Source: Eledone cirrhosa
Taxonomy: Eukaryota
Assembly: GCA_964016885.1 (NCBI GenBank)
Contig: OZ024745.1
Span: 85,746,001-85,810,000, forward strand
Direction: 5' to 3'
Length of the DNA stretch: 64,000 nucleotides
In this document: piece by piece, positions 1-64,000 of the stretch
How the letters are laid out: each line of letters opens with the position of its first letter
How positions within the stretch are numbered: position 1 is the first letter of the stretch
Notes under the pieces: generated by a model
What the model saw: the letters and a program-made list of their open reading frames with translations, nothing else
Database searches by the model: none
What the model was told of the DNA's origin: nothing
Made by a program: the position numbers and the translations under genes

Positions 1-759
1 CGCTTATTCACTTATTTACTTTACTCATCCAAAAATATTTATTTTTTCACTTCATCTTAAAAGGTATGCTAATATAACAACCTATCACTTAGGGCTTTCT
101 CTTTCGCTCTCTCTTTTCTCTTTTCTTTTTTCTTCTCTTTCTCTCTTTCTCTTTTTCTCGTTTTCTTATTTTCCTCTTAAAGCTGCTTTTTTTCTTTTTA
201 TCTTTTTTTTTTTATTTTCTCTTGTTTCTGTTTTCTTTTTTCTTTCTTCTCTTTTCTTTTTTCTTTTTTCTCTTTATCTTTTTTCTTTTTTCTTTTTTCT
301 TTTTTCTTTTTTCCTTTTTTCTTTTTTCTTTTTTCTTTTTTTCTTTTTTCTTTTTTCTTTTTTCTTTTTTCTTTTTTCTTTTTCCCTCTATCCATACCCA
401 ATGGCTTATTTTAAATCTACTGTGATTAAAAAATATCCGACACTAATTTGCATAATAGTATAAACAAATTTATAACCCCACTATCCGGGAGCTTCCAACA
501 GAAATGGTCGCATTCTTTATGGCTATGTCAATATTTATTTACAAAACTGATCTATATTATATTTTATCTGATGAAAGCACACCATAATTTAACTTGGTGT
601 CCTTGAAATATGTATAATGAAATAAATATGGTTTTATAAATATAGTATCCATTTGTTAATATATCGTATTTTTACTCCAATAATTTGTTGAGTGCTTTAT
701 ATCAGTTATAAAAATATTTGCTTGTTGTATCCCAACAATTTAAATAGAACTTCTACATT

Positions 760-760
<1 letters not shown>
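1..760 (+). mobile_element. 3' end / pseudo-LTR of a Penelope-like element (family C), running off the window start
   Basis: Near-identical to 15720-16310 (+) and 8922-9480 (-); contains an HHR at 561-623; ends in (TA)n. Confidence 0.75.
561..623 (+). ncRNA. Type I hammerhead ribozyme (family C)
   Basis: attttat-CTGATGA-aagcacacca..tggtgtcctt-GAAA-tatgta-TA-atgaaat; stem I attttat/atgaaat pairs. Confidence 0.8.
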
Positions 761-821
<61 letters not shown>

Positions 822-826
<5 letters not shown>

Positions 827-3800
827 TATTGAAGTTTGCTTGAAGCATTGTGGAATAATAAGATAAATTTCTTTAAGTCGTTTGGAAGCCTCGACAATGC
901 AGATGGGTAAATCTCCGTGTAACAAGATCCGGTGGTGGAGAGAGAGATGTAAGTGGGTGTACGTTGAGATGCGTGGCGTGTATAAGACTCCAGTGTGTAG
1001 AGGAATGACGGAAAGAGCGTGAAGGATAAAAATAAAAATAACAACACGAGAAAGAGTTACTCTGGGAGAGATTTAATTGTCCCTATATATTTCGGATTCA
1101 CATCCATCAACTGGTGTTTTTTCCGGGGGGTGGGGGAGGTTGTCTGTCGGAAAGGTGCGAAACGTGTCCTCGGCTGTTCGTTGTTTTGAATATCTGAGGT
1201 ATTCAGCAGAGCGCGCGTGGGCGTGAAATTGGGTCTGTCAGACAGAGGTCAGCGGCCGAAGTAGCTCTTTCAATTGTGGGAGTGGGGTGGCGCTAGCTGT
1301 CAGTCCATAGTATTCTCTGCCTGTTTGGTGAATGTTACTGTGTGTGTGTGTATGTGCGTGTGTTGTTGTCTCGCTTGAGTGTGCGTGTGTGTGCGTGTGT
1401 TGTTGCCTTGTTCTTCTGTATTGGCAGTGTAGTATGTTCGTATGATGGAATGCTACTCTGTGTGTGTGTGTGCGTGTGTTGCTGTCTCGCTTGTGTGTGT
1501 GTGTGTGCATGTGTTGCTGCATCGTTTGTTAACTTAAACCAACCACCTCATTTCGCTTCTCTCAGATCGGTTGTTTAATTGTGGCCCTAGGCGTTTCCTA
1601 GTGCTTCCTTGATACGTAATGTGCCGACGTTTATTTCTGGCGCTAGAATTGTGACAATGGGCCTTCCGTCTTTGTTTCCGCATGTGTTTCCGGAAAGACG
1701 AGACCCTGGTGTTAGTGTGCTTCTTGATCCGGATGTGCAACGGTCGGATTGTGCTACCAATATAGTATTGGTTGCACTTGTTACATTCTATATTATACAC
1801 GACGTATGTGCGTAGGCAACAGTTCGCATGGCGCATCGGGCAGCCTCTGAGGGAGCACGCGTCAGTTGATTTCCCGGGTTTCCTGGAGAGGCATCTTCGC
1901 AGGGAGGGGCCCGAGTGGGCCAGGTGGATGTCGAGGCCCTCCCTCCGTATAGCCTTGCGGATAGCGTTGGTGGTATTCTCGCCCAGGTGTGGCATTTTAA
2001 GGAAGCACTTGCTTTGGGTGCCTCTCTGTCTCTTGTGTCTGGTGTCTCCTACTCTGTCTGTGATCGAGGTAGGGTACCCGTTCGTCTCCAGCACCTCGAG
2101 GAATCGCTTTGTATGAGTGACACCACTCGCAGGATCGCTGCATCTGTTTTTGATTCGCGCGATCTCGTTCGTGATGTATCCTCTTTTAGCACTGTTAGGG
2201 AGGGCGGAAGTCCAGGAGGGCAAGTGACCCGTCGTCGTTGGGGTGTTCAACACTGAAGTCAATGTTCTCGTCCGTGTTGTTAAACGTCTCATAGATTCTG
2301 TTCGCCATGTCTTGGGAAGATGTGAGGATGAGGATATCGTCCACGTACCTTGAGAAAAAGGCGACGGCGTTGGGGTGGCAGGCCTTGAGTGCCTTGCGCT
2401 TGAGGCTGTCCATGTAAGAGATCGCTAGCACACCGACAGGCTTGATCCCATGGGCAGTCCCGAGGTTTTTTGGTATGTTTGGTCAAGGAATCCGAAGTAG
2501 GTGTTGTCGACGACGATGGATAGGAGTTGGTGGATGTCAGTGGTGGTGAGCCCGAAGCAGTGTAGGTCGGTGGATTGGACGCGTTACATCAGTATATTAA
2601 CGGCCGGGAGTGTCGGGACCGAGGCGTAGAGAGCGACTACATCAAGGCTGAAGGCATATCTGTTATTATTTCTGGTGTCGGGATCCATTTGATGCAGGCG
2701 CTTCAACACCTCCTCCGAGCTGTTAACGTGTCCCGGCAAGGTGTCTATGATGGGTTTGAGTATTCTGGCTAGGAGCCATGAAATTTTGTAGAGTGGTCCT
2801 TCCACGCTCGATACAATGGGCCTGATCTTCAGGTCGGGTCCCTGTTTGTGTGTTTTCACGAGGTGGTATAAGGCGGGTAGTCTGCTGTTACTCGTGAGGA
2901 GGTTGTATCTCAGCTTCTTCGGGAGCTTCCGCCGGTCGCAGATGTTGGTGCAGGCGGCGTTGATGTGCTCTTCTATCTGCGCGGGAGTGATTCCCGTGAC
3001 CTTGGAGTAGAGGTTGTCATCGTCAAGGTGTTGGAGGGCCAGGGTGATGTAGGCCTCTCTGCTGATGACACATCATTCTTTTCCCTTGTCGGAGGGGAGA
3101 TAGATGAGGTTCTTCGATTTTAGGTTGGAGACAGTGGTGAGTTGAGATTTGCTGAGGTTGTGTGTTGTGTGTGTGTGTGTGTGTTTGTGAAGTATATCCG
3201 AGATGGAGTATTTTAGCCTGATGAGTTTAGTGTCGAGTTCGTGGTTGGTGGGTGGGGGGTGGAGTGGGTTGTCAGGGTGGTAAGTGGGGAACTTGGGGTG
3301 GGTTGCGTGGACGCTGTTATTTTATGTGGCGCTGTTGATGGCGGTCACCCATTTAAGTTGGTAAGCGGCTCGACAAAAGTTGGCCCCGATGTTGAGTTTG
3401 AGTCTGTCGTTGAATCGTTGTGAGACGATGAACTTGGGTCCGAGGTGTAGGAGTTTCAGCTCGTCGCTTGTGAGAGTGCCGGTAAGGTGGGTGACCAGGT
3501 GCGTCGCATCGTTGAGGTGTGGCTCGGTGTTGGTGGATGCAGCGGTGGCGGTTGTTAAGCTGCTGTTTTACACGTGGTTCTGGTCCGTCTGTTCGTTAGT
3601 GTCGATGTTCTCGTTGTGGAGTTTAGACAAGATCCACTCATATTTCCGCTTGAGCCGTTTTTTTCTCGTATTGTACTCTTGAGTGGTAGCACTGGTCGAT
3701 TGCTTTAGTGATTTTCAGGAGCAAGTCGCCGGGTGTTATTGACAGTCGATGAGTCCGCTCTGAGAGTGTCCGCTTATGGATGTGTAATTGGCGGTTGATA

Positions 3801-4349
3801 TGTCTCAGGATCTGTTTAATACACGTGCGATGTATACGGTTAGTGGTGTTTTGGAAAGCTGGTGTACGTAGGCTTACTGGTAAGCGGATGTTCCTGATGG
3901 TATTAGGGATGACATCGATTTTTAGGCAGCGTTTCAGGAAAATAATTTGACAGCCAGCATTGGCCCATTTATCCGACAGTCTAAACAGTTCCCTTACGGA
4001 TGCAAACAATTCCTGTCTCAGGTGTAAGGATAAGAGAGTATTGAAGTTTGCTTGAAGCATTGTGGAATAATAAGGTACATTTCTTTAAGTCGTTTCGAAG
4101 CCTCGACAATGCAGATGGGTAAATCTCCGGGTAACAAGATCCGCTGGTGGAGAGAGAGAGATGTAAGTGGGTGTACGTTGAGATGCGTGGCGTGTATAAG
4201 ACTAAAGCGTGTAGAGGAATAAAGGAAAGAGCGTGAAGGTTGAAATAAAAATAACAACACGAGAAAGAGTTACCTTGGGAGAGATTTAATTGTCCCTATA
4301 TATTTCGGATTCACATCCATCAACTGAGTTTTTTTACGAGGGGGGGGTA
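822..4349 (-). mobile_element. Near full-length Penelope-like retrotransposon (family A, Penelope/Poseidon-type) with direct pseudo-LTRs
   Basis: Direct repeats 822-1137 and 4033-4349 overlap the ORF start (MLQANFNTLLS); RT and GIY-YIG fragments lie between; (TA)n on both flanks. Confidence 0.9.
1534..4060 (-). pseudogene. Frameshifted PLE ORF: reverse transcriptase plus C-terminal GIY-YIG endonuclease
   Basis: Motifs LGPKF, KTHK..IRPIVS, SLDVVALY, RYVDDILI, LALLDF, VVYNIECNKCNQYYIGST spread over several frames. Confidence 0.9.
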
Positions 4350-4579
4350 GGTTATATGTATATATTATATATATATATAATATATATATATATATATTTT
4401 ATATATATATATACATATTTTATATATATATTATATATATATTATATATATATATATATTATATATATATATATTATATATATATATATATATTATATAT
4501 ATATATATATATATATTTTATAAATACATATATATATATATATATTATATATTATATATATATATATATATTATATATA

Positions 4580-4626
<47 letters not shown>

Positions 4627-5069
4627 GAGCAGAATGGTTAAAATGTTCAATGTAAATACCCTTAAATGAGGTTATTGGGGAAGATAGAGTAGAAAAGGAA
4701 GAGAGAAAAGAAGGGGAGAGGAAGAGAGAGAGAAAGATATGCAGGGGTTGGAGAAATGGGAGAGAGTGGTTTGTAGATATCTTAATCAAAATGTTGTGGT
4801 AGGGGTTTTATTATACTGGTTACTCTTAAAGCGACCACCTTAAGCCATGCGTTGATAGTCAAGGTTGGAATTATTGATTGCCCCAGAGGGCAGGTTCATA
4901 GATGTGGAGAGGAAAGGAGGTAGGCCTAGGGCGAGAGACAGAGAGTGGAATGGATAGAGAGGGAGAGATAGAGAAGGGACATAACTCGTTGAGTAACCTC
5001 ACACCGTACGTCAACTCTATCCATTACTGCATCTAGGTTAATCATATACCTAATATATATATATATATA

Positions 5070-5186
<117 letters not shown>

Positions 5187-5299
5187 ATTTTATATATATA
5201 TATATATATGTATTTTATATATATATATATAAATATATTATATATATATATTATATTTTATATATATATACTGTATATATTATATATAGTTGTTATATA

Positions 5300-5812
5300 G
5301 TAGGGTGCATTACTGGTTGTGTAAAATGGTCCAATAACTTTATGCTAGCAATATTAAGTTCTCCACGCTTTTGTATATCTCCAATTCCATTCGAGGGAAC
5401 AGCTAGATGATGTAAAACGGAGTATAAGTATCAAAATGAAAATCCGAAGGCAAGGTAAAATTCCAATCATTTAATCACGACACATGTTTCAATAAGAGAT
5501 AGATCGATTGTGAAGCCATGGTCGATTATCGCTGTTCTTATCAGGTGAAAATGAATTCTCTTCAAATTCTTGATATGAGGGAGAAAAAAATAACGATGTT
5601 CTCTCATAGAATTCATTCCCTCATATTTCTGTGAGAAAACATCGTTATTCTTTTCTCCCTCATATCAAGAATTTGAAGACAATTCATTTTCACCTGATGA
5701 GATCAGTGATAATCGATCATGGCTTCACAATCGATCTATCTCTTATTGAAACATGTGTCGTGATTAAATGATTGGAATTTTACCTTGCCTTCGGATTTTC
5801 ATTTTGATACTC
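5300..5812. mobile_element. Solo PLE-type pseudo-LTR with inverted duplication (arms about 5427-5605 and 5635-5812)
   Basis: Arms are reverse complements with a few substitutions; each holds an HHR motif; (TA)n flanks. Confidence 0.65.
5690..5763 (+). ncRNA. Type I hammerhead ribozyme; inverted mutated copy (CTGATAA core) at 5475-5548 (-)
   Basis: tcac-CTGATGA-long stem II-GAAAC-atgt-GTC-gtga. Confidence 0.75.
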
Positions 5813-6052
5813 ATATTATATATATATATATATATTATATTTCGTTTCTGAATTTGTTTAGCAAGATTCTTTATCTGAAATCGTGTGTTGAAACCGATAT
5901 TGTTATACTTTGGGAGGGTCATGTTGCCAATATGAAACACACGCACCAGTTGCTTTAACTTCAATTTATTATAATAAATTTATAATAAATTTATAAATTT
6001 ATAAATTTCTGGTTGGTTGGTTGGTTCCACAACCAGATAGTTGTTTATATAG

Positions 6053-6097
6053 AGTCATAGTTCTTTCGTCACACACTCTGTGACCTCTTCAGTGACT
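6053..6097 (-). ncRNA. Type I hammerhead ribozyme (family B)
   Basis: Minus strand agtca-CTGAAGA-g-gtcac..gtgac-GAAA-gaac-TA-tgact. Confidence 0.8.
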
Positions 6098-6297
6098 GGG
6101 GATTCCTTTCTTTGTTTCTGTGCCTTTCCTTTGTTCTGTCCTACGCCATTTTGTTTCTGTGTGTGTGTTGTGTGCTCAGTCTGTGCATGCGCCACATCCG
6201 GGTGTCTGTGTGTGTTTATGTTCGTTTATTTATTTGTTTATTTACATGTTACTGGTTGGTTGTTTGTTCTATGTGTGTGTGTGTTTTCATTTTGTCC

Positions 6298-6960
6298 TTA
6301 ATTGTAAGTTGTGATGTTGCTGTTCCACTCATATTTTCTATTTAATTTTGGTTGTAATTCTTTTATGTTTATTGCCTCTGTAATTTGTCTAAACATTGCG
6401 TATTTTCTGTGTGTAGATTCTATTTTTATTTCTATGTTCTCTAATTTGCCCTTGTGTTCTATCTTAGCATGTTGGTAGAGTACAGATGATTCTTTATTAT
6501 CTTGAAGGTCTCGCCGGTGTTCATTTATCCGTTCCCCTACACTACGAGCTGTCTCACCTATGTACACTATATTTTTGTCTCTACATTGTCCTTCAGTACA
6601 TCTCATACTATACACTACATTTCTAGTTTTACAGTTAATATGGGGGCTTATTGTACAGGTTATACATTTCTTATCTATACATGAGGGTCTTTGAAAAGGG
6701 TATGTCTTGCTAATAAGTGTTTTTACAGAGGTACCTGATCTTTCTACTATCTTAATATTGAGTTTATGTTTATTTAGGGCCCTTCTAAATTTGTAAGCTA
6801 ATTCACCTCTAGGGGTTGTATTGATGAACATTACACTCTGGTATTTATTGCTATCATACCATGAGTTTATTCTATTGGCCTTGTTCCTAGTTCTTTCTAT
6901 TCTATTCCAAAATTTGCTCCTATACAAGGGGCAGGTCCCATTTATGTCATTATTTACCAT
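6298..6960 (-). pseudogene. PLE linker plus GIY-YIG endonuclease fragment
   Basis: CIDKKCITC..NCKTRNVVYSMRC...YIGETARSVGERINEH; RQITEAINI. Confidence 0.85.
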
Positions 6961-7090
6961 TTACCAAGGAAAGGTTAATCACTCTTAAAGGTAAATATTA
7001 CCTATATTAGCTATGCGTGGTTACACGCGAGCAAAAATTATCTCCTGTGATTATTCATGTATATTTATATCTTAATCAACCTCTAGTTAT

Positions 7091-7122
<32 letters not shown>

Positions 7123-7128
7123 TATATA

Positions 7129-7445
<317 letters not shown>

Positions 7446-7457
7446 ATATATATATAT

Positions 7458-7552
<95 letters not shown>

Positions 7553-7556
<4 letters not shown>

Positions 7557-7848
7557 AAATAACGAAACGAAATTAAATTTCATTTCATTTGTAACTCACT
7601 TTTGTATGACTGACGCTTAAACAATTAAGTTAAAAAAATTACATCTACATATGCATACTGAAATACTAGTGTGTATATGAATACACACACGTATACATAT
7701 GTATATGTAACAAGTCTTTCACTGGTTGCTTTACTGTGAGCACCCAGCTATTCTGTATGTAAACACACAGACAAACCGGTTTTTAGAGTCATACTGGTTT
7801 TTGAGGGAACACCTTCCCTCTATTCTCCAGAAAGCCAGACAAGGAATA

Positions 7849-7852
<4 letters not shown>
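7553..7852 (-). mobile_element. Solo diverged partial copy of the 467-bp retrozyme-like unit
   Basis: Collinear with 39224-39522, with substitutions; (TA)n on both sides. Confidence 0.9.
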
Positions 7853-7892
<40 letters not shown>

Positions 7893-7898
7893 TATTAT

Positions 7899-8260
7899 AA
7901 ATGAAGTAATTCCGTCGGAAAGGTCCAGGAAAAAAGAATGCTCTAGGTAGGTTACAGAGCTTAAGAGTTATGTAATAAACAACATAAGGCAATTATTTCA
8001 TTGACCAGTAGTTTCTTGAAAGCAAACAAATTTTGCTTTCAATCATCAGAATGAAAAAATCCTGGTGTCTTTATTGACATTGGATTTTAAAAACAAAAAT
8101 ATAATCTATATGAAAGTGAGGCTGGAAAAAGAAGAAGCAAAAAAATTAGACACACATGCACACACACACACACACACACAATTACATACAAACACATATA
8201 TATACATACATATACACATATATATATATATATCAACATATCCATACATACACATACACA
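7899..8260 (-). mobile_element. 3' part of non-autonomous HHR element family E
   Basis: Matches 33250-33515 and 21480-21670. Confidence 0.75.
7996..8056 (-). ncRNA. Type I hammerhead ribozyme (family E)
   Basis: tttcatt-CTGATGA-ttgaaagcaaa..tttgctttcaa-GAAAC-tactg-GTC-aatgaaa. Confidence 0.88.
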
Positions 8261-8301
8261 CGAATACACAAACACAAACACACACAAACACAAACACACA
8301 C

Positions 8302-8428
<127 letters not shown>

Positions 8429-8881
8429 CAATATCGGAGAAAGCTTTTTAGCGATACTCCGGCCAAATTCCAACTCACTCAACAAACATTAGGAAATAAG
8501 TGATTATATTCCCAATTATGCGTTCGGGGTGCTAACTAAAAGTATTGCGTGGAAAATTGGCTGTATTATTTCATATGAGACATATCGAATATATCTCTTC
8601 CCAGACGGACGTCTCGTACATTATAGGATTCCTACAATTTGGGTTAAATTATACCAATTTATGTAGGAGCTTGTATATCATCAATAGATATATATTCAAG
8701 TGGGCTCCTATAATTCATCAGTGGGTGCCCCAATAATACTAATATTGATAATCTAACCAACATCAGTATTTAGCGATAATCATCCTCTGTGCCTGAGTTA
8801 TCTGTCAGGTGGCCAGTCCAGCAGTTCTAAAGAAATGCTCAAACTGATTTAAAAATGAGGAAGTAAATTACCGCCAAAAAA

Positions 8882-8912
<31 letters not shown>

Positions 8913-8963
8913 CATCTATACGATATATTAACAAATGGAAACTATATTTATAAAACCATATTT

Positions 8964-9026
8964 ATTTCATTATACATATTTCAAGGACACCAAGTTAAAT
9001 TATGGTGCGCTTTCATCAGATAAAAT
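8964..9026 (-). ncRNA. Type I hammerhead ribozyme (family C)
   Basis: Reverse complement of the 561-623 motif, intact CTGATGA/GAAA. Confidence 0.8.
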
Positions 9027-9832
9027 ATAATATAGATCAGTTTTATAAATAAATATTGACATACTCTTAGAGAAGGCGACCATTTCTGTTGGAAGCTCCC
9101 GGATAGTGGGGTTATTAAATTTATTTAGTCTATTATGCAAATTAGTGTCGGATATGTTAAAATCACAGTAGATTTTAAATAAGCCTTGAAGTATGGAAAA
9201 AAAGGGGAAGAAAAGAAAAAGAGAAAAAAGAGAAAAAGAGAAAAAAGAGAAAAAAGAGAAAAAAGAGAAAAAAGAGAAAAAAGAGAAAAAAGAGAAAAAA
9301 GAGAAAAAAGATAAAAGAGCAAACTCTAAGAGGAAAATAAGAAAACAAGCGAAGGAGAAAGAGAAGAAGAAAAGAAAAGGGAAAGAGAAACAGAAAGCCC
9401 TAAGTGAAGTATTAGCGTAACTTTTAAGATGAAGTGAAAAACTAAATATTTATTGGATGAGTTAGGAAGAGTAAATAAGCGTGAATGGAAAATAAATAAA
9501 TAATAACTGGAGAATTTTATCCAGTGTTTAAATATGATTAAATGTTTAGTTTATCAATTAAGTTATCAATTAAATTATTGAGATCTATACATTAAAATTG
9601 AGATCTATATATTATTAAAATCTATATATTATTAAAACTATATATTATTAAAAAACCTATATATCATTAAAAGAATATATTCATATATATACATACACAC
9701 ACACACATATATATATACATATACATATGCATATATATATACATAGACATACATATATATAAATACAATAAAATATTTTTTATGTTTAAGATATAGGAAT
9801 TTTTCTAAACTTATAGATTTTTCGGAGAAATC

Positions 9833-10385
9833 GGCACGGAAAACATTGAATTTAACAACCAACTCTGGAGTAGAGCAGATAGAAATAATAATTTCGATAT
9901 CACTATGGGATCATCCGATTCCGCTCAGGTAACGGATCTTGGGGGCTTTTTATATATAATTCTCTACATAGAAAAATACCTGAGATGACCGGAGGTTTAT
10001 ATTGTGACGACATGCTATTACTTATCGAAAATAATAACTGTGAATTAAATAGGAAAAGAAAAGAAATTATACAATTTTTTAATTACCTTAATCTAAGAGT
10101 AGAAAATAACCATAAAATAGTTAATTTTCTAGATGTAACCTTAAACCTTAACACATGTCTTCATTATCCATTTCACAAACTAAACGAGAATTTAAACTAC
10201 GTTAATTTTAACTCTAATCACCCCAGATCCGTTAAAAATACTTTTGTGAATTCTGTACAGCAACGCATTTCTAGAATTTCAGGTAATAGGAATATATTTG
10301 ATGATAAAGCACATTATTACAACGAAGCGTTAGGTAGAGCTGGATATAGAAATAAAATTAAATACGTTGAGAATAATAATATAAT
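9833..10385 (+). pseudogene. PLE reverse transcriptase C-terminal part and thumb
   Basis: FDITMGSSDSAQVTDL, GGLYCDD (YRDD variant), VNFLDVTLNL, SNHP. Confidence 0.85.
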
Positions 10386-13300
10386 TTTCTTTTTATTTGC
10401 CACCAGGGCATCAAAAAGTGGGACAAGTACAATGGGGGAGTTTACATAACAGGGCGTCCTCAATAAGGATGAGGCAATAACAATGTATAAAAATAAAATA
10501 AAACATAACAAAATAAATTTTATAACAAAATCCTCAATAGGGAGGAGGCGCCTTGGGGGGTCGCACACACCCCCGAAAAAAGTGTGCAACCCTTCTCCCC
10601 AGGAGCACAGAGAGGGGGTGCTCCCTTGATCTTTCCTCTTCCTCACCTATAGTCTGATGTAGAGGGAAGGCCCATTCACACGGGCCATTCTCGCCACTTT
10701 CACCCGTCTTTCATAAAAACGGCTGGGGTGCAGCCCCTCTCTCTCCATCCTGATCCTTCTTCCGAAGTGATATCGGAAGAAACGGACCAGTTGTTGGCCA
10801 GAGAGAAAGGTGTCTGACCTCACTCCTTTCAGACGCGTCCATCATACAACCTCTTTCGCCATGGCTATTACGCACAGAAACACCGCCTCTCCTTCGTTTT
10901 TGAAGAGGGGAGGCGGCTTGGTCGTTACAATAGACTCGGTGGTCAACCGGATCGGTCCCACCCTTGACAGCAGTTGTTCGACATAGCCCCACGCATCTGG
11001 GACAGATCTTTTTCGAAGGGCTCCCTACCCGGGCGCCCGTGTCTGTAGAGCCTTTCTCGAACGGGCAGAGCCCCTCGGTAGCACTGCCAGGCCAGGGACC
11101 TCTGGAAGTTATCCATGGGTCCCGGGCTGAATGTCCTACTGAACAGGTTGTCCAGTTCGTCTTCCTCCATGCCTAGGGCTTCTCCGAGGGCGTCGTTGCA
11201 CCTGCTAACCACCAGCCCTCTATAGAATGACGAGGTGGATTCTCCGCTGACAGCCGGGTCCGCCTGCCAGAGAGCCGTGAGCGCCTGGGCACACTCGGTG
11301 TGCCAGGCGCCCAGTTTTCTCGGTCTTTGCTTGACCCAGGATTGCAGCTCGGTGAGCGAGACGAGTCTGGGAAAGGCTCGCCTCACAAACGGGGCCCACA
11401 CCGGTTGACAGGTGAGGAATACCTGGAGGTGCCGTAGCCTTAATGCGTGTTTACGTATCACTAGCCACGGCATCCCCAGCCCTCCTTTCGAAGGGTGTTG
11501 ACAGCAGATGGATCTCCTCACCATAGGAGCCCGCTTCTTCCAAAGGAATTGGAAGAGTGCGCGCTCCATTTTGGCGAGCGTTTCCCTTGGGCAAGGCACA
11601 ACGGTCAGGCGGTAGTAGATGACGGACGCTATATAAGTGTTCGCCACCTACTCCCGACCTTTCAGGGACAGTTTGAACTCGGCCAACTTCTGGGTCAGTG
11701 CAAACACCCTGTTCATTACCTGACCCCAGTTCTTCTCCACCTGGAGGTCTGGTTCGAACCAGACCCCGAGCAACTTCACCGGGCCCTCTGTCCAGCGCCC
11801 GACGACGCCATCGGAGGGCATCGATCTGCCCCTCCACGTGCCGAGTTGTAGACCGATCGACTTGTGCCGGTTCAGCTTAGCCCCTTGTAAACCTTTCGTA
11901 CTCCTCCAGTAAGGTGCCGATCGCCCCGATTTCCGAGGCCGTCGACACCATTACTGTTACGTCGTCGGCGTAGGCCGACACCGCTTTCCGGTTCCAACTG
12001 GATGCCCTGCAACAACTCCAACTTCCGCAGCAGTGTCTCTAGAGTCATTACATACAGAAGGGAGGAGAGAGGGCACCCTTGTCGGATGGACCGCGCGATT
12101 TCGAACGGCTCTGAGAAGTAGCCGTTCACCTTGACCCTAGAGCAGATGCGGCTGCTGTGCATGCCATTGATCCAGCCCCTGAAAACCGGTCCGAAGCCTG
12201 CTGCCGCTAGCATCGCATCCAGGTAACCATGGTAGACCCTATCGAACGCCTTAAATTGATCCAAGTTGATCAGGGCCCCACCAAAGCCGGGTTCGTTCCC
12301 AACTCTCTCTATGATGTATCGCATGAGGTGGAGGTTGTTGTGGATGGACCTGGACGGGATAGCACATGTCTGCGCATCTGCCACCAGGTTGCCCACGACG
12401 AGCGCCAACCTCTTTGCTAGCACCTTGGCCAAAATCTGTAACTCTGTGTTTAGCAGAGTTATGGGCCTGGAATTATTTATATCGTCCCCTTGTTCTCGTC
12501 CTTCCTCACTACGCCCTTGGTCACAGCACAGGGAATCTCCCGTTCTGTTGCCAGTTGCAGTAGACCGCCTCGAGGAGATCGGGGAACAAGTCCGGCATAG
12601 CTAGATATAGTTCGTATGGAAGACCATCGAGACCCGGGGATTTGCGTTTGCCGCATTGGCTCAGCACGTCCTCTATCTCAGCGGCTGAAATCGGCTCCTC
12701 GCAGGACTTCACCTCCCTGTCCGAAAGACGCGGCAGGCCGTCGAGGTATGGACCGAGGTCCACTTCCCCAACCGGCTCCCCGCCCCTTCCGAACAATCTG
12801 GCAAAGTGCTTTTGAAAAGCCTCGCACATCTGCTTAGGCTCAAGGATCACCCGTCCATCCTGGTCTCGCAAAGACCGGATAGTGGATCTACTCCCTCTTT
12901 TGGCTTCTGTCACGCGGGCCCAGCTAACAGCTTTGGTCCCCTCGTTTCCCCGATGCAGCCTTCGTGTTTTGCGTCGAAGAACTGGCCCAGGGCCGTTCTC
13001 GACGCTAGCACTCTGGCCACGTCGCCGCTTCTAATTGCCTCTTCTACACTATCTACCAACTCCCTTTCCTTCCTATTTCTATTTGAGGCTAACTCCTTAC
13101 TAAATTCTATAGAGACTACTCTAATCTCTCTTTTGAGAGATCCCCACCACCTGCTGTTGACGATGGCGCCTGTCAACCGCTCCTTAACTAAAGTGCTAAT
13201 CCGGTCCCTGTAAGCCTTATTTGCCGGTAAGAACAAGTTGAACTTCCAGTAACCGGGTCCCTGACTATGCGTTCTGTCAGTGTTGACCATGCAGGTCACT

Positions 13301-13643
13301 AACTTGTGGTCTGAATAGCCAACCATGCGCATTTTTGGACAACTTAAAAAGTCCTTATCCTTAATTCTAACTAAGAACCTATCTAGGTACGACCTAGATG
13401 ATCCGCTGCGATTTGCCCAAGTCCAGGTTGGCGCAGTCGGAAAATCTAGTCGATATCTATCGGCCAGGTCAAATCTACCGATTAACCCTTTGAGGATATT
13501 ACACCCCTCTCTATCGGGACAGACCCCTACGTAGTCCCAGCGTGCATCTAAGATACCATTCCAGTCCCCGACTAATAGCAAGGAGCGGGACGTCCCTAGA
13601 AAAGTCTCCAGGCGATGGAAGAAGTCCGGCCGCATTGACCCGA
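10385..13643 (-). mobile_element. 5'-truncated Tx1/L1-clade LINE (APE endonuclease plus RT ORF2, frameshifted)
   Basis: LLLVGDWNGILD, SYLDRFLV, YSDH, GYWKFN, KSPGLDGLPYELY, LDQFKAFDRV, IRQGCPLS, YADD near 11960-11971, KGGLGMP; A-rich 3' end at about 10385-10398. Confidence 0.88.
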
Positions 13644-13644
13644 T

Positions 13645-14441
13645 AACAACTAAACATAATCTTAACAATTTTAACAACTATAATAGGGAAACTTTATAAT
13701 AATTCGCAAAACAAAATAAGAAATAGAACTAGGAATATATTATGGTTCGCTCCTCCTTTCTCATTAAATATTAAAACTCCTATTGCTAAACTATTCTTTA
13801 AAGCTCTTGACAAATGCTTCCCTAGAACACATAGATATTACTCAATATTTAATAGACATACTATAAAATTAACTTATTCATCCACAAAAAATTTAGCGCA
13901 GAATATTAATAGAATTAATAATAGAAATTTAAAACCTAACCAAAATACCAATAATAACCCCAGCAATATCCAATTTACTAATAGAGCTCAATTTAATAAT
14001 ACAGCTCCTAGTTACTTAAATTTTGATAAATGTAACTGTAGAAATAAATCTAACTGTCCGTTAAATAACAATTGTTTAGCTAAAAATATAGTATATAATT
14101 GTAATGTAAAAACTAATTTAAATTCATTTAATTATGTAGGATCTGCTTCCACAGATTTTAAATCTCGTTTTAATAACCATAAATGCTCTTTTACGCATTT
14201 AAACAAAAAATCTACAACTTCTCTATCTAGCTTATTATGGGGCCTTAAATTAAAGAACGTTAAATATTCGTTACTTTGGAATATTATTTCAAAAGCTACT
14301 CCATTTAACTCTTCTTCCGAAAATTGCGATCTTTGTATAGAGGAAATATTCTTTATATTAAAAAGTAAAGATTCCCTGAACGTAAGAAGTTGCTGCAAAC
14401 ATAGATTGAATTCAACGTTTAAATATGAATTTAAAATGTAA
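13645..14441 (+). pseudogene. PLE thumb/linker plus GIY-YIG endonuclease
   Basis: WFAPPFS, FNRHTIKLTYS, CNCRNKSNCPLNNNC, IVYNC..YVGSASTDFKSRFNNH, CDLC. Confidence 0.85.
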
Positions 14442-14932
14442 TATATAACTCATTCTATTAAATATATTGAACCTATCGATAAATTATTAGATTCCTTCAT
14501 TTGACTGCTTAAAACTCTCATTATAAAAAAAAAATGTTCATAGAAAGTTTTTCTAGATAAACATACTGAAAGCTCTTAAAAGGGGAAAATATTTTCTTTG
14601 AAAGTTTCTCCTATTTTTGAAAGTTTCTCTTTCTTTTTCTTTGAAAATTTCTCATATGGTTATAAAAAATTAAGATAAACATACTGAGAGTTAAATATTA
14701 CATATATAAAAAATTTAAATTCATTTTTATACTGAATTTTTAGAGATATTCTTATTTTTAAAATTATACCTTATAATATTTTTTTTAATTATATTGCTTT
14801 AAAGTTATATTGCTTAACATTGTATGAATATATTTCCAAATCGTAATTCCTTTAAAACTATAATTCATTTTTATTTTATCTTATTTTATTTTTTATATAT
14901 TATGTACTTTAAATATATTATGTACTTTATTT

Positions 14933-15015
<83 letters not shown>

Positions 15016-16111
15016 ATGCATGTCTACCTGTATGTGTATATATATGTGTGTGTATCTATGTAGTGGTTGTGTATATGTATATATACATACAATTCGAATG
15101 CACTCTGTTATAAAGGATTTCTTACGGTTTATGCTAAACAAACTTATATAATAACAGTCACAACTACATAACAGGTGGATTTATTAGATATAAAATTTAT
15201 AAAATTTATAAAATTATAACTTACTATTAAATAATATAAGGTTTGTATAATCTGAAATTTCCTTTATTATCTTAACATTTATAACATTAAACGGAAAAAA
15301 TTAAACGAAATTTATAACATTTAATATAAGTAAATAACTTCGCTGTTTTGCTATTACATAGAAATGATTTTTCTCCGATTTTTTCTCCGATTTCTCGGAA
15401 TAATCTATAAGTTTAGAAAAATTCCTATATCTTAAACATAAAAAATATTTTATTGTATGTATATATATGTATGTCTATGTATATATATATATATGTATAT
15501 GTATATATATATCTGTGTGTGTGTGTGTATATATATATGAATATATTCTTTTAATAATATATAGTTTTAATAATATATAGATTTTAATAATATATAGATC
15601 TCAATTTTAATGTATAGATCTCAATAATTTAATTGATAATTTAATTGATAAATTAAACATTTAATCATATTTAAACACTGGATAAAATTTTCCAGTAATT
15701 ATTATTTATTTATTTTCCATTCACGCTTATTTACTCTTCCTAACTCATCCAATAAATATTTATTTTTTCACTTCATCTTAAAAGTTACGCTAATACAACA
15801 ACCTATCACTTAGGGCTTTCTCTTTCTCTTTCTCTTCTCTTTCTCTTTCTTTTTTTCTTCTCTTTCTCTTTCTCTTTCTCTTTCTCTTGTTTTCTTATTT
15901 TCCTCTTAGAGTTTGCTCTTTTTTCTTTTTTCTCTTTTTTCTCTTTTTCTTTTCTTCCCCTTTTTTCCATACTTCAACGGCTTATTTTAAATCTAATTTG
16001 CAGAATAGAATAAATAAATTTAATAACCCCACTATCCGGGAGCTTCCAACAGAAATGGTCTCCTTCTCTAAGGGTATGTCAATATTGATTTATAAAACTG
16101 ATCTATATTAT

Positions 16112-16174
16112 ATTTTATCTGATGAAAGCGCACCATTATTTAACTTGGTGTCCTTGAAATATGTATAATGTAAT
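16112..16174 (+). ncRNA. Type I hammerhead ribozyme (family C)
   Basis: attttat-CTGATGA..GAAA-tatgta-TA-atgtaat. Confidence 0.78.
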
Positions 16175-16309
16175 AAATATGGTTTTATAAATATAGTTTC
16201 CATTTGTTAATATATCGTATTTTTACTCCAATAATTTGTTGAGTGCTTTATATCAGCTATAAAAATATTTGCTTGTTGTATGCCAACAATTTAAATATAA
16301 CTTCTACAT

Positions 16310-17357
16310 ATACATCTCTATATATATATACATACACATAATCATACATATATTCACACGCACATACACACACATACATACACACATATATACACGCATA
16401 CATACGCATACACAAATATAGATATATGTACACACACCTACATACGCACACACACACAATGAATTATAAGAAAAAATATAATAATAAAAATACCGTCACA
16501 TAAGAAATAAATGTAAAAATGATTATAAACAGCGATACAGGCAACAAATAAATGAACAAACACACGTGGTAAGCAATACACGCAATTGCACATACACATA
16601 CATACATAAAAATAAATACATACACACACACACACACATACATATACACATACATACACATACACATATACATACACACACACACACATATATATATACA
16701 CATATAAATACATACATATACACACACACATAGATATAAATACATACACACACATGTATGTGTGTAAAACTCATTTAGATGTATTCATTGAACCTTGTTT
16801 AACTCTTAAATATATATATATATATATATACACATACGTATATATATATATATATATATATAACACACACACACACAAATATATAAGAAAATACATAAAT
16901 ATTATATATATATAAAAATAAAAAGGTGAAAGGGGTAAACAAATAGTTGGGAATACGACAAATAATAAATAAATAAATAATTAGAAAAGGATATAAATGT
17001 TTATAGCTGATTTAGAGCACTCCACAAGTTCCTGGAGCAAATGATCAATGAGAATAAGCATTAAATCACTGTATGTAATTATGCATATACATACACATAC
17101 ATATATGCATACACATATATATATACACACACACACACACAACCATACAATTATAAAAAGATATACATACATATACATATATATAGAGATATAGGAAAAA
17201 GTATGACCCCGACGGCAAAGCTCAGGCCGTTTCTGAGGCTATTATATATATACACACATAAACAATTATATAAAAATACACATATACACACACCCACACA
17301 TATCTACAAAAAGTTACGTCACCACCTTAATAAACATACACACACACAAATATAAAA

Positions 17358-17396
<39 letters not shown>

Positions 17397-17520
17397 CACA
17401 CACAAATACAACAGAAGCATATAAAATACAATTATATACACACATACATATACATACAGATATATATAATTATATATACACACAATATACATACCTATAT
17501 ATATATATATAGAGAGAGAG
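16310..17520 (-). mobile_element. Microsatellite-rich non-coding repeat (family D plus family E interior), inverted relative to 19985-21290
   Basis: Unique islands (ttgcttaccacgtgtg..., aagagttaaacaaggttcaatg..., ttgtggagtgctctaaatcagc...) recur in the same order on the + strand at 19985-21290. Confidence 0.7.
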
Positions 17521-19985
17521 ATTACATGAAACAAAGTTCTGTTTAAATCATTTATCTGCTTATAATTGTTTCTTTCAAACCGAGGTTTGAGTCTTCGGAG
17601 CAATTATTCAGTGATTTTTAACATACTTGACCTCCTTTTCAACACATGAGACATATAGAAACATATGTATATATTGACCCACAGTGGGTTGACATCCATT
17701 ATAATAATATAGCATGGTAATTTACATACAAAGATTACAGTCATATTAAAGGACAAAATTAAAGTTAAAATTAAAATTAAAAATTAAAATTAAAATAAAA
17801 CATTGGCAGTCTACTAAGATAAAGCAAAAGGAAAGTTTGGAGTAGCCAGTGTATGCAACAGTCACACGTGTGGCATGCACACGTGTCCTATTTATACAAG
17901 ATTATAGTGCGGCAGATTGTTACAAGTAAAACAAGCAGTCAAAGCAGGCAATCAACAGCATCATGGGGGTGAACTGGTTAAGCATTATTTACACACACCT
18001 GTACGATATAGAAGCCCGTGTGTGGAGAAACACCAAAAATATCAAAAATATTACAAATGAGAAGCAAAACAGCACCACTGTCCTCGTACACACCACCACT
18101 CTCACAATCCAGGAAACGCAATTTATAGACTACATGCCCATCTCACAATCCACGATGATTCAACATTGGGTGCCTGGTGAACCATGCTAGAACATCACAG
18201 CTTGTCGTTCTTTAATTCGATTCATAGATCAGGTTGTTTTTGTTGTGAGAGATGACATCGTATTATATTCCGGAAGTGTGTGTGTGATTAAGGGGAGTTA
18301 ATGCGCAAGGGGAGGTAACTAGCTGATTTCTATAGCTAAATTTATTATCCTAATGTACATTAATGGTGTCTCAAATGAGTTCCCATCATATAAGGTTATA
18401 AACAATTTCTAAATTTAAGTATATTATCTATAAATTAGAGTGTAGTCTATCGAGAAGTACTAAAGGTGTTCATATTAGGATGATTACCTTTTATCATAGA
18501 GTGCCGCCCCCACCGAACATTCCACATGAAGAGTCAGATCTCCAAATCAATTATCTTTGTAAGTGTAGTCCACCCCCAGGACCTGGCAGGGTCTTATTAG
18601 AATCACTTCTATATAAGACTCCTGGTAAGTTCTGGGTCATTGCATGACTGATTGCATGGCAAAGTTAAATATCACTAGGGTAGTCAGAGATCAATTCTCC
18701 CTTACAAAGACACCGATATGACCATCAAGTCATACATGTATTTATAACTCATACATCACCTGTACATAATTCATTGCACTCAGCATATAGATTATATAGC
18801 TCTTTTATGTTAATAAATTAATTACTTAATCTTCCATTTATCCAATGATGGCACTACATACACAGGACAATGTTAGCACAACCAATTCCGTGCTTAAAGT
18901 TTACATTGGTGTAATGTAGTCTAAGCAATTGAAGGCCAATATACCAAAAGTAGAAGTACATGGGGATATCTCCAAGGTAAAAGGTACTAGGAGGATGTCA
19001 CTATTTGCGTTAAAGAGGATTAATGGGTGTGGAGATGAGGTGTAAGGTGTGCCCCTGATGATTGCTGCTGGAGGTGGTGACGGGTTCAAGTCTGACATTG
19101 TTATATATTGGGTTTAAAGTTTTGGAAGGAGTGTCGGAAGCGGTGTTGGCAAGACGCGAACACTACTGATTTTTTACTAAGGAGGTTATGGTTTGAGAAG
19201 ATGATAGTATGGGTCTCTAGTAGACGGCTAATGTTGGGAATAAGATTGTTTAAAACTATAGGGGGATGGCAAGACTCTTTGTGTATATATCTAAGATTTT
19301 CGTTAGGTTTATGATAAGGTTTAAAAGAGGCAGTAAGTAGATCAAGATTAATGTCAAGAAAGTTAGCATTGGTAAGGTTCGTATCTATAGTAATTTTAAG
19401 GTTAAGATTAGCAAAAGTATTGATTAAATCTTTACGGAATTTATCAAGGTTATGGCCGTTGGTGGTATGAGAAACTGCCAATCCGTCGTCACGGTATAAA
19501 CCGATATTATGGGAAGGAAATTTCTCTTTGAGGGTGTGGAGAAGGAATAATTCTACTAAGTCAATTCTACATCCGCACTGTCATTTGAACCCATTGCAAC
19601 ATCAAAAGAGTTTTCAGGGTTTGACTTTTTAACCCAAATACTTTCATTAGTAAAGAGTAAAGTTTTTCTAGCATGAAAGATAATGTCTTCTTCTAATTTA
19701 GAAATATTAATGAAGGGTCTTGCAAAATCTAAGGCTTTAGTTAATAAGGAAACGGTAATAGAGGGTAAATATCAACAATATCAAATTGGGTAAATCTACA
19801 CTTATTTTTACCTTATATATTATTAAACCAAGAAATAACAGAGGATGTATTTAACCATTGTGATAAGTCAGTCTTAGTTCAAATTTGGACAATTATTTTT
19901 TAAGATTTTTTTACTTGCAAGACCAACTTCAGATTTAGACGGGTTAATCAGTCTACAACTAGGTCGATTAGTAAAGTCTAATTTG
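17521..19985 (-). mobile_element. YRDD-type PLE remnant with internal deletion and long putative 3' UTR
   Basis: RT motifs CRLINPSKSEVG, QFDIVD, FDVAMGSNDSA, IGLYRDDGL, FLDINLD at 19200-19985; extent of the 3' UTR is uncertain. Confidence 0.75.
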
Positions 19986-20506
19986 TGTATATATATATAT
20001 GTGTGTGTGTTTTATATTTGTGCGTGTTTATTTTTATTAAGGTGGTGACGTAACTTTTTGAAGATATGTGTGGGTGTGCGTATATGTGTATTTTTATATA
20101 ATTGTTTATATGTGTATATATATAATATCCTCAAGAAACGGCTTGAGCTCTGCCGTCGGGGTCATACTTTTTCCTATATGTATATATATATGTATATGTA
20201 TGTATATGTGTGTGTATTTGTATGGTTGTGTGTGTGACTGTGTGTCTGTGTGTGTATATATGTGTATGTATATATGTATGTGTATGTATATGCATAATTA
20301 CATACAGTGATTTAATGCTTAATTTCATTGATCATATGCTCCAGGATCTTGTTGAGTGCTCTAAATCAGCTATAAACATTTATACCCTTTTCTAATTATT
20401 TATTTATTTATTATTTGTCGTATTCCCAACTATTTATTTACCCTTTTCACTTTTTTTTTTATATATATGTAATATTTATGTATTTTCTTATATATTTGTG
20501 TGGGTG

Positions 20507-20605
<99 letters not shown>

Positions 20606-21284
20606 TGTGTGTGTATAAGGGTATGTCAATATTTATTTATAAAACTGCTCTATATTATATTTTATCTGATGGAAGCAAACCATAATTTAACTTGGTCTCC
20701 TTGAAATATGTATAATGAAATAAATATGGTTATATAAATATAGTTTCCATTTGTTAATATCGTATGTGTATATATATATATATATATTTAAGAGTTAAAC
20801 AAGGTTCAATGAATACATCTAAGAATGAGTTTTACACACATACATGTGTGTGTATGTATTTATATGTATGTGGGTGTGTATGTATATGTATTTTTATGTG
20901 TGTATGTATATATATGTGTGTGTGTGTATGTGTATGTGTATGTATGTGTATATGTATATGTATGTGTGTGTATGTATTTATTTTTATGTATGTATGTGTA
21001 TGTGCAATTGTGTGTATTGCTTACCACGTGTGTTTGTTCATTTATTTGTTGCCTGTATCGCTGTAACTTTATAATAATTTTTACATTTATTTTTTATTCT
21101 CATGTGACGGTATTTTTATTATTATATTTTTTCTTATAATTAATTGTGTGCGTGCGTATGTAGGTGTGTGTACATATATCTATATTTGTGTATGCGTATG
21201 TATGCGTGTATATATGTGTGTATGTATGTGTGTGTATGTATGTGTGTATATATGTATGATTATGTGTATGTATATATATATATA

Positions 21285-21361
<77 letters not shown>

Positions 21362-21670
21362 GTGTGTGTGTGTATTTGTACGTGTATGTATATGGGTATG
21401 TATGTGTATATATACGTATGTATATATATGTGTATGTATATATATGTGTGTGTATGTAATTGTGTGTGTGTGTGTGTGCATGTGTGTTTATTTTTCCTTT
21501 CCTTCTTCCTTTTCCAGCCTCACTTTCATATAGATTATATTTTTGTTTTTAAAATCCAATGTCAATAAATACACCAGGATTTTTTCATTCTGATGATTGA
21601 AAACAAAATTTGTTTGCTATCAAGAAACCACTAAATGAAATAATTGCCTTATGTTGTTTATTACATAACT
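19985..21670 (+). mobile_element. Family D + family C fragment (20618-20761, HHR core mutated to CTGATGG) + family E composite
   Basis: Segment-by-segment similarity to the other copies in the window. Confidence 0.7.
21583..21640 (+). ncRNA. Type I hammerhead ribozyme (family E), stem III eroded
   Basis: tttcatt-CTGATGA..GAAA-ccac-TA-aatgaaa. Confidence 0.7.
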
Positions 21671-21690
21671 ACATATATATTATATATATA

Positions 21691-23957
21691 TTCTTTTACT
21701 CTTTTACTCTTTTGCCTGTTTCAGCCATCCGGCTGAGGCCATGCTGGGGCACCGCCCTTGTTGCTACACATTTTATCTCCAGCCTGTATAGGTTGGCCAC
21801 TGGTGTAAGAGCGAGTTTGTTGCTGCTGCCCTTAGCTTTCCCGCGTGCCTTGCTGTGGCCTCATCCGGGATCCTGGATAGCAAGGTGTCGAGATGTTTCT
21901 TGAAGACATCCACCTCCACGTCATGCAAATCTCTCAGATCCCTCGGCAGCTTGTTGAAGAGTTAAGGGCACTTGAATCCCAGGCTATTGCAATACCTGCT
22001 CCTTATTCTAGATGTGGAAGACGGGACCTTTGGCACCACACAGTGACGTCCTGTTAGACGGTTGGTCCAGCTCCCAATGCCACAGTTTGGTGCTAGTCCC
22101 TCCAGGATTTTCCAAATGTAGATCACTGCGTATCTCTCCCGTCTTCGTTCCAATGAGTAGAGGTTCAGTTCCTTTAGCCTCTCCCAGTAGCTTGTCTCCT
22201 TCATCGTGGCAATCCTCTTGGTGTAACTTCGCTGGATTGCCTCAAGTTCTGTGGTTAGTTTGACACTATGGAGTGACCACAACTGGGAGCAGTAGTCCAG
22301 GCGGCTTAGGACAAATGTCTTCCATAGTGTCAACATGGTGTATCGGTCTCTTGTCCGGATAGTCCTCAAGATCCAGCCAGCGAGTCGTCTGCACATTGTC
22401 GCCACTTTCATGATGTGTGAAGAAAAAGATACATCATCGCTCATGTCTATGCCCAGGTCTCGTATCGATTTTGACACGGGGATATCGGTCCCTCCTGGTC
22501 CTGTGTAGTTGTGTTGTACTATATTTGTGTTTGCAGGTTTGTTTGGAGGTTTGTATTGTAGGGCTTTGAATTTGCTAGCATTAAACCGCATGTTGTTTTC
22601 TTCGGCCCATTTGTATATGGCATCCAGATCTTGTTGTAAAAGGGCAGCGTTTGCTGGGTTTTTGATTGCCTGTGCTACTTTAGTATCATCAGCATAGCTA
22701 GTGAGGGATGTTGTTGTATGTACTACAGAGGGCATGTCTGAGAGAGCCACCAAAAACAGTAGTAGTCCCAGGACTGTCCCAAGGGGCACCCCACATGTTA
22801 TCGGTGCTTCCTTTGAGAGGGCCCCGCTTGCTGCGACTGTCTGGCTTCTGTCCTTTAGGAAGTCATGCAGCCACTCACCTACTTTTCCAATTATGCCGAG
22901 TCCGTGTAGTTTGTGACATATCATTCCGTGCTCGACCTTGTCAAAGGCCTTCGCAAAGTCAAGATATATCACGTCCACATGTGAGCTGTCTAGTAGTTGT
23001 TTCAGTACCCAGTCGTAGTGATGTAGCAGCTGTGTAAGGCAGCTTCTTCCTGGGCGGAAGCCATGTTGTGTGCTAGTCAGGCGGTCATTTTCCTTGAGGA
23101 AAGTGATCAGTTTCTTTCTGACGACTCCCTCCATGACCTTACTGATATGCGACGTCAGGGAGACTGGCTTATAGTTTTTAGCCACCGCTCTGCTACCTCC
23201 TTTATGGATAGGTAGTGTTATGCCTTCTTTCAGCTCCCTGGGTAGTACACCGCTAGCCAAGGAGCTTCTGAAGAGCATCTTCAGTGGAGTTGCTAAGGCC
23301 TGCTTACATGTTTTTAAGAGAACTGCTGGGAATCCATCAGGTCCAGCAGCTGAGTCTGTTCTAATTTCATCTATGGCGTACACCACATCCTCCTCCGTTA
23401 TATCTATGTGGTTGATGGTCGCCATTTCTTCATGTAGTGTTGTGGTATCAAATAACTCCACTGGCTTCGTTATTTGCATGTGCCTCAGTGGACATGTGAA
23501 CAGACTTTTGTACTGGTCGTCCAGTATTTCACATATCTCTTGGGGGTTTTCGGTTAATGAACCGTCCGTATGGAAGAGTGGCCCAATCTTGCAGTGGACC
23601 GAGGCAGTTTCTTTTGAAAATTTAAAGAAGGCCTTAGGGTTTGTTTTAATGTTTTCTATGCCCCTGTTCTCTTTCTTTGCCCTCTCATTTTCATGGGAAA
23701 GTTTGAGTGCAATCTCGGTGCCAAGTAGTGCACGTTTCAAAGAGGATTCCTTCTTGTTTTTGTTTTCTTGTTGAGCATTCTACTGGTTTGAGAGCTTGGT
23801 TCTACGTCTCATAATGATTTTCCTATCTCTGGGAATACGATTTTAGTGTCTGTTTGCCTTTTTCTCCGGGACAAACTTGTTTCATATAGTGTGTATCGTT
23901 ATCATCAAGTGTTGAAATTGTGTGTTAGTGTCTTGTGTGGCGATGTTTTCACTCCAT
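21691..23957 (-). mobile_element. 5'-truncated CR1/L2-group LINE with (GAGTAAAA)n-type tail
   Basis: 592-aa RT ORF, 3' UTR with stem-loop and tandem tail ttcttttactcttttactc at 21691-21712. Confidence 0.85.
21962..23740 (-). CDS. LINE ORF2 reverse transcriptase (partial, probably non-functional)
   Basis: AAGPDGFP, NYKPVSLTS, QHGFRPGRSC, VIYLDFAKAFDKV, GVPLGTVLG, YADD, RDLGI, SRLDYCSQLW. Confidence 0.88.
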   Translation of the reverse strand: MKRALLGTEIALKLSHENERAKKENRGIENIKTNPKAFFKFSKETASVHCKIGPLFHTDGSLTENPQEICEILDDQYKSLFTCPLRHMQITKPVELFDTTTLHEEMATINHIDITEEDVVYAIDEIRTDSAAGPDGFPAVLLKTCKQALATPLKMLFRSSLASGVLPRELKEGITLPIHKGGSRAVAKNYKPVSLTSHISKVMEGVVRKKLITFLKENDRLTSTQHGFRPGRSCLTQLLHHYDWVLKQLLDSSHVDVIYLDFAKAFDKVEHGMICHKLHGLGIIGKVGEWLHDFLKDRSQTVAASGALSKEAPITCGVPLGTVLGLLLFLVALSDMPSVVHTTTSLTSYADDTKVAQAIKNPANAALLQQDLDAIYKWAEENNMRFNASKFKALQYKPPNKPANTNIVQHNYTGPGGTDIPVSKSIRDLGIDMSDDVSFSSHIMKVATMCRRLAGWILRTIRTRDRYTMLTLWKTFVLSRLDYCSQLWSLHSVKLTTELEAIQRSYTKRIATMKETSYWERLKELNLYSLERRRERYAVIYIWKILEGLAPNCGIGSWTNRLTGRHCVVPKVPSSTSRIRSRYCNSLGFKCP

Positions 23958-24099
23958 GTTTGCTTTATATATATATATGCATATTATATAATATATATAT
24001 TATGTTTGCTTTATATATATATATGTATAATATATAATATATATATTATGTTTGCTTTGTATATATATTTCATATATATATATATATATATATTATATG

Positions 24100-25590
24100 G
24101 AAAGTTATATTTAAATTGTTGGGTTACAACTAGTAAATATTTATAACTGATATAAAAGCACTCAACAAGTATTTGGAGTATATTTACGATATTAAATAAA
24201 TGGAAACTATATTTATAAAACCATATCTATTTCATTATATATATTTCAGGGATATCATATTAACAATATGTTATGCCTTCCTCAGACAAAATACAATATA
24301 GACAGTTTTATAGATAAATAGATTTGACATACCGTTCAACATCGACTTGTATTTGAGAAAGTTGATTTGGCAGTGAAAAATTGTAAACAGAAAGAAAGAA
24401 AGAGAGAAAGAAGGAAAGAAAGAAAGAAAATGAAGAAAAAGAAGAAAAAGAAGAAATGCATGTAACAAAATAGAGAGATGGAAAGATAGATAAAGAGAAG
24501 AACTTCATGTAAAGAAACAGAGAGAGATATATATATAGAGAGAGGAAATAGATAGAGATAGATATATATAGAGAAAAGTAGGTAGTTGGAACATATCAAT
24601 GATACATTTATTTATTTATTTATTTATTTAGCTCTAGTATCAATGTAAGGGAGATATATGTGGTTAGGGAAGAAACCAGCCGTTATATAGAGAGAAAAAT
24701 GAAAAGTAACCAGACATAGGCGAGGCATAATTTAAAAACCCTATGTTTTAATGTAGAAGTATAAAAACCAGGCGCTATAATGTAAATATCAGTATTCCTG
24801 AATGAGACACGTATCCATAATGTGTGAAAAGTAATGATCTTATGTTTAGTTTTAAAAATAGTAGTTATCATATAAACATATAAACATATGAATTTTTAAA
24901 ACTAAACATAAGATCATTACTTTTCACACATTATGGATACGTGTCTCATTCAGGAATACTGATATTTACATTATAGCGCCTGGTTTTTATACGTACTAAT
25001 ACTTCTACATTAAAACATAGGGTTTTTAAATTATGCCTCGCCTATGTCTGGTTACTTTTCATTTTTCTCTCTATATAACGGCTGGTTTCTTCCCTAACCA
25101 CATATATCTCCCTTACATTAATACTAGAGCTAAATAAATAAATAAATAAATAAATGTATCATTGATATGTTCCAACTACCTACTTTTCTCTATATATATC
25201 TATCTCTATCTATTTCCTCTCTCTATATATATATCTCTCTCTGTTTCTTTACATGAAGTTCTTCTCTTTATCTATCTTTCCATCTCTCTATTTTGTTACA
25301 TGCATTTCTTCTTTTTCTTCTTTTTCTTCATTTTCTTTCTTTCTTTCCTTCTTTCTCTCTTTCTTTCTTTCTGTTTACAATTTTTCACTGCCAAATCAAC
25401 TTTCTCAAATACAAGTCGATGTTGAACGGTATGTCAAATCTATTTATCTATAAAACTGTCTATATTGTATTTTGTCTGAGGAAGGCATAACATATTGTTA
25501 ATATGATATCCCTGAAATATATATAATGAAATAGATATGGTTTTATAAATATAGTTTCCATTTATTTAATATCGTAAATATACTCCAAAT
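24100..25590. mobile_element. Family C-related pseudo-LTR (C2) as an inverted repeat of about 690-bp arms (24171-24859 / 24893-25590)
   Basis: Identical ORF translations on opposite strands; 10-bp insertion in the right arm; an HHR in each arm. Confidence 0.85.
25469..25532 (+). ncRNA. Type I hammerhead ribozyme (C2); mirror copy at 24229-24292 (-)
   Basis: attttgt-CTGAGGA-agg..cct-GAAA-tatata-TA-atgaaat. Confidence 0.78.
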
Positions 25591-25658
25591 ATATATTTAT
25601 TATATATATATATATATATATTTTATATATATAAATATTATATATATATATATTAATA

Positions 25659-25846
25659 GGGCGGTGAATTGGCAGTGTCGGTAGAGGGTTGGACGTCATG
25701 CTTTGTAGCATAGTTACGTCCATTTACAGTCTCAGTTCAAATCCCGCAGAGGTTAAATTTGCCTTTCATCCTTACGGGGTCGATAAAATAAAGTACCAGT
25801 AATGTTCTGGGTATTTGCTGGCCTGGTGCCTAAATTCGAAACAATT
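25659..25846 (+). mobile_element. tRNA-derived SINE
   Basis: A box TGGCAGTGTCGG, B box GTTCAAATCC, body gcctttcatcc..ggggtcgataaaataaagtaccag; second copy at 51391-51573. Confidence 0.85.
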
Positions 25847-26076
25847 ATATAAATATATTTTATATATATATATATTATATATATATATTTTATATATATA
25901 TATTTTATATATATATATATTTGATATATATATATATTATATATACATATTTTATATATATATATATATATTATATATATATATTTTTTATATATATATA
26001 TTTTATATATATATTTATTATATATATTTATATTTTATATATATACATATATTTTATATATATATATATATATTTA

Positions 26077-26108
<32 letters not shown>

Positions 26109-26291
26109 ATATATATATATATATTATATATATATTATATATATATATTATATATATATATATATATTACATATATATATATATTATATATATATATATA
26201 TATTATATATATGTATTATATATATATATTATATATATATATATATTATATATATATAAATATACATTATATATATATATATTATATATAT

Positions 26292-26723
<432 letters not shown>

Positions 26724-26776
26724 ATATATTACATATATATATATTATATATATATATTATATTATAATATATATAA

Positions 26777-26841
26777 AGTCGATAAAATAAAGTACCAGTA
26801 ATGCACTGGGTATTGCTGGCCTTGTGGCTAAAGTAGAAACA
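26777..26841 (+). mobile_element. 3' fragment of the tRNA-SINE
   Basis: gtcgataaaataaagtaccag...agtagaaaca. Confidence 0.8.
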
Positions 26842-26849
26842 TTTATATA

Positions 26850-26940
<91 letters not shown>

Positions 26941-27277
26941 TATTTCCTCCATACACACGTGTGTGCGTGCATGCGCGCATACGCGCAGGGTATGTTCTGT
27001 TGAAAGTGTCTCGTGAATTTATGGCTACAGTTGTATAGATTATACTTAGAAATTGTCTACAGAATTCCCTAAACCTTCGTCAATTTACTAGAACCTTTAA
27101 GAATTTAGCCTTTAAGGAATCTCCCCTTCCTCCAAAACTATCTACCATGACTGACCCCATACTGATCTTACAGACACCTGTAAGCTAAAGAGAAAGCTAA
27201 TGATAAGGATTGGCTCCAATCTGAATACAGAAATCTGTCTGCCTTTGTTCCTCTAAGAACAAACATATACAAACATT

Positions 27278-27348
<71 letters not shown>

Positions 27349-27356
27349 ACACACAC

Positions 27357-27413
<57 letters not shown>

Positions 27414-27436
27414 TATCTACACACACACACGCATAC

Positions 27437-27467
<31 letters not shown>

Positions 27468-27612
27468 TACACACACACACATGCATATATACACACACAT
27501 ACACACACACACACACATATACACACGCATATATATACACATATATATATATATACACATATATGCGCGTGTGTACACGCATACACATACATACACATAG
27601 CCATACCCACAC

Positions 27613-27652
<40 letters not shown>

Positions 27653-27868
27653 ATACATACATTCACACAATCAAGCATATATACACACGTACATGCATAC
27701 ACATACATAAATGCACTCCTCTACATATTCACACACGCAAATAAATAAGAAAAAATATATATATATATATTATAAAAATATATATGCGCGCATGCACGCA
27801 CACACATGTGTATGGGGGAAATATATTTATATTTGTATACGCGTGCGTGCGTGCGCGCATACACATGC

Positions 27869-27956
<88 letters not shown>

Positions 27957-28239
27957 CTTTGTATACATACACAGATTCTCATCTGTATTATAACCTTCAT
28001 GCTCTGCGGTGTACTGAGTGCCTTGCTTACTGTGGCTGCCTCCGATTCAACCCGGAATAAAGTGTGTGTGTATGCGCGTGTGTGTATGTGTGTGTGTGGG
28101 GGGTTCGTGTATGTGTGGTTGTATGGGTAGTCTTATTTTATTTTTATTTTTCCTTTCCTTCTTCCTTCTCCAGCCTCACTTTCATATAGCTTGCTTTTTT
28201 TGTTTTTAAGATCCAAATTCAATAAACAAACCAGGATTT

Positions 28240-28299
28240 TTTCATTCTGAGGATTGAAAGCAAAACCTTTTGCTTTTAAGAAACCAGTGGTAAATGGAA
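28240..28299 (+). ncRNA. Type I hammerhead ribozyme (family E) within an E terminus at 28130-28330
   Basis: tttcatt-CTGAGGA-ttgaaagcaaaa..ttttgcttttaa-GAAA-ccagtgg-TA-aatggaa. Confidence 0.85.
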
Positions 28300-28355
28300 T
28301 AATTGCCTTATGTTGTTTATTACATAATAATATATATATATATATATATATATAT

Positions 28356-28393
<38 letters not shown>

Positions 28394-28451
28394 ATATTAT
28401 ATATATATATATTTCATATATATATTATATATATTATATAGATATATATAC

Positions 28452-30643
<2,192 letters not shown>

Positions 30644-30653
30644 GATATATATA

Positions 30654-30734
<81 letters not shown>

Positions 30735-30736
<2 letters not shown>

Positions 30737-30895
30737 AACGATCGACTTTCGTCAAATCGGACCGAGGGAACAATGTTTCCGTTGGTCTTTCCAATTGCTA
30801 ATACTATCTATCGGTCGCAACTCCAGGTAGAAGGAGCAACGTGAAATAAAGTGTCTTGCTCAAGGACATAACGCATCGCCTGGTCCAGGAATCGA
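30735..30895 (-). mobile_element. SINE fragment (second family)
   Basis: aagtgtcttgctcaaggaca..caggaatcga is the reverse complement of a B-box end followed by the tgtccttgagcaagacactt motif common in tRNA-SINEs. Confidence 0.6.
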
Positions 30896-31112
30896 TATAT
30901 ATATATATATATATATATTATAGATATATATATTATATATATATATTATATATATATATATATTATATATATATATTATATATATATATATATTATATAT
31001 ATATTATATATATATATTAATAACAACCCAACCAGGAACTAGGCATATCAGAGTATTGACAAAATCATACACGTTAACAACATATGTACTTGTCTATACC
31101 ACACTAATTCGG

Positions 31113-31167
31113 ACTGCCTGAAGAGGTCACAGCCAAAGATGGCTTTCACTGAAATATATATAGCAGT
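31113..31167 (+). ncRNA. Type I hammerhead ribozyme in a solo pseudo-LTR (31018-31220), related to 39014-39067
   Basis: actgc-CTGAAGA-ggt..agcca..tggct..act-GAAA-tatata-TA-gcagt. Confidence 0.82.
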
Positions 31168-31271
31168 AATAAACGAAGCTAAATTTTAAACATTTGGCTT
31201 TTTATTTAACTTTATTTTATATATTATATATAAATATATTATATATATATATATATTATATATATATATAT

Positions 31272-31323
<52 letters not shown>

Positions 31324-31378
31324 ATATATAATATATATATATATTATATATATATTATATATATATATATATAATATA

Positions 31379-31455
<77 letters not shown>

Positions 31456-31638
31456 ATATATATATTATATATTATATATATATATATTATATTATATATA
31501 TATATATATAATTATATATATATATATATTATATATATATATATTATATATATTATATATATATATTATATATATATATATTATATATATTATATATATA
31601 TATTATATATTTTATATATATTATAAATATATATATTA

Positions 31639-31726
<88 letters not shown>

Positions 31727-31727
<1 letters not shown>

Positions 31728-32100
31728 ATTATGTAATAAACAACATAAGGCAATTATTCCATTTACCAGTGGTTTCTTAAAAGCAAAAGGTTTTGCTTTC
31801 AATCCTCAGAATGAAAAATCCTGGTTTGTTTATTGAATATGGATTCTAAAAACAAAAATGCAATCTATATGAAAGTGAGTCTGGAAAAGGGAGAAGGAAA
31901 GGAAAAATAAAATAAAACTACACATGCAAACACACACAAAAAAACACAAAAGCATACTTACACACACACACATATATACACATATAATTGCACGCATACA
32001 CATATACATATACACATATATATATATATATATATATAAAGAGCGTACACCTACATACACATACACATATATACACACATATACACATACATATATTCAT

Positions 32101-32157
<57 letters not shown>

Positions 32158-32686
32158 CACACACACACACACATACACACACACATATATATACACATGT
32201 ACATATCCATACATATATACATATACATATATATATATATATATATATACATATATACATATATACACACATATACATACACACACACACACACACACAC
32301 ATGTGTGTGTACAAGCCTACACATACACACACACATATATATACACATACATATACATACATTCACACAAACATACAACGTACATACATACACATACATG
32401 AATGCACTCCACTACATATTAACTCACGCAAATAAATATAAGAAAAAAATATATAAATAATATTAACAAATTTTTGACAGCGATACATGCCCCAGCTAAA
32501 AGGACAGACACGCGTGGTAAGTAATACACACATAAGCACATATACATACGTTCGAAATAGTAAACACATACACACACTCTCACACATAAATATACATATA
32601 CAAATACATAAACACGTACATACACATACATACACAAACACGTACACGTATACAATATAAACACACACATGTATATGTAATTATAT

Positions 32687-32736
<50 letters not shown>

Positions 32737-32872
32737 TTACAAAAATATAAAAATATAAACGCACACACACATATAAATACGCAAACACACATATACATAC
32801 ATAGCTAAACAATTATACACATGCAAATACGTATATATCAAAAGCACGCACAACCAAATACAAACACACACA

Positions 32873-32921
<49 letters not shown>

Positions 32922-33512
32922 CCACACATACATAAAAATAAATAAATACACACGCACACATATACATACATACACATACATATACACATATACATATATA
33001 CATATACATATATATATATACACACATATATATATAAAAATATATATATATATACACACACACACGTACACATACACATACACACACACATATACATGTG
33101 TGTATGTGTAAAGCTCAGTATTAGATAAGACAAATGAACCTTACATAAACGTATATATAGTAGTAAAGTAATAAAGCCATACAAGGCAATTAATCCATTC
33201 ACCAGAGGTTTCTTAAAAGCAAGTTTTTTTTTTGTGTGTGTTTGCATGTGTAGTTTTATTTTATTTTTCCTTTCCTTCTCCCTTTTCCAGCCTCACTTTC
33301 ATATAGATTGCATTTTTGTTTTTAGAATCCATATTCAATAAACAAACCAGGATTTTTCATTCTGAGGATTGAAAGCAAAACCTTTTGCTTTTAAGAAACC
33401 ACTGGTAAATGGAATAATTGCCTTATGTTGTTTATTACATAATAATAATAATTAAGCTCTGTTGCATACATAGAGCACTCTTTTTTCCTGGACTTTTCCG
33501 ATGGAATTACTT

Positions 33513-33515
<3 letters not shown>
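31727..33515. mobile_element. Family E non-autonomous element: minus-strand monomer from HHR remnant to HHR (31727-33225) plus inverted terminal copy (33225-33515)
   Basis: HHR at 31757-31816 (-), partial HHR at 33195-33222 (-), HHR at 33355-33414 (+); interior is mostly CA/TA repeats with conserved islands. Confidence 0.75.
31757..31816 (-). ncRNA. Type I hammerhead ribozyme (family E); mirror copy at 33355-33414 (+)
   Basis: tttcatt-CTGAGGA..GAAA-ccactgg-TA-aatggaa. Confidence 0.85.
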
Positions 33516-33573
<58 letters not shown>

Positions 33574-33723
33574 AGATTTGAATGGATACAGTTTAGTTGA
33601 AAGGAATTTATTGACACGTGTTTCTATAACAGTTACATAACCTAAAACAGCTATCTACAAACTTTTAGTTATGCAGACATTCAATATTTCAATGTTATTG
33701 TTTACTGTCATTTCATCATAACA

Positions 33724-35088
33724 ATGGGCTCTAACGATTCGGCGGAAATAACTGATATTGTGGGGTTATTTATCGCCTTTAGACTCCAGGAAAAATTCAG
33801 CAATCTCCACGGCGGAATATACCGCGACGATGTTCTCCTCCTAGCTAAAAACCTTAATAACCAAAAACTAGAAAAACTACGCAAAGATATAAGAAAACTA
33901 CTACTCGAAATAGGACTAACTATAACATATGAATACAACCTTAAAGTAGTTAATTTCCTGGATGTCACACTCAATTTAAACTCTGGTTTGATTAAACCGT
34001 TTCATAAATTGAATGAAAATCTCAAATACGTAAATGTTGGGTCTAACCACCCCATCTCTATAATTAAATCTATCCCTAAAAATATTTCCCTTAGAATCTC
34101 GGGTCTATCTTCGAACATACAAGTATTTAAGGAACACGCCGAGTACTACGATAACGCCCTTAGTAAAGCAGGCTACCTCAACAAAATAGAGTACATAGAT
34201 GGGAACAATCAAAACACCCAAAATAAATCCCACATAGGTAGATATAATAACACAACACCAAACCACACTTACTACCATAGTATGCACACCAGTAAACCAA
34301 CAAACAAAACTAATAGAAAGCGATGCAAAGAGTACTTATGGTATAACCCCGAATACAATAGCTCCATTAGTACAAATTTACCAGTACTCTTCTTTAAAAT
34401 AATTAAAAGACATTTTCCCACATCACACAAATACCACAAAATCCTAAACCCTACCACTATAAGACTGTCATACTCTACAGCGTTAAACCTTGAACAACAC
34501 ATAAAAAAGATCAATACTAGAAGGTTAAACGAAAACACTAAGAACTTAAGTACAAAGAACCCCAAAAAAACAGTAGACAATACACTACAGAACATAAATA
34601 AACCACACCTAAGTTCGTCCGCAATACTACTCCAGAGAAAACCCAACGTACACAACTGTAACTGCACCTATCCTGACAACTGCCCCCTCGGCAATAACTG
34701 CCTGGAAAAAAATATTATTTATAAGTGTACCATTAAATCCGGAGGCAACGAGTGGTATTACGTGGGATCAACGGCAACATCGTTTAAATCTCGATTGTAT
34801 AGGCATTCTTACTCAATAAAACACCAGAGCCAAAGAAATGTAACAACTTTAGCAGAGAAAGCTTGGACGCTCAGGGATAGCAATCAAAAGTTTACCCTAA
34901 AATGGGAAAAATTAGCTAAAACCCAAAGCTTTTCCAGGAGCCAAAATTTCTGCAAATTGTGTAATCTTGAGATTTATTACATAATCACACACAAGAAGAA
35001 ACTGCTGAATAACAGAATTGAAAGAACATTATTCTGCCGTCACAGAACTAAAACCCTTTTTTCCCACTACAAGCCGAATATTACATAA
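33724..35088 (+). CDS. PLE RT C-terminal half plus GIY-YIG endonuclease (uninterrupted but 5'-truncated)
   Basis: MGSNDSAEITDIVG, GIYRDD, FLDVTLNL, WYNPEY, CNCx5Cx5C, IIYKC..YVGSTATSFKSR, CKLC. Confidence 0.9.
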   Translation: MGSNDSAEITDIVGLFIAFRLQEKFSNLHGGIYRDDVLLLAKNLNNQKLEKLRKDIRKLLLEIGLTITYEYNLKVVNFLDVTLNLNSGLIKPFHKLNENLKYVNVGSNHPISIIKSIPKNISLRISGLSSNIQVFKEHAEYYDNALSKAGYLNKIEYIDGNNQNTQNKSHIGRYNNTTPNHTYYHSMHTSKPTNKTNRKRCKEYLWYNPEYNSSISTNLPVLFFKIIKRHFPTSHKYHKILNPTTIRLSYSTALNLEQHIKKINTRRLNENTKNLSTKNPKKTVDNTLQNINKPHLSSSAILLQRKPNVHNCNCTYPDNCPLGNNCLEKNIIYKCTIKSGGNEWYYVGSTATSFKSRLYRHSYSIKHQSQRNVTTLAEKAWTLRDSNQKFTLKWEKLAKTQSFSRSQNFCKLCNLEIYYIITHKKKLLNNRIERTLFCRHRTKTLFSHYKPNIT

Positions 35089-35200
35089 AAGAGGGACATC
35101 CCCCAACTATATAAACCTTAATCTAGTTAGAAAAATATAAAAACAATCTCTTTTCAACATATATTAATAACCTTAAATTACCATACTAATAATGAAAAGA

Positions 35201-35258
35201 TATGCTGATGAGAATAGGTACAAATATGCGATAATGAATGTGTCTAAAAACGTCCATA
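35201..35258 (+). ncRNA. Degenerate hammerhead motif (GAAA changed to AAAA)
   Basis: tatg-CTGATGA-..taggtaca..tgtgtcta-AAAAC-GTC-cata. Confidence 0.5.
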
Positions 35259-35357
35259 AGTATGTATATATATGTGAAAATGTATATAAATAAGTAAATA
35301 TATATATATGTTTGATGTGTATAGTTAGATGTAAGTGTATTCATGTATTAAAGTGCT

Positions 35358-35390
<33 letters not shown>

Positions 35391-36030
35391 ATATGTGTGT
35401 ATATATGTATGTGTATATATATATATATATGTATATATATGTATATGTATATATGTATGTATATATGTGTATGTATGTATGTGTATATGGATGTGTATGT
35501 ATGTGTATGTGTGTACACATGGACTAGAGTATGTATGTATATATGTGTGTGTCTATACGTGTGTATATATAAAGATAAGTTGAGTATGAAAATGTATACA
35601 CATGAGCGCGTATGTATGTACATGAATACAAGTGTGTATATATATGTGTATGCATGTGTATATATATGTAAGTATGAATATGTGAATTGTGAGTATATGT
35701 ATTTTGTAGAGGTGTGCAAATATATTTGTGTGTGAATGCGTGGGTGAAAGAATACGTACACTTGAAAGAAAAATTTAAGTCTGAATGTTAAGTGCAAACA
35801 CAAAACCAACCACGCATATCTTTACTATCTCTAATCCTTCTATAGATTTAGAAAAATAACCAATAATATATTCTATAAAAAATGTCAAAACAACAGATGG
35901 GAATCTAATTAATCACTGCCACCAAGAATTCTCACTGCTATCGAAAAACCACTCCTTCAACTATTCTTCTAACAACTTCACCCCTTCCTCCTAATATTCT
36001 CTATAAAAACTAAATAGGTCCTCAGTAATA

Positions 36031-36150
36031 TTATTCTGATGAAATGACAGTAAACAATAACATTGAAATATTGAATGTCTGCATAACTAAAAGTTTGTAG
36101 ATAGCAGCTGTTTTAGGTTATGTAACTGTTATAGAAACACGTGTCAATAA
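36031..36150 (+). ncRNA. Type I hammerhead with about 90-nt extended stem II
   Basis: ttatt-CTGATGA-a-atgacagt...actgttat-a-GAAAC-acgt-GTC-aataa. Confidence 0.72.
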
Positions 36151-36297
36151 ATTCCTTTCAACTAAACTGTATCCATTCAAATCTTTCTATTTTTCTCCGG
36201 ATTACTTTTGGAACTACAACTGGAACCGTCGAGCAAACTCTACGTGAGCTGATAATCTACTGTGTGTAATATTTATATTACAACACAACGGAAAAAA

Positions 36298-36508
<211 letters not shown>

Positions 36509-36514
36509 CATATA

Positions 36515-39115
36515 TTCACGAGAGAAATATCCAACCTGGGCGGCGGGCTGTACCGAGACGACGCACTCTTCACCGTAGTGGACCACAGCACCACAATGTT
36601 CGAAAATATGAAGAGGAGAATTAGGCACTTCTTTAGCAAGGTAGGGCTTAAGGTAGAGATGGAACCCAAGAGAAAATTAGTGTCCCACAGCGATAGGATT
36701 AGCTATAACCCTAAGGGACATGATCGAGATAACCCAAGGGTACCCCGGACCAATACTCTCAGAGGCATGAGTCGCCCACCTAATACCTCGGCGACCGGTA
36801 GTTACACTCCCAGACCCCTATCCGTAACCACACCCGGTAGAATGTCCCGCTTACGCCACCGGTCTAATACCTACAACGCTGAAGACCACTGTGCTGCGGA
36901 GCATAGGCACCCCTGCACCGGCCCCACCACCCGCCGAATCCTAACTGATCAGGGAGGCCGCACCTCACAGGTTTATAGCACCACGGTGGGCCTATATAAC
37001 CCTCATGATAGTGACCGCTCCGCACACCCAAGTGACACCAACCGAGCTCGACCTGAGCTGTGCACAACCACGCGATGGCCCACGGCGAGCACCCTACAAC
37101 CCCGCAAGAATAGGACCAGGAAGGTCACATGGTATAACCCTCCGTACTCGGTGGGTCTACGTACCAGCCTGGCTAGAACATTCTTTAGAGTACTAGATAT
37201 ATGTTTCCCTAGAGCCCATAAGTACCATAAAATATTCAACAGGCACACGGTGAAACTTTCCTACTCAACCACACGCTCCGTAGCCCAGCACATAGCTGGC
37301 ATAAATAGAAATAGGCTCACTGCCTCTAAGACCACCGTAAATCCCGGAGCTACCAAACAGAACCAGCACGCGGGACGCATCGGAACCCGGACAGGCCCAA
37401 CTAGCACACCAGAACTCAACGACCCTGTGCTGATTGCGGAGGCTACCCAGCCAACTCCGAGTGATGCTAACCACGCGGTACATGTGGTGGGGCTTAAGAA
37501 GTCATGTAATTGCAGAGACCCGTCGCTATGCCCCCTTAGTAATGAATGCATGACCAAAAACGTGGTCTATACAGGTGCACGGTCACAACCCCTAACTCGG
37601 AGCACCACTACATAGGATCCACAGCGACGAGCTTCAAAGCTCGGTGGTATAACCATCGCCATTCCTTTAACAGAATAGATAATAGGAAATGTACGACCCT
37701 TTCTGAACTGATCTGGAAGCTCAAACTTCAAAAGACCCCGCACTCTCTGGTCTGGTCCGTGGTTAGAAAGGTTCCCCCAGATAGTGGCGGGTCTGGTATT
37801 TGCAACCTCTGTCTTAGTGAGACACTCGAGATTCTTCATGGCGGAACCAAGCTATTAAACGGCAGGGCCGACTTATTCGGTGCCTGCAGACACCTAAGGA
37901 CGGGAAATTTCCTCAAGCTATATGGATAAACCCCGGTTACGACCTCCCCACCCCGTACCAATAACCAATGGACAACAACAACCACCCATGGTTTGCGGTC
38001 CTTATGATGGATGGTCCACCGGACCCTCGACTGGTTAGGAGTCATCTAAACAATGTTTTATTGAACCTGATTTTATATATATGTCTATATATGTATCATG
38101 TGTATATATATGTGTATTTTATATGTGTATGTATGCGCATTTTTTTATATATGTGTGCGTATCTGTATGTATATATTTTATATATATATGTGTGTATGTG
38201 TGTGTGTATTTTTTTATATATATGTATGTTTTACGTGTGTATATATTGTGTGTGTGTGTATTCTCTGTATATATATATTATTTTATATTTTTGTATGTAT
38301 ATATTTTATGTATGTGTATCTTCTGTGTATATATATATTTTATCTATATATATATATGTATGTGTGTGTATACTTGTGCGTACATGCATGCATGCATATG
38401 TATATATACACACCTGTATGGATTTGTATGTGTACATGTGTGAGTGTTTGAGGGGGTAGGTGTGAGTGTATGTACAAGTGAACCAGCATAAACCCTTTAT
38501 TTCTAAATTTTCTAAACTATCTAAGTATTGGACTCTAACCATTATATTAAGTATTACCACCCCATTTTTGTATGTGTGGAAGTGTGTGTGTGTCTGTGGA
38601 GGTGTGTGTGAGTGTAGTGGAAGCCAACCTACATAAGCCTTTTCATTTGTAAACTTTCTACTCCAACCATAATTTTCAGTATCCCCACTCCACATAAATT
38701 CCACAATTTAAGAATGACCTGTAGTATCTATATCATACTATTTACCGTATTTGAAAATATATCTGACCAAGAATGCCTTTTGTGAAAATCAGTCATGTGG
38801 AACAATTGTCATCTTGCCTGACGGTTTGAAACTTACAGAACCACCTGCCTCTTTGAGGTCAAATACCAACCTACTACCATCTACAAACTGACCAATGAGA
38901 ATCAAGACTATTCCTGCTGACAACATCAAAATATTCCTAACAAGCTCATATGTCCCAAGGCTCTGATACCATCAACACTATACAGAGAGCTGGCATATCT
39001 AAGAACTGACTACCTGCCTGATGAGGTCATAGCCATTCCATGGCTATCATCGAAATATATATAGCAGTAAATAAAGGATTATGAGTTCATGCAATTGACT
39101 TATGTTTCGTCACTA
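36515..39115 (+). mobile_element. 5'-truncated, internally deleted YRDD-type PLE with 3' UTR and HHR
   Basis: GGLYRDDAL near 36540, [47 protein letters not shown] (36578-37929, frameshifted). Confidence 0.85.
39014..39067 (+). ncRNA. Type I hammerhead ribozyme
   Basis: ctgc-CTGATGA-ggtcatagcca..tggctatcatc-GAAA-tatata-TA-gcag. Confidence 0.85.
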
Positions 39116-39515
39116 TATTATATATATCTATATATTATATATATTATATATATATTATATATATATATAACCATATATATATATAACCATTATATATATA
39201 TTATATATATATATTATCTATAAAAACAAATAACGAAACAAAATTAAATTTTGTTTCGTTTGTAACTCACTTTTGTATGACTGACGCTTAAACAATTAAG
39301 TTAAAGATGTACATCCATATATGTATACTGAAATACTAGTATGTATATGAATACACACACGTATACATATGTAGATGTACCAAGTTTTTTCACTGGTCAC
39401 TTTACTGTGAGTGGCCAGCTATTCTGTATGTAAACACACAGACAAACCGGTTTTTAGAGTCATACTGGTTTTTGAGGAAACACCTTTCCTCTATTCTCCA
39501 GAAAGCCAGACAAGG

Positions 39516-39560
39516 AATATTGAACTAGTTTCGTTGTTGTTACAACTCATCAGCAATATT
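39516..39560 (-). ncRNA. Type I hammerhead ribozyme in each 467-bp unit (39516+467n, n=0-9; plus-strand copies at about 44240-44284 and 44707-44751)
   Basis: aatattg-CTGATGA-gttg-taacaa-caac-GAAAC-TA-GTT-caatatt; 7-bp stem I, 4-bp stem II, palindromic AACTAGTT stem III. Confidence 0.88.
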
Positions 39561-39645
39561 TACCTATCTTCCGGCCTCTCTAGAGAATCGTAAAAGCACA
39601 TATCGTTATATGCTTTTTCTATGAAAATTAGTAGTGGGCAGACTA

Positions 39646-39653
39646 ATTTGCAT
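39646..39653 (-). promoter_or_regulatory. Octamer motif ATGCAAAT in every unit, about 86 nt upstream of the HHR; also at 46467-46474
   Basis: Exact octamer conserved at the homologous position in two diverged repeat families; function is inferred. Confidence 0.5.
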
Positions 39654-42600
39654 AGAGTGTGAGTAAGTACCGGTTCAACGGAGACGATAAAAACAAATAA
39701 CGAAACAAAATTAAATTTTGTTTCGTTTGTAACTCACTTTTGTATGACTGACGCTTAAACAATTAAGTTAAAGATGTACATCCATATATGTATACTGAAA
39801 TACTAGTATGTATATGAATACACACACGTATACATATGTAGATGTACCAAGTTTTTTCACTGGTCACTTTACTGTGAGTGGCCAGCTATTCTGTATGTAA
39901 ACACACAGACAAACCGGTTTTTAGAGTCATACTGGTTTTTGAGGAAACACCTTTCCTCTATTCTCCAGAAAGCCAGACAAGGAATATTGAACTAGTTTCG
40001 TTGTTGTTACAACTCATCAGCAATATTTACCTATCTTCCGGCCTCTCTAGAGAATCGTAAAAGCACATATCGTTATATGCTTTTTCTATGAAAATTAGTA
40101 GTGGGCAGACTAATTTGCATAGAGTGTGAGTAAGTACCGGTTCAACGGAGACGATAAAAACAAATAACGAAACAAAATTAAATTTTGTTTCGTTTGTAAC
40201 TCACTTTTGTATGACTGACGCTTAAACAATTAAGTTAAAGATGTACATCCATATATGTATACTGAAATACTAGTATGTATATGAATACACACACGTATAC
40301 ATATGTAGATGTACCAAGTTTTTTCACTGGTCACTTTACTGTGAGTGGCCAGCTATTCTGTATGTAAACACACAGACAAACCGGTTTTTAGAGTCATACT
40401 GGTTTTTGAGGAAACACCTTTCCTCTATTCTCCAGAAAGCCAGACAAGGAATATTGAACTAGTTTCGTTGTTGTTACAACTCATCAGCAATATTTACCTA
40501 TCTTCCGGCCTCTCTAGAGAATCGTAAAAGCACATATCGTTATATGCTTTTTCTATGAAAATTAGTAGTGGGCAGACTAATTTGCATAGAGTGTGAGTAA
40601 GTACCGGTTCAACGGAGACGATAAAAACAAATAACGAAACAAAATTAAATTTTGTTTCGTTTGTAACTCACTTTTGTATGACTGACGCTTAAACAATTAA
40701 GTTAAAGATGTACATCCATATATGTATACTGAAATACTAGTATGTATATGAATACACACACGTATACATATGTAGATGTACCAAGTTTTTTCACTGGTCA
40801 CTTTACTGTGAGTGGCCAGCTATTCTGTATGTAAACACACAGACAAACCGGTTTTTAGAGTCATACTGGTTTTTGAGGAAACACCTTTCCTCTATTCTCC
40901 AGAAAGCCAGACAAGGAATATTGAACTAGTTTCGTTGTTGTTACAACTCATCAGCAATATTTACCTATCTTCCGGCCTCTCTAGAGAATCGTAAAAGCAC
41001 ATATCGTTATATGCTTTTTCTATGAAAATTAGTAGTGGGCAGACTAATTTGCATAGAGTGTGAGTAAGTACCGGTTCAACGGAGACGATAAAAACAAATA
41101 ACGAAACAAAATTAAATTTTGTTTCGTTTGTAACTCACTTTTGTATGACTGACGCTTAAACAATTAAGTTAAAGATGTACATCCATATATGTATACTGAA
41201 ATACTAGTATGTATATGAATACACACACGTATACATATGTAGATGTACCAAGTTTTTTCACTGGTCACTTTACTGTGAGTGGCCAGCTATTCTGTATGTA
41301 AACACACAGACAAACCGGTTTTTAGAGTCATACTGGTTTTTGAGGAAACACCTTTCCTCTATTCTCCAGAAAGCCAGACAAGGAATATTGAACTAGTTTC
41401 GTTGTTGTTACAACTCATCAGCAATATTTACCTATCTTCCGGCCTCTCTAGAGAATCGTAAAAGCACATATCGTTATATGCTTTTTCTATGAAAATTAGT
41501 AGTGGGCAGACTAATTTGCATAGAGTGTGAGTAAGTACCGGTTCAACGGAGACGATAAAAACAAATAACGAAACAAAATTAAATTTTGTTTCGTTTGTAA
41601 CTCACTTTTGTATGACTGACGCTTAAACAATTAAGTTAAAGATGTACATCCATATATGTATACTGAAATACTAGTATGTATATGAATACACACACGTATA
41701 CATATGTAGATGTACCAAGTTTTTTCACTGGTCACTTTACTGTGAGTGGCCAGCTATTCTGTATGTAAACACACAGACAAACCGGTTTTTAGAGTCATAC
41801 TGGTTTTTGAGGAAACACCTTTCCTCTATTCTCCAGAAAGCCAGACAAGGAATATTGAACTAGTTTCGTTGTTGTTACAACTCATCAGCAATATTTACCT
41901 ATCTTCCGGCCTCTCTAGAGAATCGTAAAAGCACATATCGTTATATGCTTTTTCTATGAAAATTAGTAGTGGGCAGACTAATTTGCATAGAGTGTGAGTA
42001 AGTACCGGTTCAACGGAGACGATAAAAACAAATAACGAAACAAAATTAAATTTTGTTTCGTTTGTAACTCACTTTTGTATGACTGACGCTTAAACAATTA
42101 AGTTAAAGATGTACATCCATATATGTATACTGAAATACTAGTATGTATATGAATACACACACGTATACATATGTAGATGTACCAAGTTTTTTCACTGGTC
42201 ACTTTACTGTGAGTGGCCAGCTATTCTGTATGTAAACACACAGACAAACCGGTTTTTAGAGTCATACTGGTTTTTGAGGAAACACCTTTCCTCTATTCTC
42301 CAGAAAGCCAGACAAGGAATATTGAACTAGTTTCGTTGTTGTTACAACTCATCAGCAATATTTACCTATCTTCCGGCCTCTCTAGAGAATCGTAAAAGCA
42401 CATATCGTTATATGCTTTTTCTATGAAAATTAGTAGTGGGCAGACTAATTTGCATAGAGTGTGAGTAAGTACCGGTTCAACGGAGACGATAAAAACAAAT
42501 AACGAAACAAAATTAAATTTTGTTTCGTTTGTAACTCACTTTTGTATGACTGACGCTTAAACAATTAAGTTAAAGATGTACATCCATATATGTATACTGA

Positions 42601-44975
42601 AATACTAGTATGTATATGAATACACACACGTATACATATGTAGATGTACCAAGTTTTTTCACTGGTCACTTTACTGTGAGTGGCCAGCTATTCTGTATGT
42701 AAACACACAGACAAACCGGTTTTTAGAGTCATACTGGTTTTTGAGGAAACACCTTTCCTCTATTCTCCAGAAAGCCAGACAAGGAATATTGAACTAGTTT
42801 CGTTGTTGTTACAACTCATCAGCAATATTTACCTATCTTCCGGCCTCTCTAGAGAATCGTAAAAGCACATATCGTTATATGCTTTTTCTATGAAAATTAG
42901 TAGTGGGCAGACTAATTTGCATAGAGTGTGAGTAAGTACCGGTTCAACGGAGACGATAAAAACAAATAACGAAACAAAATTAAATTTTGTTTCGTTTGTA
43001 ACTCACTTTTGTATGACTGACGCTTAAACAATTAAGTTAAAGATGTACATCCATATATGTATACTGAAATACTAGTATGTATATGAATACACACACGTAT
43101 ACATATGTAGATGTACCAAGTTTTTTCACTGGTCACTTTACTGTGAGTGGCCAGCTATTCTGTATGTAAACACACAGACAAACCGGTTTTTAGAGTCATA
43201 CTGGTTTTTGAGGAAACACCTTTCCTCTATTCTCCAGAAAGCCAGACAAGGAATATTGAACTAGTTTCGTTGTTGTTACAACTCATCAGCAATATTTACC
43301 TATCTTCCGGCCTCTCTAGAGAATCGTAAAAGCACATATCGTTATATGCTTTTTCTATGAAAATTAGTAGTGGGCAGACTAATTTGCATAGAGTGTGAGT
43401 AAGTACCGGTTCAACGGAGACGATAAAAACAAATAACGAAACAAAATTAAATTTTGTTTCGTTTGTAACTCACTTTTGTATGACTGACGCTTAAACAATT
43501 AAGTTAAAGATGTACATCCATATATGTATACTGAAATACTAGTATGTATATGAATACACACACGTATACATATGTAGATGTACCAAGTTTTTTCACTGGT
43601 CACTTTACTGTGAGTGGCCAGCTATTCTGTATGTAAACACACAGACAAACCGGTTTTTAGAGTCATACTGGTTTTTGAGGAAACACCTTTCCTCTATTCT
43701 CCAGAAAGCCAGACAAGGAATATTGAACTAGTTTCGTTGTTGTTACAACTCATCAGCAATATTTACCTATCTTCCGGCCTCTCTAGAGAATCGTAAAAGC
43801 ACATATCGTTATATGCTTTTTCTATGAAAATTAGTAGTGGGCAGACTAATTTGCATAGAGTGTAAGTACCGGTTCAACGGAGACGATAAAAACAAATAAC
43901 GAAACAAAATTAAATTTTGTTTCGTTTGTAACTCACTTTTGTATGACTGACGCTTAAACAATTAAGTTAAAGATGTACATCCATATATGTATATGTACAT
44001 CCATATATGTATACATATATGGATGTACATCTTTAACTTAATTGTTTAAGCGTCAGTCATACAAAAGTGAGTTACAAACGAAACAAAATTTAATTTTGTT
44101 TCGTTATTTGTTTTTATCGTCTCCGTTGAACCGGTACTTACACTCTATGCAAATTAGTCTGCCCACTACTAATTTTCATAGAAAAAGCATATAACGATAT
44201 GTGCTTTTACGATTCTCTAGAGAGGCCGGAAGATAGGTAAATATTGCTGATGAGTTGTAACAACAACGAAACTAGTTCAATATTCCTTGTCTGGCTTTCT
44301 GGAGAATAGAGGAAAGGTGTTTCCTCAAAAACCAGTATGACTCTAAAAACCGGTTTGTCTGTGTGTTTACATACAGAATAGCTGGCCACTCACAGTAAAG
44401 TGACCAGTGAAAAAACTTGGTACATCTACATATGTATACGTGTGTGTATTCATATACATACTAGTATTTCAGTATACATATATGGATGTACATCTTTAAC
44501 TTAATTGTTTAAGCGTCAGTCATACAAAAGTGAGTTACAAACGAAACAAAATTTAATTTTGTTTCGTTATTTGTTTTTATCGTCTCCGTTGAACCGGTAC
44601 TTACTCACACTCTATGCAAATTAGTCTGCCCACTACTAATTTTCATAGAAAAAGCATATAACGATATGTGCTTTTACGATTCTCTAGAGAGGCCGGAAGA
44701 TAGGTAAATATTGCTGATGAGTTGTAACAACAACGAAACTAGTTCAATATTCCTTGTCTGGCTTTCTGGAGAATAGAGGAAAGGTGTTTCCTCAAAAACC
44801 AGTATGACTCTAAAAACCGGTTTGTCTGTGTGTTTACATACAGAATAGCTGGCCACTCACAGTAGAGTGACCAGTGAAAAAACTTGGTACATCTACATAT
44901 GTATACGTGTGTGTATTCATATACATACTAGTATTTCAGTATACATATATGGATGTACATCTTTAACTTAATTAT

Positions 44976-45502
44976 ATTATCTATATTATATATTATATAT
45001 ATATTATATATATTATATATTATATATTATATATATATATATATATTAAATATATTATATATATATTATATATATATTATATATATATATTATATATAAT
45101 ATATATATATATATATAATTACGGGGGTCGATAAAATAAAGTACCAGTAATACACTGGGATAATTTCTGGCCTTGTGCCAATAGTAAAAACAATTATATA
45201 TATATTATATTTATATATTATATATATTATATATATATTATATATATATTATATATATATATTATATATATATTATATATATATTATATATATATTATAT
45301 ATATTATATATATATTATTTATATATATATTATATACATATTATATATTATATATATATTATATATATATATATTATATATATATATTATCTATATTATA
45401 TATTATATATATATTATATATATTATATATTATATATTATATATATATATATATATTAAATATATTATATATATATTATATATATATTATATATATATAT
45501 AT

Positions 45503-45533
<31 letters not shown>

Positions 45534-45950
45534 ATTACGGGGGTCGATAAAATAAAGTACCAGTAATACACTGGGATAATTTCTGGCCTTGTGCCAATAG
45601 TAGAAACAATTATATATATATTATATTTATATATTATATATATTATATATATATTATATATATATTATATATATATATTATATATATATTATATATATAT
45701 TATATATATATTATATATATTATATATATATTATTTATATATATATTATATATATATTATATATTATATATATATATTATATATATTATATATTATATAT
45801 ATATTATATATATTATATATTATATATTATATATATATATATATATTAAATATATTATATATATATTATATATATTATATATTATATATATATTATATTT
45901 ATATATAATATATATTATATATATATTATATATATATTATATATATATAT
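44976..45950 (+). repeat. Tandem duplication of about 416 bp: SINE 3' fragment (45121-45195, 45537-45612) plus degenerate TA sequence
   Basis: Near-identical ORFs at 45175 and 45591. Confidence 0.75.
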
Positions 45951-46031
45951 TATATATATATTATATATATATTATATATATATTATATATATTATATATA
46001 TATTATTTATATATATATTATATATATATTA

Positions 46032-46083
<52 letters not shown>

Positions 46084-46093
46084 TATATATATA

Positions 46094-46805
46094 CGGAAAA
46101 AATGAAGCAAAATTTTATTTCCCACTCTTAGTAAGGCTGTTACTTAAATATAAGTATGTACACGTACATACATATATGTATACAGACTTACAGTAGTATG
46201 TATATATATATACATACATGCACACATATATATATGTACCGTATGGATTCACTGAACATTTATTATAATGCTCGGTGAGGTTTGTAAACAAACATCCCGC
46301 AATAAGCCGTAGTGTCCAGCAACCATCGTTGCTCGTTTGTTCAACACTGACAAAGGAACGCTGTACTAGTTTCAAGCTTATTAGCTATCGTCAGCAACGT
46401 ATACCTTCCTGCCAGATAGTTGAACGTATATACTTACCTTATGCATATTAACAGCTGAGAAGCCCAATTTGCATATCGAGTGGGTTAATCGGCCGGGTGC
46501 ACCGAAAACGATAAACGGAAAAAATGAAACGAAATTTCATTTCTCACTCTTAGTACGGCTGTTACTTAAATATAAGTATGTACACGTACATGCATATATG
46601 TATACAGACGTACAGTAGTATGTATATATATATACATACATGTACACATATATATATGTACGTATGTTTACAAACACACCGAGCATTATAATAAATGTTC
46701 GGTGAATCCATACGTACATATATATATGTGTGCATGTATGTATATATATATACATACTACTGTACGTCCGTATACAAATATGTATGTACGTGTACATACT
46801 TATAT
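46094..46805 (-). mobile_element. Second retrozyme-like family: 422-bp unit, 1.35 copies plus terminal inversion (46665-46805)
   Basis: Unit start cggaaaaaatgaa at 46094 and 46516; HHR and octamer present; (TA)n flanks. Confidence 0.82.
46358..46400 (-). ncRNA. Type I hammerhead ribozyme (422-bp family)
   Basis: acgttg-CTGACGA-t-agct-aata-agct-t-GAAAC-TA-GTA-cagcgt. Confidence 0.82.
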
Positions 46806-47530
46806 ATATATTATATATATTATATATATACATATTATATATATTATATATATATATATTATATATATTATATATATATTTTATATATTATATATATATT
46901 ATATATTATATATATATATTATATATATTATATATATATATATCATATATATTATATATATATAGTATATATTATATATATATATATTATATATATATAT
47001 TATATATATATATATATTATATATATATATATATTATATATATTATATATATATATTATATATATATATTATATATATTATATATATATTATATATATTA
47101 TATATATTATGAATATATATATTAAATATATATTATATATATTATATATATATATTATATATATTATATATATATATTACATATATATTATATATATATA
47201 TAATATATATACTATATATATATATTATATATATATATTATATATATTATATATATATTATATATATATATTATATATATATATATTATATATATATATA
47301 TATATTATATATATATATAATATATATATATATAATTATATATATATATTATATATATATTATATATATTATATATATATATATTATATATATTATATAT
47401 ATATATTATATATATATTATATATTTTATATATATATTATATATATATATATTATATATATATATATATTATATATATATAATATATATTATATATATAT
47501 TATATATATATATTATATATATATTATATA
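46806..47530. repeat. Long degenerate (TA)n microsatellite; similar tracts include 761-821, 4354-4622, 25847-26405, 28330-28597, 31220-31725, 36301-36512, 53200-53728, 57400-58298
   Basis: Directly visible. Confidence 0.95.
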
Positions 47531-49652
47531 AAACGCAGGGGAAGGAATAGAAGACGTGATAGTACCTTCTTTAACCCGCCCTTCAACTCTAATGTTACTA
47601 CAGACCTCCCCAAATCTTTTTTCTTTTTAATAGATAAGAACTTCCAGGTTTTAGGTACGGTAGTGTCATCAATAAGAATACTATCAAGCTATCGTACTCA
47701 ACAACCCCTAATCTGGCCTCTCACCTAGCTAAGACCAATAAGAGTAAGATTAAAGAGGGACTTAAGGCCATCCGAAATAGTGAACCACGCCAGTACACAC
47801 GACAACACGGGACCAACCCACTGAGTGAAAGACCCAGGGGGATAACAGGCAATAGAACCGGTCCCAATAGGCAGCCCCGCGGCTGCTTGGAGGGACATGC
47901 ACCCATGATTGAGGAGCATGACCCTATTAAAAAGTGTAATTGCAGAAGGAAGGACAAATGCCCACTAGCTGGACATTGCCTTATTAGGAGCGTGGTATAT
48001 GCTTGTAACGTAACCACAGACACGTATACTAAGACGTATGTGGGATCAACCGCTAACCAGTTCAAGACGAGATTCAACGCCCACCAGAATAGCTTCCGGT
48101 ATGAGAAGCTTAAAAATACCACGTCGTTAGCGGGGCACATACATAACTTAAAACAAACAAAAACCCCCTACACACTAAGCTCCTCCATATAGCTCGTTGA
48201 GCAGGTTTTGTAGCTTGTGCCTATCTCAATCTCATGCCATAGTATTCTCAGGACTCAAATTGCTCAACAGGAGATCAGAAATCTTCTCGTCCTGCCCCCA
48301 TACTATACTTAGCTCTTTCTTTTTCTTCAGACCAGACACATATCCCTGACACCACCCTGTCCCTCACTTGGCGGCCCCGCTGGCGAACCGGGTGCTCTTT
48401 AGTAACCCCGGCCGCATTGATGCCTCGGCTCCCCGATTGCCGATGGGGACTCTGGTGAGGAACAGACGACCCTGTGTCCCACTTGGCAACTTGGGATTGG
48501 TGGCAGCATTGTTGCTGGGCACCCTGGGGGCAGCTGATGCCTGCGTGTAGGACATTGTGAGTGCCTGGACCCACGTTGACTAATCTGGGAAGGTGCCGTC
48601 GGAGATGTATGTCAGCAAACTCGGGAACATGCCCAGGGAAACAGTAACAAAACACCCAATATGGTGGCCGCTCCCTGCCTATAACCAATCAACCCCCGCC
48701 CCCTCCTCTAGTAAACCCCCGCCCAAATAGATGCCCCTCCCCATTCTCCCCCACTCACTTCTTTTGAGTTAGTTCTTCTTTATTATTAGTGATTAGTTCT
48801 TTAATAATAGGGATTTTTTTATATTTTACCACAGTTGACTTAATGGGCTTGGAGAGTTGACTCCCTTGATGTCTGACCAGTCGATAAGTCAGGGGTTGTG
48901 CCCCTTGAACAGGGGTGTGTCTAACTGGTCTACCTGCTGTCTGCTACTACGCGAGACCGGACACGGTCGTAGCCACAGGCCAGCGCGTGCGCGATAGCAT
49001 AGAATATATATTTTCTGCTAGTCACCCCGTGTAATATGATACCCCAAGATTCCATGCATGAGATTCACCGAAGCATGCGCAGTCTTAACCGGGAGATGAC
49101 ATGCGAACTTGAAAATACCACAAGAAAGACCCTTTGGATAGCGTAGACGCCGGACCATACCCGAAAATATATACCCTGATCTGTCTTGAATATACAGGGC
49201 TGACAGAATATGGATAACACGACCACCATCTAAGCTGGAACCGACCCATACAGCAAACAAAGAGGGGACAGCCCTTCGCATTTGACCAGTCGCGTGTAGG
49301 CTTGGAGTTCGTAGTACACCACCCCAGTCAAATCCACACTGGTTTTTTTACCAATATAGCATGTAGACCAATACATCCTATGTAGCGAGACCTTGGATTT
49401 AGAACCGGCAGGCTGATCTATCGCAAGCGCGTGCAACCCCCAAAACTAAAAGATCGAACGGACCACACCCAGCAACCACTAGCTATTTGATCCACAGGTA
49501 CATTTCCCAGAGAGTCCACACAGCTGATAGTGAATCACAGTTGATCCGTGGACTATGAACTTTTAAACAAGACCAACTGTGCCTGGAGCTATGCAGATGA
49601 CTACATACGCATAATGGATATCGCACCCACAAGGTCACCAGTACTGTTCATC

Positions 49653-49902
49653 CTGCTGTATGTATGTAAATATCCGTGCGCGGGATATCCCTGAGTACAT
49701 TTTCTTGACCATCAATTGTTAATTGATTATTTGTTAATTAGGCAGGAATATAACATTAAGTCTGTGTTAATCCTATGTGTTGCTGTATGTGTGTAAAGTA
49801 TCCGAGCGCGGGATATCCTGAGCAAATTTTGCCTGACTGTTAATAGTGTATTGATTACTTGTTAATTAGGCAGGAATATATTATTATGTCTTTGTTAATC
49901 CT
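49653..49902 (+). repeat. Two diverged direct repeats of about 128 bp
   Basis: tgctgtatg..tatccg(t/a)gcgcgggatatcc..ttgttaattaggcaggaatata..tgttaatcc occurs twice. Confidence 0.8.
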
Positions 49903-50888
49903 TAATTTTTTGATAGTACATTATTAGATTATGGAAAGCTACCTTATACCTTCTTAAAAATACATTTTATAATTGTCTTTTTGCTTATGTATTTTCTTAT
50001 TTACCACTTTCTTTAATCTTGCCCAACTTGATAAACTCTTTGAATTGCTCCCTAATTAAATTACTTAAATTACTTAAATTATTGTATCTATTATGCCTAA
50101 GTTGTGTCTGTTGAAGCAGCCCTTTGAAAATTCCTCGGATATCCCAAATACCGTAATTTTTAACTTTTAATTTATAATTTTCCTCAATTCGTTTATATAT
50201 ATCCTTAAGGGCTCTCTAAAATTTTAATTTTTCGAAGGGTCTCTCGGAGGAAGCTCCTATTAAAAATATTAAAGGGGCCTTTTCTGAGAGATTTATTGAA
50301 GGCTCTTTGAATTAACCTTTAATTGATTAGTTTCTTTCAACTTAGTAGGGAATATCAAAACCTCGTAAGTTTTCTGAAATTTGTTAACGTGATCTCGGGG
50401 GAAGAAAGTTTTTTTCTTTCGAAAAATATTTTTTTCTATCGAAGAAATTTCTTAGCAAACTTTATATTTTTAGGGAAACTCTATATTTTTTTATTATTTA
50501 TTTTTTTTTATTTTATTTTATTTTATTTTATTTTATTTTATTTTATTTTATTTTATTTTATTTTATTTTATTTTATTAGCCTCTTAATTTCTCCTAGTTT
50601 ATTAGGTTTATTGGAGCCTGTAAGCTTTATGCACTTATTGAGGGATTTTTTAAGGTGCTTCTACGGGATCCCAAGTCTTCTAATTTAATCTTTACTTTTA
50701 ATGCGTAAATTATATATTATCTAATTTTTAACCTTCAATCCCTGACCCCGACAACTAATATAAAAGAGCCCCCTTAGAATATAGACCCCAACTATACAAG
50801 CAAAGCTGCTGATGTATACCACAATTTCAAACTGCTAGTCTTGAGTGATACGTTGATGTAAATAATAATCTTACAATCACTTGTTATA

Positions 50889-50935
50889 TGCCTTGAAAAG
50901 TCCCACCATATGGTCGGACGAAACGGCTGTCGGCA
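50889..50935 (+). ncRNA. Degenerate type I hammerhead (core TTGAAAA)
   Basis: tgcc-TTGAAAA-gtcc..ggac-GAAAC-ggct-GTC-ggca. Confidence 0.65.
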
Positions 50936-51158
50936 ATAAACTTGTTATAATGTCATAATAGTTCCTGTGTTCTTTTTCACTAATATTTCTGCTCTGCTTA
51001 CACGCATAGAGCTTAACTAGCTACCGTCACAAATTTGGTAGGTCAGACGTGATCATCGCGATTCACATACGACCTACCATACATCTTGCTTATATTATAT
51101 ATATATATATTATATATATTATATATATATTATATATATATTATATATATATATATAT

Positions 51159-51190
<32 letters not shown>

Positions 51191-51390
51191 ATTATATATA
51201 TAAATTAATAAAAACAATGAATAAAAACAAAGAAACAGTTCATTATATTTAAAAATTCATCATTTTACGATCGTTTCTAGGATATATATGTGTGTGTTGG
51301 TATCTATATCATAGATCTATGTAAACATTTTCCAAAATATCAGAGGAAATATACATACCTACACATATATATGCTGTCTTCACAAATAAT

Positions 51391-51573
51391 TGTTTCTACT
51401 TTAGGCACAAGGCCAGCAATTACCCAGTGCATTACTGGTACTTTATTTTATCGACCCCGTAAGGATGAAAGGCAAAGTCAACCTCGGCGGGATTTGAACT
51501 CAGATCGTAAAGGGACGTAACTATGCTGGAAAGCATGGCGTCCGACCCTCTACCGATACTGCCAATCCACCGC
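51391..51573 (-). mobile_element. Full-length tRNA-derived SINE with an imperfect target-site duplication of about 18 bp
   Basis: A box TGGCAGTATCGG, B box GAGTTCAAATCC; flanks gctgtcttcacaaataat / gctgtgttcagaaataat. Confidence 0.88.
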
Positions 51574-53005
51574 TGTGTTCAGAAATAATGATATTTGTTT
51601 ATTGAAAAAAAGCAACAAAGATTTAATATAATTGGTCTGTTTGGGAACAGGTTTTGAATTGACCAATAGAAAAGTAGTAAGTGGTCAAGTTGATAGAATA
51701 GTAGTAGTAGAAATTTAATTTAGGGGTAGAGGAATGCAGAATTAAGTTTTAAATGGAAAGAATACTTTGAATGAAAAGATTACTTTGGGGATGAAAAGAG
51801 GTCAAGCCGTTGAAAGGTACACGAAAATTTGATGTTATTAAAGAATAATGCTAGTGTTAAAATCGAAGGAGAATAAAATTTTAGGGTAAATGCGTTAGTG
51901 AGAAATACCGATCTTATTTAAAATACAAGGAATTTAGATCTATAACAAGAAATTAAATTAATTTAATTGATAGGTATACTTATAGGGATAAATTTATATT
52001 AATTCATATAGATGTGATAAATAAGAGTTAGATGTTATTAAAGAATGTTGTTAAAAACGAAGGAAAAAATTGTTCGGGATAAATGTATTAGTGAGAAATA
52101 ACAAACTTATATATACTACAAGGAGTTTAGATTCATAACATGAAATTAAAATAGTTTATATGTATTCTTGTCGCTTATTTAATAGGATATCCTTAGATTT
52201 CATTATCCTTAGATTAATATCCTATTAAATAAGCGACAAGAATTAATTATATCGTGCAATCATAGAATTAGAAGAACTTTCAAATATTATAAACCTAATT
52301 AATATGCACCATACACTTATATTTTACAAATTATTATAATTAGTTTTTTTAATTTAGGTAACCTATAATTAGTATTTTACTACTGAGAACTTCATAATTT
52401 TATTTCCCTTTTACAGCTCTCTTTTCCTAAAATTAATACCTATAAGTATACATATAAACTATTTTAATTTCCTGTTATGAATCTAAATTCCTTGTAGTAT
52501 ATATAAGTTTGTTATTTCTCACTAATACATTTATCCCCTCAAAAAAATATTTTTATTTTGTTAACAACATTCTTTAATAACTCTTATTTATCACATCTAT
52601 ATGAATTAATATAAATTTATCCCTATAAGTATACCTATCAATTAAATTAATTTAATTTCTTGTTATAGATCTAAATTCCTTGTATTTTAAATAAGATCGG
52701 TATTTCTCACTAACACATTTACCCTAAAATGTTATTCTCCTTCGAGCATTATTCTTTAATAACATCAAATATTCGTGTACCTTTCACCGGCTTGACCTCT
52801 ATTCATCTCCAAAGTAATCTTTTCATTCAAAGTATTCTTTCCATTCAAAACTTAAGTCTGCATTCCTCTACCCCCAAATTAAATTTCTACTACTACTATT
52901 CTATCAACTTGACCACTTACTACTTTTCTATTGGTCAATTCAAAACCTGTTCCCAAACAGACCAATTATATTAAATCTTTGTTGGTTTGTTCAATAAACA
53001 AATAA

Positions 53006-53141
53006 CATTATTTCTGAAGACAGCATATATATGTGTAGGTATGTATATTCCCTCTGATAGTTTGTAAAAATTTTACATAGATCTATATGATATACATACC
53101 AACACACACATATATATCCTAGAAACGATCGTAAAATGATG
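53006..53141 (+). ncRNA. Type I hammerhead with about 100-nt stem II (family F); second copy at 53802-53937
   Basis: cattattt-CTGAAGA-..atatatatgtgt..acacatatatat..-GAAAC-gatc-GTA-aaatgatg. Confidence 0.8.
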
Positions 53142-53408
53142 ATTTTTTTAATATAAGGAGCTGTTTCTTTGTTTTTATTCATTATTTTTATTAATTTATA
53201 TATATATAATATATAATATATATATATTATATATACATATATATATAATATATATAATATATATATAATCTATATATATATATATAATATATATATATAT
53301 ATGATATATATAATATATATTTATATATATAATATATATATATATAATATATATATAATTTATATATATATATATAATATATATATATATATAATATATA
53401 TATATAAT

Positions 53409-53465
<57 letters not shown>

Positions 53466-53524
53466 TATAATATATATAATATATATAATATATATATATA
53501 TATAATATATATATATATTTATAC

Positions 53525-53557
<33 letters not shown>

Positions 53558-53728
53558 ATATATATCATATATATATATAATATATATAATAATATATGTA
53601 ATATATATAATATATATATATATATAATATATGTATACATATATATATGTATATATATATATAATATATATCATATATATATATAATATATATAATATAT
53701 ATATATACATAATATAAATATATATATA

Positions 53729-54119
53729 TTGGTCAATTCAAAACCTGTTCCCAAACAGACCTATTATATTAAATCTTTGTTGCTTTTTTTCAATAAACAA
53801 ATATTATTTCTGAAGACAGCATATATATGTGTATGTATGTATATTTCCTCTGATACTTTGTAACATTTTTACATAGATCTATATGATATACATACCAACA
53901 CATACATATATATCTTAGAAACGATCGTAAAATAATGAAATTTTAATATAAGGAACTGTTTCTTTGTTTTTCTTCATTGTTTTTATTAATTTATCTTGAC
54001 TCTGTTTTCCTGTGATTTTCATCGAAAAAAGATTTGAATACATCTCTTTTCACGATATTTAGATTACATTGAGTTCTTCATAAGGATTGGACACTACCGT
54101 ATATTTTGGTAGATTTATC

Positions 54120-54120
<1 letters not shown>
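53729..54120 (+). mobile_element. Family F 3' terminus copy
   Basis: Matches 52931-53198 and continues into sequence seen at 26412-26550 (-). Confidence 0.78.
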
Positions 54121-54198
<78 letters not shown>

Positions 54199-54262
54199 AT
54201 ATATATATTATATATTATATATATTAAATATATATATATATATTATATATATATATATTATA

Positions 54263-54345
<83 letters not shown>

Positions 54346-54349
<4 letters not shown>

Positions 54350-54813
54350 ATTAAATAAATGGAAAACTATATTTATAAAACCATATCTATTTCATTATAT
54401 ATATTTCGGGGATATCATATTAACAATATGCTATGCCTTCATCAGACAAAATACAATATAAACAGTTTTATAGATAAATATATTCGACATACCGTAATAA
54501 ACATCAACTTCATTTGAAGAGGTTTACGCTAGCAGGACTGCTAGCGTAAACCTCTTCAAATGAAGTTGATGTTTATTACGGTATGTCGAATATATTTATC
54601 TATAAAACTGTTTATATTGTATTTTGTCTGATGAAGGCATAGCATATTGTTAATATGATATCCCCGAAATATATATAATGAAATAGATATGGTTTTATAA
54701 ATATAGTTTTCCATTTATTTAATATTGTAAATATACTCCAAATATTTGTCGAGTGCTTTTATATCAGTTATAAATATTTACTAGTTGTAACCCAACAATT
54801 TTAAATATAACTT

Positions 54814-54816
<3 letters not shown>
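54346..54816. mobile_element. C2 pseudo-LTR as a near-perfect palindrome (centre about 54536) with HHRs at 54389-54452 (-) and 54621-54684 (+)
   Basis: ..tttacgctagcag-ga-ctgctagcgtaaa..; attttgt-CTGATGA..GAAA-tatata-TA-atgaaat. Confidence 0.85.
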
Positions 54817-54853
<37 letters not shown>

Positions 54854-54982
54854 GTATATATATTATATATATATATATTATATATATATTTATATTTTAT
54901 ATATATTATATATATATATATTATATTTATATATATATATATATTTTAAATATGTATATATATATATATGTATATAATAATA

Positions 54983-57400
54983 TAAGATCAAAAGATGGTT
55001 AAAAGTGTTCCAAGTATTTTATTATGCGCATTTCAAAAACAAATATAATCATGGGATGATATTTGTGTTCTCATCTGATAAAATATGGAGACATGATATG
55101 AAGCTTAAAAAACACTTGCGAGCTGTGAAGTGTTAAATCAACATATGAAAAATAAAGTAAGATGGATATATTAGATTGGGAAAAAAGAAGGGGTGGGGGT
55201 TGAAAAAGTAAGGAAGAGGATGAAAGAAAATAAAGGATGACGGGGGAGGAGTATAAGAAGGAAGGATGAGAGAGGAGGAGGTGATAGAGAGAGAGAAATA
55301 GCCTTTACAATTGAGAGAACATTGTCTCACAGAGAAATTAAAAAACCGTTGAAAGATAATGGATAATTTAAAAGGAATTTGAAATTAAAAGTTAATGAGG
55401 TTTATGAATGGTCATGTTTCTGAATTAAGAAAAAGAAATTTATTTATTTAAGGTTTATATATTGAAGGGTTTAATAATATGTGCGAAAAAAAAGAATTTA
55501 TTAATATGTATTATTAAAATTAATATATTAAGGATATTAAGGATATAATATGAAAGAATGAGAGATTGAATGAATTATGAACTTAGAGGAATTAGTTAGG
55601 GTTTAAGTTTGTTTTTATGTATTGTAATATGTAAAAGTAAATAATAGGTTTAATGCGAGTACGGAAGGAGAGAAGAAAGAAGAAAATTTAAGAAAGAAAA
55701 AATATCTAACGTCAAAAAGTATATATGTTTACAAAATTTTCTAATGGTAATATTATTATATATTAAAACAGATATAGTTTCTATGGCCAATAATATAAGG
55801 AAAAATGGAAAATTGGAAAATGCCATAGTGAGTAATAATATGAATTAAGAAGTAATTTAGAAGTAAAAGTTACAGATTAAAGATTAGAAATTAAAAAAGA
55901 AAAAAGGAAGAAAGGAAAAAGGATAAAAAGAAGAAAGATAGGGGACCTCTAACAACATAGAATGAGTAAATTGTATAATATAATATACTGAAATAGGGTA
56001 GAAAGATGGGTATATTTGTAAAAGATATAAAAGCCTTTGAGAAAAGAAGATTTTAAACTAATTAGGTATTGAGATATTAGCTGTATACTTTATGGAAAGT
56101 TCTATGGGATTTATGCAAGCAGAGCGAAAATAAATCCGTACGTCTATTTATTATAGAATAAAATTAGATATAATGGTAAATTTTTCGGCTAGGCAGAGAT
56201 TACATCTTCTGGATAGGGAAGAATTCCGGTAAGGAAAGGCGTTGCAAACCTTCCTCCAAGAAATGTTATAGTTAATATTTTTGTCTTTGAAGGACCATAT
56301 GAGTTCCGAGAGTGCAGTGTTAGTTCTTTTAAGTTGGTATTTAAAAGACGATTTGTGATTATAAAATCTTGCTTTAAAGGAAGTGGAAGTGGAACGGAAT
56401 AGATAAAAGAATTAGTACCAGTTATAACCTTATATTCATACACTAGGTTTTTATCAAGACATTGGTTATTAAGAGGACATTTAGTTCTAACAGGGCAATT
56501 ACAATTAGGATTAGAGAAATTAACAGAATTATTAACAAGTGACCTAGTATTATTTATAGAAGGAATTTTATTGGAGAAGTTATTTACGATAGGAACTATA
56601 GTTTCCTGATTTAGATTGGTGTTATGAACATTCATCGAGGTTACGTTTAACGTCGTATTTAAATTTACTGAATCTAGCCTAGAGTTAACATTGACGTCGG
56701 GTTTTACTATTGCTATTATTATGACGCTCAGTGTTGGATGGATATAATTTATTATTTAATATTTTATTATTGTGTTTAGAGATAATGTAAGAGATGTTGG
56801 AAGTGGTGGAATAAGAGAATTTCATTGTATGTTTGTTAAAGATGTTACTATAGATATGCGAGGGAGGGAAGCATTTATCTAAGGCCCTAAAGAATAGTTT
56901 AGGAATATTATTAGTAATAGATAGAGAAAAAGGAGCATTATACCAAATCATATTTTTGTATCTAGGTCTTTTATTTAAGTTATTGGAATGTTCGCAATTA
57001 ACTATTTTACTATAAGTCCTTCGATGATTGGTTTCTTTACTGTATTTAATTTTCTCAGGATAACCGGCTTTGGAAAGCGCATTATTATAGTAATTGGCAT
57101 TAGCGTCGAAGATAATTTTATTATAGGATAGATTTGAGATTCTTTTTTCCGTATTACTGACTAGAGCATGTTTAACGTTAGTGGGGTGGTTAGATTTAAA
57201 ATTAACATAAATTAGATTCTCATTGTCTTTATAGTAAGGGTAATATAGGCCAGTGTCAAGGTTAAGGGATATATCCAGGAAGTTAGCTAGTTTGACGTTG
57301 TTATCAAATTCAATTTTAATGTTATGGTGCTTAAATAGATGAAGTATATTGTTCTTAATAATATTAAGGTTAACTAAGTTACAGTTTAAGACAGTAAAAA
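54983..57400 (-). mobile_element. 5'-truncated YRDD-type PLE (coding remnant 56077-57400) with 3' UTR
   Basis: NFLDISLNL, SNHP, IWYNAPFS, CNCPVRTKCPLNNQC, LVYEY; frameshifted. Confidence 0.85.
55015..55085 (-). ncRNA. Type I hammerhead motif with CAGATGA core variant
   Basis: tattttat-CAGATGA-gaacacaaatat..atatttgtttt-t-GAAA-tgcgca-TA-ataaaata. Confidence 0.68.
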
Positions 57401-57413
57401 TATATATAAATTA

Positions 57414-57528
<115 letters not shown>

Positions 57529-57538
57529 ATGTATATAT

Positions 57539-57622
<84 letters not shown>

Positions 57623-57715
57623 ATATTATTTATATATTATATATATACTATATATATATATATTATATATATATATATTATATATATATATTTATATATA
57701 TATATATGTATATAT

Positions 57716-57778
<63 letters not shown>

Positions 57779-57796
57779 TATATATTATATATATAT

Positions 57797-57830
<34 letters not shown>

Positions 57831-57977
57831 ATCATATATAAATATATATTATATATATATTATATATATATTATATATATATATATTATATATATATTTA
57901 TTTTATATATATATATTATATATATATTATTTATATATTATATATATATATATCATATATAAATATATATTATATAT

Positions 57978-58009
<32 letters not shown>

Positions 58010-58101
58010 TGTATATATATATTATATATATATATACTATATATATATAATATATATATATATATATTTTATAATATATATAATATATATATATATATTA
58101 T

Positions 58102-58183
<82 letters not shown>

Positions 58184-58219
58184 ATTATATATATATATTA
58201 TATATATATATTATATATA

Positions 58220-58299
<80 letters not shown>

Positions 58300-58300
<1 letters not shown>

Positions 58301-58920
58301 GTAACACCAAATCCGTTGTTTATGAGGCCAGAGTGACACCTTTAATCAACAACCAACCAGCCAGGTGTGAGCGATATTATGGCATGACCCAGGACAGGTT
58401 TAAAACCAGGTTATATGCACATGTTGCTTCTTTTAAGCACTCCGATAAACGAACAGCAACGGCCCGCGCAAGTAAGGTGTGGGAATTCAAGGATAAAAAC
58501 ATCCCGTACTCTATCGATTGGTCTATTTTAGACCATTCGCGGGAGTACCAAAGGGGCACAAAGAATTGTTCTTTCTGTACCACAGAAAAATATAGGATTT
58601 TGCCAAACTTAAAAGCCACTTCTGCTTGCCTGAACTCAATGACCGAGATCTTCAGATGTTGTCCTCATCTGAAATCACATCTGATCTGTAACTGGATTGA
58701 CATTCCTATAACTCAACCACCTTGAACTCCTTTTCTGCTCTTTACTTCCACTACGGTTTTTTTACCTGCTGAATCCACGTTCTGTACTCTCGTATTCTCT
58801 TTCTCCCTTATCTCCACTTATATTTAAACCTATTCCTATGTCATTTATTTCCCAATTTTCCCCCCTACCTTCTGCCTTACCCTTCACATACCAAATTTTT
58901 TTTATTTTTTATTTTTAGAT
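58300..58920 (+). mobile_element. PLE GIY-YIG endonuclease fragment (to 58725) plus 3' UTR start
   Basis: SVVYEA..YYGMTQDRFKTRLYAH, CSFCTTEK, LNSMTEIFRCCPH. Confidence 0.82.
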
Positions 58921-58968
58921 ATTTACTTATTTTTGTGTATTGCATATATGTATGTATATGTGTATATA

Positions 58969-59041
<73 letters not shown>

Positions 59042-59129
59042 ATGTATATGTGTGTGTATATGTGTATGTCTATATGTGTGTGTATGTATGTTTATATCTA
59101 TCTGTATGTATATGTATATGTATATATAA

Positions 59130-59588
<459 letters not shown>

Positions 59589-59590
<2 letters not shown>

Positions 59591-62500
59591 CGGCGATGAA
59601 TTAGTTTAGCGAGGTTTTTTATATGAAATCGTGTGTCGAAACAGATATTGTTATACTTGGGGAGGGTCATATTTGCGTAATATTGCCAGAATTAATAACA
59701 GAACACACTCACTGTTTGGTTGACTCTCCCCAAGTATAACAATATCTGTTTCGACACACGATTTCATATAAAAAACCTCGCTAAGCTAATTCGTCGCCGC
59801 TACGGCATTAGCTTGTGCCAAACTGAAAGGTTATTGAAAGACACTGTTTTCTGTTATATAAAAACTACAATAACAACAGAACAAATCCGCTTCTTAAAAC
59901 ACTGTGTTTCCTCCAAAACATACACAACAAACATATCAAAACAAGTAAATAATTTATTATTGAACAAAACACAAGCCGAACGGCTAAAACACACAATAAC
60001 AGTTAATATGAAAAGAACAACATACACAAAAGTCAACGCACTCTACAGACAGAAACGCATCAACGGTAAGGAAATCCGAAATCTCATCACAGCAAACGAG
60101 AGAGATGACTTCATGAGCGTCATCCGACGCGAAACGAAATACGCTCGAAACGAATGCTATAGGCATTTCAAGAAGAAATTAGAATGGATGAATAAGAGAA
60201 AACTACAAGAAAGGAAAATCGAATATTCTCAAAAATACCCAGATAACATCGATAATATCCGTATGACTGATGTAAAACTACCGGAAGAATTTACCAATGA
60301 CCACACAGTAAATATCTATGGGAACACTTTAATCAGTGAACAAGAACAACAAATCCTACGGTTACCACCAAAATTTGCCATCTACAAAAAGATTAACCCT
60401 ATGGAATGCAAAACGGAGCTGGAAAAGTGTTTCACAAAAATACGTTGGAATGCAAAGGTAAACAACAACAACAATAATAACGGTAGTAGTAATATAAACA
60501 ATAACTCTGGGTATAGAAATAACAGCCATAACCATAACAATGGCAGGAAAGTGAGAAATAGTGATAATGGCAATAATACTAGCGATAGACGGAACAACAA
60601 CCACAATAATAATAATAATAGAAACGTTAACCACAGACACAGCAACAGTGACCACAGTAGTAATAACGGTAACAATACGAACAACAACAACAATAACCAC
60701 AGTGGTAATAATGGAAATAGTACATGTAGCAACATCAACAAAAACAAGAAACATAATAATAGTAACAACCACAATGGTAGAAATAACAGTAACAACAACA
60801 ACAATAACGGTGAAGTAAACAACAATACATCTAGCAATCATAACAATAATAATAAGGCTAATGATAGAAACAACAACAACCACCCCGATAACAACAATAG
60901 CAACACACACAACTATGACGATAGATACAATGACAACCCCTTAGATATATATGTTTATATTACTACTACCGTTATTATTGTTGTTGTTGTTTACCTTTGC
61001 ATTCCAACGTATTTTTGTGAAACACTTTTTCAACCCAGCTGACAAAACATATAAGATGGGTAATATCTATCCTACGAGGTTACCCTTTAATAAAAGAGTT
61101 TGCATACCACAGCAAATAGATGACGAGACGGAGGCACAGTTCACCATAGCTAGAAATAAGATTAGACAAGTAGTAGACAGGTATACTAAGAGACAGAGCG
61201 GACCAGAGGCCCAACAACTTGGGAGAAAACCTGTAGAAGGCTTGGTTAGCCTCAAGCAGCGCACAAGGGATGGTGAGGTAGTGTGTCTACCCACAGATAA
61301 GTCTGGTAGGATGTCAATAGATAGCATGCCGAACTACATCGAGGCTATGAAACCCCACATCACCAACACGAGCGAAGTTGCACAACAAACACACGATGGG
61401 AGAGAAAAAATCCTCAACGCTCACATGATGATGTGGACTGACATCCTAATGCCAAGCAGACGCACTGCCAACAACTTCCAGGCGTCTAACAATGGCATAC
61501 CACCCTTGTATGGGCTCCGCAAAGACCACAAGACAGTCGACGACCCGACAACAGGCCACCAACAAGACCCGTATGCGGAGCTAATATAGCTAGCAACTAC
61601 AGGATTTCCTACTTCCTCTCAATGGTTATACGCCCCATAATCAAGATGTCCCCAGATGTATGTGAAAGTACAGAGGACCTCCTCAGCAGAATCAGTGAGT
61701 GCAACAAAAACAGGAGCCTATCCAACTGCATAATAGGCAGCATGGATGTGGTGTCACTGTACCCATCCATTAACATTGATTTTGCTGTGAAAAGATGTGT
61801 GGAGATGATCATTGAGAGTGAGGTGGAGTTCTGCGACGTCGACACAGACGAACTGGGCCTCCTACTTAGACTTACCTACGACACTGACTACCTAGACAGC
61901 CATGACCTTAGATGTTTCTGCCCTAGTAGACCTATAAGAAGTAGACCCCCCACCATAACCTCAATGGCAAAAAAGACTCCCATAGGAAGATGGATTGGGT
62001 GGACCAAAGCTATACGGACCCCCCAAAACACTGATCAGGTAAGAAAAATGGTCGCACATGCAATAGGGGCTAGTATCAAAACTACCCTAAAGGGCCACAT
62101 ATTTAAGTTCAATGAGAAAATCTACACCCAAAATGAGGGAGCAGCCATCGGCGTCAGCATAGCTGGTGATGTTGCCAACCTTTTCATGGTATGGTGGGAA
62201 AGGAGACTTAAAGATCTCCTTAATGAAAGCTCCATAGACCTCATCATGTACTCTCGTTATGTAGACGATATCAATATAGTTATAAGAACACCCCCACTAG
62301 AGAGCACTAACATGTTTGATTTAGAACGTAGCACGATGGAAAGCATCCAGCAGATAGCTAATTCCATACACCAGAGTATAACTGTAACTATCGACTTCCC
62401 TTCCAAACACCCTAAACAATAGACTATCTGTATTAGACACAGAACTCTGGATTAACACTATAGACGAGAGAGCCCAAATTCTCCACTCACACTATGCTAA

Positions 62501-63936
62501 ACCCATGGCCTCCAAATACCTGATACTCAAAAACTCAGCAATGTCCAGTAGTGCTAAGTTTAATATTCTGATCGCAGATTTGGTACGAGTGATGAAGAAT
62601 GTGTCCAGCATGTGCGACCCAACAGAAATGGAAAGACACATCCAACACTTCATCAACCGCATGCAGTTCTCTGGCTACAACCAAAGAGACAGAGTCAGAG
62701 TATACGAAGGAGCCATGGAAAAGTATAAGACCCTCATAAAACTGGACATGAAAGGAATTTGCCCATTATACAGGAGCAAATCATGGAATAGCTTAGATAG
62801 GGCTAGACATAAGATAGGGAAAGCCACATCATGGTACGACAACCAGAGATACTAGAGTGTCATGTTTGTGGACGCCACCCCTGGAGGGAAATTAGCTAAC
62901 CAGTGTAGAAAGGCCTTGAGAAAGACCCACTTAAAAATCAAGGTGGTAGAAAAGCCAGGAACCACCATAAAATCCCTGATCAGCAAAACCTACCCTTTTA
63001 AGAAAACCCACTGTACCAATAGGAAATGTATCATATGTAAGGTGAACCCCCGGATAAACTGTAAAACTAGAAACGTAGTCTATAGCATAAGATGTACAGA
63101 GGGTACTTGCAGAAACATGACAACAACATACATAGGTGAGACAGCTCGTAGCATAGGTGAAAGGATAGACCAACACTGGGGGGAACTAAAAGGACGAAAA
63201 AACGGGTCAGTACTATACGAACATGCTAGACAACAACATGACGGTAACATAGACAACATAGAAATTAGAATAATATCTAAACATAGGAATGACCCAGCAG
63301 ATAGGCAAATCAGAGAGACCAGTGAAATAGAAATTAGAAGACCAAAGCTAAACAGAAAGAATGAGTGGAACAAAAACAACACCCAAACAAACAACACTGA
63401 CCTAAGAGAAGTATAAATAAGTAAATAAATAAAATAAAATAAAATAATATAATAAAATAAAATAAGATAAATAAATACATACACAAGCACAATAACAACA
63501 AGCACATAAACACACACTAGTCACCCAGCAGACACAACACTATACACACTAAATAAATAAATAAATATATAGACAGACTGAATAAAAAAATGGCGTAGAC
63601 ATACAACACAACAGGAGGAAAAAATATAACACAACAGGAGGAAAAAATATAACACCACTGACGATGTTGCAGATGTACAACGAAAGATTTATGTAAATTA
63701 TGTAAACTATATATATGTGTTTGTGTCTATATTGTGTCTGTATTATTTTTGACCATCGGTCAGTCAATGGCAACATTGCGGACCGAGTAAGTTAGATCGC
63801 AGATATAAAAGACAGCGAGAAGCGAAAACCAACCAAACAATGAGTGTGTTCTGTTATTAATTCTGGCAATATTACGCAAATATGACCCTCCCCATATATA
63901 TATATATTGTTAGACTTGGGGAGGGTCATGAGAGGG

Positions 63937-63940
<4 letters not shown>
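59589..63940 (+). mobile_element. Near full-length PLE (family B; Nematis-like by inference) with inverted 5' pseudo-LTR and 3' pseudo-LTR
   Basis: 59589-59670 is inverted relative to 59721-59801; 59659-59720 is inverted relative to 63830-63894; degenerate HHR core CTGACGA..GAAA at 63654-63694. Confidence 0.88.
59720..63416 (+). pseudogene. PLE ORF (N-terminal domain, Asn-rich insert, RT, thumb, GIY-YIG) broken by frameshifts and stops
   Basis: LRLPPKFA, PTDKSG, LYGLRKDHK, IGSMDVVSLYPSI, QNEGAAIG, SRYVDD, NVVYSIRC..YIGETARS. Confidence 0.9.
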
Positions 63941-63968
<28 letters not shown>

Positions 63969-63971
<3 letters not shown>

Positions 63972-64000
63972 AAAGTTCTATTTAAATTGTTGGGATACAA
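63969..64000 (-). mobile_element. Terminus of another family C copy running off the window end
   Basis: Reverse complement of 726-753. Confidence 0.65.

Follow-up and report, generated by a model that had tools for sequence, protein, structure and literature searches.

A young hammerhead-retrozyme insertion in Eledone cirrhosa and the two-ended anatomy of its family

The copy at positions 7553-7852 of the window (the whole 64,000-nucleotide stretch of DNA that was analysed) is probably a young, RNA-templated hammerhead-retrozyme insertion made by a Penelope-like reverse transcriptase (RT), with a right end that combines a random truncation at unit position q296 and a 6-nt stub of an inverted arm. 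By its sequence, the family to which it belongs is a non-LTR retrozyme, and the solo copy is one short copy among thousands. It is likely that this repeat is pasted into (TA)n tracts by Penelope-like retrotransposons. The host genome measures 3.0 Gb, and the junction counts given below are exact matches genome-wide. The features of the window are collected in Table 1.

Table 1. Features of the window that bear on the solo insertion and its family
Feature	Position	Strand	Remarks
Left (TA)n target tract of the solo insertion	7446-7552	.	
Arm A of the solo insertion, unit q1-q296, from End A	7553-7848	- (RNA sense = minus strand)	99.3% to nearest relative
Terminal hairpin (q9-q37) adjoining the End A priming point	7561-7589	-	array copy z=-3.9; solo copy z=-2.5
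TAATTG, reverse complement of q70-q75	7847-7852	+	likely 6-nt stub of an inverted End-B arm; TA (7847-7848) common with arm A
Right (TA)n target tract of the solo insertion	7853-7899	.	
Large sister insertion, arm A (10 units of 467 bp and a further q1-q105)	39224-43993	-	from End A after an AT-rich flank
Type I hammerhead, first unit of the window array	39516-39560	-	predicted cut after GUU, between 39523 and 39522
Sister insertion, inverted arm B of about two units	44009-44973	+	finishes at End B (q71 form) on an AT-rich flank
Diverged sibling retrozyme family	46093-46801		own type I hammerhead: CUGACGA, CUAG stem III, GUA cut
Frameshifted Penelope-like element: RT, cysteine linker, GIY-YIG-like motifs	59590-63893		106-nt inverted arm on (TA)n

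The solo copy and the anatomy of its family

Sequence comparison identifies the solo copy as q1-q296 of the 467-bp unit of the window array, with 92.3% identity. The initial annotation had described the copy as diverged. In fact, eight close relatives elsewhere in the genome differ from it by 2-4 substitutions with zero gaps over 296 nt, the nearest by 2 differences in 296 nt. Since these relatives are so close, the 92% identity to the window array reflects a subfamily difference, and the solo is, as its sequence indicates, a young insertion of another subfamily than the window array. The same annotation was right that (TA)n lies on both sides of the copy and that the copy begins at the start motif of the array, from whose commonest form it is two A short. 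It had also proposed a fixed priming point beside the terminal hairpin, and this is supported: End A (q1) is found at 2,067 exact (TA)n junctions genome-wide, with 0 in the control, and the hairpin of the array copy stands out in folding (z=-3.9). Among the contigs of four sequencing runs compared with the solo, none spans it; a 343-base contig of run X6, which aligns to 7595-7634 and 7760-7843, represents a related repeat of another organism with an apparently shorter unit.

The family consists of a small dispersed 467-bp tandem unit lacking an LTR, with at least 7,095 units in the genome. The unit is non-coding (no ORF of at least 150 aa in the array, and no ORF combining RT and GIY-YIG), and the element is non-autonomous. 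Most of the first 30 loci contain two facing arms, which start at q1 (End A) and at q66-q71 (End B), both on (TA)n; the q66 forms of End B alone account for 1,041 exact junctions genome-wide, with 0 in the control. Arm ends were taken from 90 End-A places, the first of the 2,067 and all located on contig C1; after one duplicate was dropped and six arms were found to run off the fetched DNA, 83 arm-A ends and 62 arm-B inner ends were obtained, i.e., 145 inner ends. Among the inverted arms of the End-A sample with a visible outer end, one duplicate locus included, 50 of 54 finish at q65-q72. End B lies on (TA)n in elements that were picked by End A, in keeping with the AT-rich or microsatellite targets of Penelope-like insertions.

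The two arms of one element have a median identity of 98.75% (n=55), whereas the median between arms of different elements is 92.7%. Their inner junctions are scattered along the unit and carry small overlaps or fillers. Snap-back copying of arm A can be ruled out as a general source of arm B, which is often far longer (L156, L159 and L165). Within elements, the majority of variants (313) are private to one unit, and 23 sites in 7 elements are common to both arms in some units only. One of these sites is in the window array: a 4-nt deletion (q436-439) is confined to the innermost full unit of each arm (43859-43866 and 44139-44146), and both arms stop at q105/106. This could reflect a linear template whose end both arms share, conversion between the halves of the palindrome, or an effect of assembly.

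On the minus strand, the unit contains a 7-bp stem I, CUGAUGA, a 5-bp stem II, GAAA and a CUAG stem III, and the cut position given in the initial annotation is upheld, falling between q299 and q300 (window 39522 and 39523 in the first unit). In that unit, stem I pairs 39560-39554 with 39522-39516, CUGAUGA occupies 39553-39547, and the 5-bp stem II and CUAG stem III complete the fold. The core with the 7-bp stem I and 5-bp stem II was found in 12 window units. Between subfamilies, stem II differs by a compensatory U-A to A-U change, and the cut triplet is either GUU or GUC; the sibling family keeps the hammerhead stems with different sequence. A search of Rfam at gathering thresholds gave no match for the hammerhead. 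Judged by these features, there is good support for a type I hammerhead in the 467-bp unit, and its cleavage is predicted.

Further motifs were observed in the window. Hammerhead-like motifs of at least four other families are located at 568, 8049, 9019, 16119, 21590, 24285, 25476, 28247, 31118, 31809, 33362 and 39018, and near them palindromic segments lie between (TA)n runs (5271-5816, 24094-25600, 51192-53196 and 54346-54816). The octamer ATTTGCAT at unit q421-428 (39644-39651) is kept in both retrozyme families; we take it to be a possible snRNA-type promoter element, after newt satellite 2.

The right end of the solo and the predicted cut

At the right end, the array reads GGAATATTG, and the solo reads GGAATAATTG followed by TATA. 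The initial annotation had stated that the solo ends exactly at the cut, which the comparison does not bear out: identity to the unit stops at q296, and the form with the extra A occurs at 1 genomic place, the solo itself. The second fixed end (q66-q71 on the inverted arm), which was missing from that annotation, explains the last bases of the solo, as TAATTG followed by TATA is this end, inverted, in one of its three common forms. This End-B form occurs 25 times in the fetched loci, which partly overlap, and AATTG followed by TATA is common. Among the 83 complete elements, inspection by eye found End-B stubs of about 20 nt or less in 11, stubs consisting only of TAATTG(TT) in 3 (L148, L162 and L164) and direct joining to (TA)n in 8.

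An arm A that runs to q296 and a 6-nt stub that shares its TA therefore account for the solo end without mutation, while an end at the cut site requires a unique insertion. An origin of this end by self-cleavage, as had been proposed, is not supported. A stub is favoured over a cut end plus insertion by a likelihood ratio of 380 if indels occur at the background rate and the hazard is equal; when the assumptions are tilted towards the cut, the ratio is 2.5-38. An End-B stub cannot be proved from six AT-rich bases. It is likely that the position of the solo end near the predicted cut is a coincidence to which an End-B stub was added, since the other copies show no peak of ends there. The solo had also been offered as fossil evidence of ribozyme cleavage; as a single copy it does not prove this. 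Unlike the left end, its right end is not above chance.

The wider distribution of ends supports this reading. The distribution of the 145 inner ends is consistent with a uniform hazard (chi2 10.6, df 9, p=0.30), with none at q299 (0.29 expected) and 8 at q289-309 (6.2 expected), and 7,095 units genome-wide read through the cut site. For arms leaving the unit at q292-q308, two filtered searches were made, with 100 of 109 and 31 of 31 matches listed. The tally of these ends (n=107) leaves out 16 indel variants, 7 ends at q309 and the solo, and counts both arms at palindromic junctions; it was made mostly by eye, with confirmation by script for the 30 rows whose DNA had been fetched. Among the matches listed, q299 has 9 ends, two of which are internal deletions, against a mean of 6.1 at the other positions (P=0.17); with the solo included, P is 0.09. 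The count at q299 is near the baseline of 5-7 per position. Among the 100 of 123 matches listed for places joining (TA)n within q289-318, 0 of 32 read AATATTG and then TA, and the ends cluster at TA-like bases; a separate search gave one copy with AATATTG then TA, which carries a stutter. Priming at a ribozyme-made 3' end was ruled out as well, with starts at 4 places. The initial annotation had expected peaks of copy ends at the hairpin-adjacent start and at the cleavage site. The former is present in the 2,067 End A junctions. No peak is seen at the latter. For this end the copies are spread along the unit, the outcome that the annotation itself had named as speaking against its reading.

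The alternative is that the template RNA was self-cleaved and the RT ran off its 5' end at q299, after which one A was gained by slippage or 3 nt were lost in joining to an End-B stub. We consider this unlikely for the solo, although its end lies within 3 nt of the predicted cut and its arm A finishes in q293-299, a stretch with a mild excess of ends. Among the matches listed, 60 ends fall in q293-299 and 41 in q300-308 (p=0.001, with windows picked after seeing the data), and p rises to 0.025 among the same matches once four microhomology hot spots are removed. A minority of the ends in q293-299 may come from cut RNA. However, measured against all arm ends, this excess does not go beyond a few tenths of a percent, and stalling at stem I could produce it, as could the TA-like and palindromic bases of this stretch; q299 itself has no peak against the thousands of read-throughs, and none of the listed direct joins to (TA)n has the sequence that a cut end would leave. 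Moreover, the Anolis element, in the cited passages of PMC11167929, has no reads starting or ending at the cut.

Some other traces near q299 do speak for cut templates. ACAAGG or CAAGG stutters occur at 6 of 19 ends at q292-293, compared with about 4 in the sample of 145 junctions (p=2e-4). The combination of a stutter and a following AATATTG gave 7 matches, among them three family copies, all of which halt or jump at q299; L235-L237 were rejected as stutter copies, being chance matches. In the hammerhead, three internal deletions of at least 8 nt were found, and in two of them the left break is exactly at q299 (about 0.005 if uniform), while a control stretch showed no internal deletions of this size. 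The best candidates for a real cleavage trace are L219 (G000:C1:218585940-218588975, 749-2178) and L221 (G000:C5:81644758-81647792, 1160-1715). In L219, which carries a multi-fold CAAGG/ACAAGG stutter, all three passes are broken at q299; two resume at q327/q328, and the third ends at q299 and folds back. In L221, both units carry a deletion with its left break at q299 and its right break at q327/q328. These marks, in very small numbers, fit cut RNA kept together by stem I. They are also compatible with an RT that stalls at stem I or skips it, and with copying from a unit in which the deletion was already present. A bolder reading, less likely than not, is that a small minority of copies record in vivo cleavage inside arrays, where the RT would stutter 7 nt before the cut, reach q299 and jump stem I to q327/q328; seamless jumps or circles would then hide the remaining cases.

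The solo might also be what is left of a longer insertion with two arms, if its palindromic middle was deleted in DNA, or lost in assembly, between two TA dinucleotides, so that arm A and the End-B stub remained. Long inverted repeats are unstable, most sister insertions are of this kind, and the junction has a 2-nt TA overlap. Against this, the solo is young, with only 2 differences from its nearest relative, and the length of arm B varies continuously between about 6 nt and more than 3 kb, as variable synthesis predicts; we consider a remnant very improbable. Truncation of arm A at q296 with a short End-B stub thus stays our preferred explanation of the solo.

Proposed mechanism and candidate mobilisers

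The insertion anatomy suggests the following course of events. A GIY-YIG endonuclease would nick both strands of a (TA)n tract, and each nick would prime reverse transcription at one of two internal RNA sites, which lie about 70 nt apart and flank the hairpin region. The template would be multimeric or circular, so that the enzyme passes the hammerhead. The two cDNAs would halt at variable points and be joined where they have a few bases in common. For the solo, this would mean an arm A of about 296 nt and an arm B of about 6 nt. The RNA step is inferred from this anatomy, which in the same way supports the earlier proposal that the family moves through RNA.

A candidate mobiliser of the retrozyme is the Penelope-like element at 59590-63893. 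It is abundant and young, with at least 150 copies at 98-99% identity and intact 1,218-aa frames elsewhere in the genome. We take its GIY-YIG-like motifs, as read in translation, to be those of an endonuclease. Searches of Pfam and PDB did not directly recognise the endonuclease region, and some homologues of the element carry PF00078, PF01541 or PF26215, the nearest named one being from Octopus vulgaris (68%). The putative endonuclease identity is based on the motifs in translation and on the domains of these homologues. The search for an autonomous partner of the unit, made by sequence comparison with this family and by eye for the second Penelope-like family of L152, found none, and the element at 59590-63893 has no clear or meaningful match to the unit. 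Elsewhere in the window, 10943-13677, 21962-23779 and 6298-6960 hold pieces of LINE-type RT and endonuclease (PF00078, weak PF03372), together with another Penelope-like fragment that shares about 55% identity with the element at 59590-63893.

The sibling family at 46093-46801 has a homologous End A, an inversion and an End B about 59 nt in, i.e., the same two-end inverted anatomy. In L192 (G000:C13:31995643-31999200, 428-2581), an arm of this sibling family is joined without TA to the interior of a member of the 59590-63893 family, and the outer ends lie on (TA)n. In L152 (G000:C1:78801047-78807246), arm A (q1-437) is followed by about 140 nt of LINE-like RT sequence and then by a second Penelope-like family that ends on an AT-rich repeat; by eye, this family shows an RT end, a GIY-YIG-like region and a hammerhead-like core. 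Both loci look chimeric, and each is a single case. L131 was ruled out as a retrozyme-Penelope co-insertion; it mirrors a neighbouring insertion, including a private junction.

In general, thousands of young insertions display a hammerhead retrozyme with the full Penelope signature of two internal starts, inverted arms and (TA)n targets. The claim from phylogeny that retrozymes of animals derive from Penelope elements as non-autonomous forms thereby gains support at the level of insertions. The findings are also in line with in vitro work in which insertion ends were not set by hammerhead cleavage. Jumps at the cut site, though rare, provide a concrete test of an open question, the in vivo role of these ribozymes. 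If they do reflect cleavage, the q299 jumps together with the chimeras L192 and L152 would provide evidence from the genome for a two-RNA Penelope complex that moves retrozymes and copes with cut templates.

Comparison with known systems

In L1 twin priming, the first primer is placed at the poly(A) end, while the position of the second one varies. As in the 467-bp family, two primers on opposite target strands give inverted cDNAs that are joined via short shared sequence. Unlike in L1, both starts of the 467-bp family are fixed and internal, and its arms overlap in sequence. Another point of reference is given by R2 elements with HDV-like ribozymes, in which, according to the cited part of PMC3774820, ribozyme cleavage sets the 5' junction, a pattern not seen here at population level.

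Non-LTR retrozymes were defined by Cervera and de la Pena 2020 (PMC7229834), and the preprint bioRxiv 10.64898/2026.07.22.740005 derives them from Penelope-like elements. As far as the cited passages of these two sources describe them, metazoan non-LTR retrozymes share with the 467-bp family non-coding tandem repeats, a type I hammerhead per unit and low GC, and they are likewise dispersed as monomers and multimers alongside Penelope-like elements. The two fixed internal starts and the inverted arms found here are not described in those passages of PMC7229834 or bioRxiv 10.64898/2026.07.22.740005. The preprint proposes, in the passage concerned, that a terminal repeat is amplified locally in tandem. 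In the present family, by contrast, whole arrays start and end at fixed sites. Within the portion of the literature covered, nothing was found on paired-arm retrozyme insertion or on template jumps at a hammerhead cut.

The closest parallels are with endonuclease-bearing Penelope-like elements. For the Anolis element PAc, the cited passages of PMC11167929 report that two internal start sites in vitro define the Penelope 'tail', that AT-rich cleavage affects both strands, and that hammerhead cleavage is unneeded, with no RNA reads ending at the cut. Those of PMC8557442 describe inverted truncated copies, a 30-40 bp tail and a microsatellite bias, and call hammerhead function unclear. According to both sources, so far as cited, these elements resemble the present family in having an inverted 5'-truncated copy beside a direct one and a 'tail' between two RT starts, as well as AT-rich or microsatellite targets and a hammerhead that lies upstream of the starts and does not mark insertion ends. 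Compared with Penelope-like elements as described in the same passages, on the other hand, the 467-bp family has no ORF, its tail measures about 70 nt and not 30-40, and its arms are multimers of the 467-nt unit. Its hammerhead also differs from theirs in being of the canonical kind with a short palindromic helix III, a feature that the cited part of PMC4209133 treats together with dimeric cleavage.

Follow-up and report, generated by a model that had tools for sequence, protein, structure and literature searches.

The window analysed here, a stretch of 64,000 nucleotides from the 3.0-Gb assembly of Eledone cirrhosa, is rich in (TA)n and in fragments of Penelope-like open reading frames. At 46094-46807 it carries a 422-bp repeat in which, on the minus strand, the octamer ATGCAAAT stands ahead of a hammerhead motif, and this raises the question of what class of element the repeat belongs to and what the octamer does in front of a ribozyme. 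A sequence-only reading had taken 46094-46805 as a single unit and as a diverged sister of a 467-bp repeat in the same window. The segment instead resolved into one unit, an upstream copy truncated at its 5' end and a piece in inverted orientation, and the features on which the rest of the analysis draws are as follows.

46094..46510, minus strand: complete retrozyme unit as inserted, with predicted promoter block, hammerhead, body and terminal hairpin; period 422 bp
46456..46476, minus strand: 21-nt element like the proximal element of host type 3 Pol III promoters, including ATGCAAAT at 46474-46467
46427..46432, minus strand: TATA box-like TATATA, 42 nt after the octamer start
46402..46402, minus strand: predicted transcription start, by inference only (TATA + 30, T|A)
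46358..46400, minus strand: type I hammerhead core, predicted cut between 46364 and 46363
46335..46425, minus strand: extended stem I domain, fold -28.5 kcal/mol, z = -2.97, 0/200 shuffles
46097..46102, minus strand: T6 run, a possible terminator for Pol III, within the terminal hairpin and a few nt short of where the insertion ends
46511..46665, minus strand: upstream copy of the 3' part of the unit, truncated at its 5' end and 94% identical to the full unit
46661..46807, plus strand: middle part of the unit in inverted orientation, overlapping by 5 nt at the switch
39220..43993, minus strand: 467-bp unit of the sister family in 10.2 copies, with 9 identical full monomers
44009..44973, plus strand: inverted 2.1 copies of the 467-bp unit

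Anatomy of the 422-bp unit and its 467-bp relative

The order of blocks that had been proposed for the minus strand was found in full, namely the octamer at 46474-46467, the hammerhead at 46400-46358 (GAAAC-UA-GUA), ttcctttgtc and the terminal hairpin. The ggaag..ggta and ttcctttgtc blocks pair with each other and lie within the extended stem I domain (46335..46425). The insertion site is (TA)n, and the 3' end of the unit continues into (TA)n. Copies 97-99% identical to this unit occur on many contigs, and 422-type monomers are 420-434 bp long when measured from cut to cut; the two halves of the copy in the window differ at 6 of 77 sites, which is above average. No coding frames beyond microsatellite-derived ones were present in the repeat units of the window.

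The hammerhead combines stem I ACGUUG/CAGCGU (one U.G pair) with CUGACGA, a UAAUAA loop II, GAAA and a stem III of 2 bp inside the palindrome ACUAGU. Stems I and II had been said to differ from those of the 467-bp unit and yet to remain paired, which is correct for stem I but only partly so for stem II, where three Watson-Crick pairs are preceded by a U.U mismatch at the opening, as in the axolotl HHR_Amex2 (PMC7229834). In 13 variants, hand-chosen as subfamily types from the 422, 430, 484, 467 and 310 families, 92.3% of cells were paired and 8 of 12 pairs had changed on both sides, with slid controls at 20-45%; the variants are mutually related and a shuffle count is hence no probability. The base of stem II was unpaired in 11 of the 13, and the catalytic core and a UAAYAA-type loop II were retained. 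An Rfam search of the window gave zero matches at the gathering score, and the ribozyme call therefore rests on motif, fold and covariation. A palindromic stem III of two base pairs favours dimer cleavage by precedent (PMC7229834), and by this analogy the stem III of the predicted 422-type ribozyme would do so as well.

Metazoan non-LTR retrozymes are a known class (Cervera and de la Pena 2020, PMC7229834), in which each unit of a tandem is a few hundred bp long, low in GC and equipped with one type I hammerhead; they are present in thousands of copies, stably folded and accompanied by Penelope-like elements in the same genome. The 422-type repeat has all of these properties: every unit carries an intact type I hammerhead core, the tandem units fall in the range of ~150-450 bp, are low in GC and lack a coding frame, the copies are dispersed, numerous and marked by the hallmarks of retrotransposition, and Penelope-like elements are found in this genome too. 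The repeat is almost certainly a non-LTR retrozyme with a predicted hammerhead.

Its identity to the 467-bp unit (array GC 0.34) had been judged to be slight. In fact 292 of 412 aligned bases are identical (71%; 61% of columns), and the two units are collinear and homologous over their whole length (z = 19.5 for whole units, 0/1000 dinucleotide shuffles as high). Similarity above that of shuffled controls extended beyond the hammerhead core (z = 17.5 without the hammerhead, again 0/1000 dinucleotide shuffles; z = 8.3 for the octamer block). Of 22,330 copies chosen by their flanks only, the first 100 included 88 with an intact octamer, and 8 of the 12 variants came from one array, so that the expected conservation in other family members was borne out; however, because the units are so similar overall, conservation between the 422 and 467 families alone shows no selection on the octamer. 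The 422 and 430/484 subfamilies are set apart by an indel of 8 nt, which falls 3' of the TATA box and leaves the octamer-TATA spacing at 42. Pieces of the family were also seen in contigs of two other organisms, among which the single contig that spans the octamer keeps it (depth <5, not counted).

The two inserts had further been thought to begin at homologous positions. This applies to the usual end of the 422 family (TTTAT, then (AT)n) but not to the copy here, which ends 4-5 nt short of the end of the 467 array. With covarying hammerheads, dispersed copies and fixed 3' ends, the two are indeed members of one mobile RNA class, both being non-LTR retrozyme families. Selection on a functional RNA, the proposed explanation for the conserved blocks, agrees with the compensatory changes in the hammerhead, but the octamer is more likely a DNA element of a host U6-class promoter. 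A further 467-family array (G000:C1:5738326-5752443) contains ~31 hammerheads and a terminal inversion, and in its stem II, compared with the array in the window, a U-A pair is replaced by A-U through compensatory change.

Copy number, insertion ends and the copying enzyme

With exact hammerhead patterns the 422/484 clade reached 26,739 matches and the 467 family 7,847, with 0 in the control for each, and a generic pattern gave 62,180 against 4,013 in the control (~58,000 above control) and exposed the 310-bp family. Among the 30 best-matching loci, 26 were longer than one unit and 11 contained an inverted piece. The 3' ends were fixed: counted by eye, 42 of 44 in the 422 clade lay at or within ~5 nt of TTAT and continued into (AT)n (36 at TTAT or a variant and 6 a few nt earlier, including the window copy; the remaining 2 rows were not ends), and the same was true of 7/7 ends in the 467 family. 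A second TTAT end, 55 nt upstream, was the site for most of 31 further rows, nearly all of which run into (AT)n. Target-site duplications are unreadable because the insertion ends lie in (TA)n. The hammerhead cut does not coincide with the insertion ends, and upstream partial copies extend past it, an arrangement that fits internal priming on a circle or multimer. Neighbouring units of a locus agreed at 108 of 124 polymorphic cells compared with 2280 of 3600 (63%) between loci, as expected from repeated copying of one monomer. A linear template derived from one master dimer was considered and rejected, with no recurring differences between upstream and downstream units.

Penelope-like elements form partial tandems and 5' inversions, have a (TA)n bias and two alternative ends (PMC8557442, PMC11167929), and their reverse transcriptase (RT) uses two internal start sites (PMC11167929). 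The 422 family resembles them in its partial tandems, its inverted 5'-truncated copies and its preference for (TA)n (PMC8557442, PMC11167929, bioRxiv 10.64898/2026.07.22.740005), and likewise in having two alternative 3' ends, in keeping with internal RT initiation (PMC11167929). It is unlike them in having no ORF and a canonical rather than a minimal hammerhead, and its ends show TTAT/(AT)n microhomology whereas the anole Penelope element starts at non-homologous sites. Taken at the level of the element, the fixed internal 3' ends, the inversions and the (TA)n targets support Penelope-driven copying of a circular template, and a Penelope-type partner is quite probably the copying enzyme. Pfam found RVT_1 in one of seven ORF fragments from the window (E 1.8e-5) and GIY-YIG in none; Atlas look-alikes of the fragments at 0.94-0.98 carry HTH_animal, RVT_1 and GIY-YIG, and CxC and GIY-YIG-like motifs were read by eye in the window ORFs. 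In a comparison with the 8 Penelope-type hammerhead neighbourhoods of the window only, no pLTR homology of the retrozyme units was found (z <= 4.8, 60 mononucleotide shuffles); pLTR homology has been reported for 24/57 Xenopus retrozyme families.

At least six broken Penelope-like RT/GIY-YIG ORF fragments from different families lie within 30 kb, and there are minimal hammerhead-like motifs of the Penelope pLTR type (GAAA-TATATA-TA), some in inverted pairs, that end in (TA)n:

33646-35088, 36500-37930, 47638-48192, 56189-57410, 58300-58725, 59699-63416: Penelope-like ORF fragments
568, 9019, 16119, 24285, 25476, 54445, 54628, 31118, 39018: minimal pLTR-type hammerhead-like motifs

Two of the minimal motifs are accompanied, ~115 nt upstream on the opposite strand, by TATGCAAATTAG, which may be a coincidence. 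Copies of U6 and U6atac without a promoter (L134-L138, L095, L096, L099, L100) were also seen, several directly behind (TA)n, which suggests that small RNAs have been retrocopied into this target too. The (TA)n tract of the window also holds a short SINE-like repeat of dispersed type (45117-45196, 45534-45613, 51396-51580), a copy of which interrupts the promoter of some members of a U6 array (L049, L050).

The octamer block and the host's small-RNA promoters

The reference for the octamer block was the genome's own set of small-RNA genes, of which seven promoters were judged genuine. These belong to three distinct U6 genes, the top U6atac match, MRP and both tRNA-Sec genes, and all have TATG[CG][AT]AAT[TG]AG at -76 to -79 and a TATA box at about -30. 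Left out were 4 of 10 printed U6 and 5 of 6 U6atac matches without the element, judged from their flanks to be retrocopies, and one U6 gene split by an insertion; array duplicates were merged. The 14 U1/U2/U5 promoters (two near-duplicate U5 promoters were dropped) have AATTA at -89, TCAGT at -56 and TATA at -30, and the Pol III element is absent from them. A distal motif, TTAC[CT]TCCCTT near -265, is common to Pol II and Pol III snRNA genes and absent from U6atac and tRNA-Sec. The proximal Pol III element is absent from the RNase P RNA gene as well (L140, G000:C24:12936134); this gene resembles the Pol II snRNA genes in its strong TCAGTGG and may be transcribed by Pol II.

A 21-nt matrix built from the seven host promoters gave 22.8 bits for the 467 unit, 20.1 for the 484 unit and 15.7 for the 422 unit. 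The host promoters themselves scored 13.4-25.6 bits when left out one at a time and the U1/U2/U5 promoters <= 4.8, so that the three young families fall within the host range (15.7-22.8 bits). Shuffles scored as high in 0/200 cases for the 467 and 484 units and in 1/200 for the 422 unit, and none of 182,896 background positions reached 16 bits. The motif identity with the host promoters continues past the octamer into the host's TAG-N3-NCC, where the 422 copy in the window has TGG in place of host TAG or GAG, and a TATA box follows downstream (TATATA, 46432-46427). This arrangement of a gene-external upstream element and a TATA box is that of type 3 Pol III promoters (U6, H1, MRP, tRNA-Sec; PMC6004067, PMC11340601). 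It is unlike them in lying inside a mobile unit, in an octamer-TATA spacing of 41-42 nt in the 422, 484 and 467 families, 4-6 nt shorter than the 46-48 nt of all seven host genes, and in having no distal motif, TTAC[CT]TCCCTT being absent from the sense strand of these three families. The 310-bp family has no Pol III element (4.2 bits).

The main reason for reading the block as a promoter came from a search that used the element and the TATA box with no ribozyme information and found old families that nevertheless carry a hammerhead. The pattern gave 387 matches against 20 in the control. We read 43 loci, 23 distinct ones from the first 30 matches and 20 picked by hand for host-like spacing and a non-422 sequence; setting aside 6 that were 422-like and 4 whose spacing differed left 33. 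A hammerhead-like core lay at +85 to +120 in 15 of these 33 non-422 loci with host spacing, compared with 0/33 upstream and 0/33 antisense, and stood ~28 nt behind the predicted start. The 15 represent one family, A, in 12 cases, a group B in 2 and a third group in 1. Family A has 2,199 candidates at 82-87% identity, with partial tandems and inversions, and group B has 11 matches at 70-80% identity; neither shows significant homology to the 422 unit (z <= 3.9). In both, the octamer-TATA spacing is 47-48, as in the host, and a pyrimidine-purine step occurred at TATA + 30 in 6 of 8 loci (one with a misassigned TATA). An Rfam search of 16 promoter-match loci gave zero matches.

The unit of family A (L157, L159, L172, L173, L199-L203, L216-L226) is ~345-360 bp long with exactly the host Pol III spacing; a T6-T7 run directly follows its hammerhead, and it has two 3' ends ~35-40 nt apart. 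Very old groups (L164, L169, L174, L205-L214), at 70-80% identity, combine the element with TATAAATA at the host's spacing, and their hammerhead is decayed.

From its sequence, the octamer block of the 422 family is predicted, with reasonable confidence, to be active as a promoter, and Pol III is favoured over Pol II. For the transcription of animal retrozymes, this defines a candidate promoter from the same genome's own genes, within a fragment of 110 bp.

Proposed cycle, rival readings and known systems

On balance, we read the 422-bp repeat as a non-LTR retrozyme whose octamer and TATA block likely works as a built-in host U6-class (type 3 Pol III) promoter. Transcription would start ~30 nt after the TATA box (~46402), shortly before the hammerhead; Pol III, terminating leakily, is the most likely polymerase. 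Where a locus exceeds one unit, a polymerase that reads on beyond the T-run would come to the next hammerhead, and two cuts would then release an RNA of unit length with the promoter sequence near its 3' end. A host ligase (RtcB, by precedent) would circularise this RNA. The nick in (TA)n would come from a Penelope-like RT/GIY-YIG protein, which would begin to copy from the fixed internal TTAT ~35-40 nt upstream of the octamer. One full round would rebuild the promoter together with the transcribed part, and more rounds would give arrays. In such a cycle the retroelement would keep a gene-external promoter, which ordinary retrocopies lose.

The same retrozyme and promoter block might recruit Pol II, or both polymerases, with the short spacing as a reflection of this; we think this unlikely, though it deserves some weight. 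Every monomer contains T5-T7 runs, at which Pol III would need read-through to yield a unit-length RNA and which Pol II would pass, even in long identical arrays. The first T4+ run lies 290-354 nt from the predicted start, near the end of the element, and the depletion of T-runs in the first 290-350 nt was not significant (P 0.06-0.20). A spacing 4-6 nt short of the host Pol III genes points the same way, as do newt satellite 2, cited as transcribed by Pol II from an snRNA promoter, and the Pol II activity that mouse and human type 3 H1 promoters have (PMC11340601). The 484 unit, too, scored 14.9 on the host Pol II three-element model (9/150 shuffles as high). The element itself, however, is confined to Pol III genes (7 promoters, compared with 0 of 14 for Pol II), and the old families retain the exact Pol III spacing. 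A Pol II-type promoter in the 422 unit, seen by eye from TCAGC 25 nt before TATA, was rejected with 11/150 shuffles as high. On the three-element model the 467 unit had 32/150, and all three units stayed below the host range of 17.6-29.1; a 73-nt Pol II matrix proved too weak on the host genes themselves.

A reading to which we give a little less credence, and which is also unlikely, takes the block in the young families as a relic of an ancestral promoter or as a strand of a hairpin, transcription being by host read-through as in the general retrozyme model. Metazoan retrozymes seem promoterless according to a review (PMC7761336), the 310-bp family spreads without the element, the host's octamer-TATA spacing is broken in the young families, and with units 71% identical the conservation of the block is unremarkable. 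In the 422, 484 and 467 families alike the octamer is paired in an RNA hairpin (mean 0.84-0.86), and the TATA box also lies in a palindrome, so that RNA structure could be the cause of the block's retention there; in family A the octamer lies outside any stable hairpin (pairing 0.25-0.50). Against this, the octamer strand stays constant while its partner differs (ATATGC vs TTTTC), with different mismatches, the match reaches beyond the octamer to the host's TAG-N3-NCC, and the spacing is held among the young families, where indels fall behind the TATA box. Amplification of a satellite or MITE-like repeat at the DNA level, with ribozyme and octamer incidental, would suit the long near-identical arrays and the palindromic arrangements, but it is very improbable given one fixed end, variable 5' ends, 5' inversions, (TA)n targets and a strand-specific covarying hammerhead, and is largely refuted because the ends are asymmetric.

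Retrozymes are already known, and so are repeats that join a promoter to a hammerhead, in schistosomes and newts; what is likely new is the probable U6-class promoter in a retrozyme. The promoter of the schistosome hammerhead repeat is gene-internal and of the tRNA type (A/B box), and that of newt satellite 2 reportedly includes an octamer. Rfam identified no tRNA in the window. The schistosome SINE-like repeats have a promoter and then a hammerhead, the 5' unit drives the next, and Pol III transcribes them (PMC6765202, PMC2220036). The 422 unit is similar in placing a promoter, here predicted, ahead of the hammerhead in tandem units, but it matches a gene-external U6-class element with a TATA box whereas the schistosome Pol III promoter is internal. 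The unit of newt satellite 2 (Coats et al. 1994) combines a hammerhead with a promoter of the snRNA type and is described as transcribed by Pol II, whereas the 422 motif matches the type 3 Pol III genes but does not match the U1/U2/U5 promoters of the same genome. PMC7229834 describes no promoter for its retrozymes; in the 422 family the candidate promoter block is of host type, the 3' ends are internal and fixed, 5' inversions occur, and insertion targets (TA)n. In a 2026 preprint on retrozyme origin (bioRxiv 10.64898/2026.07.22.740005) the words 'promoter' and 'octamer' are absent from the main text. No report of a U6-class promoter in a retrozyme was found in the open literature covered; the supplements of PMC7229834 and of the preprint may contain mollusc families or motifs relevant to this.

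A broader view, which we hold tentatively and to which we give slightly less than even credence, is of a long-lived retrozyme class with at least four sequence groups of different age that share the order of U6-class promoter, start and hammerhead. It would have seeded tens of thousands of working U6-type promoters, with the young families marked by shortened spacing and by altered polymerase use or terminator read-through. If this is true, circularisation together with a fixed internal RT start would permit a gene-external Pol III promoter, which is impossible for linear retrocopies.

The 310/311-bp retrozyme family (L113, L115, L125; G000:C1 1.24, 5.39 and 5.54 Mb) has a stem III palindrome ACGCGT and no octamer. 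The host distal snRNA motif, ATTACTTCCCTTG, lies right after its cut, and AATTT-33-CCAGT-27-TATAA is spaced as in U2; the spacing fitted a Pol II-type promoter by eye, but this candidate was rejected with a score of 7.6 and 68/150 shuffles as high. The unusual grammar of snRNA promoters in this genome was read from loci L031-L064, L133 and L139-L150, and as a by-product the U6-class and U1-class promoter motifs of this animal are available for use in guide-RNA expression.
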